This document shows positions 1-64,000 of a DNA stretch of 64,000 nt, piece after piece. The stretch's first letter is position 1. Each line of letters starts with the position of its first letter. Source of the stretch: an uncultured candidatus Porisulfidus sp. (GTDB taxonomy: Bacteria > Pseudomonadota > Gammaproteobacteria > Poriferisulfidales > Poriferisulfidaceae); assembly GCA_965116025.1 (NCBI GenBank), contig OZ220480.1, positions 448,001 through 512,000 of the forward strand. Reading direction: 5' to 3'. A model generated the notes under the pieces. The model searched no databases, was not told the DNA's origin, and saw only the letters and a list, made by a program, of their open reading frames with translations. The translations under genes were made by a program, and so were the position numbers.

Positions 1-622
1 CGCTGTAGTTCGCCACCAGAAAGGCGTACGCCACTCCCCGCGTTCGCAAGTCGAAGTGAAACACCAAGATCACGTCCAGCAGCATATTGACGACGTTGAT
101 CCACAGGGCCAAGCACAGCGGGGCTTTCGCGTTCCGCATCCCCAGACACCAGCCCCAGATCACCATATTCAGCAACACCGCCGGCATGCTCCAGATACTG
201 ATCTCGAAATACAGTCGAGAGCGCGAGTCGATCTCCTCCTCCAGAGCCAAAAAACCATAGCTGAACTCCTGTATGGGCTCCCTCAGAAGCAGCGCCGTCG
301 CCGAAATTAACGCGGCGGACAACAAGCCTCGCGACAGCGCCAAGCGAGTCTCGTCGGGATCATGCGATGCCTGCGCGGCCAGCGCGGTCGAGCTCATTCG
401 AAGGAACCCGAATCCCCAGAACAGCAACTGGATCAGGGACGACCCCACGGCTACCGCGCCCAAATAGTGGGCCGCGTCCAGATGCCCCATCACGAACGTG
501 TCGACCATCCCGAGCATCGGGGTGGCGAGCCCGGCCAGAGTCATCGGCCCGGCGATTCGCCACAAGCGCGCGTGGTCGTCCCGCGTCGGCAGGCGGGCGC
601 GAAGCGCCGCTGGCGAGATCAC
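1..622 (-). CDS. dinF: MATE family efflux transporter (DinF-like), 3' end outside window
   Basis: Not in the ORF track (partial). Manual minus-strand translation from GTG at 622 gives ...LWRIAGPMTLAGLATPMLGMVDTFVMGHLDAAHYLGAVAVG...GFLRMSSTALAAQ..., a typical DinF/MATE N-terminus; frame open to the window edge. Confidence 0.85.
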   Translation of the reverse strand, partial: MISPAALRARLPTRDDHARLWRIAGPMTLAGLATPMLGMVDTFVMGHLDAAHYLGAVAVGSSLIQLLFWGFGFLRMSSTALAAQASHDPDETRLALSRGLLSAALISATALLLREPIQEFSYGFLALEEEIDSRSRLYFEISIWSMPAVLLNMVIWGWCLGMRNAKAPLCLALWINVVNMLLDVILVFHFDLRTRGVAYAFLVANYS

Positions 623-728
623 GCCATTCCGCCGTTCCGGCCAGCTCTTCTACAATACGGGGTCATGCTTTTCTGGAACCCCGGCCGGCGCCATTCTGCG
701 AGGCGATGTCCAGAGAGATTTAGAGCCC

Positions 729-1349
729 ATGATGATCTGTCCGAGGGGATTGTACGCGCTGACTCCTGACGACTGCCCCGCCTTTCTTGAGCGCGTCGGG
801 AAAGCCATCGCGGGTGGCGCGCGCATGATTCAGTACCGTGACAAGACGGCATCCGCGGCGGAGCGCGGAGCGCGCGCGGAAGCTCTGCTCGCGCTGTGCC
901 GCTCGCGACGCGTTCCCTTGATCATCAACGACGACCTGGAACTGGCCCTCGCGCTGGACGCGGACGGCGCGCACCTTGGCGCGCGCGACGCGCCCATCCA
1001 TGAGGCCCGAAGCCGGTTCCCCCATGGATTGATCGGCGCCTCTTGCTACAATGATCTAGCGCGGGCCCGCGACGCCATCCAAGCGGGCGCTTCCTATGTG
1101 GCCTTCGGGAGTTTCCATGAGAGCGCGACGAAACCCGAAGCCGTGACCGCCCGACCCGATCTCCTGACTCGCGCGCGCCAAGAGCTGTCCGCCCCGATCT
1201 GCGCCATTGGAGGCATTCGCGCGGAGAACGCCGCTTCCATGATCCAGGCCGGCGCCAACTTGCTGGCGGTCAGCGGCGGAATCTTCTCGCGGCCGAACGT
1301 CGCCGCCGCCGCCCGCTCCATCGCGTCCAAGTTCCCGCCAGATGACTGA
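729..1349 (+). CDS. thiE: thiamine-phosphate synthase
   Basis: RGLYALT, IQYRDK, LIINDD, DGAHLG, GASCY, SATKP, CAIGGI motifs; start moved to ATG 729; overlaps hemL start. Confidence 0.93.
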   Translation: MMICPRGLYALTPDDCPAFLERVGKAIAGGARMIQYRDKTASAAERGARAEALLALCRSRRVPLIINDDLELALALDADGAHLGARDAPIHEARSRFPHGLIGASCYNDLARARDAIQAGASYVAFGSFHESATKPEAVTARPDLLTRARQELSAPICAIGGIRAENAASMIQAGANLLAVSGGIFSRPNVAAAARSIASKFPPDD

Positions 1350-2634
1350 TTCGCGCTGGTTCGACGCCGCGTCGCGCAGCATTCCCGGCGGCGTCAACTC
1401 TCCGGTCCGCGCCTTCGGCTCCGTCGGGGGAACCCCAGTATTCGTGCGGAGCGGAACGGGCGCCTATATCCGCGACGTGGAGGGACGCTCCTATCTTGAC
1501 TACGTCGGCGCCTGGGGACCGATGATCGTCGGACACGCGCACCCTTCCGTGCTGGAAAGCGTCAAGGGCGTGGCGGACCAGGGACTCTGCTTTGGCGCTC
1601 CCCATCCGCTGGAGACCGAGATGGCGGAAAAGCTCCGCCAGCGAATTCCTTCGTTGGAGAAGGTGCGCATGGTGAACTCCGGCACGGAAGCGACCATGAG
1701 CGCCATCCGGCTCGCGCGCGGGTTCACGGCGCGGGAGCGGATCGTCAAATTCGCGGGCTGCTACCACGGCCACGCGGACGCCCTGCTGGTGCAAGCCGGC
1801 TCTGGGGCCTTGACGCATGGCGTTCCCTCCTCGCCCGGCATTCCCGCGAGCGCGGTCGAGCATACCGATATCGCGCAATACAACGATGCCGAGGAGGTGC
1901 GGGCGATTTTCGCGGACCGGGGCGACCGGATCGCCGCGATCATCGTCGAGCCGATCGCGGGCAACATGGGATGCATCCTCCCGGAGCCGGGCTTTCTGGA
2001 AACCCTGCGGGATTGTTGCGATCAGCATGGCGGCCTCTTGATTTTCGACGAGGTGATGACTGGATTCCGAGTCGGGCCTGGCGGCGCGCAACAACGCTTC
2101 GGCATCACGCCGGATCTGACCACGCTTGGGAAAATCATTGGCGGCGGCCTTCCTGTAGGAGCGTTCGGAGGTCGCGCCGACGTGATGAACAGGCTAGCGC
2201 CCCTGGGCCCGGTCTATCAGGCCGGCACTTTATCTGGTAACCCTGTCACCATGGCGGCGGGGCTGGCGACGCTGAGTCTGACCGAGCGGGAAGGCTTCTA
2301 CGAGGAATTGGGCGAAAACGCAAGGCTCCTGACGCGAGGAATGCGCGAACAAGCCGCCGCGCGCGGCATTCCGCTCGAGATGGTCGAGGCAACCGGCATG
2401 TTCGGCGCGTTCTTCACGTCTGGGGGCCCGGTTCGCGGCTATGCCGACGCCACGGCATGTCGGGATGAGGATTATCGCCTCTTCTTCCACCATATGCTGA
2501 GGCAAGGAATTTACCTCGCCCCGTCCCGCTATGAGGCGGGGTTCCTGTCCAGCGCGCACACCCGGGAAGACATCGAGCGAACCATCGCGGCCGCTGGAGT
2601 CGCGTTCGACGCGATGCGAGGCGAGCGTCAGTGA
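1342..2634 (+). CDS. hemL: glutamate-1-semialdehyde 2,1-aminomutase
   Basis: IPGGVNSPVRAF, NSGTEATM, FDEVMTGFR, TLGKIIGGGLPVGA, YQAGTLSGNP. Confidence 0.97.
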   Translation: MTDSRWFDAASRSIPGGVNSPVRAFGSVGGTPVFVRSGTGAYIRDVEGRSYLDYVGAWGPMIVGHAHPSVLESVKGVADQGLCFGAPHPLETEMAEKLRQRIPSLEKVRMVNSGTEATMSAIRLARGFTARERIVKFAGCYHGHADALLVQAGSGALTHGVPSSPGIPASAVEHTDIAQYNDAEEVRAIFADRGDRIAAIIVEPIAGNMGCILPEPGFLETLRDCCDQHGGLLIFDEVMTGFRVGPGGAQQRFGITPDLTTLGKIIGGGLPVGAFGGRADVMNRLAPLGPVYQAGTLSGNPVTMAAGLATLSLTEREGFYEELGENARLLTRGMREQAAARGIPLEMVEATGMFGAFFTSGGPVRGYADATACRDEDYRLFFHHMLRQGIYLAPSRYEAGFLSSAHTREDIERTIAAAGVAFDAMRGERQ

Positions 2635-4436
2635 CGCTGTCCAGAATACAGCTTCGCGTACAGGCCGTCCTGGTCCAGCAACTGCCGCGGTTCGCCTTGC
2701 TCAATGATCTTTCCATCCTCCATAACGTACACATGGTCGGCATGCCTGACGGCGCTCAGGCGGTGCGCCACGATCAAGGTCGTGCGCCCTTGGAAACGGG
2801 CGAACAAATCGCGGTGCAGGCGATCCTCGATCCGCGTGTCCAGCATGGAAGTGGCCTCATCCAGAATCAGTATCTTCGGATCCATCAGCGTCGTCCGGGC
2901 GATCGAGAGACGTTGCCGCTGACCCCCCGAGAGCCGAACGCCGTCCACGCCGAGCTGGGTTTCCATCCCTCGCGGCAGCTCGCGCGCCCACTCCCGTAAC
3001 TGAGACACCCGCAGAGCCTCCCACAGCGCGTCGTCCGGGTGGTCCTGTCCCAAGGTCAGGTTCGATCGAAGCGTATCGTTGAACAACGTCGGGTGCTGGA
3101 GCGCGATCGCGACGTTGTCCCGGATCACGTCGAAGCCGATGTCCCGAGCGGGCCATTCCCCAAAGCGAATCTCTCCGGAGTCCGCCGGATACAGGCCGAG
3201 CAGTACCTGCATCAGCGTCGATTTCCCCGCGCCGCTGGCCCCCACGAACGCCACCTTCTCCCCCGCCGCCACCCGCAAGGTGACGCCGTTCAGGATCGGC
3301 CGTCCGGCGGTGAAGGAAAAACGCACGTCCCGAAGTTCCAGCGAGGTGGTGGAGACGCCGGCGAACGGGTCATGGACGCGAGCGTGGCGAGGCTCTTCCC
3401 GGAAGCGCGAAATTCGGTTGATCCGCCCCAGCGCGGCGGAAGCCGAATAGTAGGCGTACTGCACGCCAAGCAACTCCTGCACCGGCCCGATCATGAACCA
3501 GAGGTAGCCGAACACCGCCATCATTTGCCCGATGCTGAGATCGGAAAATACCACCATCAACATGCTCACCGCTCGGAAGATGTCGAACCCCAGAAGAAAC
3601 ACGGTGCCCGAGGCGCGGCCCGCCATCTCGCTCTTCCAGAAATAGGCGGTGGACCAGTCGCGCACGCCCCGGGCCTCGTCCATCACGCGGCGAATGTAAT
3701 GACGCTCCCGATTGTGCGCCCGAATCTGATGGATCCCGTCCAGGGTCTCGGTCAAGGCTTGCTGAAAATGCTCGATCGCCGAATTCTCTCGCTTCTTCAA
3801 TTCCTTGACTCGTCGCCCCAGCATGATCGTGAAGTAAATCACCAAGGGATTCATGCAGAGAATGAATAGCGCCAAACCCCAATGCAGCCAAAGCAGCACG
3901 GCCGCCGTTCCCGCGATGGTGAGGCAGGCGACCACGAACTTCCCGACGGTGACGGCCACGAAATCGTCGATGGTCTGGAGGTCGGTGACCAGATGGGCGG
4001 AGACCGTGCCGCTGCCCAGGGTCTCGTATTCGGACAGGGACGTTCTCTCAAGCCTTCGCAACAGCTGGCAACGTAGCCGGTAGACCATATCCTTGGAGAC
4101 GGTCGCCAGCTCTCGGACTTGCGCCGCGTGCAACAGGATCGAGATGACTCGCAACAGGACCGCGAGCAGCAGAACCGCGCCCACGTACAAGATCGGCCCA
4201 TGCCAAGATTCGGGCGACCACGCCTGAATCAGGGGAACCAAAAACTCCGGCTTCTCCAACAGGACCTCGTCCACTAGCAACGGCATGAGAAGCGGCAACG
4301 GCACGCTCGCGGCCGTGGCGCCGACCGCCACCAGATGCGCGCGGACCAATTGCTGGCGGTGATGCCGGGCCAGACGGACCAGGTAGCGGAGCGTGTATTC
4401 CGCGGGCGGCCCGCCGTCGGCGGGCTCCGTCGCCAT
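2628..4436 (-). CDS. ABC exporter, fused permease/ATP-binding protein
   Basis: N-terminal TM domain, Walker A GASGAGKST, signature LSGGQRQR, Walker B LILDEATS; start set at MATEP (4436) because the longer ORF overlaps the thioredoxin gene. Confidence 0.9.
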   Translation of the reverse strand: MATEPADGGPPAEYTLRYLVRLARHHRQQLVRAHLVAVGATAASVPLPLLMPLLVDEVLLEKPEFLVPLIQAWSPESWHGPILYVGAVLLLAVLLRVISILLHAAQVRELATVSKDMVYRLRCQLLRRLERTSLSEYETLGSGTVSAHLVTDLQTIDDFVAVTVGKFVVACLTIAGTAAVLLWLHWGLALFILCMNPLVIYFTIMLGRRVKELKKRENSAIEHFQQALTETLDGIHQIRAHNRERHYIRRVMDEARGVRDWSTAYFWKSEMAGRASGTVFLLGFDIFRAVSMLMVVFSDLSIGQMMAVFGYLWFMIGPVQELLGVQYAYYSASAALGRINRISRFREEPRHARVHDPFAGVSTTSLELRDVRFSFTAGRPILNGVTLRVAAGEKVAFVGASGAGKSTLMQVLLGLYPADSGEIRFGEWPARDIGFDVIRDNVAIALQHPTLFNDTLRSNLTLGQDHPDDALWEALRVSQLREWARELPRGMETQLGVDGVRLSGGQRQRLSIARTTLMDPKILILDEATSMLDTRIEDRLHRDLFARFQGRTTLIVAHRLSAVRHADHVYVMEDGKIIEQGEPRQLLDQDGLYAKLYSGQRH

Positions 4437-4438
4437 GT

Positions 4439-4804
4439 TCATGAAGCGGAGCGCTTCTGGATTTGGTCGTAAATCGGCCGCATGTCCAGCTCGCGCGCCT
4501 TCTGGATCAGAGCCTCCAGGTACGCGATGGACAACGCCCCAGGTTGCGCGAACAGCTGAATCCGCTCTCGGAACAGCATGAGCGTGGGGATGGATCGGAT
4601 CCCGAACGCGCGCGCCAGCTCCACCTGCTCCTCGGTGTTGATCTTCCCGAACACGATTTCCGGGTGACTCTTCGACACCCTCTCGAACACCGGCGAGAAG
4701 CTCCTGCACGGCCCGCACCATTCGGCCCAGAAATCCACTACCACGATATCGTTTCCGTCTATGACGCTCGTGAAGTTTTCCTTGGTCAGCTCAATGGCGC
4801 TCAT
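4439..4804 (-). CDS. trxA: thioredoxin
   Basis: VVDFWAEWCGPC active site, GIRSIPT. Confidence 0.9.
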   Translation of the reverse strand: MSAIELTKENFTSVIDGNDIVVVDFWAEWCGPCRSFSPVFERVSKSHPEIVFGKINTEEQVELARAFGIRSIPTLMLFRERIQLFAQPGALSIAYLEALIQKARELDMRPIYDQIQKRSAS

Positions 4805-4826
4805 GGAGTTTCCACGCTTGATTCCG

Positions 4827-6173
4827 TCACAAGCGCGATTCCAGATATCGGCAAACGCCTGACCCGGCGCGGTTGCTCATGACCAGGACGACCCCGTCGG
4901 GCGCGAGTCGCTCGCGAATCCGCGCCTCCAGGTCCGCGAGGTCCGTCGTGACGCCAAGCTTCCCGTGGGCCCGCCCCCACTCCGCGACATCCCACCGCGT
5001 CTCCAGCGACGCATGCACCCAGCTTCGGTCCGCCCCCTCCAGCGCCTCGGCGAGAGAATCCTGATGCGCCCCCAGCCGCATGCTGTTCGAGGCCAGCTCG
5101 ACGACCGCCAGAATTTGTCGATCCGGGTGATTCCCTCGCACCGCTTCGATGCTGGCGCGAATTTCCGTGGGGTGATGGGCGAAATCGTCATACAGGCAAA
5201 TCTCTCCATTCCGGGCGGAGCGCTGGGTCAGTCGGCGCGAGACTCCCTCGAAAGAGCCTAGCGCGTCCGCTGCCGTCTGGACCGAGACTCCCGCTCTCGC
5301 CGCCGCCGCCACGGCGGCCGTGGCGTTCAGCGCGTTGTGCGCTCCCACAGGTCGATGCCCCCGAGCCACGTGGCGCCCCCCGCCATGAAGAACCTCCAGC
5401 TCTTCGCCCGGACGCCATTGGCAGCGCCAGTCGCTGTCCTCCTCAAAGCCAAACGTCTCCACCGGAGTCCAGCAGCCCATCTCCAGAACTTCCCGAAGAT
5501 TCCGGTCTCCCGCCCGGCACAGGACGCGGCCCTCTCCCGGAACCGTGCGCAACAAGTGATGAAACTGGCGCTGGATGGCGGCCAGATTCTCGAAGATGTC
5601 CGCGTGGTCGTATTCCAGGTTGGTCAGGATCAAGGTTCGCGGACGGTAATGCACGAACTTCGAGCGCTTGTCGAAGAACGCCGTATCGTATTCGTCCGCC
5701 TCGATCACGAAGCAGGGCGGTCGCCCGGCCTGGGCGCTTTTCCGCGTCCGCGCGGGCACCCCTCCGATCAAATACCCTGGAGACAGGCCCGCTTCCGTAA
5801 GGATATGCGCCAGCATCGCGCTGGTGGTGGTCTTGCCGTGCGTGCCCGCCACCGCCAGCACATGGCGCTCATGCAGCAAATGATCGCGCAGCCATTGCGG
5901 ACCCGAGACATAGGGGATGGAGCTGTTCAGCAGCTTCTCGATGATCGGGTGCCCCCGACTCATCACGTTGCCGACGACCACGCGATCCGGGGCCGGCCGC
6001 AAGCGCGACCATTCGTAGCCCACCTCGCACTCCACGCCAGCCTTCTCCAGCTGGACGCTCATGGGGGGGTGCAGAGCCTCGTCGGAGCCGGTCACCCGGT
6101 GCCCGAGCTCGGAGGCGATCCGGGCGACGCCGGCCATGAAGCTTCCGGCCACGCCCAAGATGTGAAGATGCAC
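4827..6173 (-). CDS. mpl: UDP-N-acetylmuramate:L-alanyl-gamma-D-glutamyl-meso-diaminopimelate ligase
   Basis: HLHILGVAGSFM, VAGTHGKTTT, IEADEYDTAFFDKRSKF, YDDFAHHPT. Confidence 0.95.
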   Translation of the reverse strand: MHLHILGVAGSFMAGVARIASELGHRVTGSDEALHPPMSVQLEKAGVECEVGYEWSRLRPAPDRVVVGNVMSRGHPIIEKLLNSSIPYVSGPQWLRDHLLHERHVLAVAGTHGKTTTSAMLAHILTEAGLSPGYLIGGVPARTRKSAQAGRPPCFVIEADEYDTAFFDKRSKFVHYRPRTLILTNLEYDHADIFENLAAIQRQFHHLLRTVPGEGRVLCRAGDRNLREVLEMGCWTPVETFGFEEDSDWRCQWRPGEELEVLHGGGRHVARGHRPVGAHNALNATAAVAAAARAGVSVQTAADALGSFEGVSRRLTQRSARNGEICLYDDFAHHPTEIRASIEAVRGNHPDRQILAVVELASNSMRLGAHQDSLAEALEGADRSWVHASLETRWDVAEWGRAHGKLGVTTDLADLEARIRERLAPDGVVLVMSNRAGSGVCRYLESRL

Positions 6174-6192
6174 GCCGACCGGATCTCGCCGC

Positions 6193-6957
6193 CTATCTGG
6201 CGAACACCCACTCCGTTTCCGTCGACATCTCCGGGGCGTGCCGGTAGCCCTCCTCGGCGAATCCAGTGATCTCGTCCACCGATGTCAGGCGATTCTTGAC
6301 GATGTAGCGGGTCATCATGCCGCGCGCCTTTTTGGCGAACAGCGCGATCACCCGGTATCGCCCCTCCTTGCGCTCCTTGAACACCGGGGTGATGACTGAA
6401 ACGCCAAGGGACTCCGAACGCACCGCCTTGAAATACTCTCGCGACGCGAGGTTGACCAACGGCGGGCCGTTTTGGCCCGACATGGCGTCGCGGACGCCCT
6501 CGGTAATCCGATCACCCCAGAACTGGTACAGATTATCGCCGCGCTCCGTGCCCAGACGCGCGCCCATCTCCAAACGATACGGCTGGATCAGATCCAGCGG
6601 GCGTAGCAGACCGTACAGGCCAGACAGAATGCGCACGTGCTTCTGGGCGAACGTCAGGTCCTGCCGCGTGAAATCGTCCGCCCCCAGTCCCGTGTAGACA
6701 TCCCCCTTGAAGGCGAGCGCGGCCGGTCGCGCGTTGTCCACGGTGAAGGGCGTTTTCCACTGCTGGAAGCGCTCGAAGTTCAGGTCGGCGAGTTTCATGC
6801 TCACGCGCATCAGCTCCGCGATATCGATCGGCGACAGTTCTCGAAGGCGACGAATCAACTGGCGAGATTCTCTTAGATGGCCCGGTTGCGTGCAGATCGC
6901 GGCATCCGCGGGAGCGTCCGGATCCAGCGTTTTTGAGGGAGAAAGAACGACGAGCAT
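6193..6957 (-). CDS. yaaA: peroxide stress protein YaaA (UPF0246)
   Basis: MLVVLSPSKTLD, FKGDVYTGL, LSGLYGLLRPLDLIQPYRLEMG, NLASREY, AKKARG. Confidence 0.95.
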   Translation of the reverse strand: MLVVLSPSKTLDPDAPADAAICTQPGHLRESRQLIRRLRELSPIDIAELMRVSMKLADLNFERFQQWKTPFTVDNARPAALAFKGDVYTGLGADDFTRQDLTFAQKHVRILSGLYGLLRPLDLIQPYRLEMGARLGTERGDNLYQFWGDRITEGVRDAMSGQNGPPLVNLASREYFKAVRSESLGVSVITPVFKERKEGRYRVIALFAKKARGMMTRYIVKNRLTSVDEITGFAEEGYRHAPEMSTETEWVFAR

Positions 6958-6991
6958 GAACGACATCACCAGCGCGCTGTGGAAACTCCGA

Positions 6992-11078
<4,087 letters not shown>

Positions 11079-11086
<8 letters not shown>

Positions 11087-14000
11087 GATCCATCTCCGCC
11101 CGCTCGACCATCTCCATGGCCTGCGCCACGTTCACGCTGACCAGCCGAGACACGCCCGGCTCGTGCATGGTCACCCCAATCAACTGGTCAACGTGCTCCA
11201 TGGTGATCTTGTTGTGCGTGACGATGATGAACTGAATGCGGTCGCCCATCTCGCCGACGATCCGGCAGAAACGCGACAGATTGTCGTCCGACAGCGGGGC
11301 GTCCACCTCGTCCAGGATGCAGAACGGGGCCGGGTTCAGCAAGAACAGGGACAGAACCAGCGACACGGCCACCATCGCCTGCTCCCCCCCGGACAGCATA
11401 TGCATGTTGCGATAGCGTTTCCCCGGAGGCCGCGCCCGCACCTCGACGCCCGCGCTCAGGGGGTTCTGGTCGGTCATCACCAGACTGGCCTCGCCGCCCT
11501 CGCCGATGATGCGCGGAAACGTCCGTTTCAGGTTCTCGTTAACCTGGCCGAACGTGCGACGAAAACGCTCGCGCGTCTCGCTGTCGATCCGCGCCATGGC
11601 GCGGTTCAGCTTCTCCAGCGCCTCGCGCACGTCGCCCAGACGCTCCTCTTCTCGGGTTTTCTGCTCCATCAGCTCGTCGTACTCCCGCGCCGCCGCCATG
11701 TTGACCGGGGGCATTCTCTCGAGCTTGCCCAAAACTCTGGACACCTTGGCCTCCCACCGCGCGGCCTCGGCGTCTTCCGGCAAGGTCTTCAGAATCTCCT
11801 CGGGATCGAGTTCCTGCTCCCGTAGCCGGCCCAGCAGCTGCTCGCAGACTCCCTGGATCTCCCGCCGCTTCAAATCCTCGTCGTGCAAGTCCTTTCCCAA
11901 ATCCAAAAATTTTCGATTCGCCTCCCAACGCTCGCGGTCCAACTCGCCCAGCTCGTCGCTCAGCCGGTCCAGCTCGGACCGCCGTTCCCGCAAATCTCGC
12001 TCGGCCTCCCGCTCCTTCGTCCGATTGGCTTTCAGCCGCCGCGCCAGATCCGCGTCCTCCTCGACCGAGGCCAGACTCCGAGTCAATTCGCTTCGCCGCT
12101 CGCGGCACCGCCGCAACGCGTCGCTCTCGCGCGCCAGCCGTTGCTGATGCGCCTCGATCCGCGCGCGCGCCGTGTGGGTCTCCAGCTGCAGCCGGTTGCA
12201 TTCCTCGGACTGCCGCCGAAGATCCTCGTCGCTTTCCCGCAAAACCGCCTCCGCGGCGGCCCGCGCCTCCTCCGCGCGGACGCGGTCCCGCTCCAAAGAC
12301 TGGATTTCGGATTCGCGCTGACGCGCCCGGCTTTGGGACAGCCGAACGTTCTTCCGCAACTCCTCCAGCCGGCCGGCTTGGCTTTCCCAGCCCTGCAGGC
12401 GCGCCTTGCTGGAGGCGAACGCCTCGAAGGCTTGATCGTACTCAGCCTGCAGGGCGGAGCGCCGCTCCTCTCGTTCTCGCAGCTCCTTCTCGGCCGCCCG
12501 CTCGCGCCGCTCGAGATCCCGAGATTCGGTTTCCATCCGTCTCAGCGCGCCGCTCAGCGAATCGATTTCGCGCCGGCGCTCCAGAGCCCCTGCCGCCAGC
12601 CCCTCGGCGGCGGGAAACCGCGCCCAGTGCGACCCCATCCAGACTCCGTCCCGGGTGATGACCGACTGGCGCGGCCGCAACGAGTTCCGCGCGGCGCGCG
12701 CCTCCTCCAGGGTCTCGACGGCCAGAACGTCGCCCAGCTGGGGAACGAGCGAGAAGGGACTCTCGACCCGACTCGCCAGCGACGCGCGGTCCGGCTCGCT
12801 CTCTGTTCGCGACGAGCGATCCAGAAGCGTCAGCGCGCGCGCGCCGGGCACGCGCGTCTCGGGAAACGTCTCCGGCAATTCGTCCACGCAGAAGGCGCCC
12901 AGGCTCTCGGCCAGAACGGTCTCCACCGCGAACTCCCAGCCGCTTTCCACCTTGATCTGGTCCATTAGGAGCTTCCCTTGCAAGCGCATCCCCTCAAGAA
13001 CTTTCGCGTGCGCGGCCGCGTCGCCCGCCAGGCTGGCCTGCTGCAAGGCCTCCAGCGAGGCCAAGCGCCCTTGCGCCCGGGTCTGATCCTCGCGCAGCGC
13101 GGCCAAGGCCTCCTCGCGCCGCCGCAGTTCCGCGCGCGCCTTCTCCGCTTGATCCCGGTTCTCTTCCAGTAGATCCTTGCGCCGTCGCCACGCGACGCGC
13201 GCGGCCTCATTCCGGCTCTCCAGCGCGGCGCGCGGATCCTCGCCCTCCTCCACCGCGATTCCCGCTTCCCGCATATGCCGCAACTCGTCCTCGTACTGCC
13301 GTAGCTGGGTCTCTTCCTTGGTCCGGTCCTCGCGGCCGCGGCCGATCCGCTCGCGAATCTCGTCGGACCGCTCTTGGCGCGCGCGCAGGGCCGTCGCGCG
13401 CTTCGCTCTCAGGGCCTCCGCCTTCTCCTGGGCGGCCCGGACCTCGGACCATTCCCGATCATTCCGGTCGCGCTCCTCCTCAAGGCGTCGCAGCTCCTCT
13501 CGAACCTTCTTTCCGCTCTCCTCCAGCTCGGCGATTTCCGCGTCCAGCCGCTCGATCTCCCGGGTGGACCGGTCCCGCTGATCGCGCCGCGCGCGGATCC
13601 GCTGCTCTTGGGAAGTCGCCTCCGCCAGCAATCGCTGGTGGAGCGTCACCGCGTCATCCGTGGACCGTCGCGTCGCGTCGCATTCCGCGCGCTTGGCCTC
13701 CAGGCTCTCGTTCAGCGCTTTCAGCCTGGCCTCCTCCGCGTCGCGCCTTTTCTCGGCCTCGGCGTACGTCTCTTCCCGCTTTCGCAGAATCTCGCGCCGC
13801 TCCCGCAGCTGCAGACTCACCCACTCGCCCTCGCGCGCGCGGCGCTCCCGATGCAGGGCCTCCTGCTCGCTCGCCTGCTCTTTTTGTCGCTTCAGATGCC
13901 GCAAGCGGCGCTCGTGCTCCTTCAGGATGTCGCCCAACCGATCCAGATTCTCCTCGGCGCGGCGAATCCGATTCTCGGTCTCCCGGCGCCGCTCGCGATA

Positions 14001-14519
14001 CAGGGAGATCCCAGCCGCCTCCTCGATATATCGGCGCGCCTCGTCGGGCTTGGCCTCGATCAGCCCCTGCACCATGCCCTGGGCGATGACGGCGTAGTTG
14101 CCCCGCCCCAGGCCGGTGCCCTGAAAAAGATCGGCGACGTCCTTGCGCCGGACATGGGCGCCGTTGATGTAGTAGCGGGACTGGCTCTCCGCGCTCCGCG
14201 ACGCCTCGCGACGGATCCGGATCTCGCTGAACCCCGCGTATTCGCCGCCGACCCGCCCGAGGCTGTTGTCGATCACCACCTCGACCGAAGCCTGGTCCAA
14301 CCGTTTTCGGGAGTCAGAGCCGTCGAAGATGATGTCGTCCAGGGTCTCGCCCCGGAGGTTGCGCGCGCGCTCTCCCAGCACCCAGCGAATGGCGTCGATG
14401 ATGTTGGACTTGCCGCAACCGTTGGGGCCGACCACGCCCGTCAGCGGGTGATCGAAGGCGACCCGGGTCGGCTCCACGAAGGACTTGAACCCGGACATCT
14501 GGATGCTGGTGAGGCGCAT
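11079..14519 (-). CDS. smc: chromosome segregation protein SMC
   Basis: GFKSF, GPNGCGKSN, long coiled coils with hinge, LSGGE, ILDEVDAPL. Confidence 0.97.
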
Positions 14520-14598
14520 CTCAGATTCAACCCTATATTAGAATGGGAACGACCGCGTCATCATTCGGGGCGGAAAATCGACTCGGGAGCGGCGCCCC

Positions 14599-14997
14599 TT
14601 GACTGCCCAGCCATCCAAAACGCTTGAGACTTTCGACAACCCGGAGCCCGGGCGGGATTATACCATTCGCCTGGAAATCCCGGAGTTCACGTGCCTGTGC
14701 CCGCTGACCGGGCAACCCGACTTCGCGGCGCTGACCCTGGAGTACGTCCCGGACGGGCTGTGCGTCGAGCTCAAGTCTCTGAAGGGATATTTCTGGTCGT
14801 TTCGGGACGAGGGCGCGTTTCACGAGACCGTCACCAACCGGATCCTCAGCGATCTGGCCGAGACCCTTTCTCCCCGTTTTCTGCGGGTGCGCGCCGCGTT
14901 CCGGGTACGCGGCGGCATCACCACCACGGTCGTCGCGGAGCGCCGAAAAGAAGGCTGGATCGCGCCTGAGCCCGTCTCCCTCCCGCCAGCGCGATGA
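14599..14997 (+). CDS. queF: preQ1 synthase (7-cyano-7-deazaguanine reductase), short form
   Basis: [30 protein letters not shown]. Confidence 0.93.
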
Positions 14998-15725
14998 CGA
15001 GCTTCCTGATCGGCTTCGCCTATCCGTGGCGCGGCCTCGGCGTCTTGTTGCGGCCTCGCCTGCGCGCGCTGGTATGGTGGCCGATCGCCATCAACGCCGC
15101 GTTGTTCTCCGCGGCGTTCTATTTTCTGGCCGTGCGAGTCCACGCGTGGTTCGACGATCTCCTGCCCGCGTGGCTGGGGTGGCTGGAATGGTTGCTGTGG
15201 CCGCTGTTCATCCTGTTCGCGCTGGTCACCACCTTATTCGCCTTCGCCCGCGTCGCCAATCTGGTCGCCGTGCCATTCAACGCCCGCCTCTGCCGCGCGC
15301 TCATGCGGACGCGACCGGACGACCCCCTGACGCGGGCGGCGGAGAAGCAAACCTGGCGCGACGACTTTCGGCTCATCGTGAACGAGGTGGTGAAGCTAGC
15401 GTTCTTTCTCGCGTGGTTCCTCCCCCTGCTCGCCTTGTCTCTCCTCCCCTTCGTCGGCCTCCTCGGCAAGGCGGCGCTGCTGTACTTCGGAATCTACTGG
15501 TACGCCGTGGAATACCTGGACTATCCGTTCGGCGAGGCCGGAACGCCCCTGCGGAAACTGCGGGCGCGAATGAGGCGAATGGGAATCGTGACCCTCGGAT
15601 TCGGAGCCGGGCAAATGCTCCTCACCCTGACCCCGGTCCTGAATCTTGCGGCCATTCCTGCCGGCGTGGTCGGCGCCACCCGGCTTTGCCAAGACCGCCC
15701 TCTCGACTCTACCCAATCGGACTGA
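14994..15725 (+). CDS. cysZ: CysZ/EI24-domain membrane protein
   Basis: [46 protein letters not shown]...GAT. Confidence 0.85.
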
Positions 15726-15740
15726 GTCGAGCGCGGGACC

Positions 15741-17054
15741 TCAGGCGCGATCCCGCGCCTTCCGGCAGGTCAGCGCGATCGGAATTCCCGGCAACCGGAG
15801 CTCCTCCCGAAACCGGTTGGTCAAGTACCGACGATACGCCGGCGACAACGACTCGAGGCGAGAGCCATGCAGGACGAGCCGCAGAGGATGGTTTCCTCCT
15901 TGGTGGCCGTAGCGTATCTGGACGCGTCCTCCGCGCGTCCGCGCCGGTGGGTTCCGCCGCGCGGCGCTCCGCAGGAAATCGTTGATCTCGGGCGTGGAGA
16001 AGCTCCGCTCCGCCGCGTCATGCAGCGAGACCGCCTCGCGCAACAGGCGGGAGAGTCCCGAGCCTCGGGCCCCGGAGGCGCGGACGACCGGGAGGTAGGG
16101 CGCGAACCTGAGCCGGCGGGCCGCGCGGCGCTCCGCCCATGCCTGTCGCTCCGAATCCAGCAAATCGCACTTGTTCAGCGCGACCACGACGGCGCGGCCG
16201 GCCTCCAGCGCCAGCGCGATCAGCGCCGCGTCCTGCTCCACCGCTCCCTGCTCGGCGTCCAGCACCGCCACCACCACCCGGGCGCGCTGGATGGAGCGCA
16301 GCGCCTGCGCGACGCTGAACCCCTCGATCGAGTCCGGCTCGACTCGACTCTTGCGGCGGATTCCCGCCGTGTCCACCAAGACCATTTCGCGACCGCGGAA
16401 CTCCATCCGCGAATCGACGCTGTCCCGGGTCGTTCCCGGCTCCGGGGACACGACCAGCCGATCGCTGCGTAGCAAGCGATTGATCATCGTGGATTTTCCG
16501 ACGTTGGGCCGGCCGATCACGGCGACCCGGATTCGTCCAGAATCCGGCTCCGGAATTTCCGGGACGACTTGATCCGGAATCGCGGAATCCAGCAAGGCCG
16601 CGACCCCGGAGCCCCGCTTCGCGCTGATCCCGAACAGCGCGTTCGCGCCCAACTCGGCGAACTCCGAGACCGCCGCGCGCGGGTCGCGCCCGTCCACCTT
16701 GTTGACCGCGACCAGAAGCGGCTTGTCGCGCGCGCGCAGCCGCGCGTGGAGAGCCCGGTCGCTGGTCAGACAGCCCGCGCTCGCGTCCAACATGAGCAAC
16801 AAGACGTCGGCCTCCTCGATCGCTCGCTCGGTCTGCCGCATCAGACTCCGCTCGATCTCGGTGTGGGCCACGGTCAGACCGCCCGTGTCCACCGCCACGA
16901 AAGCGCGGCCGTCATGGCTCGCCAGCCCATAGCGCCGATCCCGGGTCACCCCGGGGACATCGGCGACCAGGGCGTCTCGACTACCGGTCAGACGGTTGAA
17001 AAGCGTGGATTTACCGACATTCGGTCGGCCAAGCAGGGCGACGACGGGAATCAT
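15741..17054 (-). CDS. der: ribosome biogenesis GTPase Der
   Basis: Two GRPNVGKST P-loops, DTGG/DTAG, C-terminal KH-like domain; downstream of bamB. Confidence 0.96.
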   Translation of the reverse strand: MIPVVALLGRPNVGKSTLFNRLTGSRDALVADVPGVTRDRRYGLASHDGRAFVAVDTGGLTVAHTEIERSLMRQTERAIEEADVLLLMLDASAGCLTSDRALHARLRARDKPLLVAVNKVDGRDPRAAVSEFAELGANALFGISAKRGSGVAALLDSAIPDQVVPEIPEPDSGRIRVAVIGRPNVGKSTMINRLLRSDRLVVSPEPGTTRDSVDSRMEFRGREMVLVDTAGIRRKSRVEPDSIEGFSVAQALRSIQRARVVVAVLDAEQGAVEQDAALIALALEAGRAVVVALNKCDLLDSERQAWAERRAARRLRFAPYLPVVRASGARGSGLSRLLREAVSLHDAAERSFSTPEINDFLRSAARRNPPARTRGGRVQIRYGHQGGNHPLRLVLHGSRLESLSPAYRRYLTNRFREELRLPGIPIALTCRKARDRA

Positions 17055-17069
17055 GGCCGGAGGACCGGA

Positions 17070-18272
17070 TCATGAGTCGCCCGCGTCCGCCCCGAGCAGC
17101 GGCACGAACTGGTACGCCGCGAACCGGCCGCCGCGATGCAGCAGGTAGATCCGGCCCGCCCGCGCCTGCGGGGGCGCCTGCAGGGGTCCGTCCACCTTGT
17201 GGCGCGCCACGATCTCCCCGTCGGTGATCCGAAGCCAGTGCAGATAGCCGTCGAAATCCACCACGATCACGTGCAACCCGGTCGGAGCCGGAGCGCTGAG
17301 ATTTCGATAAGCCAGCGCGTCCTGCTCCCAGTACGCTCCTCCGCTCTTCCGGTCCAGCGCCCACACGCTGCTACTCAGGTCGGTCACGTACACGGCCACG
17401 TCATCGACCGCGGGCGCGTGCAGGGCCTTGATGTCTTTCGACCATAGCAGATCGCCCTCCACCGTCTCTACCGCGCCGACCTGGTTGCTCAGCGCGGCGG
17501 CGTAGGCCACGCCTCCCTCCAGACGTACTGGACCGTCCACGTCCACGATCCGCTCCAGTTCCGTTCGTCCGGTCGGAATCGCCAACCTCGCTTTCCAATG
17601 CTGCAGCCCGCTCTCGGCATCGAACGCGATCAGCTGGCCGTCGTCGAACCCGGCTAGCACCCGGTCGTCCTGCGCCTCCGGCTCGCCCGCGCCGCGCAAG
17701 GTCAAACTGGGACTCCCGTGGACATGGTTCCACAGCGTCTCTCCATCCTCGGCGTCCAGCACGCTCATCCGCCCGTCATTGGTGCGGACCGCCAGCCGGC
17801 CTCCCGGCAACGCCTTCAAGCTCAGAACCTCGCTCGACATCGTTTTCTTCCAGAGCTCGGCGCCCGACGCCCGGTCCAAGGCGAAAATCTCCTGCTCCCA
17901 GGTCCCGACATAGGCCGCTCGCTCATCGGCCGCGACTCCGGCCAACACCGTTCCCGGGACGCTCGCCTCCCAGATCCTCGCCCCGGTCTCGGCCGCCAGC
18001 GCGACCACCGCGCCCTCGTTGGAAGCCAGCAACACCTGGTCGCGATCAATCCACGGGGCGATATGGCTGTCAGGATCGCGGTACTGAGACCCGACCGAAT
18101 AGTTCCACAGCGGGGTCAGCGCGATTCGGTTGGCCACCGGCCGCAACTCGGCGACCCGCGTCGGGGTTTTCTCCCAAAGCTCCTGAATGCCGGACAGCGG
18201 CGAGGAGTCGGCGCACGCCGACAGCCCCACCACGCAGGCGACCAGCAGGACCGTCGAGTCAGTCGACCTCAT
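17070..18272 (-). CDS. bamB: outer membrane protein assembly factor BamB
   Basis: Lipobox LSAC after start at 18272, PQQ-type beta-propeller repeats, GRTELERIVDVD; yfgM-bamB-der synteny. Confidence 0.92.
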   Translation of the reverse strand: MRSTDSTVLLVACVVGLSACADSSPLSGIQELWEKTPTRVAELRPVANRIALTPLWNYSVGSQYRDPDSHIAPWIDRDQVLLASNEGAVVALAAETGARIWEASVPGTVLAGVAADERAAYVGTWEQEIFALDRASGAELWKKTMSSEVLSLKALPGGRLAVRTNDGRMSVLDAEDGETLWNHVHGSPSLTLRGAGEPEAQDDRVLAGFDDGQLIAFDAESGLQHWKARLAIPTGRTELERIVDVDGPVRLEGGVAYAAALSNQVGAVETVEGDLLWSKDIKALHAPAVDDVAVYVTDLSSSVWALDRKSGGAYWEQDALAYRNLSAPAPTGLHVIVVDFDGYLHWLRITDGEIVARHKVDGPLQAPPQARAGRIYLLHRGGRFAAYQFVPLLGADAGDS

Positions 18273-18882
18273 CTCGCCCTCCGAGCTCAGCGAGCTTCCA
18301 CTCGAGAAACTCTCCACCATCGCCATCCTCCAAAGCCCGCGCGTACTCCTGACGAGCTTCCTGGACCCGACCCAACCCCCGGTACAGGTCGCCGCGGATT
18401 TCGCGCGCCAGACCCTCGTAGCCCTCCAGCGGCGCGTCGGCCAAGACCGCCAGCCCCTCTTCCCACCGTCGCTGAGCCGCGTGAACCCTGGCGAGGCGCA
18501 ACGCCGCCACCGGCGTGAACAGCGGATCGTCCGAGTTCTCGAGCGTCCAGAGCAGCAAGCGGGTCGCCTCCTCGAGCCGCTGGCTCTCCTGATGCGCCCG
18601 GGCGGAAATCAGGCTCGCCATCAAGGCGTACGAAGTGTCGCCGTACTCGGCGCGCAAGCGCTCCCCCAGCGCGCGCGCGCGCTCGCTCCCGAGTTCCACT
18701 CGATACTGCTGATACAGCGCGGCCGCGTCCCGAGCCCTCTGGTCCTGCCAATACTCCCAGCCCTTGTAGCCGCCTCCTCCCCCGAGGACCAGCCCCACGC
18801 CCAAGAAAATCCATACGCGATTGGTCTTCCACCAATCCCGGATTTCCTCGAATTGACGCTGCTCTTCCGGGCTTAAGGCCAT
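18259..18882 (-). CDS. yfgM: YfgM family TPR protein
   Basis: EEQ...IRDWWKTN, single TM helix, LRLARV, EIRGD, ARQEYARAL; hisS-yfgM-bamB synteny. Confidence 0.88.
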   Translation of the reverse strand: MALSPEEQRQFEEIRDWWKTNRVWIFLGVGLVLGGGGGYKGWEYWQDQRARDAAALYQQYRVELGSERARALGERLRAEYGDTSYALMASLISARAHQESQRLEEATRLLLWTLENSDDPLFTPVAALRLARVHAAQRRWEEGLAVLADAPLEGYEGLAREIRGDLYRGLGRVQEARQEYARALEDGDGGEFLEWKLAELGGRDEVD

Positions 18883-20150
18883 GGCGATGATCCTGTGGAA
18901 ACGAAATGCTCGGCGAGAGCCGGCTGGATATTATCCAACAAAATCTTCCGCTGCCCCTCCGACCCCCGCAAGAACTTCAAAAGGACGACGTTCTCGCCGA
19001 GCTCCTCCTCCCCCATGATCAGGACGGCCCGCGCGCCGCTTTTGTCGGCGCGCCGCAACTGGGCCTTCATGCTGCCCGCGTCCATGTTCATGCGAACTCT
19101 CAACGCGGGCATTCCCTCTCTCAGACTCAGGCCCAAGGAGCGCATGCGGGACGTCGCGGCCTCTCCCAAAGCGACCAGATAGACATCGACTCCCGCCGTC
19201 GCGGCGATATCCAGACATTCACGGATCCTCTCCAAGCCGAGCGCGAAACCAGCCGCCGGAGTGGCCCGGCCTCCCAGCTGCTCGACCAAGCGATCATAGC
19301 GTCCCCCTCCTCCAAGCGCGGATTGGGATCCCAAGCCATCTTCCACCCATTCGAACACCGTATGATCGTAGTAATCCAGCCCCCGGACCAGCCTCGGATC
19401 GACGACGTGGTCGATCCTCTGGTCGTCCAGCGCCTTTCTCAGTCCCTCGAAATGCGCGCGGGATTCCTTCCCCAGCAAATCCTCCAGCTTGGGGGCCTCT
19501 TCCAGCAAGTCCCGAATCGCGCTCGACTTGCTGTCCAATAGCCGCAGGGGATTAGTCTTCAGCCTGCGCCGGTCGTCCTCCTCCATGCTCGACTCGAACC
19601 GGGTGAAGTGCTCCACCAGCCGCTCTCGCCAAACGGCGCGCTCCTCCGAGTTGCCCAAGGTGTTCAGCGTCAGCCGCGGAGACAGGCCGAGTCGTCGCCA
19701 GCCCTGCCAGCCAAGCGACAGGATTTCCGCGTCAACATCCGGCCCGCTCATGCCGAACGTCTCCACTCCGAACTGGTCGAACTGCCGCAAGCGACCTTTC
19801 TGCGGACGCTCATGCCGGAAAAACGAGCCCAGATACCACAGGCGCTGCTGGCGATTGGGAACGAGCCCGTGCTGGATCGCCGCGCGCGCGCAACTCGCCG
19901 TCCCTTCGGGACGCAAGCTCAATGATTCTCCGTTGCGATCCTCGAAGGTATACATCTCCTTCTCCACGATGTCAGTCGCCTCTCCAATGGAGCGCCGGAA
20001 CAAGGCGGTCGGCTCCAGCGTCGGAAAACGGATCTCCTCATAACCGAACCCGCGCGCCACCTCGATCCAGACCCGCTCAATCTCCCGTCGAACGCGCGCC
20101 TCCTCGGGAAGAACGTCGCGCATCCCGCGCACCGACCGCAACCGATTCAC
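18873..20150 (-). CDS. hisS: histidine--tRNA ligase
   Basis: RGMRDVLP, DIVEKEMY, LRPEGTAS, FRHERPQKGR, LVRGLDYY, GGGRYD; GTG start at 20150 overlaps the rlmN TGA. Confidence 0.97.
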   Translation of the reverse strand: MNRLRSVRGMRDVLPEEARVRREIERVWIEVARGFGYEEIRFPTLEPTALFRRSIGEATDIVEKEMYTFEDRNGESLSLRPEGTASCARAAIQHGLVPNRQQRLWYLGSFFRHERPQKGRLRQFDQFGVETFGMSGPDVDAEILSLGWQGWRRLGLSPRLTLNTLGNSEERAVWRERLVEHFTRFESSMEEDDRRRLKTNPLRLLDSKSSAIRDLLEEAPKLEDLLGKESRAHFEGLRKALDDQRIDHVVDPRLVRGLDYYDHTVFEWVEDGLGSQSALGGGGRYDRLVEQLGGRATPAAGFALGLERIRECLDIAATAGVDVYLVALGEAATSRMRSLGLSLREGMPALRVRMNMDAGSMKAQLRRADKSGARAVLIMGEEELGENVVLLKFLRGSEGQRKILLDNIQPALAEHFVSTGSSPWP

Positions 20151-21274
20151 GCCATCGCTCCTGGCGTCGCCAACGGCCGCTCGCTCGTCGAAATGAAGGG
20201 GCGCGGCCACGCCATGTCGGGACGAGGGATTCGCGAGCCGCCCGCCAACTGCCCGCAAGCCGCCGCGATATCGTCGCCCCGAGGTCGGCGGGTGGTGGCG
20301 ACGATTCCTTTCTCGCGCAGAATCTCGCGGAATCGGGCGCGCGCCGACTCGGGCGACGCGGCATAGCCGCTCCCGGGAAAGACGTTGAAGGGAATCAAAT
20401 TGACCTTGCAGGGCAAGCCGCGCAACCGCTCGCCCAGCGCCCGAGCGCGCTCGGGACTATCGTTCACATCGCGCAACAACACGTACTCAATGATGATCTT
20501 GCGCTTGCGCGACCGCCCCTCGGCGTAGCGCCAGCAGGCGTCCAGCAGATCTCTGATCGGATAGCGGGCGTTGATCGGCATCAATCGCGAGCGCAACGCG
20601 TCGTCTGGAGCATGCAACGATACCGCCAAGCCCACGTCGGCCAGTCTTCGCAAACGATCCATTCCCTGGACCAAGCCGGCCGTGCTGACCGTGACCTGGC
20701 GACCGCCCATAGCGTGGGCGTGGGGATCCTGAAACAGGCGGATCGCGCCGACGACCGCGTCGAGATTCGCTAACGGCTCCCCCATCCCCATGAACACGAC
20801 ATGCGTTACCGGCATATCCGGTTGCAAACGATGCCGCGCCAGCCACAACTGGGATACGATCTCACGCATCTCGAGGTTGCGCGTGAACCCGCTCCGCGCG
20901 GTCCTGCAAAACGCGCAATTAAGAGCGCATCCCGCTTGGGAAGACAGGCACAGGGTGACGCGACCGGCGCTCGGAATCAGAACCATCTCAATGACATCAC
21001 CGCCATCCAGACGCAAAAGCCACTTGCGCGTGCCATCCCGGGCGCGACGAGAATCCACGACATCCGGCAACGAGAGATCCACCCGCGCGCGCGCCGCTTC
21101 GCGCGCGCGGCGCGGAACGTCATCCATCCTCTCAAAATCCAACTGACCATGACGGTGGATCGCCCGGATCAAGGCGTCCGCATGAATTGGCGAGTGGCCT
21201 CGCTCAGCGAGCCAGCCCTCCCACCGCCTTCGACTCCATCCGAGCGGATCAATGTGGCCCCGCGCGAGTCTCAT
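20147..21274 (-). CDS. rlmN: 23S rRNA/tRNA m2A methyltransferase RlmN
   Basis: DGTRKW, radical [37 protein letters not shown]; ATGA overlap with ndk. Confidence 0.96.
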
Positions 21275-21702
21275 CGAGTTCGAGGACAAATCTCCTCAGG
21301 GCGAAAGAAAAAATCGATCTCCGCCCGCGCGGTGTCGGGACCGTCAGAGCCATGCACCGCGTTCTCGTCCACTTGGGTCGCGAAATCAGCGCGGATCGTT
21401 CCAGGAGCCGCCTGGACCGGATCGGTCGCGCCCATGACCTCGCGATTGCGCGCGATCGCGTCCTCTCCCTCCAAAACTTGCGCGATAATGGGACCGGATG
21501 TCATGAAATCGACTAGGTCCGAGAAAAACGGACGTTCCCGATGCACCGCGTAGAACGCTTCCGCCCGCTCCCGGGAAAGGCGCGTCATGCGGGCGGCCAC
21601 GATGCGCAGACCCGCTTTCTCGAAACGCTGGTAAATGGAGCCGATATGGTTGTTTCCAACCGCGTCCGGCTTGATGATAGAGAGGGTTCGCTCTACGGCC
21701 AT
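21271..21702 (-). CDS. ndk: nucleoside diphosphate kinase
   Basis: [33 protein letters not shown]. Confidence 0.98.
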
Positions 21703-21966
21703 GGTCTTTCCTTGACCCGAAATCCCGAGTCGCGAGTGATGGAGTATGGGGTTTAATGACGGCCTATTGTAGCGAAGAGATTCAAACTGACATACCGCTC
21801 CCGTGAACTCGTCAATCCCGATAGATGGAGCGGACTCAACGAAACGCGGGCGAAAACGCCTTCGCGCGCGAGCGCGGGAATTGAGAAACCTCCCGTCTCC
21901 GGCGCCTTCAATTCTTAAAGCGAGGCGCGGCGACGCGGCCCCAGCCGAAACGCGCCAACGCCGCGG

Positions 21967-24900
21967 TCAGAAGCGAACCTTCAGCAGGGCGCCCACGCCG
22001 TAATCGTGATTGTCACCGCCCGACACCGCGTAGTGCGCCTCCCCCGATAGCGTCGACTCTCCCTTCGCGTCCAGCGTCATCACGCCCCCAACGCCAATCC
22101 GCACCCACGTGGACTCCGCCTCCGAGCGCAAGCGCGACCCCGACGCCATCACGGCGCGATCCTCCGAAAACTCATGCTCCACGTCCAAAGAGGCATACGT
22201 CTGGCCATTTTCCAGCAATGCCCCGATCCGCGCGCGCACGCTGTCCTCGGAGCGGAACGACACCTGACCGCTCCCATCGACACCCGAAACGTCGTCGAAG
22301 CCGTCAATGTCCGCCCAAGTCCACGTCAATCCCCCGCGCGGAACCAGCGCGAAGCCGTCCATCTCCATGCGCCTGCCGACCTCCACGCCGATCGCGTGAC
22401 CCTCTCCGTCCAGACCGGACGCCACCATCCCTCGCGCGTCCGAACTCAAATCAATGTCCTCGAAACGCGTGTACGAGAACTCCCCGTCCGCGTACCAGCC
22501 GTCCTCACCCCGCCAGGTCGCCGACGCCCCAACGCCCACGCCCGAGACCTCGATCTTCCCGCCACGCGCGACATCCGCCTCGCCGTCACGGTAGTGCGCG
22601 CTCACGCCCAGCGTCAGCCCCGGCGCGTCCGTGGGAACGACGAAGCCCGTCTCCACGCCCCAGCGCTCGAAGTCCCATGACAGATCATGTCCGGCCGTGT
22701 CCATGGAAGTCGTGGACATATCCGCCTCGCGCTCGCCATCGCTCGCCATGACCCGCGCCCAAACGCCCTCGCCGTCCCGCGTCGCCGACAAGCGCGCCTG
22801 GCGACCGCCCGGCGCGCTCATCTCCAGCAGCACCGACGGTAACGCCTCGTACACCCGCGCTCGGTCGTGATACGCCCGACCCGACTCCTCGAACTGGTGC
22901 CCGCCCTCGATCGTCTTCAGGGTGACTCTGGAGACGTCGTGCACGCCGCGCGTCTCGACGCCCGGGCTGAGCGCGTACTCCCCGCCCACCTTCACCCCAT
23001 CGAAGGTCGTCGTTCCACTGTTGAGCATCTTCCCTTTGACGTCGCCAATGCGTCCGACCGCGTCCTTCTTCATGGTGATGGTCAGCCTCCCGTCCGACCT
23101 CACCGCGGTTCCGGATGCCGCCTCCACCTTCGCCTTCGGCCCAACCACCAGCGTTCCGCCATTCACCATCCGAACGCCGGCGTGGTCTCCGCCGCCGCCC
23201 ATTACCTTGCCGTTGATCGTGACCGTCTGGTCATATTGCCCTTTCCGGGCGTGGTCGGACGCGAAGGTCCGCATCCCCTTGACGTGCACTCCGTCCTTCT
23301 TGGCCTTCACCGTCGCCATCTCCCCCACCGTGACCTCAATCTTCCCGGCTTTCGGCGCGTCCTCGTCCTCGTAGGTGGTGGCCGTCTCCGCGTAAACCCC
23401 GTGACCGTCCGCCATGATCGTTCCGCCAGCCACGTCGATCTTGATCGGAACGATCGTCTCGACGCCCTGTATCCCCTCCGCGTCGTTCAAGTCTTTCACA
23501 TAGGCGAGAATGCCGTCGCCCTTCGACGTGACGCTCCCTTTCGACGTGATCTCGATCTTCCCGATCTTGGCCTCGTAGGTGGAGGGGGCTTGAGAGTCGA
23601 CCGCCGTCTCGTCGGAAGCCGCTTGGGGCTCCGAGCCCCCATGAATGGCGAGAATGCCGGCGGTCCTGCCTTTCAGGTCCGCCAATTTCGTCTTTTCAGA
23701 ATCCACTAAAGTGTTCAACTTTAGTATGTCAGGCGCGTCGCCCGCGACGATCTCGCCCATCGAATGCGTCACGACCACGTCGCCCCAGCCGCGATGCAGA
23801 GCGGCCACCCCCGAGCCCTTCGCGTGGATGAAGCCTTCGTTGGTGACCGTGATAGCAGCCTCGTCAGTAGAATTGACCACATTAGTGAACACACCGTGTC
23901 CGCCAACTGGCGTCCCCGCGGTCCCGATCCTCGCCCCCTCGGAGATGGTCACCATGATCGTCCCACCGTGGGCTATATGGTGGATCGCCACGCCGTGCCG
24001 ACCTATGGTCGGCTCATCTCCATCCATTCCGATGCGCGCAGCGGGCTTCAGCGTCACCTTGGTGTCCCGATTGACCGGATCATCCGGATCAGTCTCTGAG
24101 TCCCGGTAGACGTAGATCCCGTCCCCCAAGGTCGCCGTCGAGGCGATCTCGCCCGCGAGGTCCACCTTGATAAGACCACCGATATGGTGCCGGGTATCAA
24201 CGCGAATCCCAGAATCCCCGCTCGTCTTCAAAACGCCCCCCGTCACGTCGACCGTCACCGGAATGATCGTATTCCCTTTTTCTCCGGTCGTTTCGACGGA
24301 AATGCCACGCCGGCGAGCGGTGATGTCGCCGCTCGAGGTGATCGTGATCGCGCTGGCGGTAGCCGGGGTCGTGTCCTTGTGGATGACCGTTATGCCATCG
24401 AAGGTGAACTCATTGGTGGTGCTATCAAAAAGCGTGGCCACCTTGCCGTTTGCCCCGTCCGTGAGCGTCGCCGCGTAGAGAGGCCGCTGCCTCTTGGTGA
24501 CGAGCGTCCCGTGGTTCGTGATGGCGATGTCGCCTCCTTTCCTGGAATTCACGTAGATTCCCTTGCTGGTCACGCTGTTTTTCGCCGTCTCGACGGTGAC
24601 ACCCCCGGCTCCCTTGTGCTCCACATGAATTCCCCGGTAATACCCGTAGATCTCGCCCCGGTTCACGATGGACACGTCGCCCTGAGCGGAAACGTTACTG
24701 TAATGCGCCATCACGCCCGTCCGGCCCACCGGAACTTCCTCAGTTCCGATCCTCGTCTCGGCCCCGACCACGATCTCGATCTTGTCCGCTCTGTTGGCGT
24801 CGCCGGCTTGGTCGTTCCTGACAACGATCCCGTAATTTCTGCTACCCCGATTATATTGGGGTTCGATGAAGGTCGCGCTGAGCCCAGCAGTGGTATACGT

Positions 24901-25378
24901 GGCCTGGACGGGCGAAGTCCACCCACCGGCCTCGTTCGCGATCCGCACCTTGCTTTCCAGATGGACCGTCAGCGCCCCGGCGCCGATCACGGCGATCCCG
25001 GAATTCCGGCCCTGGGTGATATCGGTGGGAGAGGTGGCGGGATTCTCGGGAGGAAGGAACGACTTGATGGTCGTCATCTCTCCCGAAGGCCTCACGGTCA
25101 GCGTCAGGCCCCCCGTCTCACCCGTGTACTCGATGGGAGTGGGAGTGGCGCTGGTGCCGCCGTAGGCCGCGTCGCTACAAGTGACCGCGTTGGAGGAGGT
25201 GGGCGCGCCGCACTCCTCCCCCGCCTCGGCGGAGGACGGAATCAGAGGAACGGAAAGAACGGCCGTGAAGCCGGCCAGAACGGTCAGGAAACGGGGGCTA
25301 TGCCCCCCCCCCCCCCCCTAGGCGGGAAAACGCTGAAGCGTCGCGAGCAGTATTGGAAATGGTAGAAACCTTCTTCAT
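21967..25378 (-). CDS. autotransporter (type Va), frameshifted in a G16 tract (putative phase-OFF allele)
   Basis: ATG 25378 gives MKKVSTISNTARDASAFSRL-(G)n; with one G fewer the frame continues HSPRFLTVLAGFTAVLSVPLIPSSAEA (signal peptide) into ORF 21967..25095; Gly/Val-rich beta-helix-like passenger; barrel GVWARV...WDFERWG...ending LLKVRF. Confidence 0.88.
25303..25318 (-). repeat. G16 homopolymer tract (C16 on + strand) in the autotransporter signal-peptide coding region
   Basis: tg-C16-ta read directly; longest homopolymer noticed in the window. Confidence 0.92.
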
Positions 25379-25469
25379 TAGAATCGTCCTCTTGACGAAG
25401 TTGAAAAACCACGCGCGATTGTAATGCGACTCTGCCATGAAAGCAACTTCGACATCACCCGAGGTCCTC

Positions 25470-25504
25470 AAAAGGAGAAGGGCCTCGAAAAACGAGGCCC
25501 TTCT
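25470..25504 (-). terminator. intrinsic terminator after groEL
   Basis: Perfect 12-bp stem AGAAGGGCCTCG/CGAGGCCCTTCT with 5-nt loop, followed by CCTTTT on the minus strand, 24 nt past the groEL stop. Confidence 0.75.
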
Positions 25505-25527
25505 GTCGATAGCGCCGTCGAGCGCGA

Positions 25528-27523
<1,996 letters not shown>

Positions 27524-27610
27524 AAAAACTCCCAAAATTTCCAGTTTATCAAAAAGTTAACAAGGCATGGCGGTGATAGGGACGAACCTCCCCGCCTCCT
27601 TGCCTCCTAT

Positions 27611-27638
27611 ATATGGGGAACGTTAAACCAGATACAAG
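27611..27638 (-). promoter_or_regulatory. sigma-32 (RpoH) promoter of groESL
   Basis: Minus strand CTTGTA-N14-CCCCATAT, close to consensus CTTGAA-N13/14-CCCCATnT. Confidence 0.85.
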
Positions 27639-27700
27639 GGGGCGCCGCCGGGTACAATGCGCGTCAACTCTTTTGATCTTTCGGCTTTCCTCGCGCGCCC

Positions 27701-29272
27701 ATGATCTCATCCGAAGCCCTGCCCGTGCGCCGGGCGCTTCTGAGCGTGTCGGACAAATCCGGCATCGTCGAGCTGGCCCGGACTCTGGCCGAGCGGGGCG
27801 TCGAGCTGATCTCCACCGGCGGCACCGCCGCGGCGCTTCGCGGGTCCGGCATCGCCGTCCGCGAGGTCTCCGAGCTGACCGGCTTCCCGGAAATCATGGG
27901 CGGGCGGATCAAGACTCTCCACCCCAAGGTGCATGGCGCCTTGCTGGCCCGCGGGGAGCGGGATCGCGACGTCTGCGCCGCGCGCGGGATCGAGCCCATC
28001 GACCTGCTGGTGGTCAACCTGTATCCGTTCGCGCGAACGGTCGCTCGCCCGGACTGCGATTTTCAGGAGGCGATCGAGAACATCGACATCGGGGGGCCAG
28101 CCATGCTGCGGGCCGCCGCGAAGAATCACGAGCGTTGCTGCGTCGTGGTCGACCCCGGCGACTACGCGGCGCTCTCCCGATCCATCCGCGCTCAAGAGGG
28201 CGTCAGCGGAAAAACCAGGTTCGAGATGGCCGTCAAGGCGTTCTCGCATGTGGCGACGTACGACGCCGACATCGCGCGCTATCTCTCCGGCCAGCTGGAA
28301 TCGGACGGAGATCTCGGGCCGAGCATGCATTTGGCCTTTCGGCGCGAATCCATCCTCCGATATGGCGAGAACCCGCACCAGCGGGCGGCTCTGTACCGTC
28401 TTGAGGACCCGCCCCCGGGAACCCTGGCCTCCGCCACCCTTCATCAGGGGCGAGAGCTCTCCTACAATAACATCGTCGACGCGGACGCCGCTTGGGAATG
28501 CGTCCAGGAGTTCGACCGTCCCGCATGCGTCATCGTGAAGCATACCAACCCCTGCGGGGTGGCGGAAGCCCGTGACATCGAGGACGCGTACGAGGGCGCG
28601 TACCGGACCGACCCCACCTCGGCGTTCGGCGGCATCATCGCGCTCAACCGCCCGATGACCGCCGCGCTCGCCCAAACCATCATCGACCGGCAGTTCGTGG
28701 AGGTTATGATCGCGCCGGACTTCGACGAGGAAGCACTAAGGGTCCTTTCCAAAAAACCCAAGGCGCGCGCGCTCGCCGCTGGCGTCGCGCGACCCACCGA
28801 CTCCCCCCGCCCAACTCTGCGCGGCGTCAGCGGCGGGTTGCTCGCGCAAACGCCCGATCACGCTCTCCTGAATCGCGACGAGCTGCGCGTGGTGACCGAG
28901 CGGATTCCCGGAGAGAGGGAGTACCGCGACCTTCTGTTCGCATGGAAAGTCGCGAAGTTCGTGAAGTCCAACGCGATCGTTCTCGCGCGCGGCCAGCGCA
29001 CCGTCGGGATTGGCGCGGGGCAGATGAGCCGAATCTATTCGGCCCGCATCGCCGCCATCAAGGCCGCGGACGAAGACCTCTCGCTGGAGGGCGCCGCGAT
29101 GGCGTCAGACGCGTTCTTTCCGTTCCGCGACGGCATCGACGCGGCCCGCGAATTCGGAGTCACAGCGGTCATTCAACCTGGCGGCAGCCTGAAAGACGAG
29201 GAAGTCATCGCGGCGGCCAACGAGCACGACATGGTGATGCTCTTCACCGGGATGCGGCACTTCCGGCATTAA
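27701..29272 (+). CDS. purH: bifunctional AICAR transformylase/IMP cyclohydrolase
   Basis: RRALLSVSDK, KTLHP, IDIGGP, LRYGENPHQ, KHTNPCG, SDAFFPF, RHFRH. Confidence 0.98.
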   Translation: MISSEALPVRRALLSVSDKSGIVELARTLAERGVELISTGGTAAALRGSGIAVREVSELTGFPEIMGGRIKTLHPKVHGALLARGERDRDVCAARGIEPIDLLVVNLYPFARTVARPDCDFQEAIENIDIGGPAMLRAAAKNHERCCVVVDPGDYAALSRSIRAQEGVSGKTRFEMAVKAFSHVATYDADIARYLSGQLESDGDLGPSMHLAFRRESILRYGENPHQRAALYRLEDPPPGTLASATLHQGRELSYNNIVDADAAWECVQEFDRPACVIVKHTNPCGVAEARDIEDAYEGAYRTDPTSAFGGIIALNRPMTAALAQTIIDRQFVEVMIAPDFDEEALRVLSKKPKARALAAGVARPTDSPRPTLRGVSGGLLAQTPDHALLNRDELRVVTERIPGEREYRDLLFAWKVAKFVKSNAIVLARGQRTVGIGAGQMSRIYSARIAAIKAADEDLSLEGAAMASDAFFPFRDGIDAAREFGVTAVIQPGGSLKDEEVIAAANEHDMVMLFTGMRHFRH

Positions 29273-29304
29273 GGGCCGCGCGCGGCCATCTCGCGTTGAG
29301 AGTC

Positions 29305-29820
29305 TCAACGATTGAACGGCAATTTCGCGAGCATCATGGCCATCCCGCAAGAACCGGTAACGCCCGAGAAAACCAGTCCCGCCCCGATAAAGCCGGACAG
29401 CCAGAAGAATCCGGCATCGACCCACGTCCCCAGAATGACACCAAGCAACACCAAGCCGCCCGCCGCGATCTGAACCTGGCGCATGATCTCGATCGGGGCC
29501 TTTGAATCCGAGACCACCGGATACCCGGCTTTCTTCCACGCCATGATGCCTCCTTCGAGCGTATACGTCTCGGGGTAGCCCACGCCCTCCAGCCGGTCCG
29601 CATGCGTTCGCGTCCTGCCACCGCTACGGCAGTGGAAAATACCGATCTTGTCATGCGGCTCGACTTTCAGCCCCGCTTCCAGACCGGCTAGGGGAATCCA
29701 CCGCGCTTCGGGAATTCTCAATTGGTCGCGCTCCCCCGAATCGCGAACATCGATCAACTCGGCGCGACCCTCCCGCAACCAGCGCCTAGCCTCTTCCGGC
29801 TTGATTTCCTGAACGCTCAT
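29305..29820 (-). CDS. rhodanese-domain membrane protein with DUF2892 (YgaP-like)
   Basis: LIDVR, FHCRSGGRT active-site loop, LEGGIMAW, RQVQIAAG, GAGLVFSGVTGSCGM...LPFNR. Confidence 0.9.
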   Translation of the reverse strand: MSVQEIKPEEARRWLREGRAELIDVRDSGERDQLRIPEARWIPLAGLEAGLKVEPHDKIGIFHCRSGGRTRTHADRLEGVGYPETYTLEGGIMAWKKAGYPVVSDSKAPIEIMRQVQIAAGGLVLLGVILGTWVDAGFFWLSGFIGAGLVFSGVTGSCGMAMMLAKLPFNR

Positions 29821-29969
29821 AGATCAAATGTCCTTCCGCCAATCATGGCCCGATTGTACACCGGGAAGTTCAGCGACGACCGTCCGCGCGGTCCCCGCGG
29901 CCGTTCGCGCGCATGCGCCAATCCTTCGCATTCCGTAGAAGCTTGCGGAATTGACGTTCCGGGAACTTT

Positions 29970-30311
29970 TCAAGCGAAAAAGATCACTATCGCGGCCATC
30001 ATGACCGCCGTCAAGGTCATGGCCACGCTCGCGCTCGCCCACAGGTGGAAATAGAGCCTGGTGAAGTGCCGCTGGATATTAACCTCCATCTCCTTCATAT
30101 CCAGCTTAATTTCCATCCTAAACATCTGGATCTCCTGGCGCAGGCATTCCTTCGTGACGAACCCGCGGCGCGCACGGAGCCAATCGTCCTGATCGCGGCG
30201 TTCGCCCGCTTGAGAAAAACGTTGCTTGAGAAAAACGTTGCTCGAGAGAAGCGCTGATCATCATAGCTCACCCATGGCTCCCATCGTATCATCAACAACG
30301 TGCGGACGCAT
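29970..30311 (-). pseudogene. degenerate DUF1640/CCDC90-like coiled-coil membrane protein gene
   Basis: Fragments DDTMGAMGEL* ... FVTKECLRQEIQMFRMEIKLDMKEMEVNIQRHFTRLYFHLWASASVAMTLTAVMMAAIVIFFA* parallel the neighbouring paralog (LVTKGYLRQEI...FTRLYWHLW...FFA); broken by a stop and frameshifts. Confidence 0.8.
30208..30239. repeat. 16-bp tandem duplication GCTTGAGAAAAACGTT x2
   Basis: Two exact adjacent copies inside the pseudogene. Confidence 0.9.
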
Positions 30312-30549
30312 CTTCGACAACCTTTGGAACGGAGACTCTGGGGAGGCGCAGTCATCTCGCCTCACGGAAGCTCCCAGTATTCGAAGCCCTCCGCCTCGTG
30401 AGTTGCTTGGACTGAAAACTTCGGGAGAGCAGATCAGGCGAAAAAAGCCACCATCGCGCCCATCAGGCTCGCCATCACGGTCATGGTCATACCCATGACT
30501 AGCCACAAATGCCAATAAAGCCTGGTGAATCGCCGCTGGAAGTCGCTTT

Positions 30550-30790
30550 CCATCTCCTTCATCTCTCCCCGCAGGACGCCAGCATCCTCTTTCATCTCCA
30601 TCCGCAACCCGCCAAACACCGCTCTCATCTCTCCTCGCAGGCCACCAACATCCTCCTTCATCTCCATCCGCAACCCGCCAAACGCCTCTCTCATCTCCAG
30701 CCGCAACCCGCCAATCTCTTCACCCACCTCCGCTCTCAGGCAAACGAACGCTTTCTCCATATCTGTCCTCAACGCCCCGATCTCTTGGCG
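30550..30790. repeat. imperfect 33-bp coding tandem repeats (11-aa hendecad coiled coil)
   Basis: Recurring ctcatctccatccgcaacccgccaaac units encoding GGLRxEMxExx; boundaries approximate. Confidence 0.8.
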
Positions 30791-30993
30791 CAGATAGCCT
30801 TTTGTGACGAGCTCGCGTTGCGCGTCGCGAATCGTCCCAACCACGGCGCTCGCCTGCTCGGGAGGAAAACCGGCTTTCATCAGTTCGTCCATGGCCCCCA
30901 TGGTGATGGGATGGTTCGCCCCGCTTCCCTGCTTGGCCTTGAGCGGGCACAATGAGAGTACAACCAACCCATCGCGAAAGCGGGACGACCCTT

Positions 30994-32040
30994 ATGAAGC
31001 AGACTCTACATCAACTGGCCATCGCCCATCTGGGCGTGGACCTGGGCAAGCAGGCGTTTCACGCTTGCGGGATGACGCGCGCCGGCAAGATCGTTCTGGA
31101 GAGGCGCTTCACGCGGGCTCAGCTGGAACGCTTCGCGGAGGAGCTGCCGCCATGCCGGGTCGGGCTGGAGGCCTGCGGCGGCGCGCATCACTGGGCGCGG
31201 CTGTTCCGGCGTCATGGGCATGACGCGCGGCTGATGGCGCCGTCCTTCGTGAAGCCGTTCGTGAAGTCGAACAAGAACGACGCGCGCGACGCGGAGGCGA
31301 TCTGCGAGGCGCGGAGCCGTCCGAGCATGCGCTTCGTGCCGGCGCGGACGGAAGCCGAGCAAGCGATCCAGCAATGCCATCGGACGCGGGCGCGGCTGGT
31401 GCGGAGCCGCACCCGGCTGGTCAATCAGTCGCGCGCGTTCCTGCAGGAGTACGGGATCGTCATGCCGAAAGGGATCGGGGTCTTTCGCGCGCGGCTGCCG
31501 GAGATCCTGGAGGACGGCGAGAACGGCTTGCTTCCGGAAGTCCGCGAGGCGCTGGCGGAAGGTTACGAGGAGGTGCGGGAGCTGGACCGGCGGGAGGGGC
31601 GTTGCCGGGCGCGGATCCAGGCGCATGCCGAGGCCGACCCGGGCTGTCGGCGGCTGATGACGATCCCGGGCATAGGCGCGCTGTCGGCCAGCGCCCTGGT
31701 CGCGAAGCTGGGCGACGGCAGCGAGTTCCGCGACGGGCGGGAGGCGGCCGCCTACCTCGGCCTGGTTCCGAAGCGGTATTCCACCGGCGGAAAGCCGAAG
31801 CTCGGAGGGATCAGCAAGCGGGGGGACCGCGCCTTGCGCGGCCTGCTGATCTTGGGCGCGAAAGCGGTATTGCGGGTCTCGGACCAGCGCGAGGACGCGC
31901 TCGGCGCTTGGCTTCGCGGCCTGCGCGAGCGCCACCACGACAACGTGGCGGCGGTCGCGTTGGCGAACAAGAACGTCCGCATCGCCTGGGCGCTGCTCCG
32001 GCGTGGCGGAACCTATCGGGAGGAAGCCTGCATGACGTGA
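30994..32040 (+). CDS. IS110-family DEDD transposase/recombinase
   Basis: GVDLGK, GLEACG, KNDARDAEAI, TIPGIG, GLVP..YSTGGK..LGGISKRG, VALANK. Confidence 0.96.
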   Translation: MKQTLHQLAIAHLGVDLGKQAFHACGMTRAGKIVLERRFTRAQLERFAEELPPCRVGLEACGGAHHWARLFRRHGHDARLMAPSFVKPFVKSNKNDARDAEAICEARSRPSMRFVPARTEAEQAIQQCHRTRARLVRSRTRLVNQSRAFLQEYGIVMPKGIGVFRARLPEILEDGENGLLPEVREALAEGYEEVRELDRREGRCRARIQAHAEADPGCRRLMTIPGIGALSASALVAKLGDGSEFRDGREAAAYLGLVPKRYSTGGKPKLGGISKRGDRALRGLLILGAKAVLRVSDQREDALGAWLRGLRERHHDNVAAVALANKNVRIAWALLRRGGTYREEACMT

Positions 32041-32059
32041 GGCTTCCCTCCGTATCCCG

Positions 32060-32265
32060 GCGGGCTTCGCCCGCCGATCGGTTGCGGGGAAGAAGCGAAA
32101 GGATGGCGGAACAGGTCGGACCGACGCTCCGAGACCCTGGATTTGATACAGGCCTTCGAGGCCGTTCTAGTGATAAGGTCGGAGCGTGCGGAACCCATCG
32201 GGGCCCGGGAGGCGAGGTCCTCCCATCGAGAGGCCGGATATATGTGCGCAGCCGATCGACCGTCG
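32060..32265 (+). ncRNA. putative bridge RNA / seekRNA of the IS1111-type element
   Basis: Closing stem 32075-32086 / 32247-32258; stem ACGCTCCGA / TCGGAGCGT enclosing ATTTGATAC (reverse complement of the target); second loop with CCCATC and ATATATG matching the IS circle junction; RNA ends are inferred. Confidence 0.75.
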
Positions 32266-32475
32266 CCTCGAGCTTCCGACTTGCAGGGAGGGGGCGAACC
32301 ATATATATCAAATGTCGGCGGCGGTGGACCCTCGCTCGCGCCAAGAGCGTGGTCTTCGGGCGGCAGGCTCGGTGGATTCATCATGGACTCCTCATGAAAT
32401 GGAAATACGGATAGGCGCTCACCCCGGGCGAGGCGGGCCGAAGCCCGCGAGTCGCGCGCGGCGCGGGCTCTCTCT

Positions 32476-34047
32476 TCATCGCTTCATGTTTCGCGCCATT
32501 CCCAGAGCGCTGACGCGGCCCGCGTTCCCGATTCCGGTCGGATCCGAGGAGGGGCCCAGCGCGTCCAGGCCCCGCATGGCGGCGTTGCCCGCGGCGTAGA
32601 CCACCCACAGCATCCCGAGAGGCAACAGCATGTGCAGCGCCATCGTGCCGTATCCAAGCGCGATCCGGTCCACCTCCCAGCGTCCGGCGTCGCCGAGTTT
32701 CATGCCCGGGTACATCGCGTCGATCAGCGCGTCGTCAAGGAAGTTCGAGATCCCGAACATCATCGAGAACAGCCGCACCGCCACGATCATGAGCATGATG
32801 CGCAAGGCCGCCGTCAGGCTGTAGAACGTCAGGAACAGGTACGCCCCCAGCAGCATGTACAGCACCATGAGCATCAGGCTTTGCGCCATGGGGGCGATCC
32901 GCCGCATGATGTGCAGCCGGGCGTACAAGCCGAGGGACTCGGCGCCGACGAACGCGGTCGCCCCGATCGCGGTGGACAGCGCGAAGGCGCCAAGGCTTCC
33001 GCTCGCCGCCCAGGCGGCCAGGCCGCTGGCGATCCCGGAGCCCGCGGCGAACGCGGCGAGTCCCGCGAGGATCTCGTTGTCCGGTCCGCCGATGCCGTAG
33101 CGGCGAGGGCCGTTGAGAATGGTGTTGCGCACCATTTGCTCCTCGATGAAGTCCCGGCTGTAAGTCTCCTTCGTGAAATCCGCGATCCAGTCCATGTCCG
33201 GCACGAAGCGCGCGAGGCTTTTCAGCAGGCCCTCGTTCTCCTCATCGCCAAGCCACCAGTCCCGGCACGCCGGTAGCTGGCCGTCCCCCTTCCAGCGCTT
33301 CACCTTCGTTCGGGGCCGGGGAAAGGGATCGAACGAGCAGGCCCCTCGCTCCGAGACCTCGTCGCACAGGGCGTAGTAGCCCGGCTCGCCCAGAAAATAG
33401 CGATTCCCCGGATACTCCGCGTCCTTGCGCGCCACGACCTCTTCCGCGGGCTGGAAAATCTCGTATTTCCGCCACGCGGGCACGAAGCACTGGCTGGCGA
33501 AGTGATCGAATTCCTGGCGGACGCCCGGATCCTTGATGAACGCGTGGCGGGTCCGGAACGCGAGACCGGAGTAGTCCTGAAAGCATGGCAAATGCCGCAG
33601 CACGGCCTGGGTTATGCCGCCGCTGACCGACAGGGCGATGGCCCAGAAGATCGGGATCCTGGGGTGCTCCTCGTGGAATCGGGCCAACTGGGTGGTGTCG
33701 TACGTGGTGTCGGTGTCTCCGTAGGTGTGAGCGACTCCCCCGAGCTGGCAGACCGGAGCGTATTCGATAGAGTTCGGCTCGACCTTGACGTAGGGGACGA
33801 CCATGAAGACGAACACGACCAGCGCGACCGGGAGGTCCACCCGCATCTGGCCGACGGAGCCCCTGCTGTTGGGGAAGACGTTCTCGGAACTGAGCGGAAT
33901 CATGAAGTTGCGGACGATGATCACCAGAAACGGGATCAAGAGCAGATTGAGGTCGTCGGCGAGCTCGAACAGCAGCTCGTACATGCTCCACCCGAACATG
34001 GTCAGGTAGACCTCGATGTAGCTGAACGTCGGGATCGTCGCGTACAT
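32476..34047 (-). CDS. conjugal transfer TraG N-terminal domain protein (VirB6-like)
   Basis: SYIEVYLTMFGW, LLLIPF, GDTDTTY, RIPIFW, IKDPGVRQEFDHFASQCF, CRDWW, PMAQSL; terminal position typical of PFGI-1-type ICEs. Confidence 0.82.
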   Translation of the reverse strand: MYATIPTFSYIEVYLTMFGWSMYELLFELADDLNLLLIPFLVIIVRNFMIPLSSENVFPNSRGSVGQMRVDLPVALVVFVFMVVPYVKVEPNSIEYAPVCQLGGVAHTYGDTDTTYDTTQLARFHEEHPRIPIFWAIALSVSGGITQAVLRHLPCFQDYSGLAFRTRHAFIKDPGVRQEFDHFASQCFVPAWRKYEIFQPAEEVVARKDAEYPGNRYFLGEPGYYALCDEVSERGACSFDPFPRPRTKVKRWKGDGQLPACRDWWLGDEENEGLLKSLARFVPDMDWIADFTKETYSRDFIEEQMVRNTILNGPRRYGIGGPDNEILAGLAAFAAGSGIASGLAAWAASGSLGAFALSTAIGATAFVGAESLGLYARLHIMRRIAPMAQSLMLMVLYMLLGAYLFLTFYSLTAALRIMLMIVAVRLFSMMFGISNFLDDALIDAMYPGMKLGDAGRWEVDRIALGYGTMALHMLLPLGMLWVVYAAGNAAMRGLDALGPSSDPTGIGNAGRVSALGMARNMKR

Positions 34048-34051
34048 GGGA

Positions 34052-34423
34052 TCAGCCCAGATAGCGAAGCGACAGCAGCCCCTCGCACGCCACGCATATC
34101 GCGACCACGGCCCACGCCAGCCGGCGGCGCTCGTCCGTGGACAACGGGGTTCCCCCGCCCTCGACCCGCCGCCGGTCGATCCAGTCGACCAGACGCGGCC
34201 AGCGAAGCGTCAAGTACAGATAGGTCGCGCCGTGCGCGCTGGCGTGAAGCCAGAGGCCGTAGCGATCAAGAAACTCTCTCCACCGCGACAGGGCGGCGGC
34301 CTGGCCATCCAAGAAGCCCGGCGGCGCGCCAGCCAGCCGCCAGGCCAGATACGACAGCCCGACGCCCAGCGCCAGCGCGGCCAGCAACGGCCACAGGACG
34401 CGGTGCGTCCGAAAGCCCCCCAT
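34052..34423 (-). CDS. ICE membrane protein (hypothetical)
   Basis: Three hydrophobic segments; sits between TIGR03755-like and TraG_N genes as in PFGI-1-type ICEs; TGATG overlap. Confidence 0.65.
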   Translation of the reverse strand: MGGFRTHRVLWPLLAALALGVGLSYLAWRLAGAPPGFLDGQAAALSRWREFLDRYGLWLHASAHGATYLYLTLRWPRLVDWIDRRRVEGGGTPLSTDERRRLAWAVVAICVACEGLLSLRYLG

Positions 34424-35751
34424 CAAGGATTCTTCTCCAGAAGCGGGAAGCCGCCGTCGATCAGGCGCGAATCGGTATTTTCGGGAGGACTGATTCGGAT
34501 CGGCCGAAGGATGTCCCCGAGCGTCTCGAACTCGATGAAGGTCCGGATCGTCTCGGAGGCCAAGCGGTGCGAGGCGCGCACCTCGTCGAGCACGAAATCG
34601 ACTTGGCCGTTGACGCGCTCAAGCGCCACGTCCAACGCCTCGCGCGCTGGGGCCAGGGCCGCGACGTTCGGCTCCTGGCGGCCCGCCATCAGGGCGGCGC
34701 GAGCGACGAAGGTCTTCTCCACGACCCGCGCGGTCGCCAGCTCCGACGCTAGGCGCCGAACGCGCCAGCCCGCGTCCGGCCGAGCCTGCAGGCCATCGAT
34801 GATCTCGCGCCGCACCACCAAGTGGCGGCTCGAGACGTCCGTCAAGTCCTTCTCCTCCAAATTCACGGGGTCAGTCTTGACCAGCCGCCGCAGGATCTCC
34901 TCGATCCGCCGCCGCTCGACCTCGATCAGAGGCAACAGTCCGTGTCCGGTGATGGTGGGACTCGGCGCGTCGTCGACCAGGCTGATGGCCTGCTCTCCGG
35001 CGATGTCGACCAGCCAGTTCGCCACGTCCTCCGGGGTCTCGAACAGGGACGCGATCTCGGTCGGGCGATCCGTATCCCGGCACGTGACCGGCGCGCGGTT
35101 CAGCAGGCACCAGCCAGCGCGGGCGCTGTCGTAGACCGGACGGATCAGGCTCTGGCCCACGCCCCCCGCGCGCTGGCCCCCGACCCAGGCCAGTCCGTCC
35201 TCCGGGGCCCGCTCCGCCTCCTCCCGCGCCGCCAGCACGCTGTTCTTCTCATGCGCCTGCCGTCCCCACTCCAGCGATTTCGCCACCTGCGTCCAGGCCC
35301 CCGCCGGGCCGCGGTCGGCGATCCCCTTCTCGATTTCCTGGCAGGAGCCGAGTGCCAGCTTGTACGCCTCGCCCGCGCGAATGGTGTAGTACTGCATGAG
35401 CTGGCAGGCGGCCGGGAACGCCCGGCAGAACAGTCCGCCCGGCAGAGCCAGAAGGATTTGCTTCGGGAGCGACTTCAGGGTCGTCAACTGATCTTCCAGC
35501 CGTTTCAGAATTTCCTGCACCTGGAAGTTGAAGTCGAATTTTCCGCAACTGTAGGTCGCCCCCGCGTGGATATCCGGCAGCAACTGAATTCGCAAGGTCT
35601 CGCCGGGGGTCGTGGGCACCGCGCGCGCGCCTCCGAGCGTGTAGTACAGGCCCAGCTCCTCGCTGCTCGGGAGCTTGATTCGCGCGTCCGAGGCCGCGGG
35701 GATCGCTGACAGAATCGCCACCCACGCGCACATGCGGATCCAGGGGCTCAT
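34423..35751 (-). CDS. integrating conjugative element protein, PFL_4711/TIGR03755-like
   Basis: Signal peptide, LYYTLGGA, SCGKFD, GLAWVGGQRAGGVGQ..I, GWCLLNR, GHGLLPLI, RLASELA, LMAGRQEPNV. Confidence 0.85.
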   Translation of the reverse strand: MSPWIRMCAWVAILSAIPAASDARIKLPSSEELGLYYTLGGARAVPTTPGETLRIQLLPDIHAGATYSCGKFDFNFQVQEILKRLEDQLTTLKSLPKQILLALPGGLFCRAFPAACQLMQYYTIRAGEAYKLALGSCQEIEKGIADRGPAGAWTQVAKSLEWGRQAHEKNSVLAAREEAERAPEDGLAWVGGQRAGGVGQSLIRPVYDSARAGWCLLNRAPVTCRDTDRPTEIASLFETPEDVANWLVDIAGEQAISLVDDAPSPTITGHGLLPLIEVERRRIEEILRRLVKTDPVNLEEKDLTDVSSRHLVVRREIIDGLQARPDAGWRVRRLASELATARVVEKTFVARAALMAGRQEPNVAALAPAREALDVALERVNGQVDFVLDEVRASHRLASETIRTFIEFETLGDILRPIRISPPENTDSRLIDGGFPLLEKNP

Positions 35752-38537
35752 GCCTCCCGCCCCCGTCGACGTCGGCGAATCGAATCGCCGATCCGCCGCG
35801 CCGCCTCGAGCTCCGCGCACCCATGCCGCCGCATGAGACTGGCCCGCCGCGCTTTCTCGTCTTTCTCCGTCTGACTCAGGGCCAGCGACAGCGCCGGAAC
35901 GACGTTGCGAAACGGAGTCATCAGCTTCCCGGACATCACCACGCCCTCGGTGTATTCGCCGGGCTCCTTCCGAGCGGACAGGATCATGGCCTTCTGCTCG
36001 TCGTCGAGCCTGCGGAACTTTCCGATCATGTCCACCTCGTCGCGCTCCATGGTCATGCATATCCACCATTCGGGCTGGTTGAGAAGCTCGCGGGCGGTCT
36101 CTGGGATCTGGCGCAGGCTCTGGGTGGCGATCCACAACCACGCGCCGTACGTGCGCCACATCGCGGAAATCGATAGGATGTACGGAGAGATCAGGGGGTT
36201 TTTCAAGAGCAGGTGCGCCTCGTCCAGAACCACCACGGTCTGCCGCGCCGAGTACTGACAGGCCCTCACCTGGTCGTTGACGCGCGACAGCAGCCCGCTC
36301 ATCGCCACCGCCAGCCACGCCTCGTTGCGCCGACGCGCCAGCGCCCCCAGCTCGACCACGGTCACGTCGGATTCGGGCCAGGACTTCCCGGGGCGATTGA
36401 AGATCTCTCCCGCCTGCCCCGTGCAGAACAGCTCGATCGCGTTGGCCATCCGGCTCAGGCTGCGCCGCTGCTCCTCGCTAAGATGATCGTCCAGCAGGCG
36501 ACCGGACTCGGCCGCCCGGTGCATCAGGCCCGCCAGATCCTGGGTCAGCACCGGCGCGTCCGGGCGCTTCGCGGCCGCGCTGGCGACCGCCAGCAACGAT
36601 TTCCGGATCAAGTTCAGGTCCTCGCGCGCCAGGCGCCGCTCCTCTTTCGGATCCCCGCCCGTCACCATCAGCCTCGCTTGGATCTCCATCTCGCCCAAGA
36701 GGTCGCGCCCGATCCCGTCGTCGCCGTCGCCCCCGGGCGCCGGGCTGGCGTCCAGAAGCGCTCGGGCGTCGGCGAACGGAGGGATGGGCGTTTGGTCCCC
36801 GTTGACGTGATGCACGGACAGGCCTTTCGACTGGAAATGCTTGGCGAGCAGGCCAAACGTCGGCAACGCCGTGATCAGGTACAACCGAGGGCGATGCACC
36901 GCGACCGCATGCAGCAGCGTGTTGACGAGAAAGGCGGTTTTTCCGGAGCCCGTCGGGCCGAAGACGAACATGTGCGCGTTCTTCGTTCGATCCAGCGGGT
37001 TCAACGGATCGAACGACAGCGGCTCCGCGCCGCGATTCCACGCCATCAGGCCCGGATGGCGCGTTCCGGTGGAACGGCCGTAGACCGGCAAGCACCGCGC
37101 CACGTGGTCCAGGAACCACAGGCGAGAACGGCGCGCGTAGAAACTGCGGTCTTGCGCCGGACTGAAGTTGAACGGCAACGCGCGGATGTAGGAATCCTGC
37201 GCCAGGGGGTCGTCCCGCGGGGGAATCAGCGCGACGCCATGGGCCATCAGGGTCGCGGACACGCTCCGCGCCCGGCGCTCCAGGGTCTCGTCGTTCGGAG
37301 CCGAGAGGAACACGCCACTGAAGACCGGCAGGATCGGATTGCCTTCGGACGCCGCGCGCGCCGCCTCGTCGGCGAGAGAGCGAATGGCGATCGCCTGCGG
37401 GTCGTCGCCGACCGCGTTGCGCCGCACGCGCGCCACATGCTCCAGAATCTCGTCTTGGGGAGCGAACGTCACGGCCATCATCCAGATCGCCCCCTCCGGC
37501 ATCCGGTCCCATAGCGTCTGGCGACGGTCCCCGATCCTGCGCTCGGCCGTCAGATGTCCGACGCGCGGCTCTCCCAGGATCGCGTTGACCGTCAAGAACC
37601 GATGGGGACGACCGTGGAAATGCCAGCAGTTCTTCTTGGCCGAGGACCAAGGGGCGCCGTGGCGCAAGGCCCGATGCGCCAGATCCCCCAGCGCCGCCCT
37701 CTCCAGGAGAGCCAGCGGCGTGGAGGGCAATGGCGCGCTCGAATTCTCGGCCGCGTCACGGCCCGGGCCGAACCAGTCCTCCAGCCACGCGCAGAGATCC
37801 TCGCCGCCCAGAGGAGTCAGGCGAACGCCGACTTGCGCCAGCGAATGGCCTAAGCGCTCGCACAGATCGTCCAGGCTCTGCCCGTCCGGAATTCCGCTCT
37901 GTTCCTCGACGCGCCAGACGCACAGCCGAATATCCCGGCTCTTTCCTTTCCACGGAGTCTGGCTGACCGGATCAAGGAACAGCCCGCCCTCCTCGCAAGC
38001 GTCCTCGTAGTGCTCGCGCAAGATCCTCATCCAGTCCCGCGAGTAGTCCGTGTCCCGAATTTCCGGGGCGACGTACCGCTCGAGCGCCTGCAGGTCACCA
38101 TCCAGGCGATAGCGGTCGCGCACGAAGAACTGCGCGATCCAAGGCCGGCGCCGGTTTTGCGGAAAGACGTCGCGCAGCAGGGGAACCAGACGCCGATGCA
38201 GATCCTCGATGACGTCGTCGGGCCTTCCCTCGGTCCGCGCGGGCGTCAAGTCGAACAGGCGCCCGACGCTGCGCAGATCTTTCATCAGGATCATGCTTGG
38301 CCCGAGGGCGGCCTTGGGGAACAGCAGATCCGCGAACGACGCCGAGGTCCGGATCCCCCGCGTGGCGGGCGGATCGTTCCCGATCGGTCGCGCGAACCGC
38401 TTTCGGGTCATCGGCCAACGGCCCATTCCGCTCCAGCATCGGGCTTCCGCGTCCGGCGCGCGCGCCGGGTCCGACGGCAACGCCGGGCGAAGCCCGGCGA
38501 GCCATCGGTCCAGAATATTCCTCCCGCGATCACTCAT
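35748..38537 (-). CDS. conjugative transfer ATPase, VirB4-like (PFL_4706/TIGR03744-like)
   Basis: TEGR, PWIAQFF, LPVYGRSTGTRHPG..WNRG, FDPLN..DR..NAH, Walker A GPTGSGKT, Walker B LDEAH, WLWIATQ, ARKEPG.YTEGV, TEKDEK. Confidence 0.9.
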   Translation of the reverse strand: MSDRGRNILDRWLAGLRPALPSDPARAPDAEARCWSGMGRWPMTRKRFARPIGNDPPATRGIRTSASFADLLFPKAALGPSMILMKDLRSVGRLFDLTPARTEGRPDDVIEDLHRRLVPLLRDVFPQNRRRPWIAQFFVRDRYRLDGDLQALERYVAPEIRDTDYSRDWMRILREHYEDACEEGGLFLDPVSQTPWKGKSRDIRLCVWRVEEQSGIPDGQSLDDLCERLGHSLAQVGVRLTPLGGEDLCAWLEDWFGPGRDAAENSSAPLPSTPLALLERAALGDLAHRALRHGAPWSSAKKNCWHFHGRPHRFLTVNAILGEPRVGHLTAERRIGDRRQTLWDRMPEGAIWMMAVTFAPQDEILEHVARVRRNAVGDDPQAIAIRSLADEAARAASEGNPILPVFSGVFLSAPNDETLERRARSVSATLMAHGVALIPPRDDPLAQDSYIRALPFNFSPAQDRSFYARRSRLWFLDHVARCLPVYGRSTGTRHPGLMAWNRGAEPLSFDPLNPLDRTKNAHMFVFGPTGSGKTAFLVNTLLHAVAVHRPRLYLITALPTFGLLAKHFQSKGLSVHHVNGDQTPIPPFADARALLDASPAPGGDGDDGIGRDLLGEMEIQARLMVTGGDPKEERRLAREDLNLIRKSLLAVASAAAKRPDAPVLTQDLAGLMHRAAESGRLLDDHLSEEQRRSLSRMANAIELFCTGQAGEIFNRPGKSWPESDVTVVELGALARRRNEAWLAVAMSGLLSRVNDQVRACQYSARQTVVVLDEAHLLLKNPLISPYILSISAMWRTYGAWLWIATQSLRQIPETARELLNQPEWWICMTMERDEVDMIGKFRRLDDEQKAMILSARKEPGEYTEGVVMSGKLMTPFRNVVPALSLALSQTEKDEKARRASLMRRHGCAELEAARRIGDSIRRRRRGREA

Positions 38538-38766
38538 TGAAGTCCTGCAGCACGTCGTCCAGAGTCGAGACCAGCCCCTCGCGCAACTCCTGGATTCGAA
38601 CGTAGTACGGGTCGTCCTCGACTCGCTCTCCTCCCTCGATCTCCGTTCTCATGTCCGCCAGCAGGTTGTCGATCGGAATCAGCGACACGTACAACCGCTT
38701 GGCGATCGGTTGCGCCATGATTCTTTCCAGCGTGACCTTCTTCTTGGTTTTTTTCTTTTTGCCCAT
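38530..38766 (-). CDS. small hypothetical protein with Lys-rich N-terminus
   Basis: Strong GAGGAGG RBS 7 nt before ATG 38766; fills the gap between two T4SS genes and overlaps the virB4 start. Confidence 0.65.
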   Translation of the reverse strand: MGKKKKTKKKVTLERIMAQPIAKRLYVSLIPIDNLLADMRTEIEGGERVEDDPYYVRIQELREGLVSTLDDVLQDFNE

Positions 38767-38778
38767 GATCATTCCTCC

Positions 38779-39807
38779 TCAGAAATTTTTTTGGCCAATG
38801 AATTTCCCTTCGCCCGGGACGCAACACTCGTAAGGACGCCACAGGTTCCAGGCATAGCTCCCGTCCGCGCTGGTCTTGTCGATCGACCAGTCTTGGGGAG
38901 ATCCGAACGTCTCGCAACGCGTCTGCGCGCGCGGGCTGATCATCTGCCAGCGCGCGTTCCGCTCGTTGATCGGGGGCAGCCAGGCGAGTTGCGCATGCCG
39001 GAGGCAACGCCCGGGTTCCGCCGGCGCCGCGCCCGGACGCCACGATCCTCCCGACCGCGCGCAGGCCGCGCGGTCGGGGGCGGCGGGGTCGCCGCGCGTC
39101 ACCCGGCGGCGGCCCTCGTAGCCAAACGGCACGTACACGCGGGACTGCCCCGGCCGCGTCACGATGTCGGCGGCGCGCTGCGCCGCCACGGCGGCCGCCT
39201 TCGCGTCCTCGGCCTGCCACACGAAGCCGACGCGCGGGAACACCGAGCCCCACGAGTTCTTCGGCCAATCGCCAATCTCGCGCACGCCCGGGGTCAGGCT
39301 TTCCGGTCGCGCGGATTCCGCCCCGCCCCGCCACTCCGGGTCTCGCGCGGAAACGAAATACAGGAACATTGGCTTGGCTTGGGAGCGGCATAGATAGCGC
39401 GCCCCGGAATCCTCCCCCCGCAACGGAAACGGATGCCCGACCGCGTCGACCTCCTTGAAGCGCAGGGCGTGGCCGTCGGCCGCGTCCGTGACGGGAAACG
39501 ACCCTCCTCCCAGCGCTTTGGGCGAGACGACCGGACGCAGCAAGGCGCGGAGCTCCGTCCAGGGCGGCATGCCGGTCTGGTCGTACGCGGTGAAGACCAA
39601 GTCCGGCAGGTGATGCCGAACCCGAGGCGTGGCGTTGACTCGGCAATGCCCGTACGCGCAGTTCAGCCAGAGGCACGCCCCGACGACCTTCCAGTCCAGA
39701 CAATCGGTCTGGAGCGAGCGCCGCGCCACGTCCGCCGTGTCGAAAGTCTCCGCCATGCCCGCGGAAAATCCGCATAGGAGCAAGCTGGCCAGGATCGGGG
39801 AGCGCAT
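38779..39807 (-). CDS. ICE protein PFL_4710/TIGR03756-like (TraU family)
   Basis: CLDWKVVGACLWLNC, VRHHLPD, PWTE, FKEVDAVGHP, WGSVFPRVGF, KAAAVAAQRAADIVTR, WQMISP, YAWNLWRPYECC. Confidence 0.9.
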   Translation of the reverse strand: MRSPILASLLLCGFSAGMAETFDTADVARRSLQTDCLDWKVVGACLWLNCAYGHCRVNATPRVRHHLPDLVFTAYDQTGMPPWTELRALLRPVVSPKALGGGSFPVTDAADGHALRFKEVDAVGHPFPLRGEDSGARYLCRSQAKPMFLYFVSARDPEWRGGAESARPESLTPGVREIGDWPKNSWGSVFPRVGFVWQAEDAKAAAVAAQRAADIVTRPGQSRVYVPFGYEGRRRVTRGDPAAPDRAACARSGGSWRPGAAPAEPGRCLRHAQLAWLPPINERNARWQMISPRAQTRCETFGSPQDWSIDKTSADGSYAWNLWRPYECCVPGEGKFIGQKNF

Positions 39808-40094
39808 CAGTCCGCTCGGGAGTCCAGCCCCACCGCGCGCCGCAGTCGCTGGCAAAGCCACAAATACGCGAGGCGGCACGCCCTCCCTCCCAAGGGCTCC
39901 TGGACGGGCGCGTCGTCGGAGTCGACCTCCATCCGGTCCCGGATCTCGGTCGTCAGCTCGTCCACGTCGAAGAAGCTCCGACTCATCAAGCGATCCAGCC
40001 CGCGAATCGACGCGTGGATGAACCGCATGTATTGCGTGATCAGGAACAGGCACGCCCCGACCGCCAGCAACTGGCACATGCGCACGGTCAGCAT
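39807..40094 (-). CDS. hypothetical protein with N-terminal TM segment
   Basis: TGATG overlap with the downstream gene; hydrophobic LLAVGACLFLI; start uncertain (40094 or 40157). Confidence 0.5.
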   Translation of the reverse strand: MLTVRMCQLLAVGACLFLITQYMRFIHASIRGLDRLMSRSFFDVDELTTEIRDRMEVDSDDAPVQEPLGGRACRLAYLWLCQRLRRAVGLDSRAD

Positions 40095-40243
40095 TGGCGC
40101 GCCTCCGGCCCGCGCGAACGCGCGATGGGGAGAGAGCCCGAGAGAAGAGCGGGACATTCCCCGGAGGCGGCGCGCCTCCGGCTTCCCGCGAGCGGCGTGA
40201 AATGGTTTTTCATGTTTCGTGCCCGTAGCGTTGCGAAAGGGAT

Positions 40244-40597
40244 TCAGCGCGCCACCTTCAGGATCGGTCCACGCTCGAACGCGTGGAACCGAGTGGCGTA
40301 CCCGGGAACCGGGATTCGGTCGGCCGTGAGGTGCGGATAGACGTACAGGATCAGTCCGGGGTTGGGCTGGACCCGGAATTCGCGGCGCAAGCGCCGGTCC
40401 GTCTCGGCCGTGAAAGAGGTTTCGATGGCCCGGTCCTCCGGCAGGGGGCGCGACATCGGCGCGGGCTCTCCGATCGGCAGGGCCCGCCGATACAGGTCGC
40501 GCACGACGCTTTCCGCTTCCGGAAGCGGCTCCGGCGGGGCGCAGGCGTTAATCCAGGCCGCCAAGAGAAACGCCGCGAGGGGAGATCGAATGGTCAT
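40244..40597 (-). CDS. conjugative transfer lipoprotein, TIGR03751-like
   Basis: Lipobox INAC; PNPGLILYVYPHL...PVPGYATRF. Confidence 0.85.
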   Translation of the reverse strand: MTIRSPLAAFLLAAWINACAPPEPLPEAESVVRDLYRRALPIGEPAPMSRPLPEDRAIETSFTAETDRRLRREFRVQPNPGLILYVYPHLTADRIPVPGYATRFHAFERGPILKVAR

Positions 40598-41780
40598 GAA
40601 TCGTTCGGGATGGCGAGTGGACGACCGCGATGGCGTCCGTGATATGGATGTCGACGTCGCGGCCGGCGGGAACCACCACCGCGTCCCAAGTGTCGTTGGC
40701 GAAACGCCGCAGGAAATCTCCGTACGCGGTGGCCGCTCCCTGGACCGTCTGCCCGAGCAGGTAGCGGAACGCGTCGCCCTCGACCCGGGTCGTCTCGACG
40801 TCTCCCTCGACGTCGCGCCGCACCTGCGACTCGGCGAACGCCCCGCCAGCCCCGGCCAGGACGCCGGCCAGCAGATGCCTGCTCATGTCTTCGGGAGCCG
40901 TGGTGCGGATCTCTCCGCTCAGGCAGGGGTTTCCGGATTTGTCGGCCAAATAGCCGAAACCCTCCCGCTCTGGAGCCTTCGCGACGTGGAAGGTTCCATC
41001 GTCGAACACGTAGACCAGACTCCGGATCGACGCGCTCGCGCACGACAGCACCGCGTCGCCGCGAACGACGCCACGCCACAGAATACCGCGCAGTTGCGGC
41101 AGTCGGACCCCGTTCGCCGTCAGGTTGTCGGCTTGGCTCACGACGACGAACGGCCACGGATCTCGCACGGCCCCGCCGCGGGGAATGCGGCCGACCAGCG
41201 CGGTCAGGGAGACCCCGGCCAGGATCGATGGAGGAATGTGGAATCTCGTCCGCTCGTCGAGTCGCTCGCCCGGAACCAGATCGTCCGAGACCATCTCCAT
41301 GCCGCGTCGCAACAGTCTTCCGCCGTCGACCGGCTCCACCCAGCTCAGTCGCGTGGAGACCGGCGTCTCCGGGAAATCGGCCGCCACGGCGGCAGGCGGC
41401 TCATGGGTCAGGGTGGACAGATCGAACGCTCTCTCGCCATGGCTCTCCTCGCCTCCCAAGGAGGGAGCCGATCGCGCCGCCGGCGCGTCCTCGAGATTCG
41501 GATCGCGCCGCGCCAACCGCTCGACGCGCGCCCTCAGCGCGTCGAGCGACTCGCTCAGCTTCCGGGTCCGTTCCGCCTGATCCAGAATCTTCCGCTCCAG
41601 GCGACGCATGCCCGTCGCCGCGGCGCGCACCTCCTCGGCGGTCTCGTCGAGCTCCCTGCTGGAAGAGACGGGACTCTCCGGCTCGACGGGCGGCGGCGAG
41701 AAGGACAGGAACGCCGCCATCAGCGCCAGCAGCCCGGCGACCCCGGCGAGCGACTTGAGCAACGTCGCGCGCGTGGTCAT
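40548..41780 (-). CDS. ICE protein PFL_4705/TIGR03752-like (VirB10-like)
   Basis: N-terminal TM plus coiled coil; LTALVGRIPRGGAVRDPWPF, NLTANG, GDAVLSC, FDDG, GYLADKSGNPCLSG, DAVVVPAG. Confidence 0.87.
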   Translation of the reverse strand: MTTRATLLKSLAGVAGLLALMAAFLSFSPPPVEPESPVSSSRELDETAEEVRAAATGMRRLERKILDQAERTRKLSESLDALRARVERLARRDPNLEDAPAARSAPSLGGEESHGERAFDLSTLTHEPPAAVAADFPETPVSTRLSWVEPVDGGRLLRRGMEMVSDDLVPGERLDERTRFHIPPSILAGVSLTALVGRIPRGGAVRDPWPFVVVSQADNLTANGVRLPQLRGILWRGVVRGDAVLSCASASIRSLVYVFDDGTFHVAKAPEREGFGYLADKSGNPCLSGEIRTTAPEDMSRHLLAGVLAGAGGAFAESQVRRDVEGDVETTRVEGDAFRYLLGQTVQGAATAYGDFLRRFANDTWDAVVVPAGRDVDIHITDAIAVVHSPSRTIHDHSISPRGVSLGGLD

Positions 41781-42541
41781 CGGGCATGCTCGAACGGAAC
41801 GGAGGAGATCAGCACCACGGTGGTCGTGTCCCGGGCGCTTCCAGACGCGTCCAGACGAGGATGCGCGATGGTGGCGGCCATGAACCGTCCGCGGATATCG
41901 CGAGGATCGAGCGTCAGCGGCTCGGACAACCGGTTGCGCACCATGATCGCGGTCACGTGATAGGGGCGCGCCTCCCACGCGGCGTGAGGCACGGACTCGA
42001 CCGCGCCCCCGCACGCGGACGGATGCCGCGCCCGGCAGCGAAACAGGTCGACGGGACGATCCTCGACCGTCGTCCGCCGGATGCCGGGCACCGAGACCTC
42101 GCGGAGATCGGGCGCGTACAGGGACTGCACGGCGTACCGCATCAGCGTCACGTACCCGGGAGGCCGCGCCGATGGATGCGCGAGAGCGGACCGGGGACCT
42201 TCCGGGGCCACCACGATGTCCAGAGGCTCCGTCGGCGCCTGGGCGTCGGCCCGAACGCTCAGCACCAGCAGCCCAGCCTCGGTCTCGAGGTACACGCGCT
42301 TCGGGGGAAAGGAGTCGCGGGCGGTGAACCAGACGTGAGGACCGGCGCTCTCGACTCGCAAGAGCTCTCTCAGCTTCCCGGAAAGTCCGACGCGGATTTC
42401 CCTCGCGCCCCGGATCTCGACGCGACGCTCCTCGCCGACCGGCAGCGGCACGGGGAGCGGGTCGCCCGTGTAGGTCAGCGACGACGCCCCAAGCGCGGGC
42501 AGGGACGCCAAGCATAGCGACAGCGCCGCGAGTCGCTTCAT
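41777..42541 (-). CDS. ICE protein PFL_4704/TIGR03749-like
   Basis: Signal peptide; PLPVPLPVGEERRV, LRVESAG, LMRYAVQSLYAP, LDPRDIRGRF..AT..H. Confidence 0.85.
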   Translation of the reverse strand: MKRLAALSLCLASLPALGASSLTYTGDPLPVPLPVGEERRVEIRGAREIRVGLSGKLRELLRVESAGPHVWFTARDSFPPKRVYLETEAGLLVLSVRADAQAPTEPLDIVVAPEGPRSALAHPSARPPGYVTLMRYAVQSLYAPDLREVSVPGIRRTTVEDRPVDLFRCRARHPSACGGAVESVPHAAWEARPYHVTAIMVRNRLSEPLTLDPRDIRGRFMAATIAHPRLDASGSARDTTTVVLISSVPFEHAR

Positions 42542-43170
42542 TCGAGAGCCGACATGTGCGAGCGCAAGCGCTCGGGAGGGCGGTATTGCCGGTTCAGGGC
42601 CAAGCCCCACTCGTTGGTTTCCGGGTCGGCATCGAGCAGAACGACCTCCAGAAAATAGCGGACGTCGATGTCCTTGTAGAGCTGGTCCTCCACGTAATCC
42701 CGGAGGCGGACGTCGAGGACGACCCGCCAGGCGTCTCGTCCGAGCGGGCTCACGGATTCGTTGCCGTAGCTGCCGGGGACCGGGCTGACGCTTCGTTGCC
42801 GGTTTCGGAATTGGGATTCGTGGCGCCGGTGCTCGCGGCTCAGCTGGGAGCGATAGCCCGGAGTGAGGAACGAGGACAGCCGCCGAATGTTCTTCAGATT
42901 GTCCACGGCGCCGTTGTCGGTCCAGTTGTTGATCTGCTGGTGGATATAGCCAGCGAAGACGTACGCTTCCCAAGGCTGGATCTCGTCGCCGCGCAAGGTC
43001 GCGCCATAGCGCAGTTGAGGCGGCAGACTCAGGCGCTGCGTTCCGGACGCGTGCCACCAGCCGGCGTAGGCCAGCAGTTGCGAGGCGACCAGAAACGCCA
43101 AGCCGACGTACAGCGTCCGCACGTGGCGGCGGCGGTTCAGCTCCTCGTCGCGGAAGCCGCGCGGCGTCAT
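42538..43170 (-). CDS. ICE protein PFL_4703/TIGR03746-like (DUF2895)
   Basis: HVRTL, PPQLRYG, YVFAGYIHQQINNW, FLTP, VRYFLEVV..D.DPETNEWGLAL. Confidence 0.87.
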   Translation of the reverse strand: MTPRGFRDEELNRRRHVRTLYVGLAFLVASQLLAYAGWWHASGTQRLSLPPQLRYGATLRGDEIQPWEAYVFAGYIHQQINNWTDNGAVDNLKNIRRLSSFLTPGYRSQLSREHRRHESQFRNRQRSVSPVPGSYGNESVSPLGRDAWRVVLDVRLRDYVEDQLYKDIDVRYFLEVVLLDADPETNEWGLALNRQYRPPERLRSHMSALE

Positions 43171-43490
43171 CGATCCATCCTCCAAGGACCTTCCCGCCAG
43201 ACGATTCCGGCGCTCTTCCCGAAATGCCGGGCGGCCCGTTGCAGGTAGCAGTTGGGCGGCCGGTTTCGTTTGAGATTCCGCAACGCCGTGCCCGCCAGCA
43301 GCACGGTGGCGAACGCGTTCAGCACCAGCGCCGGAAGCGCCCACAGCAGGGAACCGGCCCAGAGACAGAGCAGCCCGGCCCCCGCCGCGCCCGGAATCAG
43401 CGACAGCAGAATCGTCGCCGTCAGCTCGGTGCCGCTGAGGCCCCGAAACATGGGCGGCTCGAAGCCGAGCGGAGAGGCGGGCCGCGTCAT
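43167..43490 (-). CDS. conjugative transfer membrane protein TIGR03750-like (DUF3487)
   Basis: EPPMFRGLSGTEL, two TM segments, LKRNRP. Confidence 0.8.
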   Translation of the reverse strand: MTRPASPLGFEPPMFRGLSGTELTATILLSLIPGAAGAGLLCLWAGSLLWALPALVLNAFATVLLAGTALRNLKRNRPPNCYLQRAARHFGKSAGIVWREGPWRMDR

Positions 43491-43837
43491 TCGAAATCGG
43501 ACAGGATCTGCCCGCCCATATAGCCCATCAGGGCGATGATGATCACCACCAGCAACCCGGTCCCCAAGTAGATCCCCAGACTCCCCCAGTCGCCCTTGAG
43601 GCGGGCTTGGTTGAGTTTCGCTATCAAGCCGCCGCCATAGCCTAGGAAGGCCCCCACCACGAGGAGCCCGAACATCAGGGCCATGCCCGTGATCGCGACG
43701 GACTTGATGAACGCGAACGGGTCGGTCGCGTCGGCGGCGACTCCGTCGAAGACGGGCAAGTCCAACGTGTTGACCGCGAGTCCCCAGCGCGGATGCGACG
43801 CCATCGCGCAAGCCAGAGCCAACACGGCGCGCCTCAC
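43487..43837 (-). CDS. ICE membrane protein PFL_4702/TIGR03745-like (putative pilin)
   Basis: Leader plus two hydrophobic helices separated by 'KGDWG'; canonical position. Confidence 0.72.
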   Translation of the reverse strand: MRRAVLALACAMASHPRWGLAVNTLDLPVFDGVAADATDPFAFIKSVAITGMALMFGLLVVGAFLGYGGGLIAKLNQARLKGDWGSLGIYLGTGLLVVIIIALMGYMGGQILSDFE

Positions 43838-43841
43838 GGCC

Positions 43842-44081
43842 TCACTCCGCGAAGGCGATCACGGCGACCACCATGCAGAACACCAGGCCCGCCCACAGAA
43901 TCTGGGTGGCGACCTCGCCCACCGTCAGGGTCTCGTCGCGCAACTGCCGCAAGCTGGACGTGGCGATCCAGGACGCCCAGAGAGTCACGGCCAGCAGGCA
44001 GGCCGCGGCGATCGTCCCCGCGAGCGTCTCGCCCGAGATGCCCGAGGTGACCTCGAACTGATCGAGAAGGGGATCACTCAT
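43842..44081 (-). CDS. ICE protein PFL_4701/TIGR03758-like (DUF3262)
   Basis: 'FEVTSG' N-terminus, LWASW, two TM segments; follows the RAQPRD gene. Confidence 0.75.
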   Translation of the reverse strand: MSDPLLDQFEVTSGISGETLAGTIAAACLLAVTLWASWIATSSLRQLRDETLTVGEVATQILWAGLVFCMVVAVIAFAE

Positions 44082-44490
44082 GCGACCGATAGTCTCCGGT
44101 GATGTCCACGCTGTCGCGCGGAGCCGTCTCGGACACGGCCAAGGTGCGCCGCAGGCCAGTCATGATTCGGTCGAACTCGTCCGCCAGGCGCGCGTAGTCC
44201 ACCCGCACGCGGGCGCGCTCGTCACGGCGCGCGTGGGCCTCGTCGATCAGATGCCGCGCCAGTCGCAGCTCATGCAGCAATTGCCCGAGGATCCGTCGCT
44301 CGCCGGTATCCGGGCGCGTCAGGTAGTCGGGAACCAGCGCCGAGGATGCCGAATGGTCGACCAGCCGCGCCCGCGGGGCGGGATCCAACTCCCGAGGTTG
44401 CGAAACCGGAACCGGATCATGCGATTTCCCGCACCCTGCCGCCAGTAGCGCCAGGAGCGCGCCCGCCAGCCATTCAGCATATCTCGACAT
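44074..44490 (-). CDS. RAQPRD-family ICE protein
   Basis: RVRVDYARLADEFDRI..GL...TAPRD...GDY C-terminal signature; lipobox-like AAGC. Confidence 0.8.
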   Translation of the reverse strand: MSRYAEWLAGALLALLAAGCGKSHDPVPVSQPRELDPAPRARLVDHSASSALVPDYLTRPDTGERRILGQLLHELRLARHLIDEAHARRDERARVRVDYARLADEFDRIMTGLRRTLAVSETAPRDSVDITGDYRSHE

Positions 44491-44607
44491 TTCCTAGACC
44501 TCCCGTCTGGTGAGGGCCGCCTAAGACAAAACGGCCCTACGGCGCCCCAATCCATGGGGTTCCGCCGCCCGTGCAGTCTCGCCCATGGACCCGCGAAAGG
44601 CAAGAAG

Positions 44608-44633
44608 AAATGGTCACAATTTCGTGACCATTT
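44608..44633. promoter_or_regulatory. palindromic site AAATGGTCAC-N6-GTGACCATTT (copy 1)
   Basis: Perfect 10-bp dyad in the AT-rich gap upstream of the RAQPRD operon; second copy at 45818. Confidence 0.7.
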
Positions 44634-44717
44634 TTTCGATACGCAAGATAATGATTCTTCGATGAAATTTGTGTATAGAAACGAAAAATGTAAAGTGATT
44701 TTGATTATGTAAAGTTT

Positions 44718-45104
44718 TCAGCGGCCCTCTTCCACCGAGAGCCGCGCCAGCTCCTCGCGGTAGATCTCCTCGAACTCCATCGTCCGACGATAGAAATCGA
44801 GCATGAAGCGGGCGTTCTCCCGAGCGAATCGCCGACGCTCCTCCGGATCGTCGGCGTAGACGCCCAGAACCTCGTACGGAGTCATCTCGGCCAGTGGCTC
44901 GCCGATCAGAGCGCGACGCGATTGATACCGCCGCCACTCCTCCTCGCTCAGCCGCGACCACTGGAGCGCGCGATCGTCAGTGAGCAGCGACCGGCTCGTC
45001 TCCTCGCGGGCCGCGCGCGCGTCCAGCAGGGCCGACGCCGCGACGCCGGCCAGAAGCGCGAGTCCGGCCAGCCACCCGGTCACCCGGTATCCCGCCCCGC
45101 TCAT
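44718..45104 (-). CDS. ICE protein PFL_4693/TIGR03759-like, short form
   Basis: WSRLSEEEWRRY...TPYEVLGVYADDPEERRRFARE resembles the family N-terminal motif. Confidence 0.75.
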   Translation of the reverse strand: MSGAGYRVTGWLAGLALLAGVAASALLDARAAREETSRSLLTDDRALQWSRLSEEEWRRYQSRRALIGEPLAEMTPYEVLGVYADDPEERRRFARENARFMLDFYRRTMEFEEIYREELARLSVEEGR

Positions 45105-45751
45105 CGCTTCTCCAAGAGCCGTTCGGTCGCGCCGTCGCTGACCCGCAGCTTTCCGCCAGCCCGATCTATCGCGCGAATCCTCCAGCCGAGCCGGGACTCG
45201 CCCTCTCGGACCGGGAGAATGCGCCCCTGATGCTCAAGCAACGCGTACGGCCGCCCATGCCATACCTCGACCCCTCGAAAAGTGAACGCCGGTTCCGCGG
45301 ACGCCTGATTCGCCGGCTCTTCCAGCGAAGCCAGCAATCGATCCACGCCGCGCTCCAAAGCCCGCAGTCTTTGGCCCATATCCTGCAGGCCCGAGAGTTG
45401 CGTCTCGACCTTCTCGTCCAGCCTTCTCTCCCACTCCCCGCGCGCTCGCGCCCGCTCTAGGCGCCGCTTCTCGGAGGACTCGAGGCCGCGCCGATTCCAT
45501 TCGTCGAGACGGGCCTCCAAAGCATGCGCCAGAGATTCCGACAACTCCCCGATGTCGATCTCGAAGGCCGCGCTGGCCAGCGACGGAGGATCGGCCGGGT
45601 GGAGCGCGTCCAACCCCGGGTCGGGAATCGAGATCGTCCCGCGCGAGACCGGCAACGCGATAAGGACGAGAGCGGTGAGCGACAATGAGAATATCACTCC
45701 CGCCGCCACCCAGATCCGCCAGCGCGGACGGGCTGATTTTCCAGAATTCAT
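45101..45751 (-). CDS. ICE-associated TM/coiled-coil protein
   Basis: N-terminal TM, coiled coil, C-terminal 'FTFRGVEVWHG...EGESRLGWRIRAI' resembling the gene upstream of TIGR03759 in PFGI-1-type ICEs; ATGA overlap. Confidence 0.65.
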   Translation of the reverse strand: MNSGKSARPRWRIWVAAGVIFSLSLTALVLIALPVSRGTISIPDPGLDALHPADPPSLASAAFEIDIGELSESLAHALEARLDEWNRRGLESSEKRRLERARARGEWERRLDEKVETQLSGLQDMGQRLRALERGVDRLLASLEEPANQASAEPAFTFRGVEVWHGRPYALLEHQGRILPVREGESRLGWRIRAIDRAGGKLRVSDGATERLLEKR

Positions 45752-45817
45752 GGGATTTTCCCTCGGTGATTTCGCGAAACGTCCGTTCTACCGCGAAACG
45801 TCCAAGAAGTAAACGAG

Positions 45818-45843
45818 AAATAGTCACAATTTCGTGACCATTT
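45818..45843. promoter_or_regulatory. palindromic site AAATAGTCAC-N6-GTGACCATTT (copy 2)
   Basis: 29/30 identity to 44606-44635; 67 nt upstream of the first T4SS-cluster gene. Confidence 0.7.
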
Positions 45844-45970
45844 TTAACTCTCATGAATCAATGATTTGAGGGAATTGATCTTGAGGTCGGGCGAAATTCG
45901 CGCGCGAATCCGTCCCTCTCGCCCGGCGGGCGGGCGCGATTTTTCCGGGACGCGGCGGCGCGTTCCGCGC

Positions 45971-46705
45971 CTATTCGATCCAGATCAGCGTCGCCATGCG
46001 TCCGGTCGCTCGATCCCGCCGGCACGAATAAAAACGTCGCCGATCCTCGAAAACGCATCCCTCGAAGCGGTAGAGCCGCTCGATTCCGGCCCACCGCAAC
46101 TGCCACGCCGCGGCCGCCCCCAGATCCATCAGCCAGCGACCCGGGCGCCGGGACGGTCGCGTCGCGGCCTGGGCGAGCTCCTCGCCCAGCGCCGCCCGAA
46201 CCGGGCCATCCACCTCGTAGCGACCTGCGCTGATCGCCGGGCCCAGCCAAGCGAGAAGATCTTCCGGCGGCCCCGGGTAGGCGCGAACCGCCGCGCGCGC
46301 GACGTTCGCGACGACGCCACGCCAGCCGACATGCGCCGCGGCCACCCACTCGCCGCGCCGCGAGCACAATAGCACCGGCAGGCAGTCCGCCGTCTGCACG
46401 ACGCATACCGGTCCCGCTCGAGCGGCGTAGCTCGCGTCCGCCGAGGCGAGCTCGGGCTCCACCCGCGCCTCCCGGACCTCGGCCCCATGCCGCTGATCCA
46501 GCCAATACGGCTCGCTCGGAAGTCCCAGGCCGCGCGACAGGATCTCCCGGTTCTTCCTCGCGTCCTCGGGCCGGTCGCCCACATGCGTGGCCAGATTGAA
46601 GCTCGCGCGCGCGCCTCGACTGACCCCGCCGATCCTGGTGCTCGAGGCGGCCCGCACGCGGCGGGGCGCTGGCCAGTCAGGAAACACGTATTCCGGATCA
46701 GTCAC
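45971..46705 (-). CDS. pgeF: peptidoglycan editing factor PgeF (YfiH)
   Basis: STRIGGVS, FNLATHVGD, LDQRHG, TADCLPV, AHVGWRG, LGPAIS, FYSCRR; rluD-pgeF synteny. Confidence 0.93.
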   Translation of the reverse strand: MTDPEYVFPDWPAPRRVRAASSTRIGGVSRGARASFNLATHVGDRPEDARKNREILSRGLGLPSEPYWLDQRHGAEVREARVEPELASADASYAARAGPVCVVQTADCLPVLLCSRRGEWVAAAHVGWRGVVANVARAAVRAYPGPPEDLLAWLGPAISAGRYEVDGPVRAALGEELAQAATRPSRRPGRWLMDLGAAAAWQLRWAGIERLYRFEGCVFEDRRRFYSCRRDRATGRMATLIWIE

Positions 46706-47645
46706 GGCCCTCTTCCAAAAGAGCCAGCAGGCGTCGAAAATCTTCCGGCTCCTCCGCCTTCCAGTGAAGCGAGATCCCGCGCGTCGGGTGCCGAAGTCGC
46801 AGGGCGCGGGCGTGCAGCGCCTGGCGCCCGAACCCCCGCACCGCGTCGCGGACGGAAGCGGGAGCGCCGGCCGGGCTTCTCGCCCGACCACCGTACGCCG
46901 GATCCCCGACCACCGGATGCCCCAAGTGCGCCAGATGCACCCGGATCTGGTGCGTCCGCCCGGTCTCGAGCCGGATATCGAGCAAGGCCAGTCCCTGGAA
47001 TCCGCGGGCCACCCGGAAATGCGTGATAGCCTCCCTGCCGCCGTCGCGCACGCACATGCGCTGGCGCCGTCGGGGATGCCGCCCGATCGGCTCCTTGATC
47101 GTCCCGCCCGCGACCGGCTCGCCTTGGACCAAGGCGCGATATCGCCGCTCGACCTCCCGCGCCTGGAGCTGCCGGGTCAGCACCGCGCACGCTTCCGCGG
47201 TGCGCGCCACCGCCACCAGCCCGGTCGTGTCGCGATCCAGCCGATGCACGATACCCGCCCGGGGCACCAAAGCGGTCTCCGGGAAGTGGAAGAGGAGGGC
47301 GTTCTGGATAGTACCGTCCGGATGTCCCGGCGCCGGGTGCATGACCTGCCCGGCCGCCTTGTCCAGAACGATCAGCTCCTCGTCGGCGAACACGACGCTC
47401 AGCGGCAAGTCTTGCGGCGCGCATCGCGAGGGCGAGGCGACTGGCGGCCAGATCTCGATCCGCTCGCGCCCATCCACCAGATCCCGGGGGCGGGCGGTCT
47501 CGCCCTCCACCAGCACGCGCCCCGCGCGGATCCAGTCCTGCAGCCGCCGGCGAGAGAACTGGTCCAGCGTCCGGGCCAGCGCGACGTCCAAGCGCGCGCC
47601 GGCCTGATCTTCCGGCACTTCCAGTTTCAGAGGGAATTCGTCCAA
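46698..47645 (-). CDS. rluD: 23S rRNA pseudouridine synthase RluD
   Basis: S4 domain, HPAPGH, GIVHRLDRDTTG, LETGRTHQIRVH, RQALHA. Confidence 0.96.
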   Translation of the reverse strand: MDEFPLKLEVPEDQAGARLDVALARTLDQFSRRRLQDWIRAGRVLVEGETARPRDLVDGRERIEIWPPVASPSRCAPQDLPLSVVFADEELIVLDKAAGQVMHPAPGHPDGTIQNALLFHFPETALVPRAGIVHRLDRDTTGLVAVARTAEACAVLTRQLQAREVERRYRALVQGEPVAGGTIKEPIGRHPRRRQRMCVRDGGREAITHFRVARGFQGLALLDIRLETGRTHQIRVHLAHLGHPVVGDPAYGGRARSPAGAPASVRDAVRGFGRQALHARALRLRHPTRGISLHWKAEEPEDFRRLLALLEEGRD

Positions 47646-47715
47646 CGGCCGCTCCCGGAGCAGGGCTTCATCGTAGCATCACGTTATAATTCGCGAGTTC
47701 GGCCCGATCCCCGCG

Positions 47716-48879
47716 ATGCGCCTCTCCCCTGTCGTTCCCTGTCTTCTGTCGTCCTCGTTACTGCTGGCCGCGTGCGGGCTGTTGCCGGACGCGCCGGAGA
47801 CCGAGTACGAGGGGAAATCCGCGGCGCAACTGTACGCCATGGGACTTTCCTATCGACGCGGAGGCGACTTCACCAAGGCGATCGAGGCGTTCGAGCACTT
47901 GGAATCGGGATATCCCTTCGATCCGTACGCGCAGCAGGGACTGCTGGAGATGGCGTACTCCATGTATCGGCAGGAAGAGTACACCGAGTCGATCGTCACG
48001 CTCAATCGCTTCATCAAGCAAAACCCTCTGCACGCGCACATCGCGTACGCGCACTACATGCTTGGCGTCTCCTATCTGGATTACGGACGCACCCTGCTGC
48101 ACTACATCCTTCCCTACATCCGCCACAACAAGGATCCGACCCCCTGGCTGCGCTCGTTCACGAACTTCTCTCTGGTCGTGACGAAATATCCACGATCCCA
48201 ATACGCGCCGGACGCCCGGCAGCACACGATCTTCCTGCGCAATCTTCTGGCGCGCTACGAGATGCATGTCGCGGATTTCTATTTGCGCCGCAAGGCCTAC
48301 GTCGCCGTGGTCAACCGGAGCAAGCGCGCGCTGAGCCGCTATCACGGGGCTCCGAACATGGACGACATGCTTTGGTATCTGGAGCAGGGCTACCGCCATC
48401 TGGAGATGCACCAGCTCGCGGACGACGCGCGAAGCGTCCGGGACCTGAACTTCCCGGAGTACGAGGCCCGCAAGGCGGCCGAGGAAGAGGAGCCGACCTG
48501 GTTATCCAGAACGGGCGAGTGGGCCAACGACATGGTCGACGAGGCGGCCATTTTCGTCGGGTTCGACATCGAGGAGCTGCCGCCGCCCGATTTTCGCGGC
48601 AAGTACCAAAGAGTCTCCCTGCATCTCGGCGAGACCGAGGAATTCCTCGCCGCGCACGAGCCGGACAAGATCGTGGTCAGCGAGGTCCCGAGCGGTCATG
48701 TCCCGACCTCGGACATCGACGACGAGGACCTGTGGGCCCAGTTTCTCAGGCTCTTCGGCCTTTCCGAAGACGAGGAGCTCCCAAGCGCCCCTCAGGGCGA
48801 GTCGGAGCCCGCCGCCCCGGAAACGTCCGCGCCAGAGGAAGAATCCGCGCCCGACCCGGAGCCGGCGGCCGGACCTTGA
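47716..48879 (+). CDS. bamD: outer membrane protein assembly factor BamD with acidic C-terminal extension
   Basis: Lipobox LAAC, YPFDPYAQQ, RFIKQNP.H, KYPRSQYAPDA, LARYEMHVADFYLRRKAYVAVVNR; divergent from rluD. Confidence 0.93.
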   Translation: MRLSPVVPCLLSSSLLLAACGLLPDAPETEYEGKSAAQLYAMGLSYRRGGDFTKAIEAFEHLESGYPFDPYAQQGLLEMAYSMYRQEEYTESIVTLNRFIKQNPLHAHIAYAHYMLGVSYLDYGRTLLHYILPYIRHNKDPTPWLRSFTNFSLVVTKYPRSQYAPDARQHTIFLRNLLARYEMHVADFYLRRKAYVAVVNRSKRALSRYHGAPNMDDMLWYLEQGYRHLEMHQLADDARSVRDLNFPEYEARKAAEEEEPTWLSRTGEWANDMVDEAAIFVGFDIEELPPPDFRGKYQRVSLHLGETEEFLAAHEPDKIVVSEVPSGHVPTSDIDDEDLWAQFLRLFGLSEDEELPSAPQGESEPAAPETSAPEEESAPDPEPAAGP

Positions 48880-48883
48880 CCGA

Positions 48884-50482
48884 TCAGGGCCGGTATCGGG
48901 ACGTGATCGGATAGCGCCGGTCCCGCCCGAAAGCCCGCTCCGTCGTCTTCACCCCCGGCGGAGCCTGCCTGCGCTTGTGCTCGCTTCCGAGCACCCGGTC
49001 GATCACGTCCCGGACCAGATTGGCGTCGAAACCCCGCGCCACGATTTCCGCGAGCGAGCGGTCCTCCTCGATGAACAAGCGCAACACGTCATCCAGCACG
49101 GCGTAGTCCGGCAGCGAGTCGGAGTCTTTCTGGCCTGGCCTCAGCTCCGCCGTCGGCGCGCGGGTCAGGATCCTCTCCGGAATAATCTCGCCCGCGCGGT
49201 CGCGATGACGGGCCAACCGGTACACGCGAGTCTTGTAGATATCCTTGAGCGGGGCGAATCCCCCCGCCATATCGCCGTACAGGGTCGCGTACCCGACCGC
49301 CAGCTCGCTCTTGTTGCCGGTCGTCAAAAGCAGCTTTCCGCTCCGGTTCGAGAGCGCCATCAGCAGCAGGCCGCGGGCGCGCGCCTGCAGATTCTGGCGA
49401 ACCAGATCGTCGCGCTCGGCCTCTGGACCCAAGGTGTCGAGGGCGGCCCGGAAAACAGGCTCGATCGACAACTCCCGGGGAGGGACGCCCAAACGCTCGC
49501 ACAGCGCCCGGGCGTCCTCTCCACTAGCCGCGGAAGTGTATCGTGAGGGCAGGAGCACGGCCTCCAGGCGCTCGGGACCCAGCGCGTCCACCGCGATGAC
49601 CAGAGTCAAGGCCGAATCGATACCGCCAGACAGCCCCACCAGCGCGCCGGGCGCTCGGTGCTTGCTCACGTAGTCGCGAACTCCTAGGACCAAAGCCTGA
49701 TATAAGGTCTCGTCCTCGTCCGCCTCCTCGGCGTCCGGCCCGGCCCCGCTCCAGCTCGATCCGTCGTCCGTCAGCTCCGCTTCCGCCTCGACGAACGAGG
49801 GCAGCCGGGCGACGCGTCGCCCGGAAGCGTCCAGCGCGAAACTCCCCCCGTCGAACACCAGCTCGTCTTGTCCGCCAATCTGGTTGACGTACCAGACCGG
49901 GAGACCCGTCTCCCGAACGCGGGCGCGCGCGACTTCCAGACGCTTGGAAGCCTTGCGGAAATCGAACGGCGAGGCGCTCAGGCAGACCAGCGCCTCGGCC
50001 CCGGCCGCCGCCAGATCGGCGGCCGGCTCCGGACTCCACAAGTCCTCGCACACCAGCAACCCGAGCCGGCGGCCCGCCTCGACGACGAAAGGCTCCGATC
50101 CCGGCGCGAAATAGCGCGGCTCGTCGAAGACGTCATGGTGCGGCAGGATCCTTTTGCGGGCGAAGCCGACTCGCTGGCCCTGGTGGAGCGCGCAGGCGGC
50201 GTTGAACAACGCGCCCCGCTCGCGGACCGGGGCGCCGACGATCACCCAGCTATCCCCGCTTCTCCGCGCCAGCCGCTCCATCGCCTCGTCGACGCGGTCG
50301 AGAAAGTCCTCGCGCAACAGGAGATCCTCTGGAGAGTAGCCGCACAGCGCGAGCTCCGGGAACACCCAGATCGAGGGCTGGTCCCGGCCCGCGAGCCGCT
50401 CCTCGATGCGGGCGCGATTGCCATCGATGTCGCCGACGATCGGGTTGAACTGGACGAGCCGTACGGGAAGACGCTGGGACAT
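48884..50482 (-). CDS. nadE: glutamine-dependent NAD+ synthetase
   Basis: Nitrilase domain (FPELALCGY, CEDLW, GGQDELVFDG) plus GLSGGIDS, NLQARAR, TGNKSE, GYATLYGD. Confidence 0.96.
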   Translation of the reverse strand: MSQRLPVRLVQFNPIVGDIDGNRARIEERLAGRDQPSIWVFPELALCGYSPEDLLLREDFLDRVDEAMERLARRSGDSWVIVGAPVRERGALFNAACALHQGQRVGFARKRILPHHDVFDEPRYFAPGSEPFVVEAGRRLGLLVCEDLWSPEPAADLAAAGAEALVCLSASPFDFRKASKRLEVARARVRETGLPVWYVNQIGGQDELVFDGGSFALDASGRRVARLPSFVEAEAELTDDGSSWSGAGPDAEEADEDETLYQALVLGVRDYVSKHRAPGALVGLSGGIDSALTLVIAVDALGPERLEAVLLPSRYTSAASGEDARALCERLGVPPRELSIEPVFRAALDTLGPEAERDDLVRQNLQARARGLLLMALSNRSGKLLLTTGNKSELAVGYATLYGDMAGGFAPLKDIYKTRVYRLARHRDRAGEIIPERILTRAPTAELRPGQKDSDSLPDYAVLDDVLRLFIEEDRSLAEIVARGFDANLVRDVIDRVLGSEHKRRQAPPGVKTTERAFGRDRRYPITSRYRP

Positions 50483-50500
50483 AGGAACGCGCGAGCGCTT

Positions 50501-51670
50501 TCATTCATTGTACGTCGGAACCAATCGCAGCAGCTTCCCATCGGAATCGTCCGTCAGAAAGTAGATCAGGCCGTCCGGCAACGCTCGCGCGTCGCGGACG
50601 CGAAGCCCCCGGGGCTCCGGCAAAACGCTCTCGTCCATACCCCCATCCTTCCGCGGTCGCAGTCGGAGCGCGACCCGGGATTTCAGCGCCCCGACCAGGA
50701 AATGCCCGCGCCACCGCGCGAAGCGGTCCCCGTCATAGATCGCGAGGCCCGAGGGGGCGATCGACGGAGTCCAGTGCGTCACGGGCGGCTCGACGCCGGG
50801 CGCGCCGGTCCGCTCGCTGATCATCCCACCGGTGTATTCCCGCCCGTGCGTGACCTTGGGCCAGCCGTAATTGGCGCCCGCGCGAACGCGGTTCAGCTCG
50901 TCCCCGCCTTTCGGCCCATGCTCGTGCAGCCAAAGCTCTCCGTCTATGGGATTCCACGCGAGCCCCTGCGGGTTTCGGTGGCCATAGGAGTAGATTTCCG
51001 GGAGAGCGCCGGCATCCTCGACGAACGGATTGTCGGCCGGGACCCGCCCATCCGCATGCAAACGAATCAACTTGCCCCAGTGATTGTCCAGTCTCTGCGC
51101 GCGCTCGCGCTCGCCCCGGTCCCCCACGGTCAGGAACAGATCGCCGCGGGCGTCGAACGCCAGCCGGCCCCCGAAATGCCAGGTCAAGCCACCGCACGGT
51201 CTCGCCTCGAACAGCAACTGACCCTCCTCAAGCCGATTCCCCTGGAGACGATATCGGCTTAGCGCGAGCGTGAAACCCGCCACGCAAGACTTGCTGTAGC
51301 TGAGATAGATCCAGCGGTCGTCCGCCCGTCCGTATCGTGGATGCGTCGCCACGTCCAGCAATCCCCCCTGCCCGACCCAAATCACTTCCGGCGTTCCCTC
51401 GACCGGCCGGCGGTCGCCGAAGTCAGGATCGACGCGAAGCAGGCGCCCAGGTTTTTCCGTGATCAGCAGAGAGCCATCCGGCAAGCGCGCCAAGCTCCAG
51501 GGATACTCCAGCCCTTCCTGCAGGGTCTCGACCCGATACGAAAGATCGTCCGGCTCCCTTGACGCGACCGTTCCCGCGGCGAGCAAGGCCGCGATCATGC
51601 AGAGCGCGAGCGCGCGGGAGCTGTTCCGCCCCCTGCCCGCGCCAGTTGATCGTCGCCACGAAAACTCCAC
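50501..51670 (-). CDS. PQQ-dependent sugar dehydrogenase (soluble aldose/glucose dehydrogenase family)
   Basis: GLEYPW, GQGGLLDV, HFGGRL, YGHRNPQG, EHGPKGGDELN, NYGWP, SIAPSG, RVRD; start may be 51598. Confidence 0.92.
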   Translation of the reverse strand: MEFSWRRSTGAGRGRNSSRALALCMIAALLAAGTVASREPDDLSYRVETLQEGLEYPWSLARLPDGSLLITEKPGRLLRVDPDFGDRRPVEGTPEVIWVGQGGLLDVATHPRYGRADDRWIYLSYSKSCVAGFTLALSRYRLQGNRLEEGQLLFEARPCGGLTWHFGGRLAFDARGDLFLTVGDRGERERAQRLDNHWGKLIRLHADGRVPADNPFVEDAGALPEIYSYGHRNPQGLAWNPIDGELWLHEHGPKGGDELNRVRAGANYGWPKVTHGREYTGGMISERTGAPGVEPPVTHWTPSIAPSGLAIYDGDRFARWRGHFLVGALKSRVALRLRPRKDGGMDESVLPEPRGLRVRDARALPDGLIYFLTDDSDGKLLRLVPTYNE

Positions 51671-51746
51671 CGCTCGTCTCCCCGCCTCGAGGCGATCCCG
51701 CCACTCGCGCCCCCTACAATACCATCACGCTCCTCAAGTTCGTCCC

Positions 51747-52541
51747 ATGCCGTATTCCGAGATTTTCTGGTTTTGCGTCGCGTTCGCGGTTGGCGCCGTG
51801 GCCGGCAGCTTCCTGAACGTCTTGGTATTCCGGTTGCCCGTCATGGCGCGGGAAGAGGATCCCGATCTGGACTTGTGGTCTCCGCGCTCGCGCTGCCCCC
51901 ACTGCCTTCGGACGATTCAGCCACTCGGTCTGATCCCGATTCTTGGATATCTCGTCCTGCGGGGCCGTTGCGCCTTCTGCGAAACTCCCATCTCGCCGCA
52001 ATACCCTCTTCTGGAACTGGTGGCGGGCCTGCTCGCGGTCGGCGCGCTCGCGGGCGCGGACAGCCTCGCCAAGGCTGGCGCCTACGCCACGCTGGGTTGG
52101 GGACTGATGGCCCTCGGCCTGATCGACTGGCGAACTCGAACTCTACCGGACCTGCTCGTCTATCCGCTGCTGTGGCTAGGGCTGCTGGCGAACGCGCGCG
52201 ATCTGTTCGCGCCGACGGGCGACGCGGTGATCGGGGCGGTCGCGGGCTATCTCTCTCTATGGCTCCTGAACCGTCTGTTCTATTTCTTCCGAAACGAGCC
52301 CGGCATGGGCCATGGCGATTTCAAGATGTTCGCCGTATGCGGAGCATGGCTCGGCTGGGCGCCGTTGCCCTGGGTGGCCTTGGCCGCGTCGATTCTGACC
52401 CTAGCGCCGTGGCTGGTCCTGCGGGCGCGCGGCGAAGACCGCCGCGCGCTTCCCTTCGGTCCCGCGCTGGGACTGGCGCTGTTCGGCGCTCTGGTCTGGC
52501 AGGACATCGCGGAAGCGGCGCTCGGCGGGACCGGGCTTTGA
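51747..52541 (+). CDS. pilD: prepilin peptidase/N-methyltransferase
   Basis: GSFLNV..RLP, CPHC...CAFC, YPLLEL, IDW...LPD, GMGHGDFK, PFGPAL; pilD-coaE-zapD synteny. Confidence 0.93.
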   Translation: MPYSEIFWFCVAFAVGAVAGSFLNVLVFRLPVMAREEDPDLDLWSPRSRCPHCLRTIQPLGLIPILGYLVLRGRCAFCETPISPQYPLLELVAGLLAVGALAGADSLAKAGAYATLGWGLMALGLIDWRTRTLPDLLVYPLLWLGLLANARDLFAPTGDAVIGAVAGYLSLWLLNRLFYFFRNEPGMGHGDFKMFAVCGAWLGWAPLPWVALAASILTLAPWLVLRARGEDRRALPFGPALGLALFGALVWQDIAEAALGGTGL

Positions 52542-52551
52542 GGGCGGGCGC

Positions 52552-53145
52552 GTGATCCGGGTCGGCATGACGGGCGGAATCGCCTGCGGGAAATCTCAGG
52601 CCGCCCATCGCTTCGCGGAACTCGGCGTCCCCATCATCGACGCCGACGATGTCGCGCGGGCGCTGACCGCCCCGGATGGCCGGCTGGCCCGGGCCGTGGC
52701 AGAGCGGGCTGGGCCGGAAACGCTGGCGAAAGACGGAAGTCTGGACCGGACACGGCTACGCGCGCGAATGTTTCGCGACGAGGCCCTGCGCCGGGATCTG
52801 GAGTCCCTGCTGCACCCCCCGATACGGACCGCCATTCGAGACTGGTTCGCGCGGCAAGAAGGAAAACCTTACGCCATCGCGGTGGTTCCGCTGCTGGTGG
52901 AGGCCGGCTGGCGGGATGACGTGGATCGAATTCTGGTCGTGCACTGCCCCGAGCGCTTGCAACGCGCGCGATTGCGCGCGCGCGCTCCAAAAATGGATAA
53001 TACGCAGACTGACGCCATCCTGTCCGCGCAGCTATCGGCGGCGGAGCGATTGCGGCATGCGGACGACGTGATCGTGAACGAGGCGGGACTGGACGCCTTG
53101 GAACGAGCGGCAGAAGATCTGCATCGAAAATACATGGCGGCATGA
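52552..53145 (+). CDS. coaE: dephospho-CoA kinase
   Basis: GMTGGIACGKS, IIDAD, LDR, LLHP, PLLVE, ADDVIVN. Confidence 0.96.
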   Translation: MIRVGMTGGIACGKSQAAHRFAELGVPIIDADDVARALTAPDGRLARAVAERAGPETLAKDGSLDRTRLRARMFRDEALRRDLESLLHPPIRTAIRDWFARQEGKPYAIAVVPLLVEAGWRDDVDRILVVHCPERLQRARLRARAPKMDNTQTDAILSAQLSAAERLRHADDVIVNEAGLDALERAAEDLHRKYMAA

Positions 53146-53924
53146 GCGACGCTTCTCCTTCCTCCTTAGTCTACGAGCAGGCGGTCAACGAGCGCATGCG
53201 CGCGTTTCTGCGCATCGACTTTCTGGCGCGGCAGTTCGAGCGCCACTACGCCGAGGCTTCCCTGTGGGGGATCCGCGCCGCGGTCTCCACCTTGCTGGAG
53301 TTCGTCAGCCTGATCAGCCGGCACAACATCAAGGTCGAGTTGATCCGGGAACTGGACCAACGGCTTTCCTGGCTCGAGATGCTGGGCGCGTCCGACAACG
53401 CGGACCCGGACCTCCTTCGGGAAATCATCGAGCTGCACCAAAGCCTTCGGGAAGACGCGCACAACCTGCGGTATCCCGTGCACCAGCACCTCACCCGAAA
53501 CGACATGCTCAACACCGTCAGCCAGCGCATCCGCATGCCCGGGTGCACCAGCGAGACCGACATCCCCCAATACCACAACTGGCTGGCCCACGGCCAGATC
53601 GACCATGCAGCCCAGCTGCGGCAGTGGTACGAACCATTCGCGCCCATCATCGAGATCGCGCGGACCGTGCTGGAGATGGTGCGCGACAGCGCCCCGTTCA
53701 CGCCCGAGACCGCCCGGGAGGGCTGGTTCGAGCGCCCGCTGGACCCAGGGCGAGCGCATCAGATGATCCGCATACGCATGCCCGAGAACTCGGACATCTA
53801 TCCAGAGATCAGCATCGGGAAGCGCGCCTTCAGCATCGTGTTTCGCGAGGGCGGGGACCCGGCGCGACGGCCCGCCCAGACCAGCCAGGAAATCGAGTTC
53901 GAACTAGCCTGCTGCCTGTTCTAG
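53142..53924 (+). CDS. zapD: cell division protein ZapD
   Basis: YEQAVNERMRAFLR, IKVELIREL, RIRMPGCT..DIP, YPEISIGK, FELACC. Confidence 0.9.
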   Translation: MSDASPSSLVYEQAVNERMRAFLRIDFLARQFERHYAEASLWGIRAAVSTLLEFVSLISRHNIKVELIRELDQRLSWLEMLGASDNADPDLLREIIELHQSLREDAHNLRYPVHQHLTRNDMLNTVSQRIRMPGCTSETDIPQYHNWLAHGQIDHAAQLRQWYEPFAPIIEIARTVLEMVRDSAPFTPETAREGWFERPLDPGRAHQMIRIRMPENSDIYPEISIGKRAFSIVFREGGDPARRPAQTSQEIEFELACCLF

Positions 53925-56029
53925 ACGGCTCCCAACCTCCGGGACTCCCCGAGCCAGCGCTCCAGAATCGGCTCCACCGCCTCCGGCTCCTTCTGGACGA
54001 TCTCCCGGGCGATCCGCTGCACCCGCCGCAACTGCCGCTCGTCCCGCGAAAGGTCGGCGACCCGAAAAACCTTCTCTCCAGCCTGACGAACCCCGAGCAA
54101 CTGTCCCGGCCCACGCAAGCGCAGATCCTTGCGCGCGATCTCGAACCCGTCGGTCGTCTCGCGCATGATCTGGATACGCGCCCGGGCGGTTTCCGACAAC
54201 GGCGCCTTGTACAGCAGCACGCAGCTGCTCTGCTCGGAGCTCCGTCCAACCCGACCGCGTAGCTGATGCAGCTGCGCCAGCCCGAGCCGCTCCGCGTTCT
54301 CGATCACCATCAGGGAAGCGTTCGGGGCGTCGACGCCAACCTCAATGACCGTGGTCGCCACCAGAAGCTGAATCTCCCCATTCTTGAAACGCCGCATGAC
54401 GTGGTCCTTGTCCGATGCCTTCATCCGGCCGTGCACCAGCCCAACCTCAAGCTCGGGCAGTGACCGACGCAACCGATCCCAAGCGCTTTCCGCCGCCTCG
54501 CACTGCAAAGCCTCAGACTCCTCCACCAGCGTGCAGACCCAATACGCCTGCCGCCCACCCCCGCAAGCCTCCCGGATCCTCCGCATCAACTCGTCGCGCC
54601 GGTCCTCCGCCATCACGGCGGTCTGGACCGGCTTGCGACCTGGAGGCAGCTCGTCCAAGATCGAGGAATCCAGGTCGGCGTAGAACGTCATGGCCAAACT
54701 GCGCGGGATCGGGGTCGCCGTCATGATCAGCTGGTGCGGGTGCGTCTCCCCGCCTTCGCCCTTGCGCCGCAAGGCCAGGCGCTGATGCACCCCAAACCGA
54801 TGTTGCTCGTCGATGATCAGCAAGCCCAGTCGATCGAAACGCACATCCTCCTGAATCAGGGCATGCGTGCCGACCACGACGCGGGCCTGATGGCCGCGAA
54901 CGCGCGCTTTTTCCAGCTCTTTTCGCTTGCGGGTCTGGCCGCTCGACAGAAGCGCCACCGAGATTCCTAGCGGAAACAGCCAGTTCCAGAAACTGCGGTA
55001 ATGCTGCTCCGCCAGCAATTCGGTCGGCGCCATCACCGCCACCTGCGCGTTGGAGGCGGTGACGCACAACGCGGCGGCCAGCGCGACGACGGTCTTGCCG
55101 GACCCGACGTCGCCCTGCAACAAGCGCATCATGGGATGACTCCGGGCGAGGTCCTTCTGGATTTCCCGAATCACCCGCTCCTGCGCCCGGGTGAGCGGAA
55201 AGGGCAAGCGCTCCAGAAACTTTCGGGTCAATTCCTCGCCCCCCGGAAACGATTCCGCTGGCCGGCGCTCCACTTGGTCGCGCAAACGAATAAAGCTCAA
55301 ATGGTACGCCGCCAACTCCTCCACGATCAAACGTTGCCGGTCCGGGTCGGCTTCCGAGAGCGGGCTCGCCGCGTCGCGCTTCGCGTCCGGCTCATGCAGG
55401 CGGCGCAGGGCCTCAATGAAGCCCGGTAGCCCTTGACTTCGGAACAAATCTTCCCAAACCGGCCATTCCAGCCATTCCTGATTCTCCTCGGCCCAGTCCA
55501 AAGCCCGGCGAATCAACTTGCGCAGAGAGATCTGCGCGAGCCCATCCGTCGTCGAATACACCGGCGTCAAATGGTCCGCCCCGGCGGGCGACGAGCCCTC
55601 CGCCACCGGCTCGAACTCCGGATGGTACATGCGGAAGGATCGGCGCCACAGCTTGATCTCCCCGAAGCATCGCACCCGCGTTCCCGGGGCCAGCTGATCT
55701 CGCTGGAAAGAGCTGAAGCGCATGAAGCACAGCTCCAGCGCGCCCGGGGAGTCGTCTCCCAATCTCACGCGCAACCTTCGCCCGCGGTAAGACTCCACGC
55801 GAACGTCCCGCACGACACCCTCGACCATGCAGCGGACTCCCGGGCGCAAAGCGTCCAAAGGCGCCAAGCGGGTCCGATCCTCGTAGGCCCGGGGCAAATG
55901 CAGCAACAGGTGGTCGATTCGGGTGATGCCCAGCCGCGCGAGCTTCTCGCGGATCCGGGGGCCCACTCCCGGCAGGGCCGTCAGGGCCGCCTCCGCCGGA
56001 TCCGAAACGGGAGGGTCGGTCCGGGTCAT
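53921..56029 (-). CDS. recG: ATP-dependent DNA helicase RecG
   Basis: LQGDVGSGKT, IIDEQHRFG, MTATPIPR, ENAERLGLAQLHQLRGRVGR, DLRLRGPG. Confidence 0.98.
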   Translation of the reverse strand: MTRTDPPVSDPAEAALTALPGVGPRIREKLARLGITRIDHLLLHLPRAYEDRTRLAPLDALRPGVRCMVEGVVRDVRVESYRGRRLRVRLGDDSPGALELCFMRFSSFQRDQLAPGTRVRCFGEIKLWRRSFRMYHPEFEPVAEGSSPAGADHLTPVYSTTDGLAQISLRKLIRRALDWAEENQEWLEWPVWEDLFRSQGLPGFIEALRRLHEPDAKRDAASPLSEADPDRQRLIVEELAAYHLSFIRLRDQVERRPAESFPGGEELTRKFLERLPFPLTRAQERVIREIQKDLARSHPMMRLLQGDVGSGKTVVALAAALCVTASNAQVAVMAPTELLAEQHYRSFWNWLFPLGISVALLSSGQTRKRKELEKARVRGHQARVVVGTHALIQEDVRFDRLGLLIIDEQHRFGVHQRLALRRKGEGGETHPHQLIMTATPIPRSLAMTFYADLDSSILDELPPGRKPVQTAVMAEDRRDELMRRIREACGGGRQAYWVCTLVEESEALQCEAAESAWDRLRRSLPELEVGLVHGRMKASDKDHVMRRFKNGEIQLLVATTVIEVGVDAPNASLMVIENAERLGLAQLHQLRGRVGRSSEQSSCVLLYKAPLSETARARIQIMRETTDGFEIARKDLRLRGPGQLLGVRQAGEKVFRVADLSRDERQLRRVQRIAREIVQKEPEAVEPILERWLGESRRLGAV

Positions 56030-56038
56030 CCGGGCGAA

Positions 56039-56425
56039 TCAGCCGCCCAAATTCAGGATCGCGTCCATCTCGACCGCCGCCGCCTTGGGGAGCGCGGCCA
56101 CGCCCACCGCGGCGCGCGCCGGATACGGCTCCGAGAAATACTCCGCCATCACCTCGTTGACCAGCGGAAAGTGATCCAAATCGGTCAGGTACACCGTCAG
56201 CTTGACGCAATCCGCCAAACTACCGCCGCTCGCCACGGCGACCGCCTCCAGATTCCGGAGCACCCTGCGGATCTGCGCGCGCGCGTCCCCCTCGACCATT
56301 CGCATGGTCTCGGGGTCCAGCGGAATCTGCCCGGAAAGGAAGACCCAATCGCCACTCCGGACGGCTTGGGAATACGCGCCGATCGCGCCGGGCGCGTCAG
56401 GCGCGCTGATGGGTTCTCTGGACAT
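56039..56425 (-). CDS. ridA: RidA family reactive intermediate deaminase
   Basis: [45 protein letters not shown]. Confidence 0.93.
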
Positions 56426-56503
56426 TCGCGAACGAGCTCGAGGCCTTCGAGATCTACGCGAGACGCGAGGCTCTCTGATTTCGCTCTTCTCGTCGTGGCG
56501 CGA

Positions 56504-56947
56504 TCATCCGGCCACGTAACTGATGCTCAGGCCGATAAAGCTCACCGCGCCAACGGTGGCCAGAATGAACCATTGGAGATTCGTGACGCGAAGCTCACGC
56601 TCGATTCGACTTTCGAGCATCAATTTCTCTATATGGTGTCCCATCTCTTTCATGTCGGCGCGAAAACCCGTCTCCATGTTCTTCACGTCGGAGCGGATGC
56701 CGGACTCCATCTTGTCCATCTTGCCTTGAAGGCTGAGTTCCACTCGGTCCAGGTCGGCCTCGGTGGCCAACCCGCCTTGCACGTCCTGAGTGGCGTTGAC
56801 GATGGTCTTCGCCTGCCGCCCGTCGAACCCCGCTTCCACCAAGCCACCCGACGCTCTCATCGTGTCGAAATGTGATCGTGGCCGTCCCCGTTTCCGCGCC
56901 GCGGGGGCGGGATCAGGCTTTCGCTGGGCGTTCTGGCTGGGGCTCAT
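56504..56947 (-). CDS. DUF1640/CCDC90-like membrane-anchored coiled-coil protein (intact)
   Basis: FDTMRA...LVEAGF..RQA head, LATEADL neck, 11-aa-period stalk, C-terminal TM. Confidence 0.82.
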   Translation of the reverse strand: MSPSQNAQRKPDPAPAARKRGRPRSHFDTMRASGGLVEAGFDGRQAKTIVNATQDVQGGLATEADLDRVELSLQGKMDKMESGIRSDVKNMETGFRADMKEMGHHIEKLMLESRIERELRVTNLQWFILATVGAVSFIGLSISYVAG

Positions 56948-57224
56948 ACGAATAACCTTCCTTAGCTGGGCGGATAACGAGGAGAGGAGCGTTTATGGGG
57001 ACTCCAGTCCAGATCATGCGCCATCATACACGATCTCCCGGAAGCGAGAATCGGGCCGGGTGTCCGAGATAACATATTTTCTCAGTGAATCAACAGCTTA
57101 ATTAATCTGTCGGTCGCGCGCTTGGCAGAGCGACCATGCGCCGTCTCCGCGACGAGCGCGCGAGGCGTTGATCCTTTGTCAGGTTTCTGAGGTATCGATA
57201 GGGTTGGCCGCCGCCGGGACCGCG

Positions 57225-59414
57225 TTAGCCAAACAGGCGCGCGACCTTGCGGACGTCCGGCAGACGCCGGACCGTCTTGATGATCGCCGCCAAATGAACG
57301 CGGTCGCGAACGTTCAGGATGAACCGCATGCTGGTGTTGGCCGTGCCGTGCGCCTCGTCCAGATTGACCCCGGCGATGTTGCTGCCTTCCTCGGCGATGG
57401 CCGCGGCCACGCGGGCCAGAAGTCCCCGGCGGTTCTTGATGAAGACCCGGATCGAGACCGGATACTCGCCGTCCACTTTCTCCGCCCATCCGCAGGGGAT
57501 CCACCGCTCTGGAGACTTCCGGAGCCGCTTGAGGTTGGGGCAGTCGCTGCGATGGATCACCAAACCGTGCCCCGCTGAGGCGATGCCGGTGATCTTGTCG
57601 CCTGGGATCGGACGGCAGCATTTGGCGAACGCGACGGCCATCCCCTCGGTCCCCTGCAAGGCGACCGGTCGGTCGCGCTTTCGTCCCAGCACGCGATCCA
57701 GCCAGCGCGTCGATCGCCGGGAGGGCCCTTCCGAATCCGCCAGTTGGTGCGCCACGATCGGGGCCATCAGCCGGCCCAGCCCGATATCCCGAAACAGCTG
57801 CCGCTCGTCCTCGACCTTCATGGCCTTGAGCGCGCTCGACACCCGTTTTTCCGGGAGGTCCGAGAAAACCGTCTCGAAGCGGGCCAGCGCCTTGTCCAGC
57901 AACCGCCCTCCCAGCTCCTCCGCCTGCTCCTCCTTCAGGCCCTTCAAGTACTGTCGAATGGACGAGCGCGCCTTGACGGTCACCACGAAATCCAGCCAGG
58001 CCGGCGACGGCTCGCCATGCGCCGCGGTCAGAATCTCGACCGTCTGACCGTTGCTCAGTTCCGTGCTCAGGGGCGAGGCGACGCGATCGATTTTCGCCCC
58101 CACGCAGGCGTCGCCGACTCCGGAATGGATCGCGTAAGCGAAATCCAAAGCGGTGGCGCCCTGCGGCAGGCGGAGGATGTCTCCCGCCGGCGTGAACACA
58201 TACACCTCGTGCGGAAAAAGATCCACCTTGACATGTTCCAGGAACTCCATGGAGTCTGGAGCGAGGCGTCGGATATCCAGGATGCTCTGCATCCAGGTTT
58301 TAGCGTGCGCTGGCAGATACGGGCCCGCGTCGGACTTGTAGCTCCAGTGCGCCGCGACTCCGCCCTCCGCCACCTGCTCCATCTCCTGCGTGCGAACCTG
58401 GATCTCCAGCGGCAGCGCGTCCGGACCCTGCAGAGTGGTATGCAGGGACTGATAGCCGTTGGCCTTCGGAATCGCTATGTAGTCCTTGAACTTTCCCGGC
58501 AGCGGCTTGTACAAGCCATGCACGACCCCCAGCGCTCGGTAGCACTGGTCCGCCGTGTCCACGATCACCCGAAATCCGTAGACGTCGAAGACCTCGTCGA
58601 ACGACAGGCTCTTGTCCCGCATCTTGCAATAGACGCTATAGACGCTCTTCTCGCGTCCTTCGACCCGCGCCTCGATGCCTCGTTCCCGAATGCGCTGAAC
58701 CAAGGTCTCGCGAAGATTCTCGACCCGGTCGCGCTGCCGCCCGCGATGGGCCCGAATCGCCTTCCCGAGAACGCGGCTGCGCATCGGATGCAGCGTCTCG
58801 AAAGCGCGTCTCTCCAACTCCAGGCAAAGCGCGTTCATTCCCAGACGGCGCGCGATAGGGACGTACACCTCGAGAGTCTCGCGCGCGATGCGCGACCGTT
58901 TTTCCTTCGGCAACACGTCCAGCGTTCGCATGTTGTGCAGACGGTCCGCCAGCTTGACCAGCATCACCCGGATGTCGCGCACCATCGCCAGCATCATCTT
59001 GCTGAAATTGGCCGCCTGCACCTCGCCGCGCGAGACGCCATCCAGATGCGTCAGCTTGCTGACCCCGTCCACAAGGTGCGCGACGTCCTCGCCAAACTCC
59101 TGCCGAATCTGGTCGCGGGCGGTCCGCGTGTCCTCGATCACGTCGTGCAGCAAGGCCGCCACTATGGTGTCCGCGTCCAGACGCAAGTCGGCCAAGGTGC
59201 AGGCCACCGACAGCGGGTGGGTGATGTAGGGCTCGCCGGACAACCGGTATTGCTCGGCATGCCGTTCGGCGCCGAAGAGATACGCGCGGTAGACGCGCCT
59301 GACCTGATCCAGATCGAGGTAGCGATCCAGCTGCTCGCAAAGCGTGTGGAAGCGAACGGCGCCCGGCGAGACCTCGTCAACCGGCGCGGGAGCCGATTCC
59401 ACCGCCGAGGACAT
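57225..59414 (-). CDS. spoT: bifunctional (p)ppGpp synthetase/hydrolase
   Basis: SGEPYITHP, ALLHDVIED (HD), KLADRLHNMRT, FKDYIAIPKANGYQSLHT, TGS and ACT domains. Confidence 0.97.
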   Translation of the reverse strand: MSSAVESAPAPVDEVSPGAVRFHTLCEQLDRYLDLDQVRRVYRAYLFGAERHAEQYRLSGEPYITHPLSVACTLADLRLDADTIVAALLHDVIEDTRTARDQIRQEFGEDVAHLVDGVSKLTHLDGVSRGEVQAANFSKMMLAMVRDIRVMLVKLADRLHNMRTLDVLPKEKRSRIARETLEVYVPIARRLGMNALCLELERRAFETLHPMRSRVLGKAIRAHRGRQRDRVENLRETLVQRIRERGIEARVEGREKSVYSVYCKMRDKSLSFDEVFDVYGFRVIVDTADQCYRALGVVHGLYKPLPGKFKDYIAIPKANGYQSLHTTLQGPDALPLEIQVRTQEMEQVAEGGVAAHWSYKSDAGPYLPAHAKTWMQSILDIRRLAPDSMEFLEHVKVDLFPHEVYVFTPAGDILRLPQGATALDFAYAIHSGVGDACVGAKIDRVASPLSTELSNGQTVEILTAAHGEPSPAWLDFVVTVKARSSIRQYLKGLKEEQAEELGGRLLDKALARFETVFSDLPEKRVSSALKAMKVEDERQLFRDIGLGRLMAPIVAHQLADSEGPSRRSTRWLDRVLGRKRDRPVALQGTEGMAVAFAKCCRPIPGDKITGIASAGHGLVIHRSDCPNLKRLRKSPERWIPCGWAEKVDGEYPVSIRVFIKNRRGLLARVAAAIAEEGSNIAGVNLDEAHGTANTSMRFILNVRDRVHLAAIIKTVRRLPDVRKVARLFG

Positions 59415-59431
59415 GCGCGAAAGCCAGCGGG

Positions 59432-59863
59432 TCAGGCTCCTTTCACGGGTCGCTCGGCCGCGACTGGAGATTGAGCTTCTCCGGCGGGATCGCCGTCAGC
59501 GGCCGGGGGCGAAAGCTCCGCTTCCCCCTCCTCGCCCGCGTCGAAGTCCTCGTCAAGATCCTCATCGTCGTCATGCTCCGCGAAATCTTCCAACTCTCTT
59601 TCCGCGGCCGTCTTGCGCAAGGCGTCCAGCTCCTCAGAATCCACATCCTCGTCCGGCTCCCGCAACGGCCGATCCAAGATATCGGGGGTCACCTTCCCCG
59701 CGGCGATTTCCCGCAAGGCGAGCACGGTGGGCTTATCGTTGTCCCACGGCAAAAGTTCGGAAGAGCCATGCCTGAGCATATGGGCGCGGTGAGCCGCCAC
59801 CAAGACCAGATCGAAGCGGTTATCGATCCTCTCCAAGCAATCCTCAACGGTGATACGGGCCAT
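59432..59863 (-). CDS. rpoZ: RNA polymerase subunit omega
   Basis: [32 protein letters not shown]; acidic tail. Confidence 0.97.
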
Positions 59864-59895
59864 TCTTGATCAAGCGGAAACGTCCGGGAGCGGGA

Positions 59896-59925
59896 ATTAT
59901 ACCCCGACGCCGTCTCCGGCTTCAA
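59896..59925 (-). promoter_or_regulatory. sigma-70-type promoter of rpoZ-spoT
   Basis: Minus strand TTGAAG-N18-TATAAT, ending 33 nt upstream of the rpoZ ATG. Confidence 0.6.
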
Positions 59926-60077
59926 GCCCGCGGGCGCCTCGATCCCGAAGGGTGGAACGGTCTCGACAAGAAACGAGCGCGCGGCACCGGCGCTCGCGGA
60001 CTGGACCCGGCCATCTTTCCCAAAGACGTTCCGCATCGATCTCGTCTCGGCGAGAGGGGATCGCGATCAAGGCCTGA

Positions 60078-62708
60078 TCAGAAGCGAACCTTCAGCAGGA
60101 CGCCCACGCCGTAGTCATGATTGTCGCCGCCCGACGCCGCGTAGTGCGCCTCCCCCGAGAGCGTCGACTCTCCCTTCGCGTCCAGCGTCATCACGCCCCC
60201 AACGCCAACCCGCGCCCACGTGGACTCCGCCTCCGACTCCAGCCGCGACCCCGACGCCATCACGGCGCGATCCTCCGAAAACTCATGCTCCACCTCCAAA
60301 GACGCGTACGTCGGCCCGTTCTCCAATAACGCCCCGATCCGCGCCTTGAGACTGTCCTCCGAGCTGAACTCCACCCGACCGCTCCCGGGCACCCCCGACA
60401 CATCGGCGAAATCGTCTATGTCCACCGACGACCAGGTCAGCCCCCCGCGCGGGATCAGCACCATGCCGTCCATCTCCATCCGCTTGCCAACCTCCACGCC
60501 GATCGCGTGGCCGTCTCCGTCCAACCCGGACTTCACCATCCCCCGAGCGTCCGAACTCAGGTCGATGTCCTCGAAACGCGTGTACGAGAGCTCCCCGTCC
60601 GCGTACCAGCCGTCCTCCCCCCGCCAGGTCGCCGAAAAGCCGACGCCCATGCCCGACGCGTCGATCTTCCCGCCGCGCTCGACGTCCGCCTCGCCATCCC
60701 GGTAGTGCGCGCTCACCCCCAGCGTCAGCCCCGGCGCGTCCGTAGGAACGATGAAGCCCGTCTCCACGCCCCAGCGCTCGAAGTCCCAAGACAGCGCGTG
60801 GCCCGCGGAGTCCATGGATGTCGTCGACGCGTCCGCCTCGCGCTCGCCGTCGCTCGCCACGATCCGCGCCCAAACGCCCTCGCCGTCTCGCGTCGCCACC
60901 AGCCGCGCCGCGCGCCCGCCCGAACCGATCAGATCAAGCAGCACCGACGGCAGCGCCTCGTACACCCGCGCCCGGTCGTGGTACATCCTCCCCGATTCCT
61001 CGAACCGATGCCCGCCCTCAATCGCTTTCAGTGTGACCTTGGACACGTCGTACACGCCACGAGCGTCTCCCGCGACGATCGCGTATTCCTCCCCCAATTC
61101 CACGCCCTCGAAGGTCGTCGTTCCACTGTTGAGGATCTTCCCCATGATATGGCCAACGCGCCCGTCCGCGTCCTTGTTCAGAGTGATGGTCAGGGCGCCA
61201 TCCGCCGTCACCGCCACTCCAGATGCCGCGCCAATCTCCGCCTTCGGGCCGACGACGAGCTTTCCGCCCATGACCATCCGAACGCCAGCATGCTCTCCGC
61301 CACCGCCCGTCACCTTGCCATTGATGGTGACCGTCCGCCCGCTACCGCCCTGGACCCGCACGCCGTTCATCTTGGCCTTGACCATCGCCTTCTCGCCCAC
61401 CGTGACGGCGACCGCGCCCTTGCCTTTGTTATCGGCGTGAACGCCGTCGCCGCCCGAGGTGATCGAACCGCCGATCACCTCGACGGAGATCGGCACGGTC
61501 GCTTCCGTTCCCCGCGCGAGGGCCGCGACGCCATGGCCAGAGCCGGCGGCGCTGATCTCGCCAGCGGACTTCACGGTGATGGAGCCGGTGTCGGTCTTGT
61601 CCCCGGACAACGCCTGATCGCCATAGTGCTCGGCGAAGACGCCGTGGCTGCTCTCATCGTCGTCCCCACCCATGTTTCGGGTGACGATCATGCTTCCAGC
61701 TCCGATATCGACCAGAACCGCCGCCTCGCTCTCGTCCTTTTCCTCATCGCCGGCCGACGCGTGAACGCCGTCCTCGTTGTCGCTCTCGATTCTCGCGGAG
61801 CCGGAGACGCGCGCCGTGGATGATCCGGTGCCCTTGTTGGTGGCCCGGACTCCGTCATCCCTGCCGTGGACGATGCCGCCGGTGACCGTTACGGTCGCGG
61901 GAATGGCGGCCTTATCCACCTGCGCCAGAATGCCGTGCTTCACCATGCTGCGAACCGTTCCGCTAGAGGTGATCTCGACGCTACCCTCGTCTTCGGCTGC
62001 GGTGGGGCTATACCAAGCGTAGATCGCCGCATGCCAGGCGGACGTCACGCTGCCCGAGTTGACGATCTTGACATCGCCTTTGGCCCGCATGCGGACGTGT
62101 ATCCCGGCGGGCTTTATCTCCGGGTTCAGCTTGTTCGTCTCCGGGTTGTAGCTGACGATGACTCCGGAATTCGTCACCATGACGTCGCCGTCGGAGCGAC
62201 GCTCGATCCTGATGCCGGTTTTTCTTACGTGGATCGAGCCAGCGTTGGAGACCGAGATATCGCCCGCTCCGCGAACGTCCAGATCGATTCCGTTGTTTCC
62301 CATGTAATCGTCGGGCGTGCCGATTTTCGTCCCGGCCTTGACGTCCGCCGTGACCGGAGTGGTTCCTCGGGTCGTGACGATCTTGATACCATCGGCATCG
62401 CCGTCGATGGCCGTCCCGCCGGACGGAGGAACGACCTTCAGCGCCAGACCGCTCCTGAGTCCCTCGTACGTGATGCCATTCGGGTAGGCGCCCTCGCTAC
62501 AGGTCACCATGGGCGGACTGCCCGTGGAGGGAACCGCGCCGCAGGTCGTCGCGGCGACGGGAGGAGGAGCCGCGATTAGGGCCGTCAGCCCGACTAAAGC
62601 GTAGATCGAAAAGCTCGGGCGCGACGCTCCCTCTTTTTGAAGGAGAGAGGCTGGCCCGCGCGGCCGCGCGGCGACCCCGGCATCATAGAGAACAGGCGAA
62701 ACTTTCAT
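60078..62708 (-). CDS. autotransporter (type Va), intact paralog
   Basis: Long signal peptide (MKVS...IYALVGLTALIAAPPPVAA), beta-helix-like passenger, barrel very similar to 21967..23340, ends LLKVRF. Confidence 0.9.
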   Translation of the reverse strand: MKVSPVLYDAGVAARPRGPASLLQKEGASRPSFSIYALVGLTALIAAPPPVAATTCGAVPSTGSPPMVTCSEGAYPNGITYEGLRSGLALKVVPPSGGTAIDGDADGIKIVTTRGTTPVTADVKAGTKIGTPDDYMGNNGIDLDVRGAGDISVSNAGSIHVRKTGIRIERRSDGDVMVTNSGVIVSYNPETNKLNPEIKPAGIHVRMRAKGDVKIVNSGSVTSAWHAAIYAWYSPTAAEDEGSVEITSSGTVRSMVKHGILAQVDKAAIPATVTVTGGIVHGRDDGVRATNKGTGSSTARVSGSARIESDNEDGVHASAGDEEKDESEAAVLVDIGAGSMIVTRNMGGDDDESSHGVFAEHYGDQALSGDKTDTGSITVKSAGEISAAGSGHGVAALARGTEATVPISVEVIGGSITSGGDGVHADNKGKGAVAVTVGEKAMVKAKMNGVRVQGGSGRTVTINGKVTGGGGEHAGVRMVMGGKLVVGPKAEIGAASGVAVTADGALTITLNKDADGRVGHIMGKILNSGTTTFEGVELGEEYAIVAGDARGVYDVSKVTLKAIEGGHRFEESGRMYHDRARVYEALPSVLLDLIGSGGRAARLVATRDGEGVWARIVASDGEREADASTTSMDSAGHALSWDFERWGVETGFIVPTDAPGLTLGVSAHYRDGEADVERGGKIDASGMGVGFSATWRGEDGWYADGELSYTRFEDIDLSSDARGMVKSGLDGDGHAIGVEVGKRMEMDGMVLIPRGGLTWSSVDIDDFADVSGVPGSGRVEFSSEDSLKARIGALLENGPTYASLEVEHEFSEDRAVMASGSRLESEAESTWARVGVGGVMTLDAKGESTLSGEAHYAASGGDNHDYGVGVLLKVRF

Positions 62709-63111
62709 GGCTCTCCAGGTTCACGGATAACAGATGTTTCGATTGTAACAAAAGCGACGGCCGAATCTTTCCCTCATCGACTCCGATTTCCGATCTATAT
62801 TTTGGCTTATGCTAAAGTGATGAATCTTTGGAACCCTACGCGATTCAAGAAATATTCTTTACGGGATGGTACGCATGAATGCTTACGGTCGACACCGTGC
62901 CCGAACGCTCGCGGCGCGGAAGGCGTCTTTTGCCATGAGCATGCCGCAGTGAGGAAAATTCGCTGGGAAATACGCTTGCTAATCCAGAACGAATGGCACG
63001 GGCAAAAGTAATCGCCAATCGCGGAAAAGCATGATGCCTCCCGAAGCGGCTCTTCATCAGACCGAAATTAGCGCGAATGCGCTCGCCGGTCGCATGCCAA
63101 AAGAAGGAGAA

Positions 63112-64000
63112 ATGGGAAATGGCCAAAAGCCATTGAAGCTCCGCAAGGCTAAATTTCTCGCCGATCTGCGAAGTTCCGGGAAACTCGACTATAAACGATA
63201 TCTCGCCTCGCCTTTACGCTATGCTGGCGGGAAAAGCTTGGCGGTTGGCTTGGTTGTCGAACTGTTGCCAGACGACACGCATCGCGTCGCGTCACCTTTT
63301 ATTGGTGGAGGGTCGGTTGAGGTCGCGCTTTCCCGCGAACTGGATCTGCCGGTCGAGGCCTATGATGTTTTTGACGTTTTGTGCAACTATTGGCAAATTC
63401 AACTTTCCGCTCCGGGAGCGTTGGCTCACCGACTTCGAGTCTTTCAGCCAGATCGCCCGACATTCGCCCGTGTGAAAAAGAGGCTGGAAGAGCACTGGAA
63501 AAAGAAGCGGGAGCTGAGCCGCCATGACCTCGCGGCATATTACTATTTCAATTCAAACACCTCGTATGGGCCTCATTTTTTAGGCTGGCCGTCCGACGTG
63601 TATTTGTGTCAGGAGCGCTATGCCAAGATGGTCGACAAGGTGGAGGCGTTCAAGGCCGCGACACTGACCGTGAAGCAAGCGAGTTTCGAGGATTCAATAC
63701 CACGTCACGAAACTGATTTTCTCTATTGTGATCCACCCTATTATCTTGACGAGGGCAAAACTTTCGTTGGGATGTATCCCCACAGGAACTTTCCGATCCA
63801 CCATAATGGGTTTCGTCATGAGAGGTTGCGCGACCTTCTTCTGGCCCATAAAGGTGGCTTCGTCCTGTCATACAACGATTGCCCCATAATCAGAGACTGG
63901 TACTCCGATTGCCATATTGAGACACCGGAGTGGCAGTACACGTTTGGACAGGGCGACACGCGAATCGGCGAGAATCGGCGGGAGCGGAACGGCGGGTCTT
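63112..64000 (+). CDS. Dam/D12-class N6-adenine DNA methyltransferase, partial
   Basis: Not in the ORF track (no stop in window). AAGGAG then ATG 63112; SPLRYAGGKS, SPFIGGGSVE (motif I), FLYCDPPY (motif IV), LSYND. Confidence 0.92.
   Translation, partial: MGNGQKPLKLRKAKFLADLRSSGKLDYKRYLASPLRYAGGKSLAVGLVVELLPDDTHRVASPFIGGGSVEVALSRELDLPVEAYDVFDVLCNYWQIQLSAPGALAHRLRVFQPDRPTFARVKKRLEEHWKKKRELSRHDLAAYYYFNSNTSYGPHFLGWPSDVYLCQERYAKMVDKVEAFKAATLTVKQASFEDSIPRHETDFLYCDPPYYLDEGKTFVGMYPHRNFPIHHNGFRHERLRDLLLAHKGGFVLSYNDCPIIRDWYSDCHIETPEWQYTFGQGDTRIGENRRERNGGS

Follow-up and report, generated by a model that had tools for sequence, protein, structure and literature searches.

An IS1111-group insertion sequence with a probable bridge/seek RNA encoded downstream of its transposase gene

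The insertion sequence, its ends and its insertion site

The window, a 64-kb stretch of DNA, lies in a genome that consists of one 2.02-Mb contig and carries a complete insertion sequence of 1402 bp on the plus strand (30904 to 32305), with the termini TGATGGG...CCATATA. These ends are common to the seven full copies of the element in the genome, which also holds five partial copies, and a contig from a public run skips the element exactly at these positions. Each end consists of a subterminal inverted repeat and a short terminal extension. The left repeat, ATGGTTCGCCCC (30911 to 30922, plus strand), is 12 nt long and 100% complementary to its perfect partner on the right, GGGGCGAACCAT (32291 to 32302, plus strand); outside the repeats, the terminal extension is 7 nt long at the left end and 3 nt long at the right end. 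The left extension (30904 to 30910, plus strand) reads TG-ATGGG, that is, a shared base termed c1 (here T), a G, and the sequence ATGGG, which is complementary to a putative donor guide at 32194 to 32199.

The element contains an intact ORF of 348 aa on the plus strand (30994 to 32040), with which homologous transposases align from residue 1. The predicted protein combines a DEDD (RuvC-like) domain with a C-terminal Transposase_20 domain: the Pfam models PF01548 (DEDD_Tnp_IS110) and PF02371 (Transposase_20) matched with 72.9 and 85.3 bits, both exceeding the cut-off, and the NCBIfam model NF033542, "IS110 family RNA-guided transposase," gave 339.9 bits against a cut-off of 140. In the published account of the group, IS1111 transposases are 330 to 350 aa long and carry the motif GL-P----S(t)G (PMC11187229), and both the length of the protein and its motif GLVPKRYSTG fit that description. 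The features reported to define the group are a long noncoding region downstream of the transposase gene and subterminal inverted repeats of 7 to 17 bp with short terminal extensions (PMC11187229; PMC11208160). Here, 265 nt of noncoding DNA lie downstream of the gene (32041 to 32305) versus 90 nt upstream (30904 to 30993), and the 12-nt repeat falls within the published range. Insertion is site specific and occurs without target duplication, as found from the empty-site contig described below and from comparison of the flanks of the seven full copies. Taken together, the domain matches, the perfect repeats and the long 3' noncoding region support the assignment of 30904 to 32305 to the IS1111 group of the IS110 family, the type that the preliminary description of this DNA had named. 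The plasmid-borne relatives of the transposase that we found are at most about 50% identical to it, and because the best of these carry "IS110 family transposase" as their sole annotation, the element is left without an ISfinder name.

Contigs from the three public runs in which the element occurs (X1 to X3, all of one study; none recorded as RNA) were placed on positions 30600 to 32600. A 3475-nt contig from X1 joins 30903 straight to 32306; exactly 1402 bases are absent, with one ambiguous base, since the joint can be read with either the T of 30904 or that of 32306. A contig from X3 extends from 30904 through ATCAAATGTCG and onward to 32458. The empty site in the X1 contig is ...CCCATGG|TATCAAATG, and it is from the joining of 30903 to 32306 that the uninterrupted site ...CCCATGG-T-ATCAAATG... 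is therefore read. The insertion at 30903/32306 is polymorphic among public samples, and the element has therefore been active recently.

The target sequence for the element is CCCATGGTATCAAATG. Its left half, CCCATGG (30896 to 30903, plus strand), includes the start codon of a minus-strand gene (CAT at 30899 to 30901), and its right half, T-ATCAAATG (32306 to 32314, plus strand), adjoins the right end of the element. The insertion thus lies 2 nt upstream of the ATG (30901 to 30899) of a gene for a coiled-coil protein, which has weak, sub-cut-off Pfam matches to the Apolipoprotein and CCDC90-like families and belongs to a repeated gene family. Two further copies of the element, c5 and c6, occupy the same place in paralogs of this gene. 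Uninterrupted paralogous sites are also present in the genome (TTATCGTATCAAAC, TCATTGTATCGAAC, and TCATGGTATCAAA followed by A or G), in surroundings that resemble the flanks of c5, c6, and the window copy, W.

The structured region 3' of the transposase gene

The region after the stop codon retains an identical block layout in distant relatives; all parts named here lie on the plus strand. Directly 3' of the stop codon is a hairpin, CCGGCGGGC-TTC-GCCCGCCG (32057 to 32077), which, judged by eye, is kept with altered stem bases in the related loci L013 and L014. It overlaps the first bases of the closing stem P1, in which CGATCGGTTGCG (32075 to 32086) pairs with CGCAGCCGATCG (32247 to 32258) over 12 bp, with one G:U pair (T32082:G32251); the GUUGC/GCAAC core of P1 and its extension covary in the family. 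A first arm inside P1 is based on a perfect 9-bp stem of ACGCTCCGA (32124 to 32132) and TCGGAGCGT (32179 to 32187). Its loop holds the putative right target guide ATTTGATAC (RNA AUUUGAUAC, 32141 to 32149) and the putative left target guide GTTCTAGT (RNA GUUCUAGU, 32164 to 32171), separated by an inner hairpin, GGCCU-UCG-AGGCC (DNA GGCCT-TCG-AGGCC, 32151 to 32163), whose pairs covary. A second stem-loop (32202 to 32235), consisting of a helix P4 (GGCC/GGCC) and an inner hairpin (32207 to 32212 with 32219 to 32224), is predicted both by the minimum free energy (MFE) fold and by counts of covarying pairs.

Within the junction closed by P1, two candidate donor segments flank this second stem-loop. 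The right donor guide, CCCAUC (32194 to 32199), is complementary to the GATGGG of the left end, and the left donor guide, AUAUA-U-G (32238 to 32244), is identical to the ATATA of the right end followed by c1 and G. A conserved motif, GAUGGCG (32102 to 32108), repeats the top-strand sequence of the left end and is the predicted partner of 32194 to 32199 in a helix termed P2 (RNAalifold, pair counts), of which CCCAUC would alternatively be the 3' strand. The preliminary description had listed the closing stem with its single G:U pair, the 9-bp stem, the hairpin inside the first loop, and the segments CCCATC and ATATATG; we found each at the position given, with the two segments matching the left and right ends as claimed. 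Its second loop does hold these segments but is not a simple internal loop; they sit in a multibranch junction closed by the 12-bp stem, and CCCATC also has a conserved intramolecular partner. Nucleotides complementary to the donor have been reported in the multi-loop of many IS1111 elements (Durrant et al., PMC11208160).

Single-sequence MFE folding of 32073 to 32260 recovered P1, the basal stem and inner hairpin of the first arm, and the second stem-loop, so both stems first noted for this region form in the computed fold; P2 does not. The folding energy is ordinary for so GC-rich a sequence, with z scores relative to shuffled sequences of -1.08 (32073 to 32260) and -1.01 (32040 to 32310), and at z values near -1 folding energy alone proves nothing. 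A scan of 30000 to 36000 against Rfam 15, with E values up to 1, gave 0 matches, which shows just the absence of such a family from that library.

Scanning one genome per species, we collected 80 loci with transposases 45 to 68% identical to that of the window. In an alignment of 20 sequences (A2), for which the RNAalifold consensus was extended by hand to 32 pairs, 97.0% of cells pair and 15 of the 32 pairs show double changes; none of 500 shuffles was as good, and control structures in which the partners were slid by 1 to 3 columns gave 25.5 to 43.8% pairing. A covariance model built from the A2-based structure (R1) gave 91 matches in 89 sources and found the RNA 3' of the transposase gene in 77 of the 80 homolog loci, the exceptions being L028, L039, and L088, where R1 had no match. 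Simple anchor regular expressions had found it in just 16 of the 80, and the covariance model was used instead. In a larger alignment (A3, 70 distinct rows), 92.4% of cells pair, 23 of the 32 pairs carry compensatory double changes, 0 of 500 shuffles did as well, and the slid controls gave 26.8 to 42.2%; A3 leans towards the structure because it was fitted to R1, a bias of which A2 is free. The basal stem of the target loop has double changes in 5 of 6 modelled pairs in A2 and in 6 of 6 in A3. R1 also matched 10 places in the window's own genome (8 strong, and 2 weak remnants) and, with 68.7 bits, a site 3' of an unnamed IS110-family transposase gene on a Citrobacter IncC plasmid. A conserved, covarying structure thus adjoins the transposase gene, as in bridge and seek RNAs, and these comparisons support the reading of 32075 to 32258 as a conserved structured RNA. 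At about 185 nt it would form a compact pair with the 348-aa protein.

We also examined the region for signals of expression. Between 30800 and 32450, no sigma-70-like promoter or terminator beyond chance was found inside the integrated copy. A candidate promoter can be read across the joined ends of the element: TTGCAG (32281 to 32286, plus strand) would be its -35 box, followed after a 17-nt spacer by a -10 box, TA|TGAT, that forms just by the joining of right end to left end. The sequence CTTGCA at the candidate -35 box is conserved in relatives, and in those whose left end is TAATGG the -10 box would read TATAAT. We infer from this arrangement a junction promoter of the form TTGCAG-17 nt-TATGAT; such a junction promoter is reportedly known for ISEc11. 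No contig returning from 32305 to 30904 was present in runs X1 to X3, a result that says nothing either way about the circle junction, because contigs lose rare forms.

The lack of a promoter-like or terminator-like site in the integrated copy is what might be expected if the region were not an RNA at all but a DNA-level feature of the right end, such as a set of transposase-binding sites or a single-stranded DNA structure, with the matches to the flanks as by-products. Several observations argue against this. Compensatory changes preserve helices whose sequences differ, G:U-type pairs are frequent in P1, as expected for RNA, and the guide segments vary with the target while the scaffold stays constant. 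Moreover, RNAs encoded at the same position in IS1111 relatives are reported to co-purify with their transposases (PMC11187229). We therefore consider a purely DNA-level feature very improbable.

Target guides, sister copies and the crossover base

The segment ATTTGATAC is complementary to the target top strand G-T-ATCAAAT, and it had been put forward as the exact complement of the target. The sequence to which it is complementary, GTATCAAAT, is confirmed by the uninterrupted site, with agreement at 9 of 9 bases. The 9-mer occurs once in the window, where 0.06 occurrences are expected, and a match was seen in 6 of 100 shuffles. The left guide GUUCUAGU is in sense orientation relative to the left target, with c1 as its last base (U32171), and matches its own left flank weakly. 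The match to the target top strand precedes the match to the bottom strand in the 5'-to-3' direction of the RNA, which is the order published for the seekRNAs of IS1111 elements (PMC11187229).

Guides and flanks were compared across the family, with guide columns taken from the model alignment and element ends located via the subterminal repeats. Both ends could be located in 83 of the 91 R1 matches; the 8 matches with no locatable left or right end were left out. The guide and end tests excluded L062, whose ends had been wrongly placed, and L008, which repeats L003; the guide-flank test also excluded L045, whose left flank is truncated. Over 76 unique insertions, representing 55 guide classes, agreement between the right guide and the right flank of the same insertion averages 7.22 of 9 positions, compared with 4.08 for the flanks of other elements. 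The corresponding values for the left guide, two of whose nine positions are scaffold, are 5.74 and 2.77 over the 76 insertions. With one representative per class, the guide-flank sum was 13.09, against 6.97 (sd 0.28) in permutations, none of which (0 of 10,000) was as high. These results support the view that the target-loop segments behave as guides: they agree with the target family-wide, and in the window copy the right guide matches at 9 of 9 positions and the left at chance level.

The permutations also bear on the objection that stems and short matches in one GC-rich stretch resemble a guide RNA by chance. It is true that the individual matches are short and that the folding z score is near -1. 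Against this stand the expectation of 0.06 for the right-guide 9-mer, the recurrence of the same architecture in 77 of 80 homolog loci, and the failure of every permutation to reach the observed guide-flank agreement; we regard chance resemblance as the least probable of the explanations considered, to the point of being negligible.

The weakness of the left match in the window copy, remarked on in the preliminary description, was borne out: by eye, 3 of 7 positions agree, and the scripted comparison gives 4 of 9 (2 of the 9 being scaffold), a level reached by about 28% of non-cognate pairs. The sister copies place this in context. Three types of right guide are present in the genome, namely ATTTGATAC (W, c4, c5, and c6), TGTTGACAT (c2 and c3), and TGTTGATCT (c7), together with several types of left guide. 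Among six near-identical copies, variation is concentrated in the guides, where 9 of 17 positions vary versus 77 of 1385 elsewhere (Fisher P = 1.3e-7). The 348-aa ORF is kept in five of the seven full copies; that of c2 ends at 297 aa and that of c7 at 144 aa. The backbone of W is nearest to c2 and c3 (99.2% and 99.0% identity, respectively, in the 5' part and 98.0% and 98.1% in the 3' part of the transposase gene), its right guide is that of the c4-to-c6 lineage, and its left guide is a hybrid that alternates between two sister types.

The weak left match had been interpreted as a relaxed or off-target insertion. That stands as one explanation but not as a favored one, and with the hybrid left guide in view three are equally open: the element may have inserted with little left-side pairing, it may have been mobilized in trans by the RNA of a sister copy with a slightly better-fitting left guide, or its guide may have changed after insertion. 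Copy c7 also fits its flanks poorly (right guide 6 of 9, left guide 2 of 9). Its flanks are similar to the other lineage's target, and events of the kinds listed for the weak left match of W are indicated here as well. The genome may hold variant guides of a single element that is still in the process of being retargeted. That W inserted recently at a site where the right guide alone matches tentatively suggests that right-side pairing and one shared base may be enough for insertion.

The position of that shared base was examined at the junctions. The left junction reads LT-T-G-ATGGG here and LT-c1-A-ATGG in most relatives, and right junctions have the form ATATA-c1-x-RT, in which x tracks the guides and the target rather than the left end. 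Both target guides, the left donor guide, and both junctions have just one base in common, c1, which is T in this element and A or C in some of its relatives; the empty site has one T and the occupied site has one T at each end. The right junctions of c2 and c7, with A and G at c1, do not fit a single shared base. A dinucleotide core of the IS621 type was also considered. Its second position would be G at the left junction of this element (mostly A in relatives) but A in the guides and at the right junction (G or T in relatives), and because c1 alone is shared throughout, this alternative was set aside. A single shared base c1 at the crossover fits these aligned junctions better than a dinucleotide core.

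The donor side, proposed working and known systems

The donor segments were compared with the ends of their own elements. In all 81 records the left donor 5-mer is identical to the final 5 bases of the right end, with the three states ATATA, ATACA, and ATGTA. The c1 of the left donor guide recurs at the left junction in 80 of the 81 records; for the right junction the count is 75. Complementarity between the right donor 7-mer and the left end averages 6.0 of 7 positions, and the two vary together in the pairs AUCUCAU/ATGAGAT, AUUCCAU/ATGGAAT, and AUCCCAU/ATGGGAT. The sequence states are few and the sequences are related, however, so that the agreement on the donor side could reflect shared ancestry.

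A further complication is P2, in which GATGGC (32102 to 32107) faces CCCATC (32194 to 32199) and for which RNAalifold predicts the pairing GAUGG/CCAUC. A GAUGG partner of CCCAUC would compete with donor pairing. It is mainly on P2 that a different reading is built, namely that the RNA is a target-only seekRNA: the transposase would recognize the ends via the subterminal repeats, CCCAUC would be a P2 strand, and AUAUAUG would be scaffold. In A2, P2 is 100% paired in the 20 sequences, with double changes in 2 pairs, and in the 70 rows of A3 one pair splits into AU:35 and GC:34. In L013 and L014 both P2 strands are altered (CAUGG/CCAUG), and the left end is still TGATGGG. Mismatches to the left end are frequent at the core-facing bases of the putative right donor guide. 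In addition, an 82-nt short seekRNA of ISEc11 is reported to be better for transposition than the 154-nt form, and the same account allows that end recognition may differ between the two families (PMC11187229).

On the other side, the left donor 5-mer follows the right end in every record through three states, and the right donor segment reaches 2 to 3 bases past P2 and does so in step with the left end. P2 itself is broken at one position in 23 of the 70 A3 rows and is absent from the MFE fold of the window copy, and the published multi-loops of IS1111 elements contain the donor-complementary nucleotides already mentioned (Durrant et al., PMC11208160). On balance we think a target-only seekRNA unlikely but retain it as the main rival, because of the few related states and because of P2; for the same reasons, RNA-guided donor recognition in the window element, as read from its sequence, is likely but unproven.

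P2 and donor pairing might also be parts of one mechanism. The GAUGG(C) at 32102 to 32107 could be a built-in mimic of the left end, acting as a gate that masks CCCAUC in P2 until the donor junction or the protein displaces it. Across the family, changes in the motif are accompanied by changes in both the guide and the left end (GAUGG/CCAUC/ATGGG versus GAUGA/UCAUC/ATGAG). We offer the gate as a tentative idea, with doubtful prospects; if true, it would couple activation of the RNA to the presence of a circular donor.

Considering all of the above, we conclude that 32075 to 32258 is very probably the guide RNA (a bridge RNA, or long seekRNA) of the 1402-bp IS1111-group element at 30904 to 32305. 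Production of the RNA in the window element, its binding by the transposase, and the choice of target and donor by base pairing are inferred, and we suggest that they would proceed as follows. The RNA would be made from the noncoding region 3' of the transposase gene, probably by cotranscription with that gene from the promoter formed on circularization, and would then bind the DEDD transposase. The 12-bp stem P1 would close a multibranch fold. The internal loop of its first arm would present the two target matches, which have a single base, c1 (T), in common. On either side of the second arm, CCCAUC would pair with the GATGGG of the left end, and AUAUA-U would match the right end and c1. Donor pairing of this kind would bring the circle junction ATATA-T-GATGGG beside the target, and strand exchange at c1 would insert the element, without duplication, so that CCCATGG adjoins its left end and TATCAAAT its right end.

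RNA-guided DEDD recombinases are under development as tools for break-free DNA insertion, and the IS1111 branch is far less studied than IS621. For such work the present element has exact, independently confirmed boundaries, an observed empty site, and five intact sister copies, and its natural guide variants are a ready-made specificity series. The family alignment, with 77 loci and 55 guide classes, yields testable rules: which columns are guide and which scaffold, a single shared crossover base, tolerance of poor left-side pairing, and possibly a self-masking helix. The preliminary description had presented the element as a new programmable recombinase candidate. This holds in a weak sense only, since the class has already been published and the element is a new member of it.

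The assignment of the RNA at 32075 to 32258 to the class published in 2024 (Durrant 2024; Siddiquee 2024), as a new example, is well supported. IS1111 RNAs are reported to be encoded downstream of the transposase gene, to co-purify with the transposase, and to be open to reprogramming (Siddiquee 2024, PMC11187229), and bridge RNAs have been predicted in 93% of IS1111 elements, with donor nucleotides in a multi-loop (Durrant 2024, PMC11208160). Compared by published description, the window RNA is like the seekRNAs of ISEc11, ISPa11, ISKpn4, and ISPst6 (PMC11187229) in lying in a long noncoding region 3' of a DEDD transposase gene, in having the top-strand match 5' of the bottom-strand match in an element with subterminal inverted repeats, and in having close relatives that are naturally retargeted by changes confined to the guides. 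It differs from them in its element and its target (CCCATGG|TATCAAAT, located immediately 5' of a start codon). Moreover, in the parts of Siddiquee 2024 on which we draw, target matches only are defined for the seekRNAs (PMC11187229), whereas the window RNA also has matches to the donor ends. With the predicted bridge RNAs of ISCARN28, ISAzs32, and ISPa11, as presented in text and legends (PMC11208160), it shares its location in the right end, an internal loop for target binding, a multi-loop that contains donor-complementary nucleotides, and long subterminal repeats of the element; it differs in that a dinucleotide core accounts for the junctions of the window element less well than the single shared base c1 does.

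The bridge RNA of IS621 (Durrant 2024, PMC11208160, in the sections used here; Hiraizumi 2024, PMC11208158) is a more distant parallel. In IS621 one RNA has guides for target and donor, as the window RNA probably does; both strands of each DNA are read around the core in IS621 and would be so here; and in both cases the protein joins a DEDD/RuvC-like domain to a Tnp domain with a Ser/Thr-Gly finger, which is catalytic in IS621 and predicted to be so here. The IS621 RNA, however, is encoded upstream of the transposase gene, in the left end, and has two successive simple internal loops, whereas the window RNA is encoded downstream and its loops are nested in one closing stem. The order of left and right guides in IS621 is reversed relative to that in the window RNA. 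Finally, IS621 has a CT dinucleotide core and subterminal repeats of 2 to 3 bp, whereas the window element probably has a single-base core and has repeats of 12 nt.

Genomic setting of the element

The target gene occupies window 30434-30901 on the minus strand; its product is a coiled-coil protein whose only Pfam matches (Apolipoprotein, CCDC90-like) are weak and fall below cut-off. A 66-nt tandem repeat lies within the gene (30559-30697, 2.1 copies), and contigs from two public DNA-type runs, X1 and X2, carry a joint that jumps back 66 bases in this repeat, from 30665 to 30600, which may represent a difference in repeat number. Two sister copies of the element, c5 and c6, are inserted at the equivalent position in paralogs of the target gene elsewhere in the same genome.

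Downstream, the element adjoins a TraG_N-like ORF (32476-34047, minus strand; PF07916, 82 bits), a neighbor that suggests that the element is located within or beside a conjugative element. One contig from a third run, X3, lacks 32318-32457, which falls between the target and the TraG_N-like gene. Two pairs of ORFs of equal length were considered as repeats and rejected, the members of each being unrelated: in the 523-aa pair, 27701-29272 (plus strand) is PurH-like, whereas 32476-34047 (minus strand) is the TraG_N-like ORF; in the 362-aa pair, 30952-32040 is the transposase frame, whereas the ORF at 34046-35134 has no Pfam match.

Tandem and remnant copies in the same genome

A 1.5-copy tandem of the element is found outside the window at C1:1413615-1415668 (transposase loci L003 and L008), where sister copy c3 is followed directly by a second, partial copy that comprises the 3' 650 bp, its first base corresponding to window 31657. 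The outer flanks of the tandem, AACAAA-T and GTCGCCC, agree with the group-B guides, the RNA loop segments that match target flanks; the inner joint shows no such agreement. The covariance model of the guide RNA also gave weak matches at C1:429133-429339 (50.2 bits) and C1:1475513-1475721 (44.7 bits), each coinciding with a right-end fragment and lacking a full transposase match. Both are degenerate solo RNA/right-end remnants.

The transposase 3' hairpin and the left end

A GC-rich hairpin (32057-32077) lies directly 3' of the transposase stop codon and shares the first bases of P1, the closing stem of the guide RNA. Related loci L013 and L014 retain this hairpin with altered stem bases. Because it lacks a T-run, it is not a typical terminator.

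Across loci L013 to L092, the left end of almost every relative has A at base 2 (TAATGG, AAATGG, CAATGG), independent of what the guides specify at that position; the exceptions are G, in the window's own clade (left end TGATGGG) and L089, and T, in L051. Judged from the end sequences, the relatives' A would, once joined to the right end, complete a -10 box, TATAAT or CATAAT, and for this reason A at base 2 may be fixed by promoter selection.
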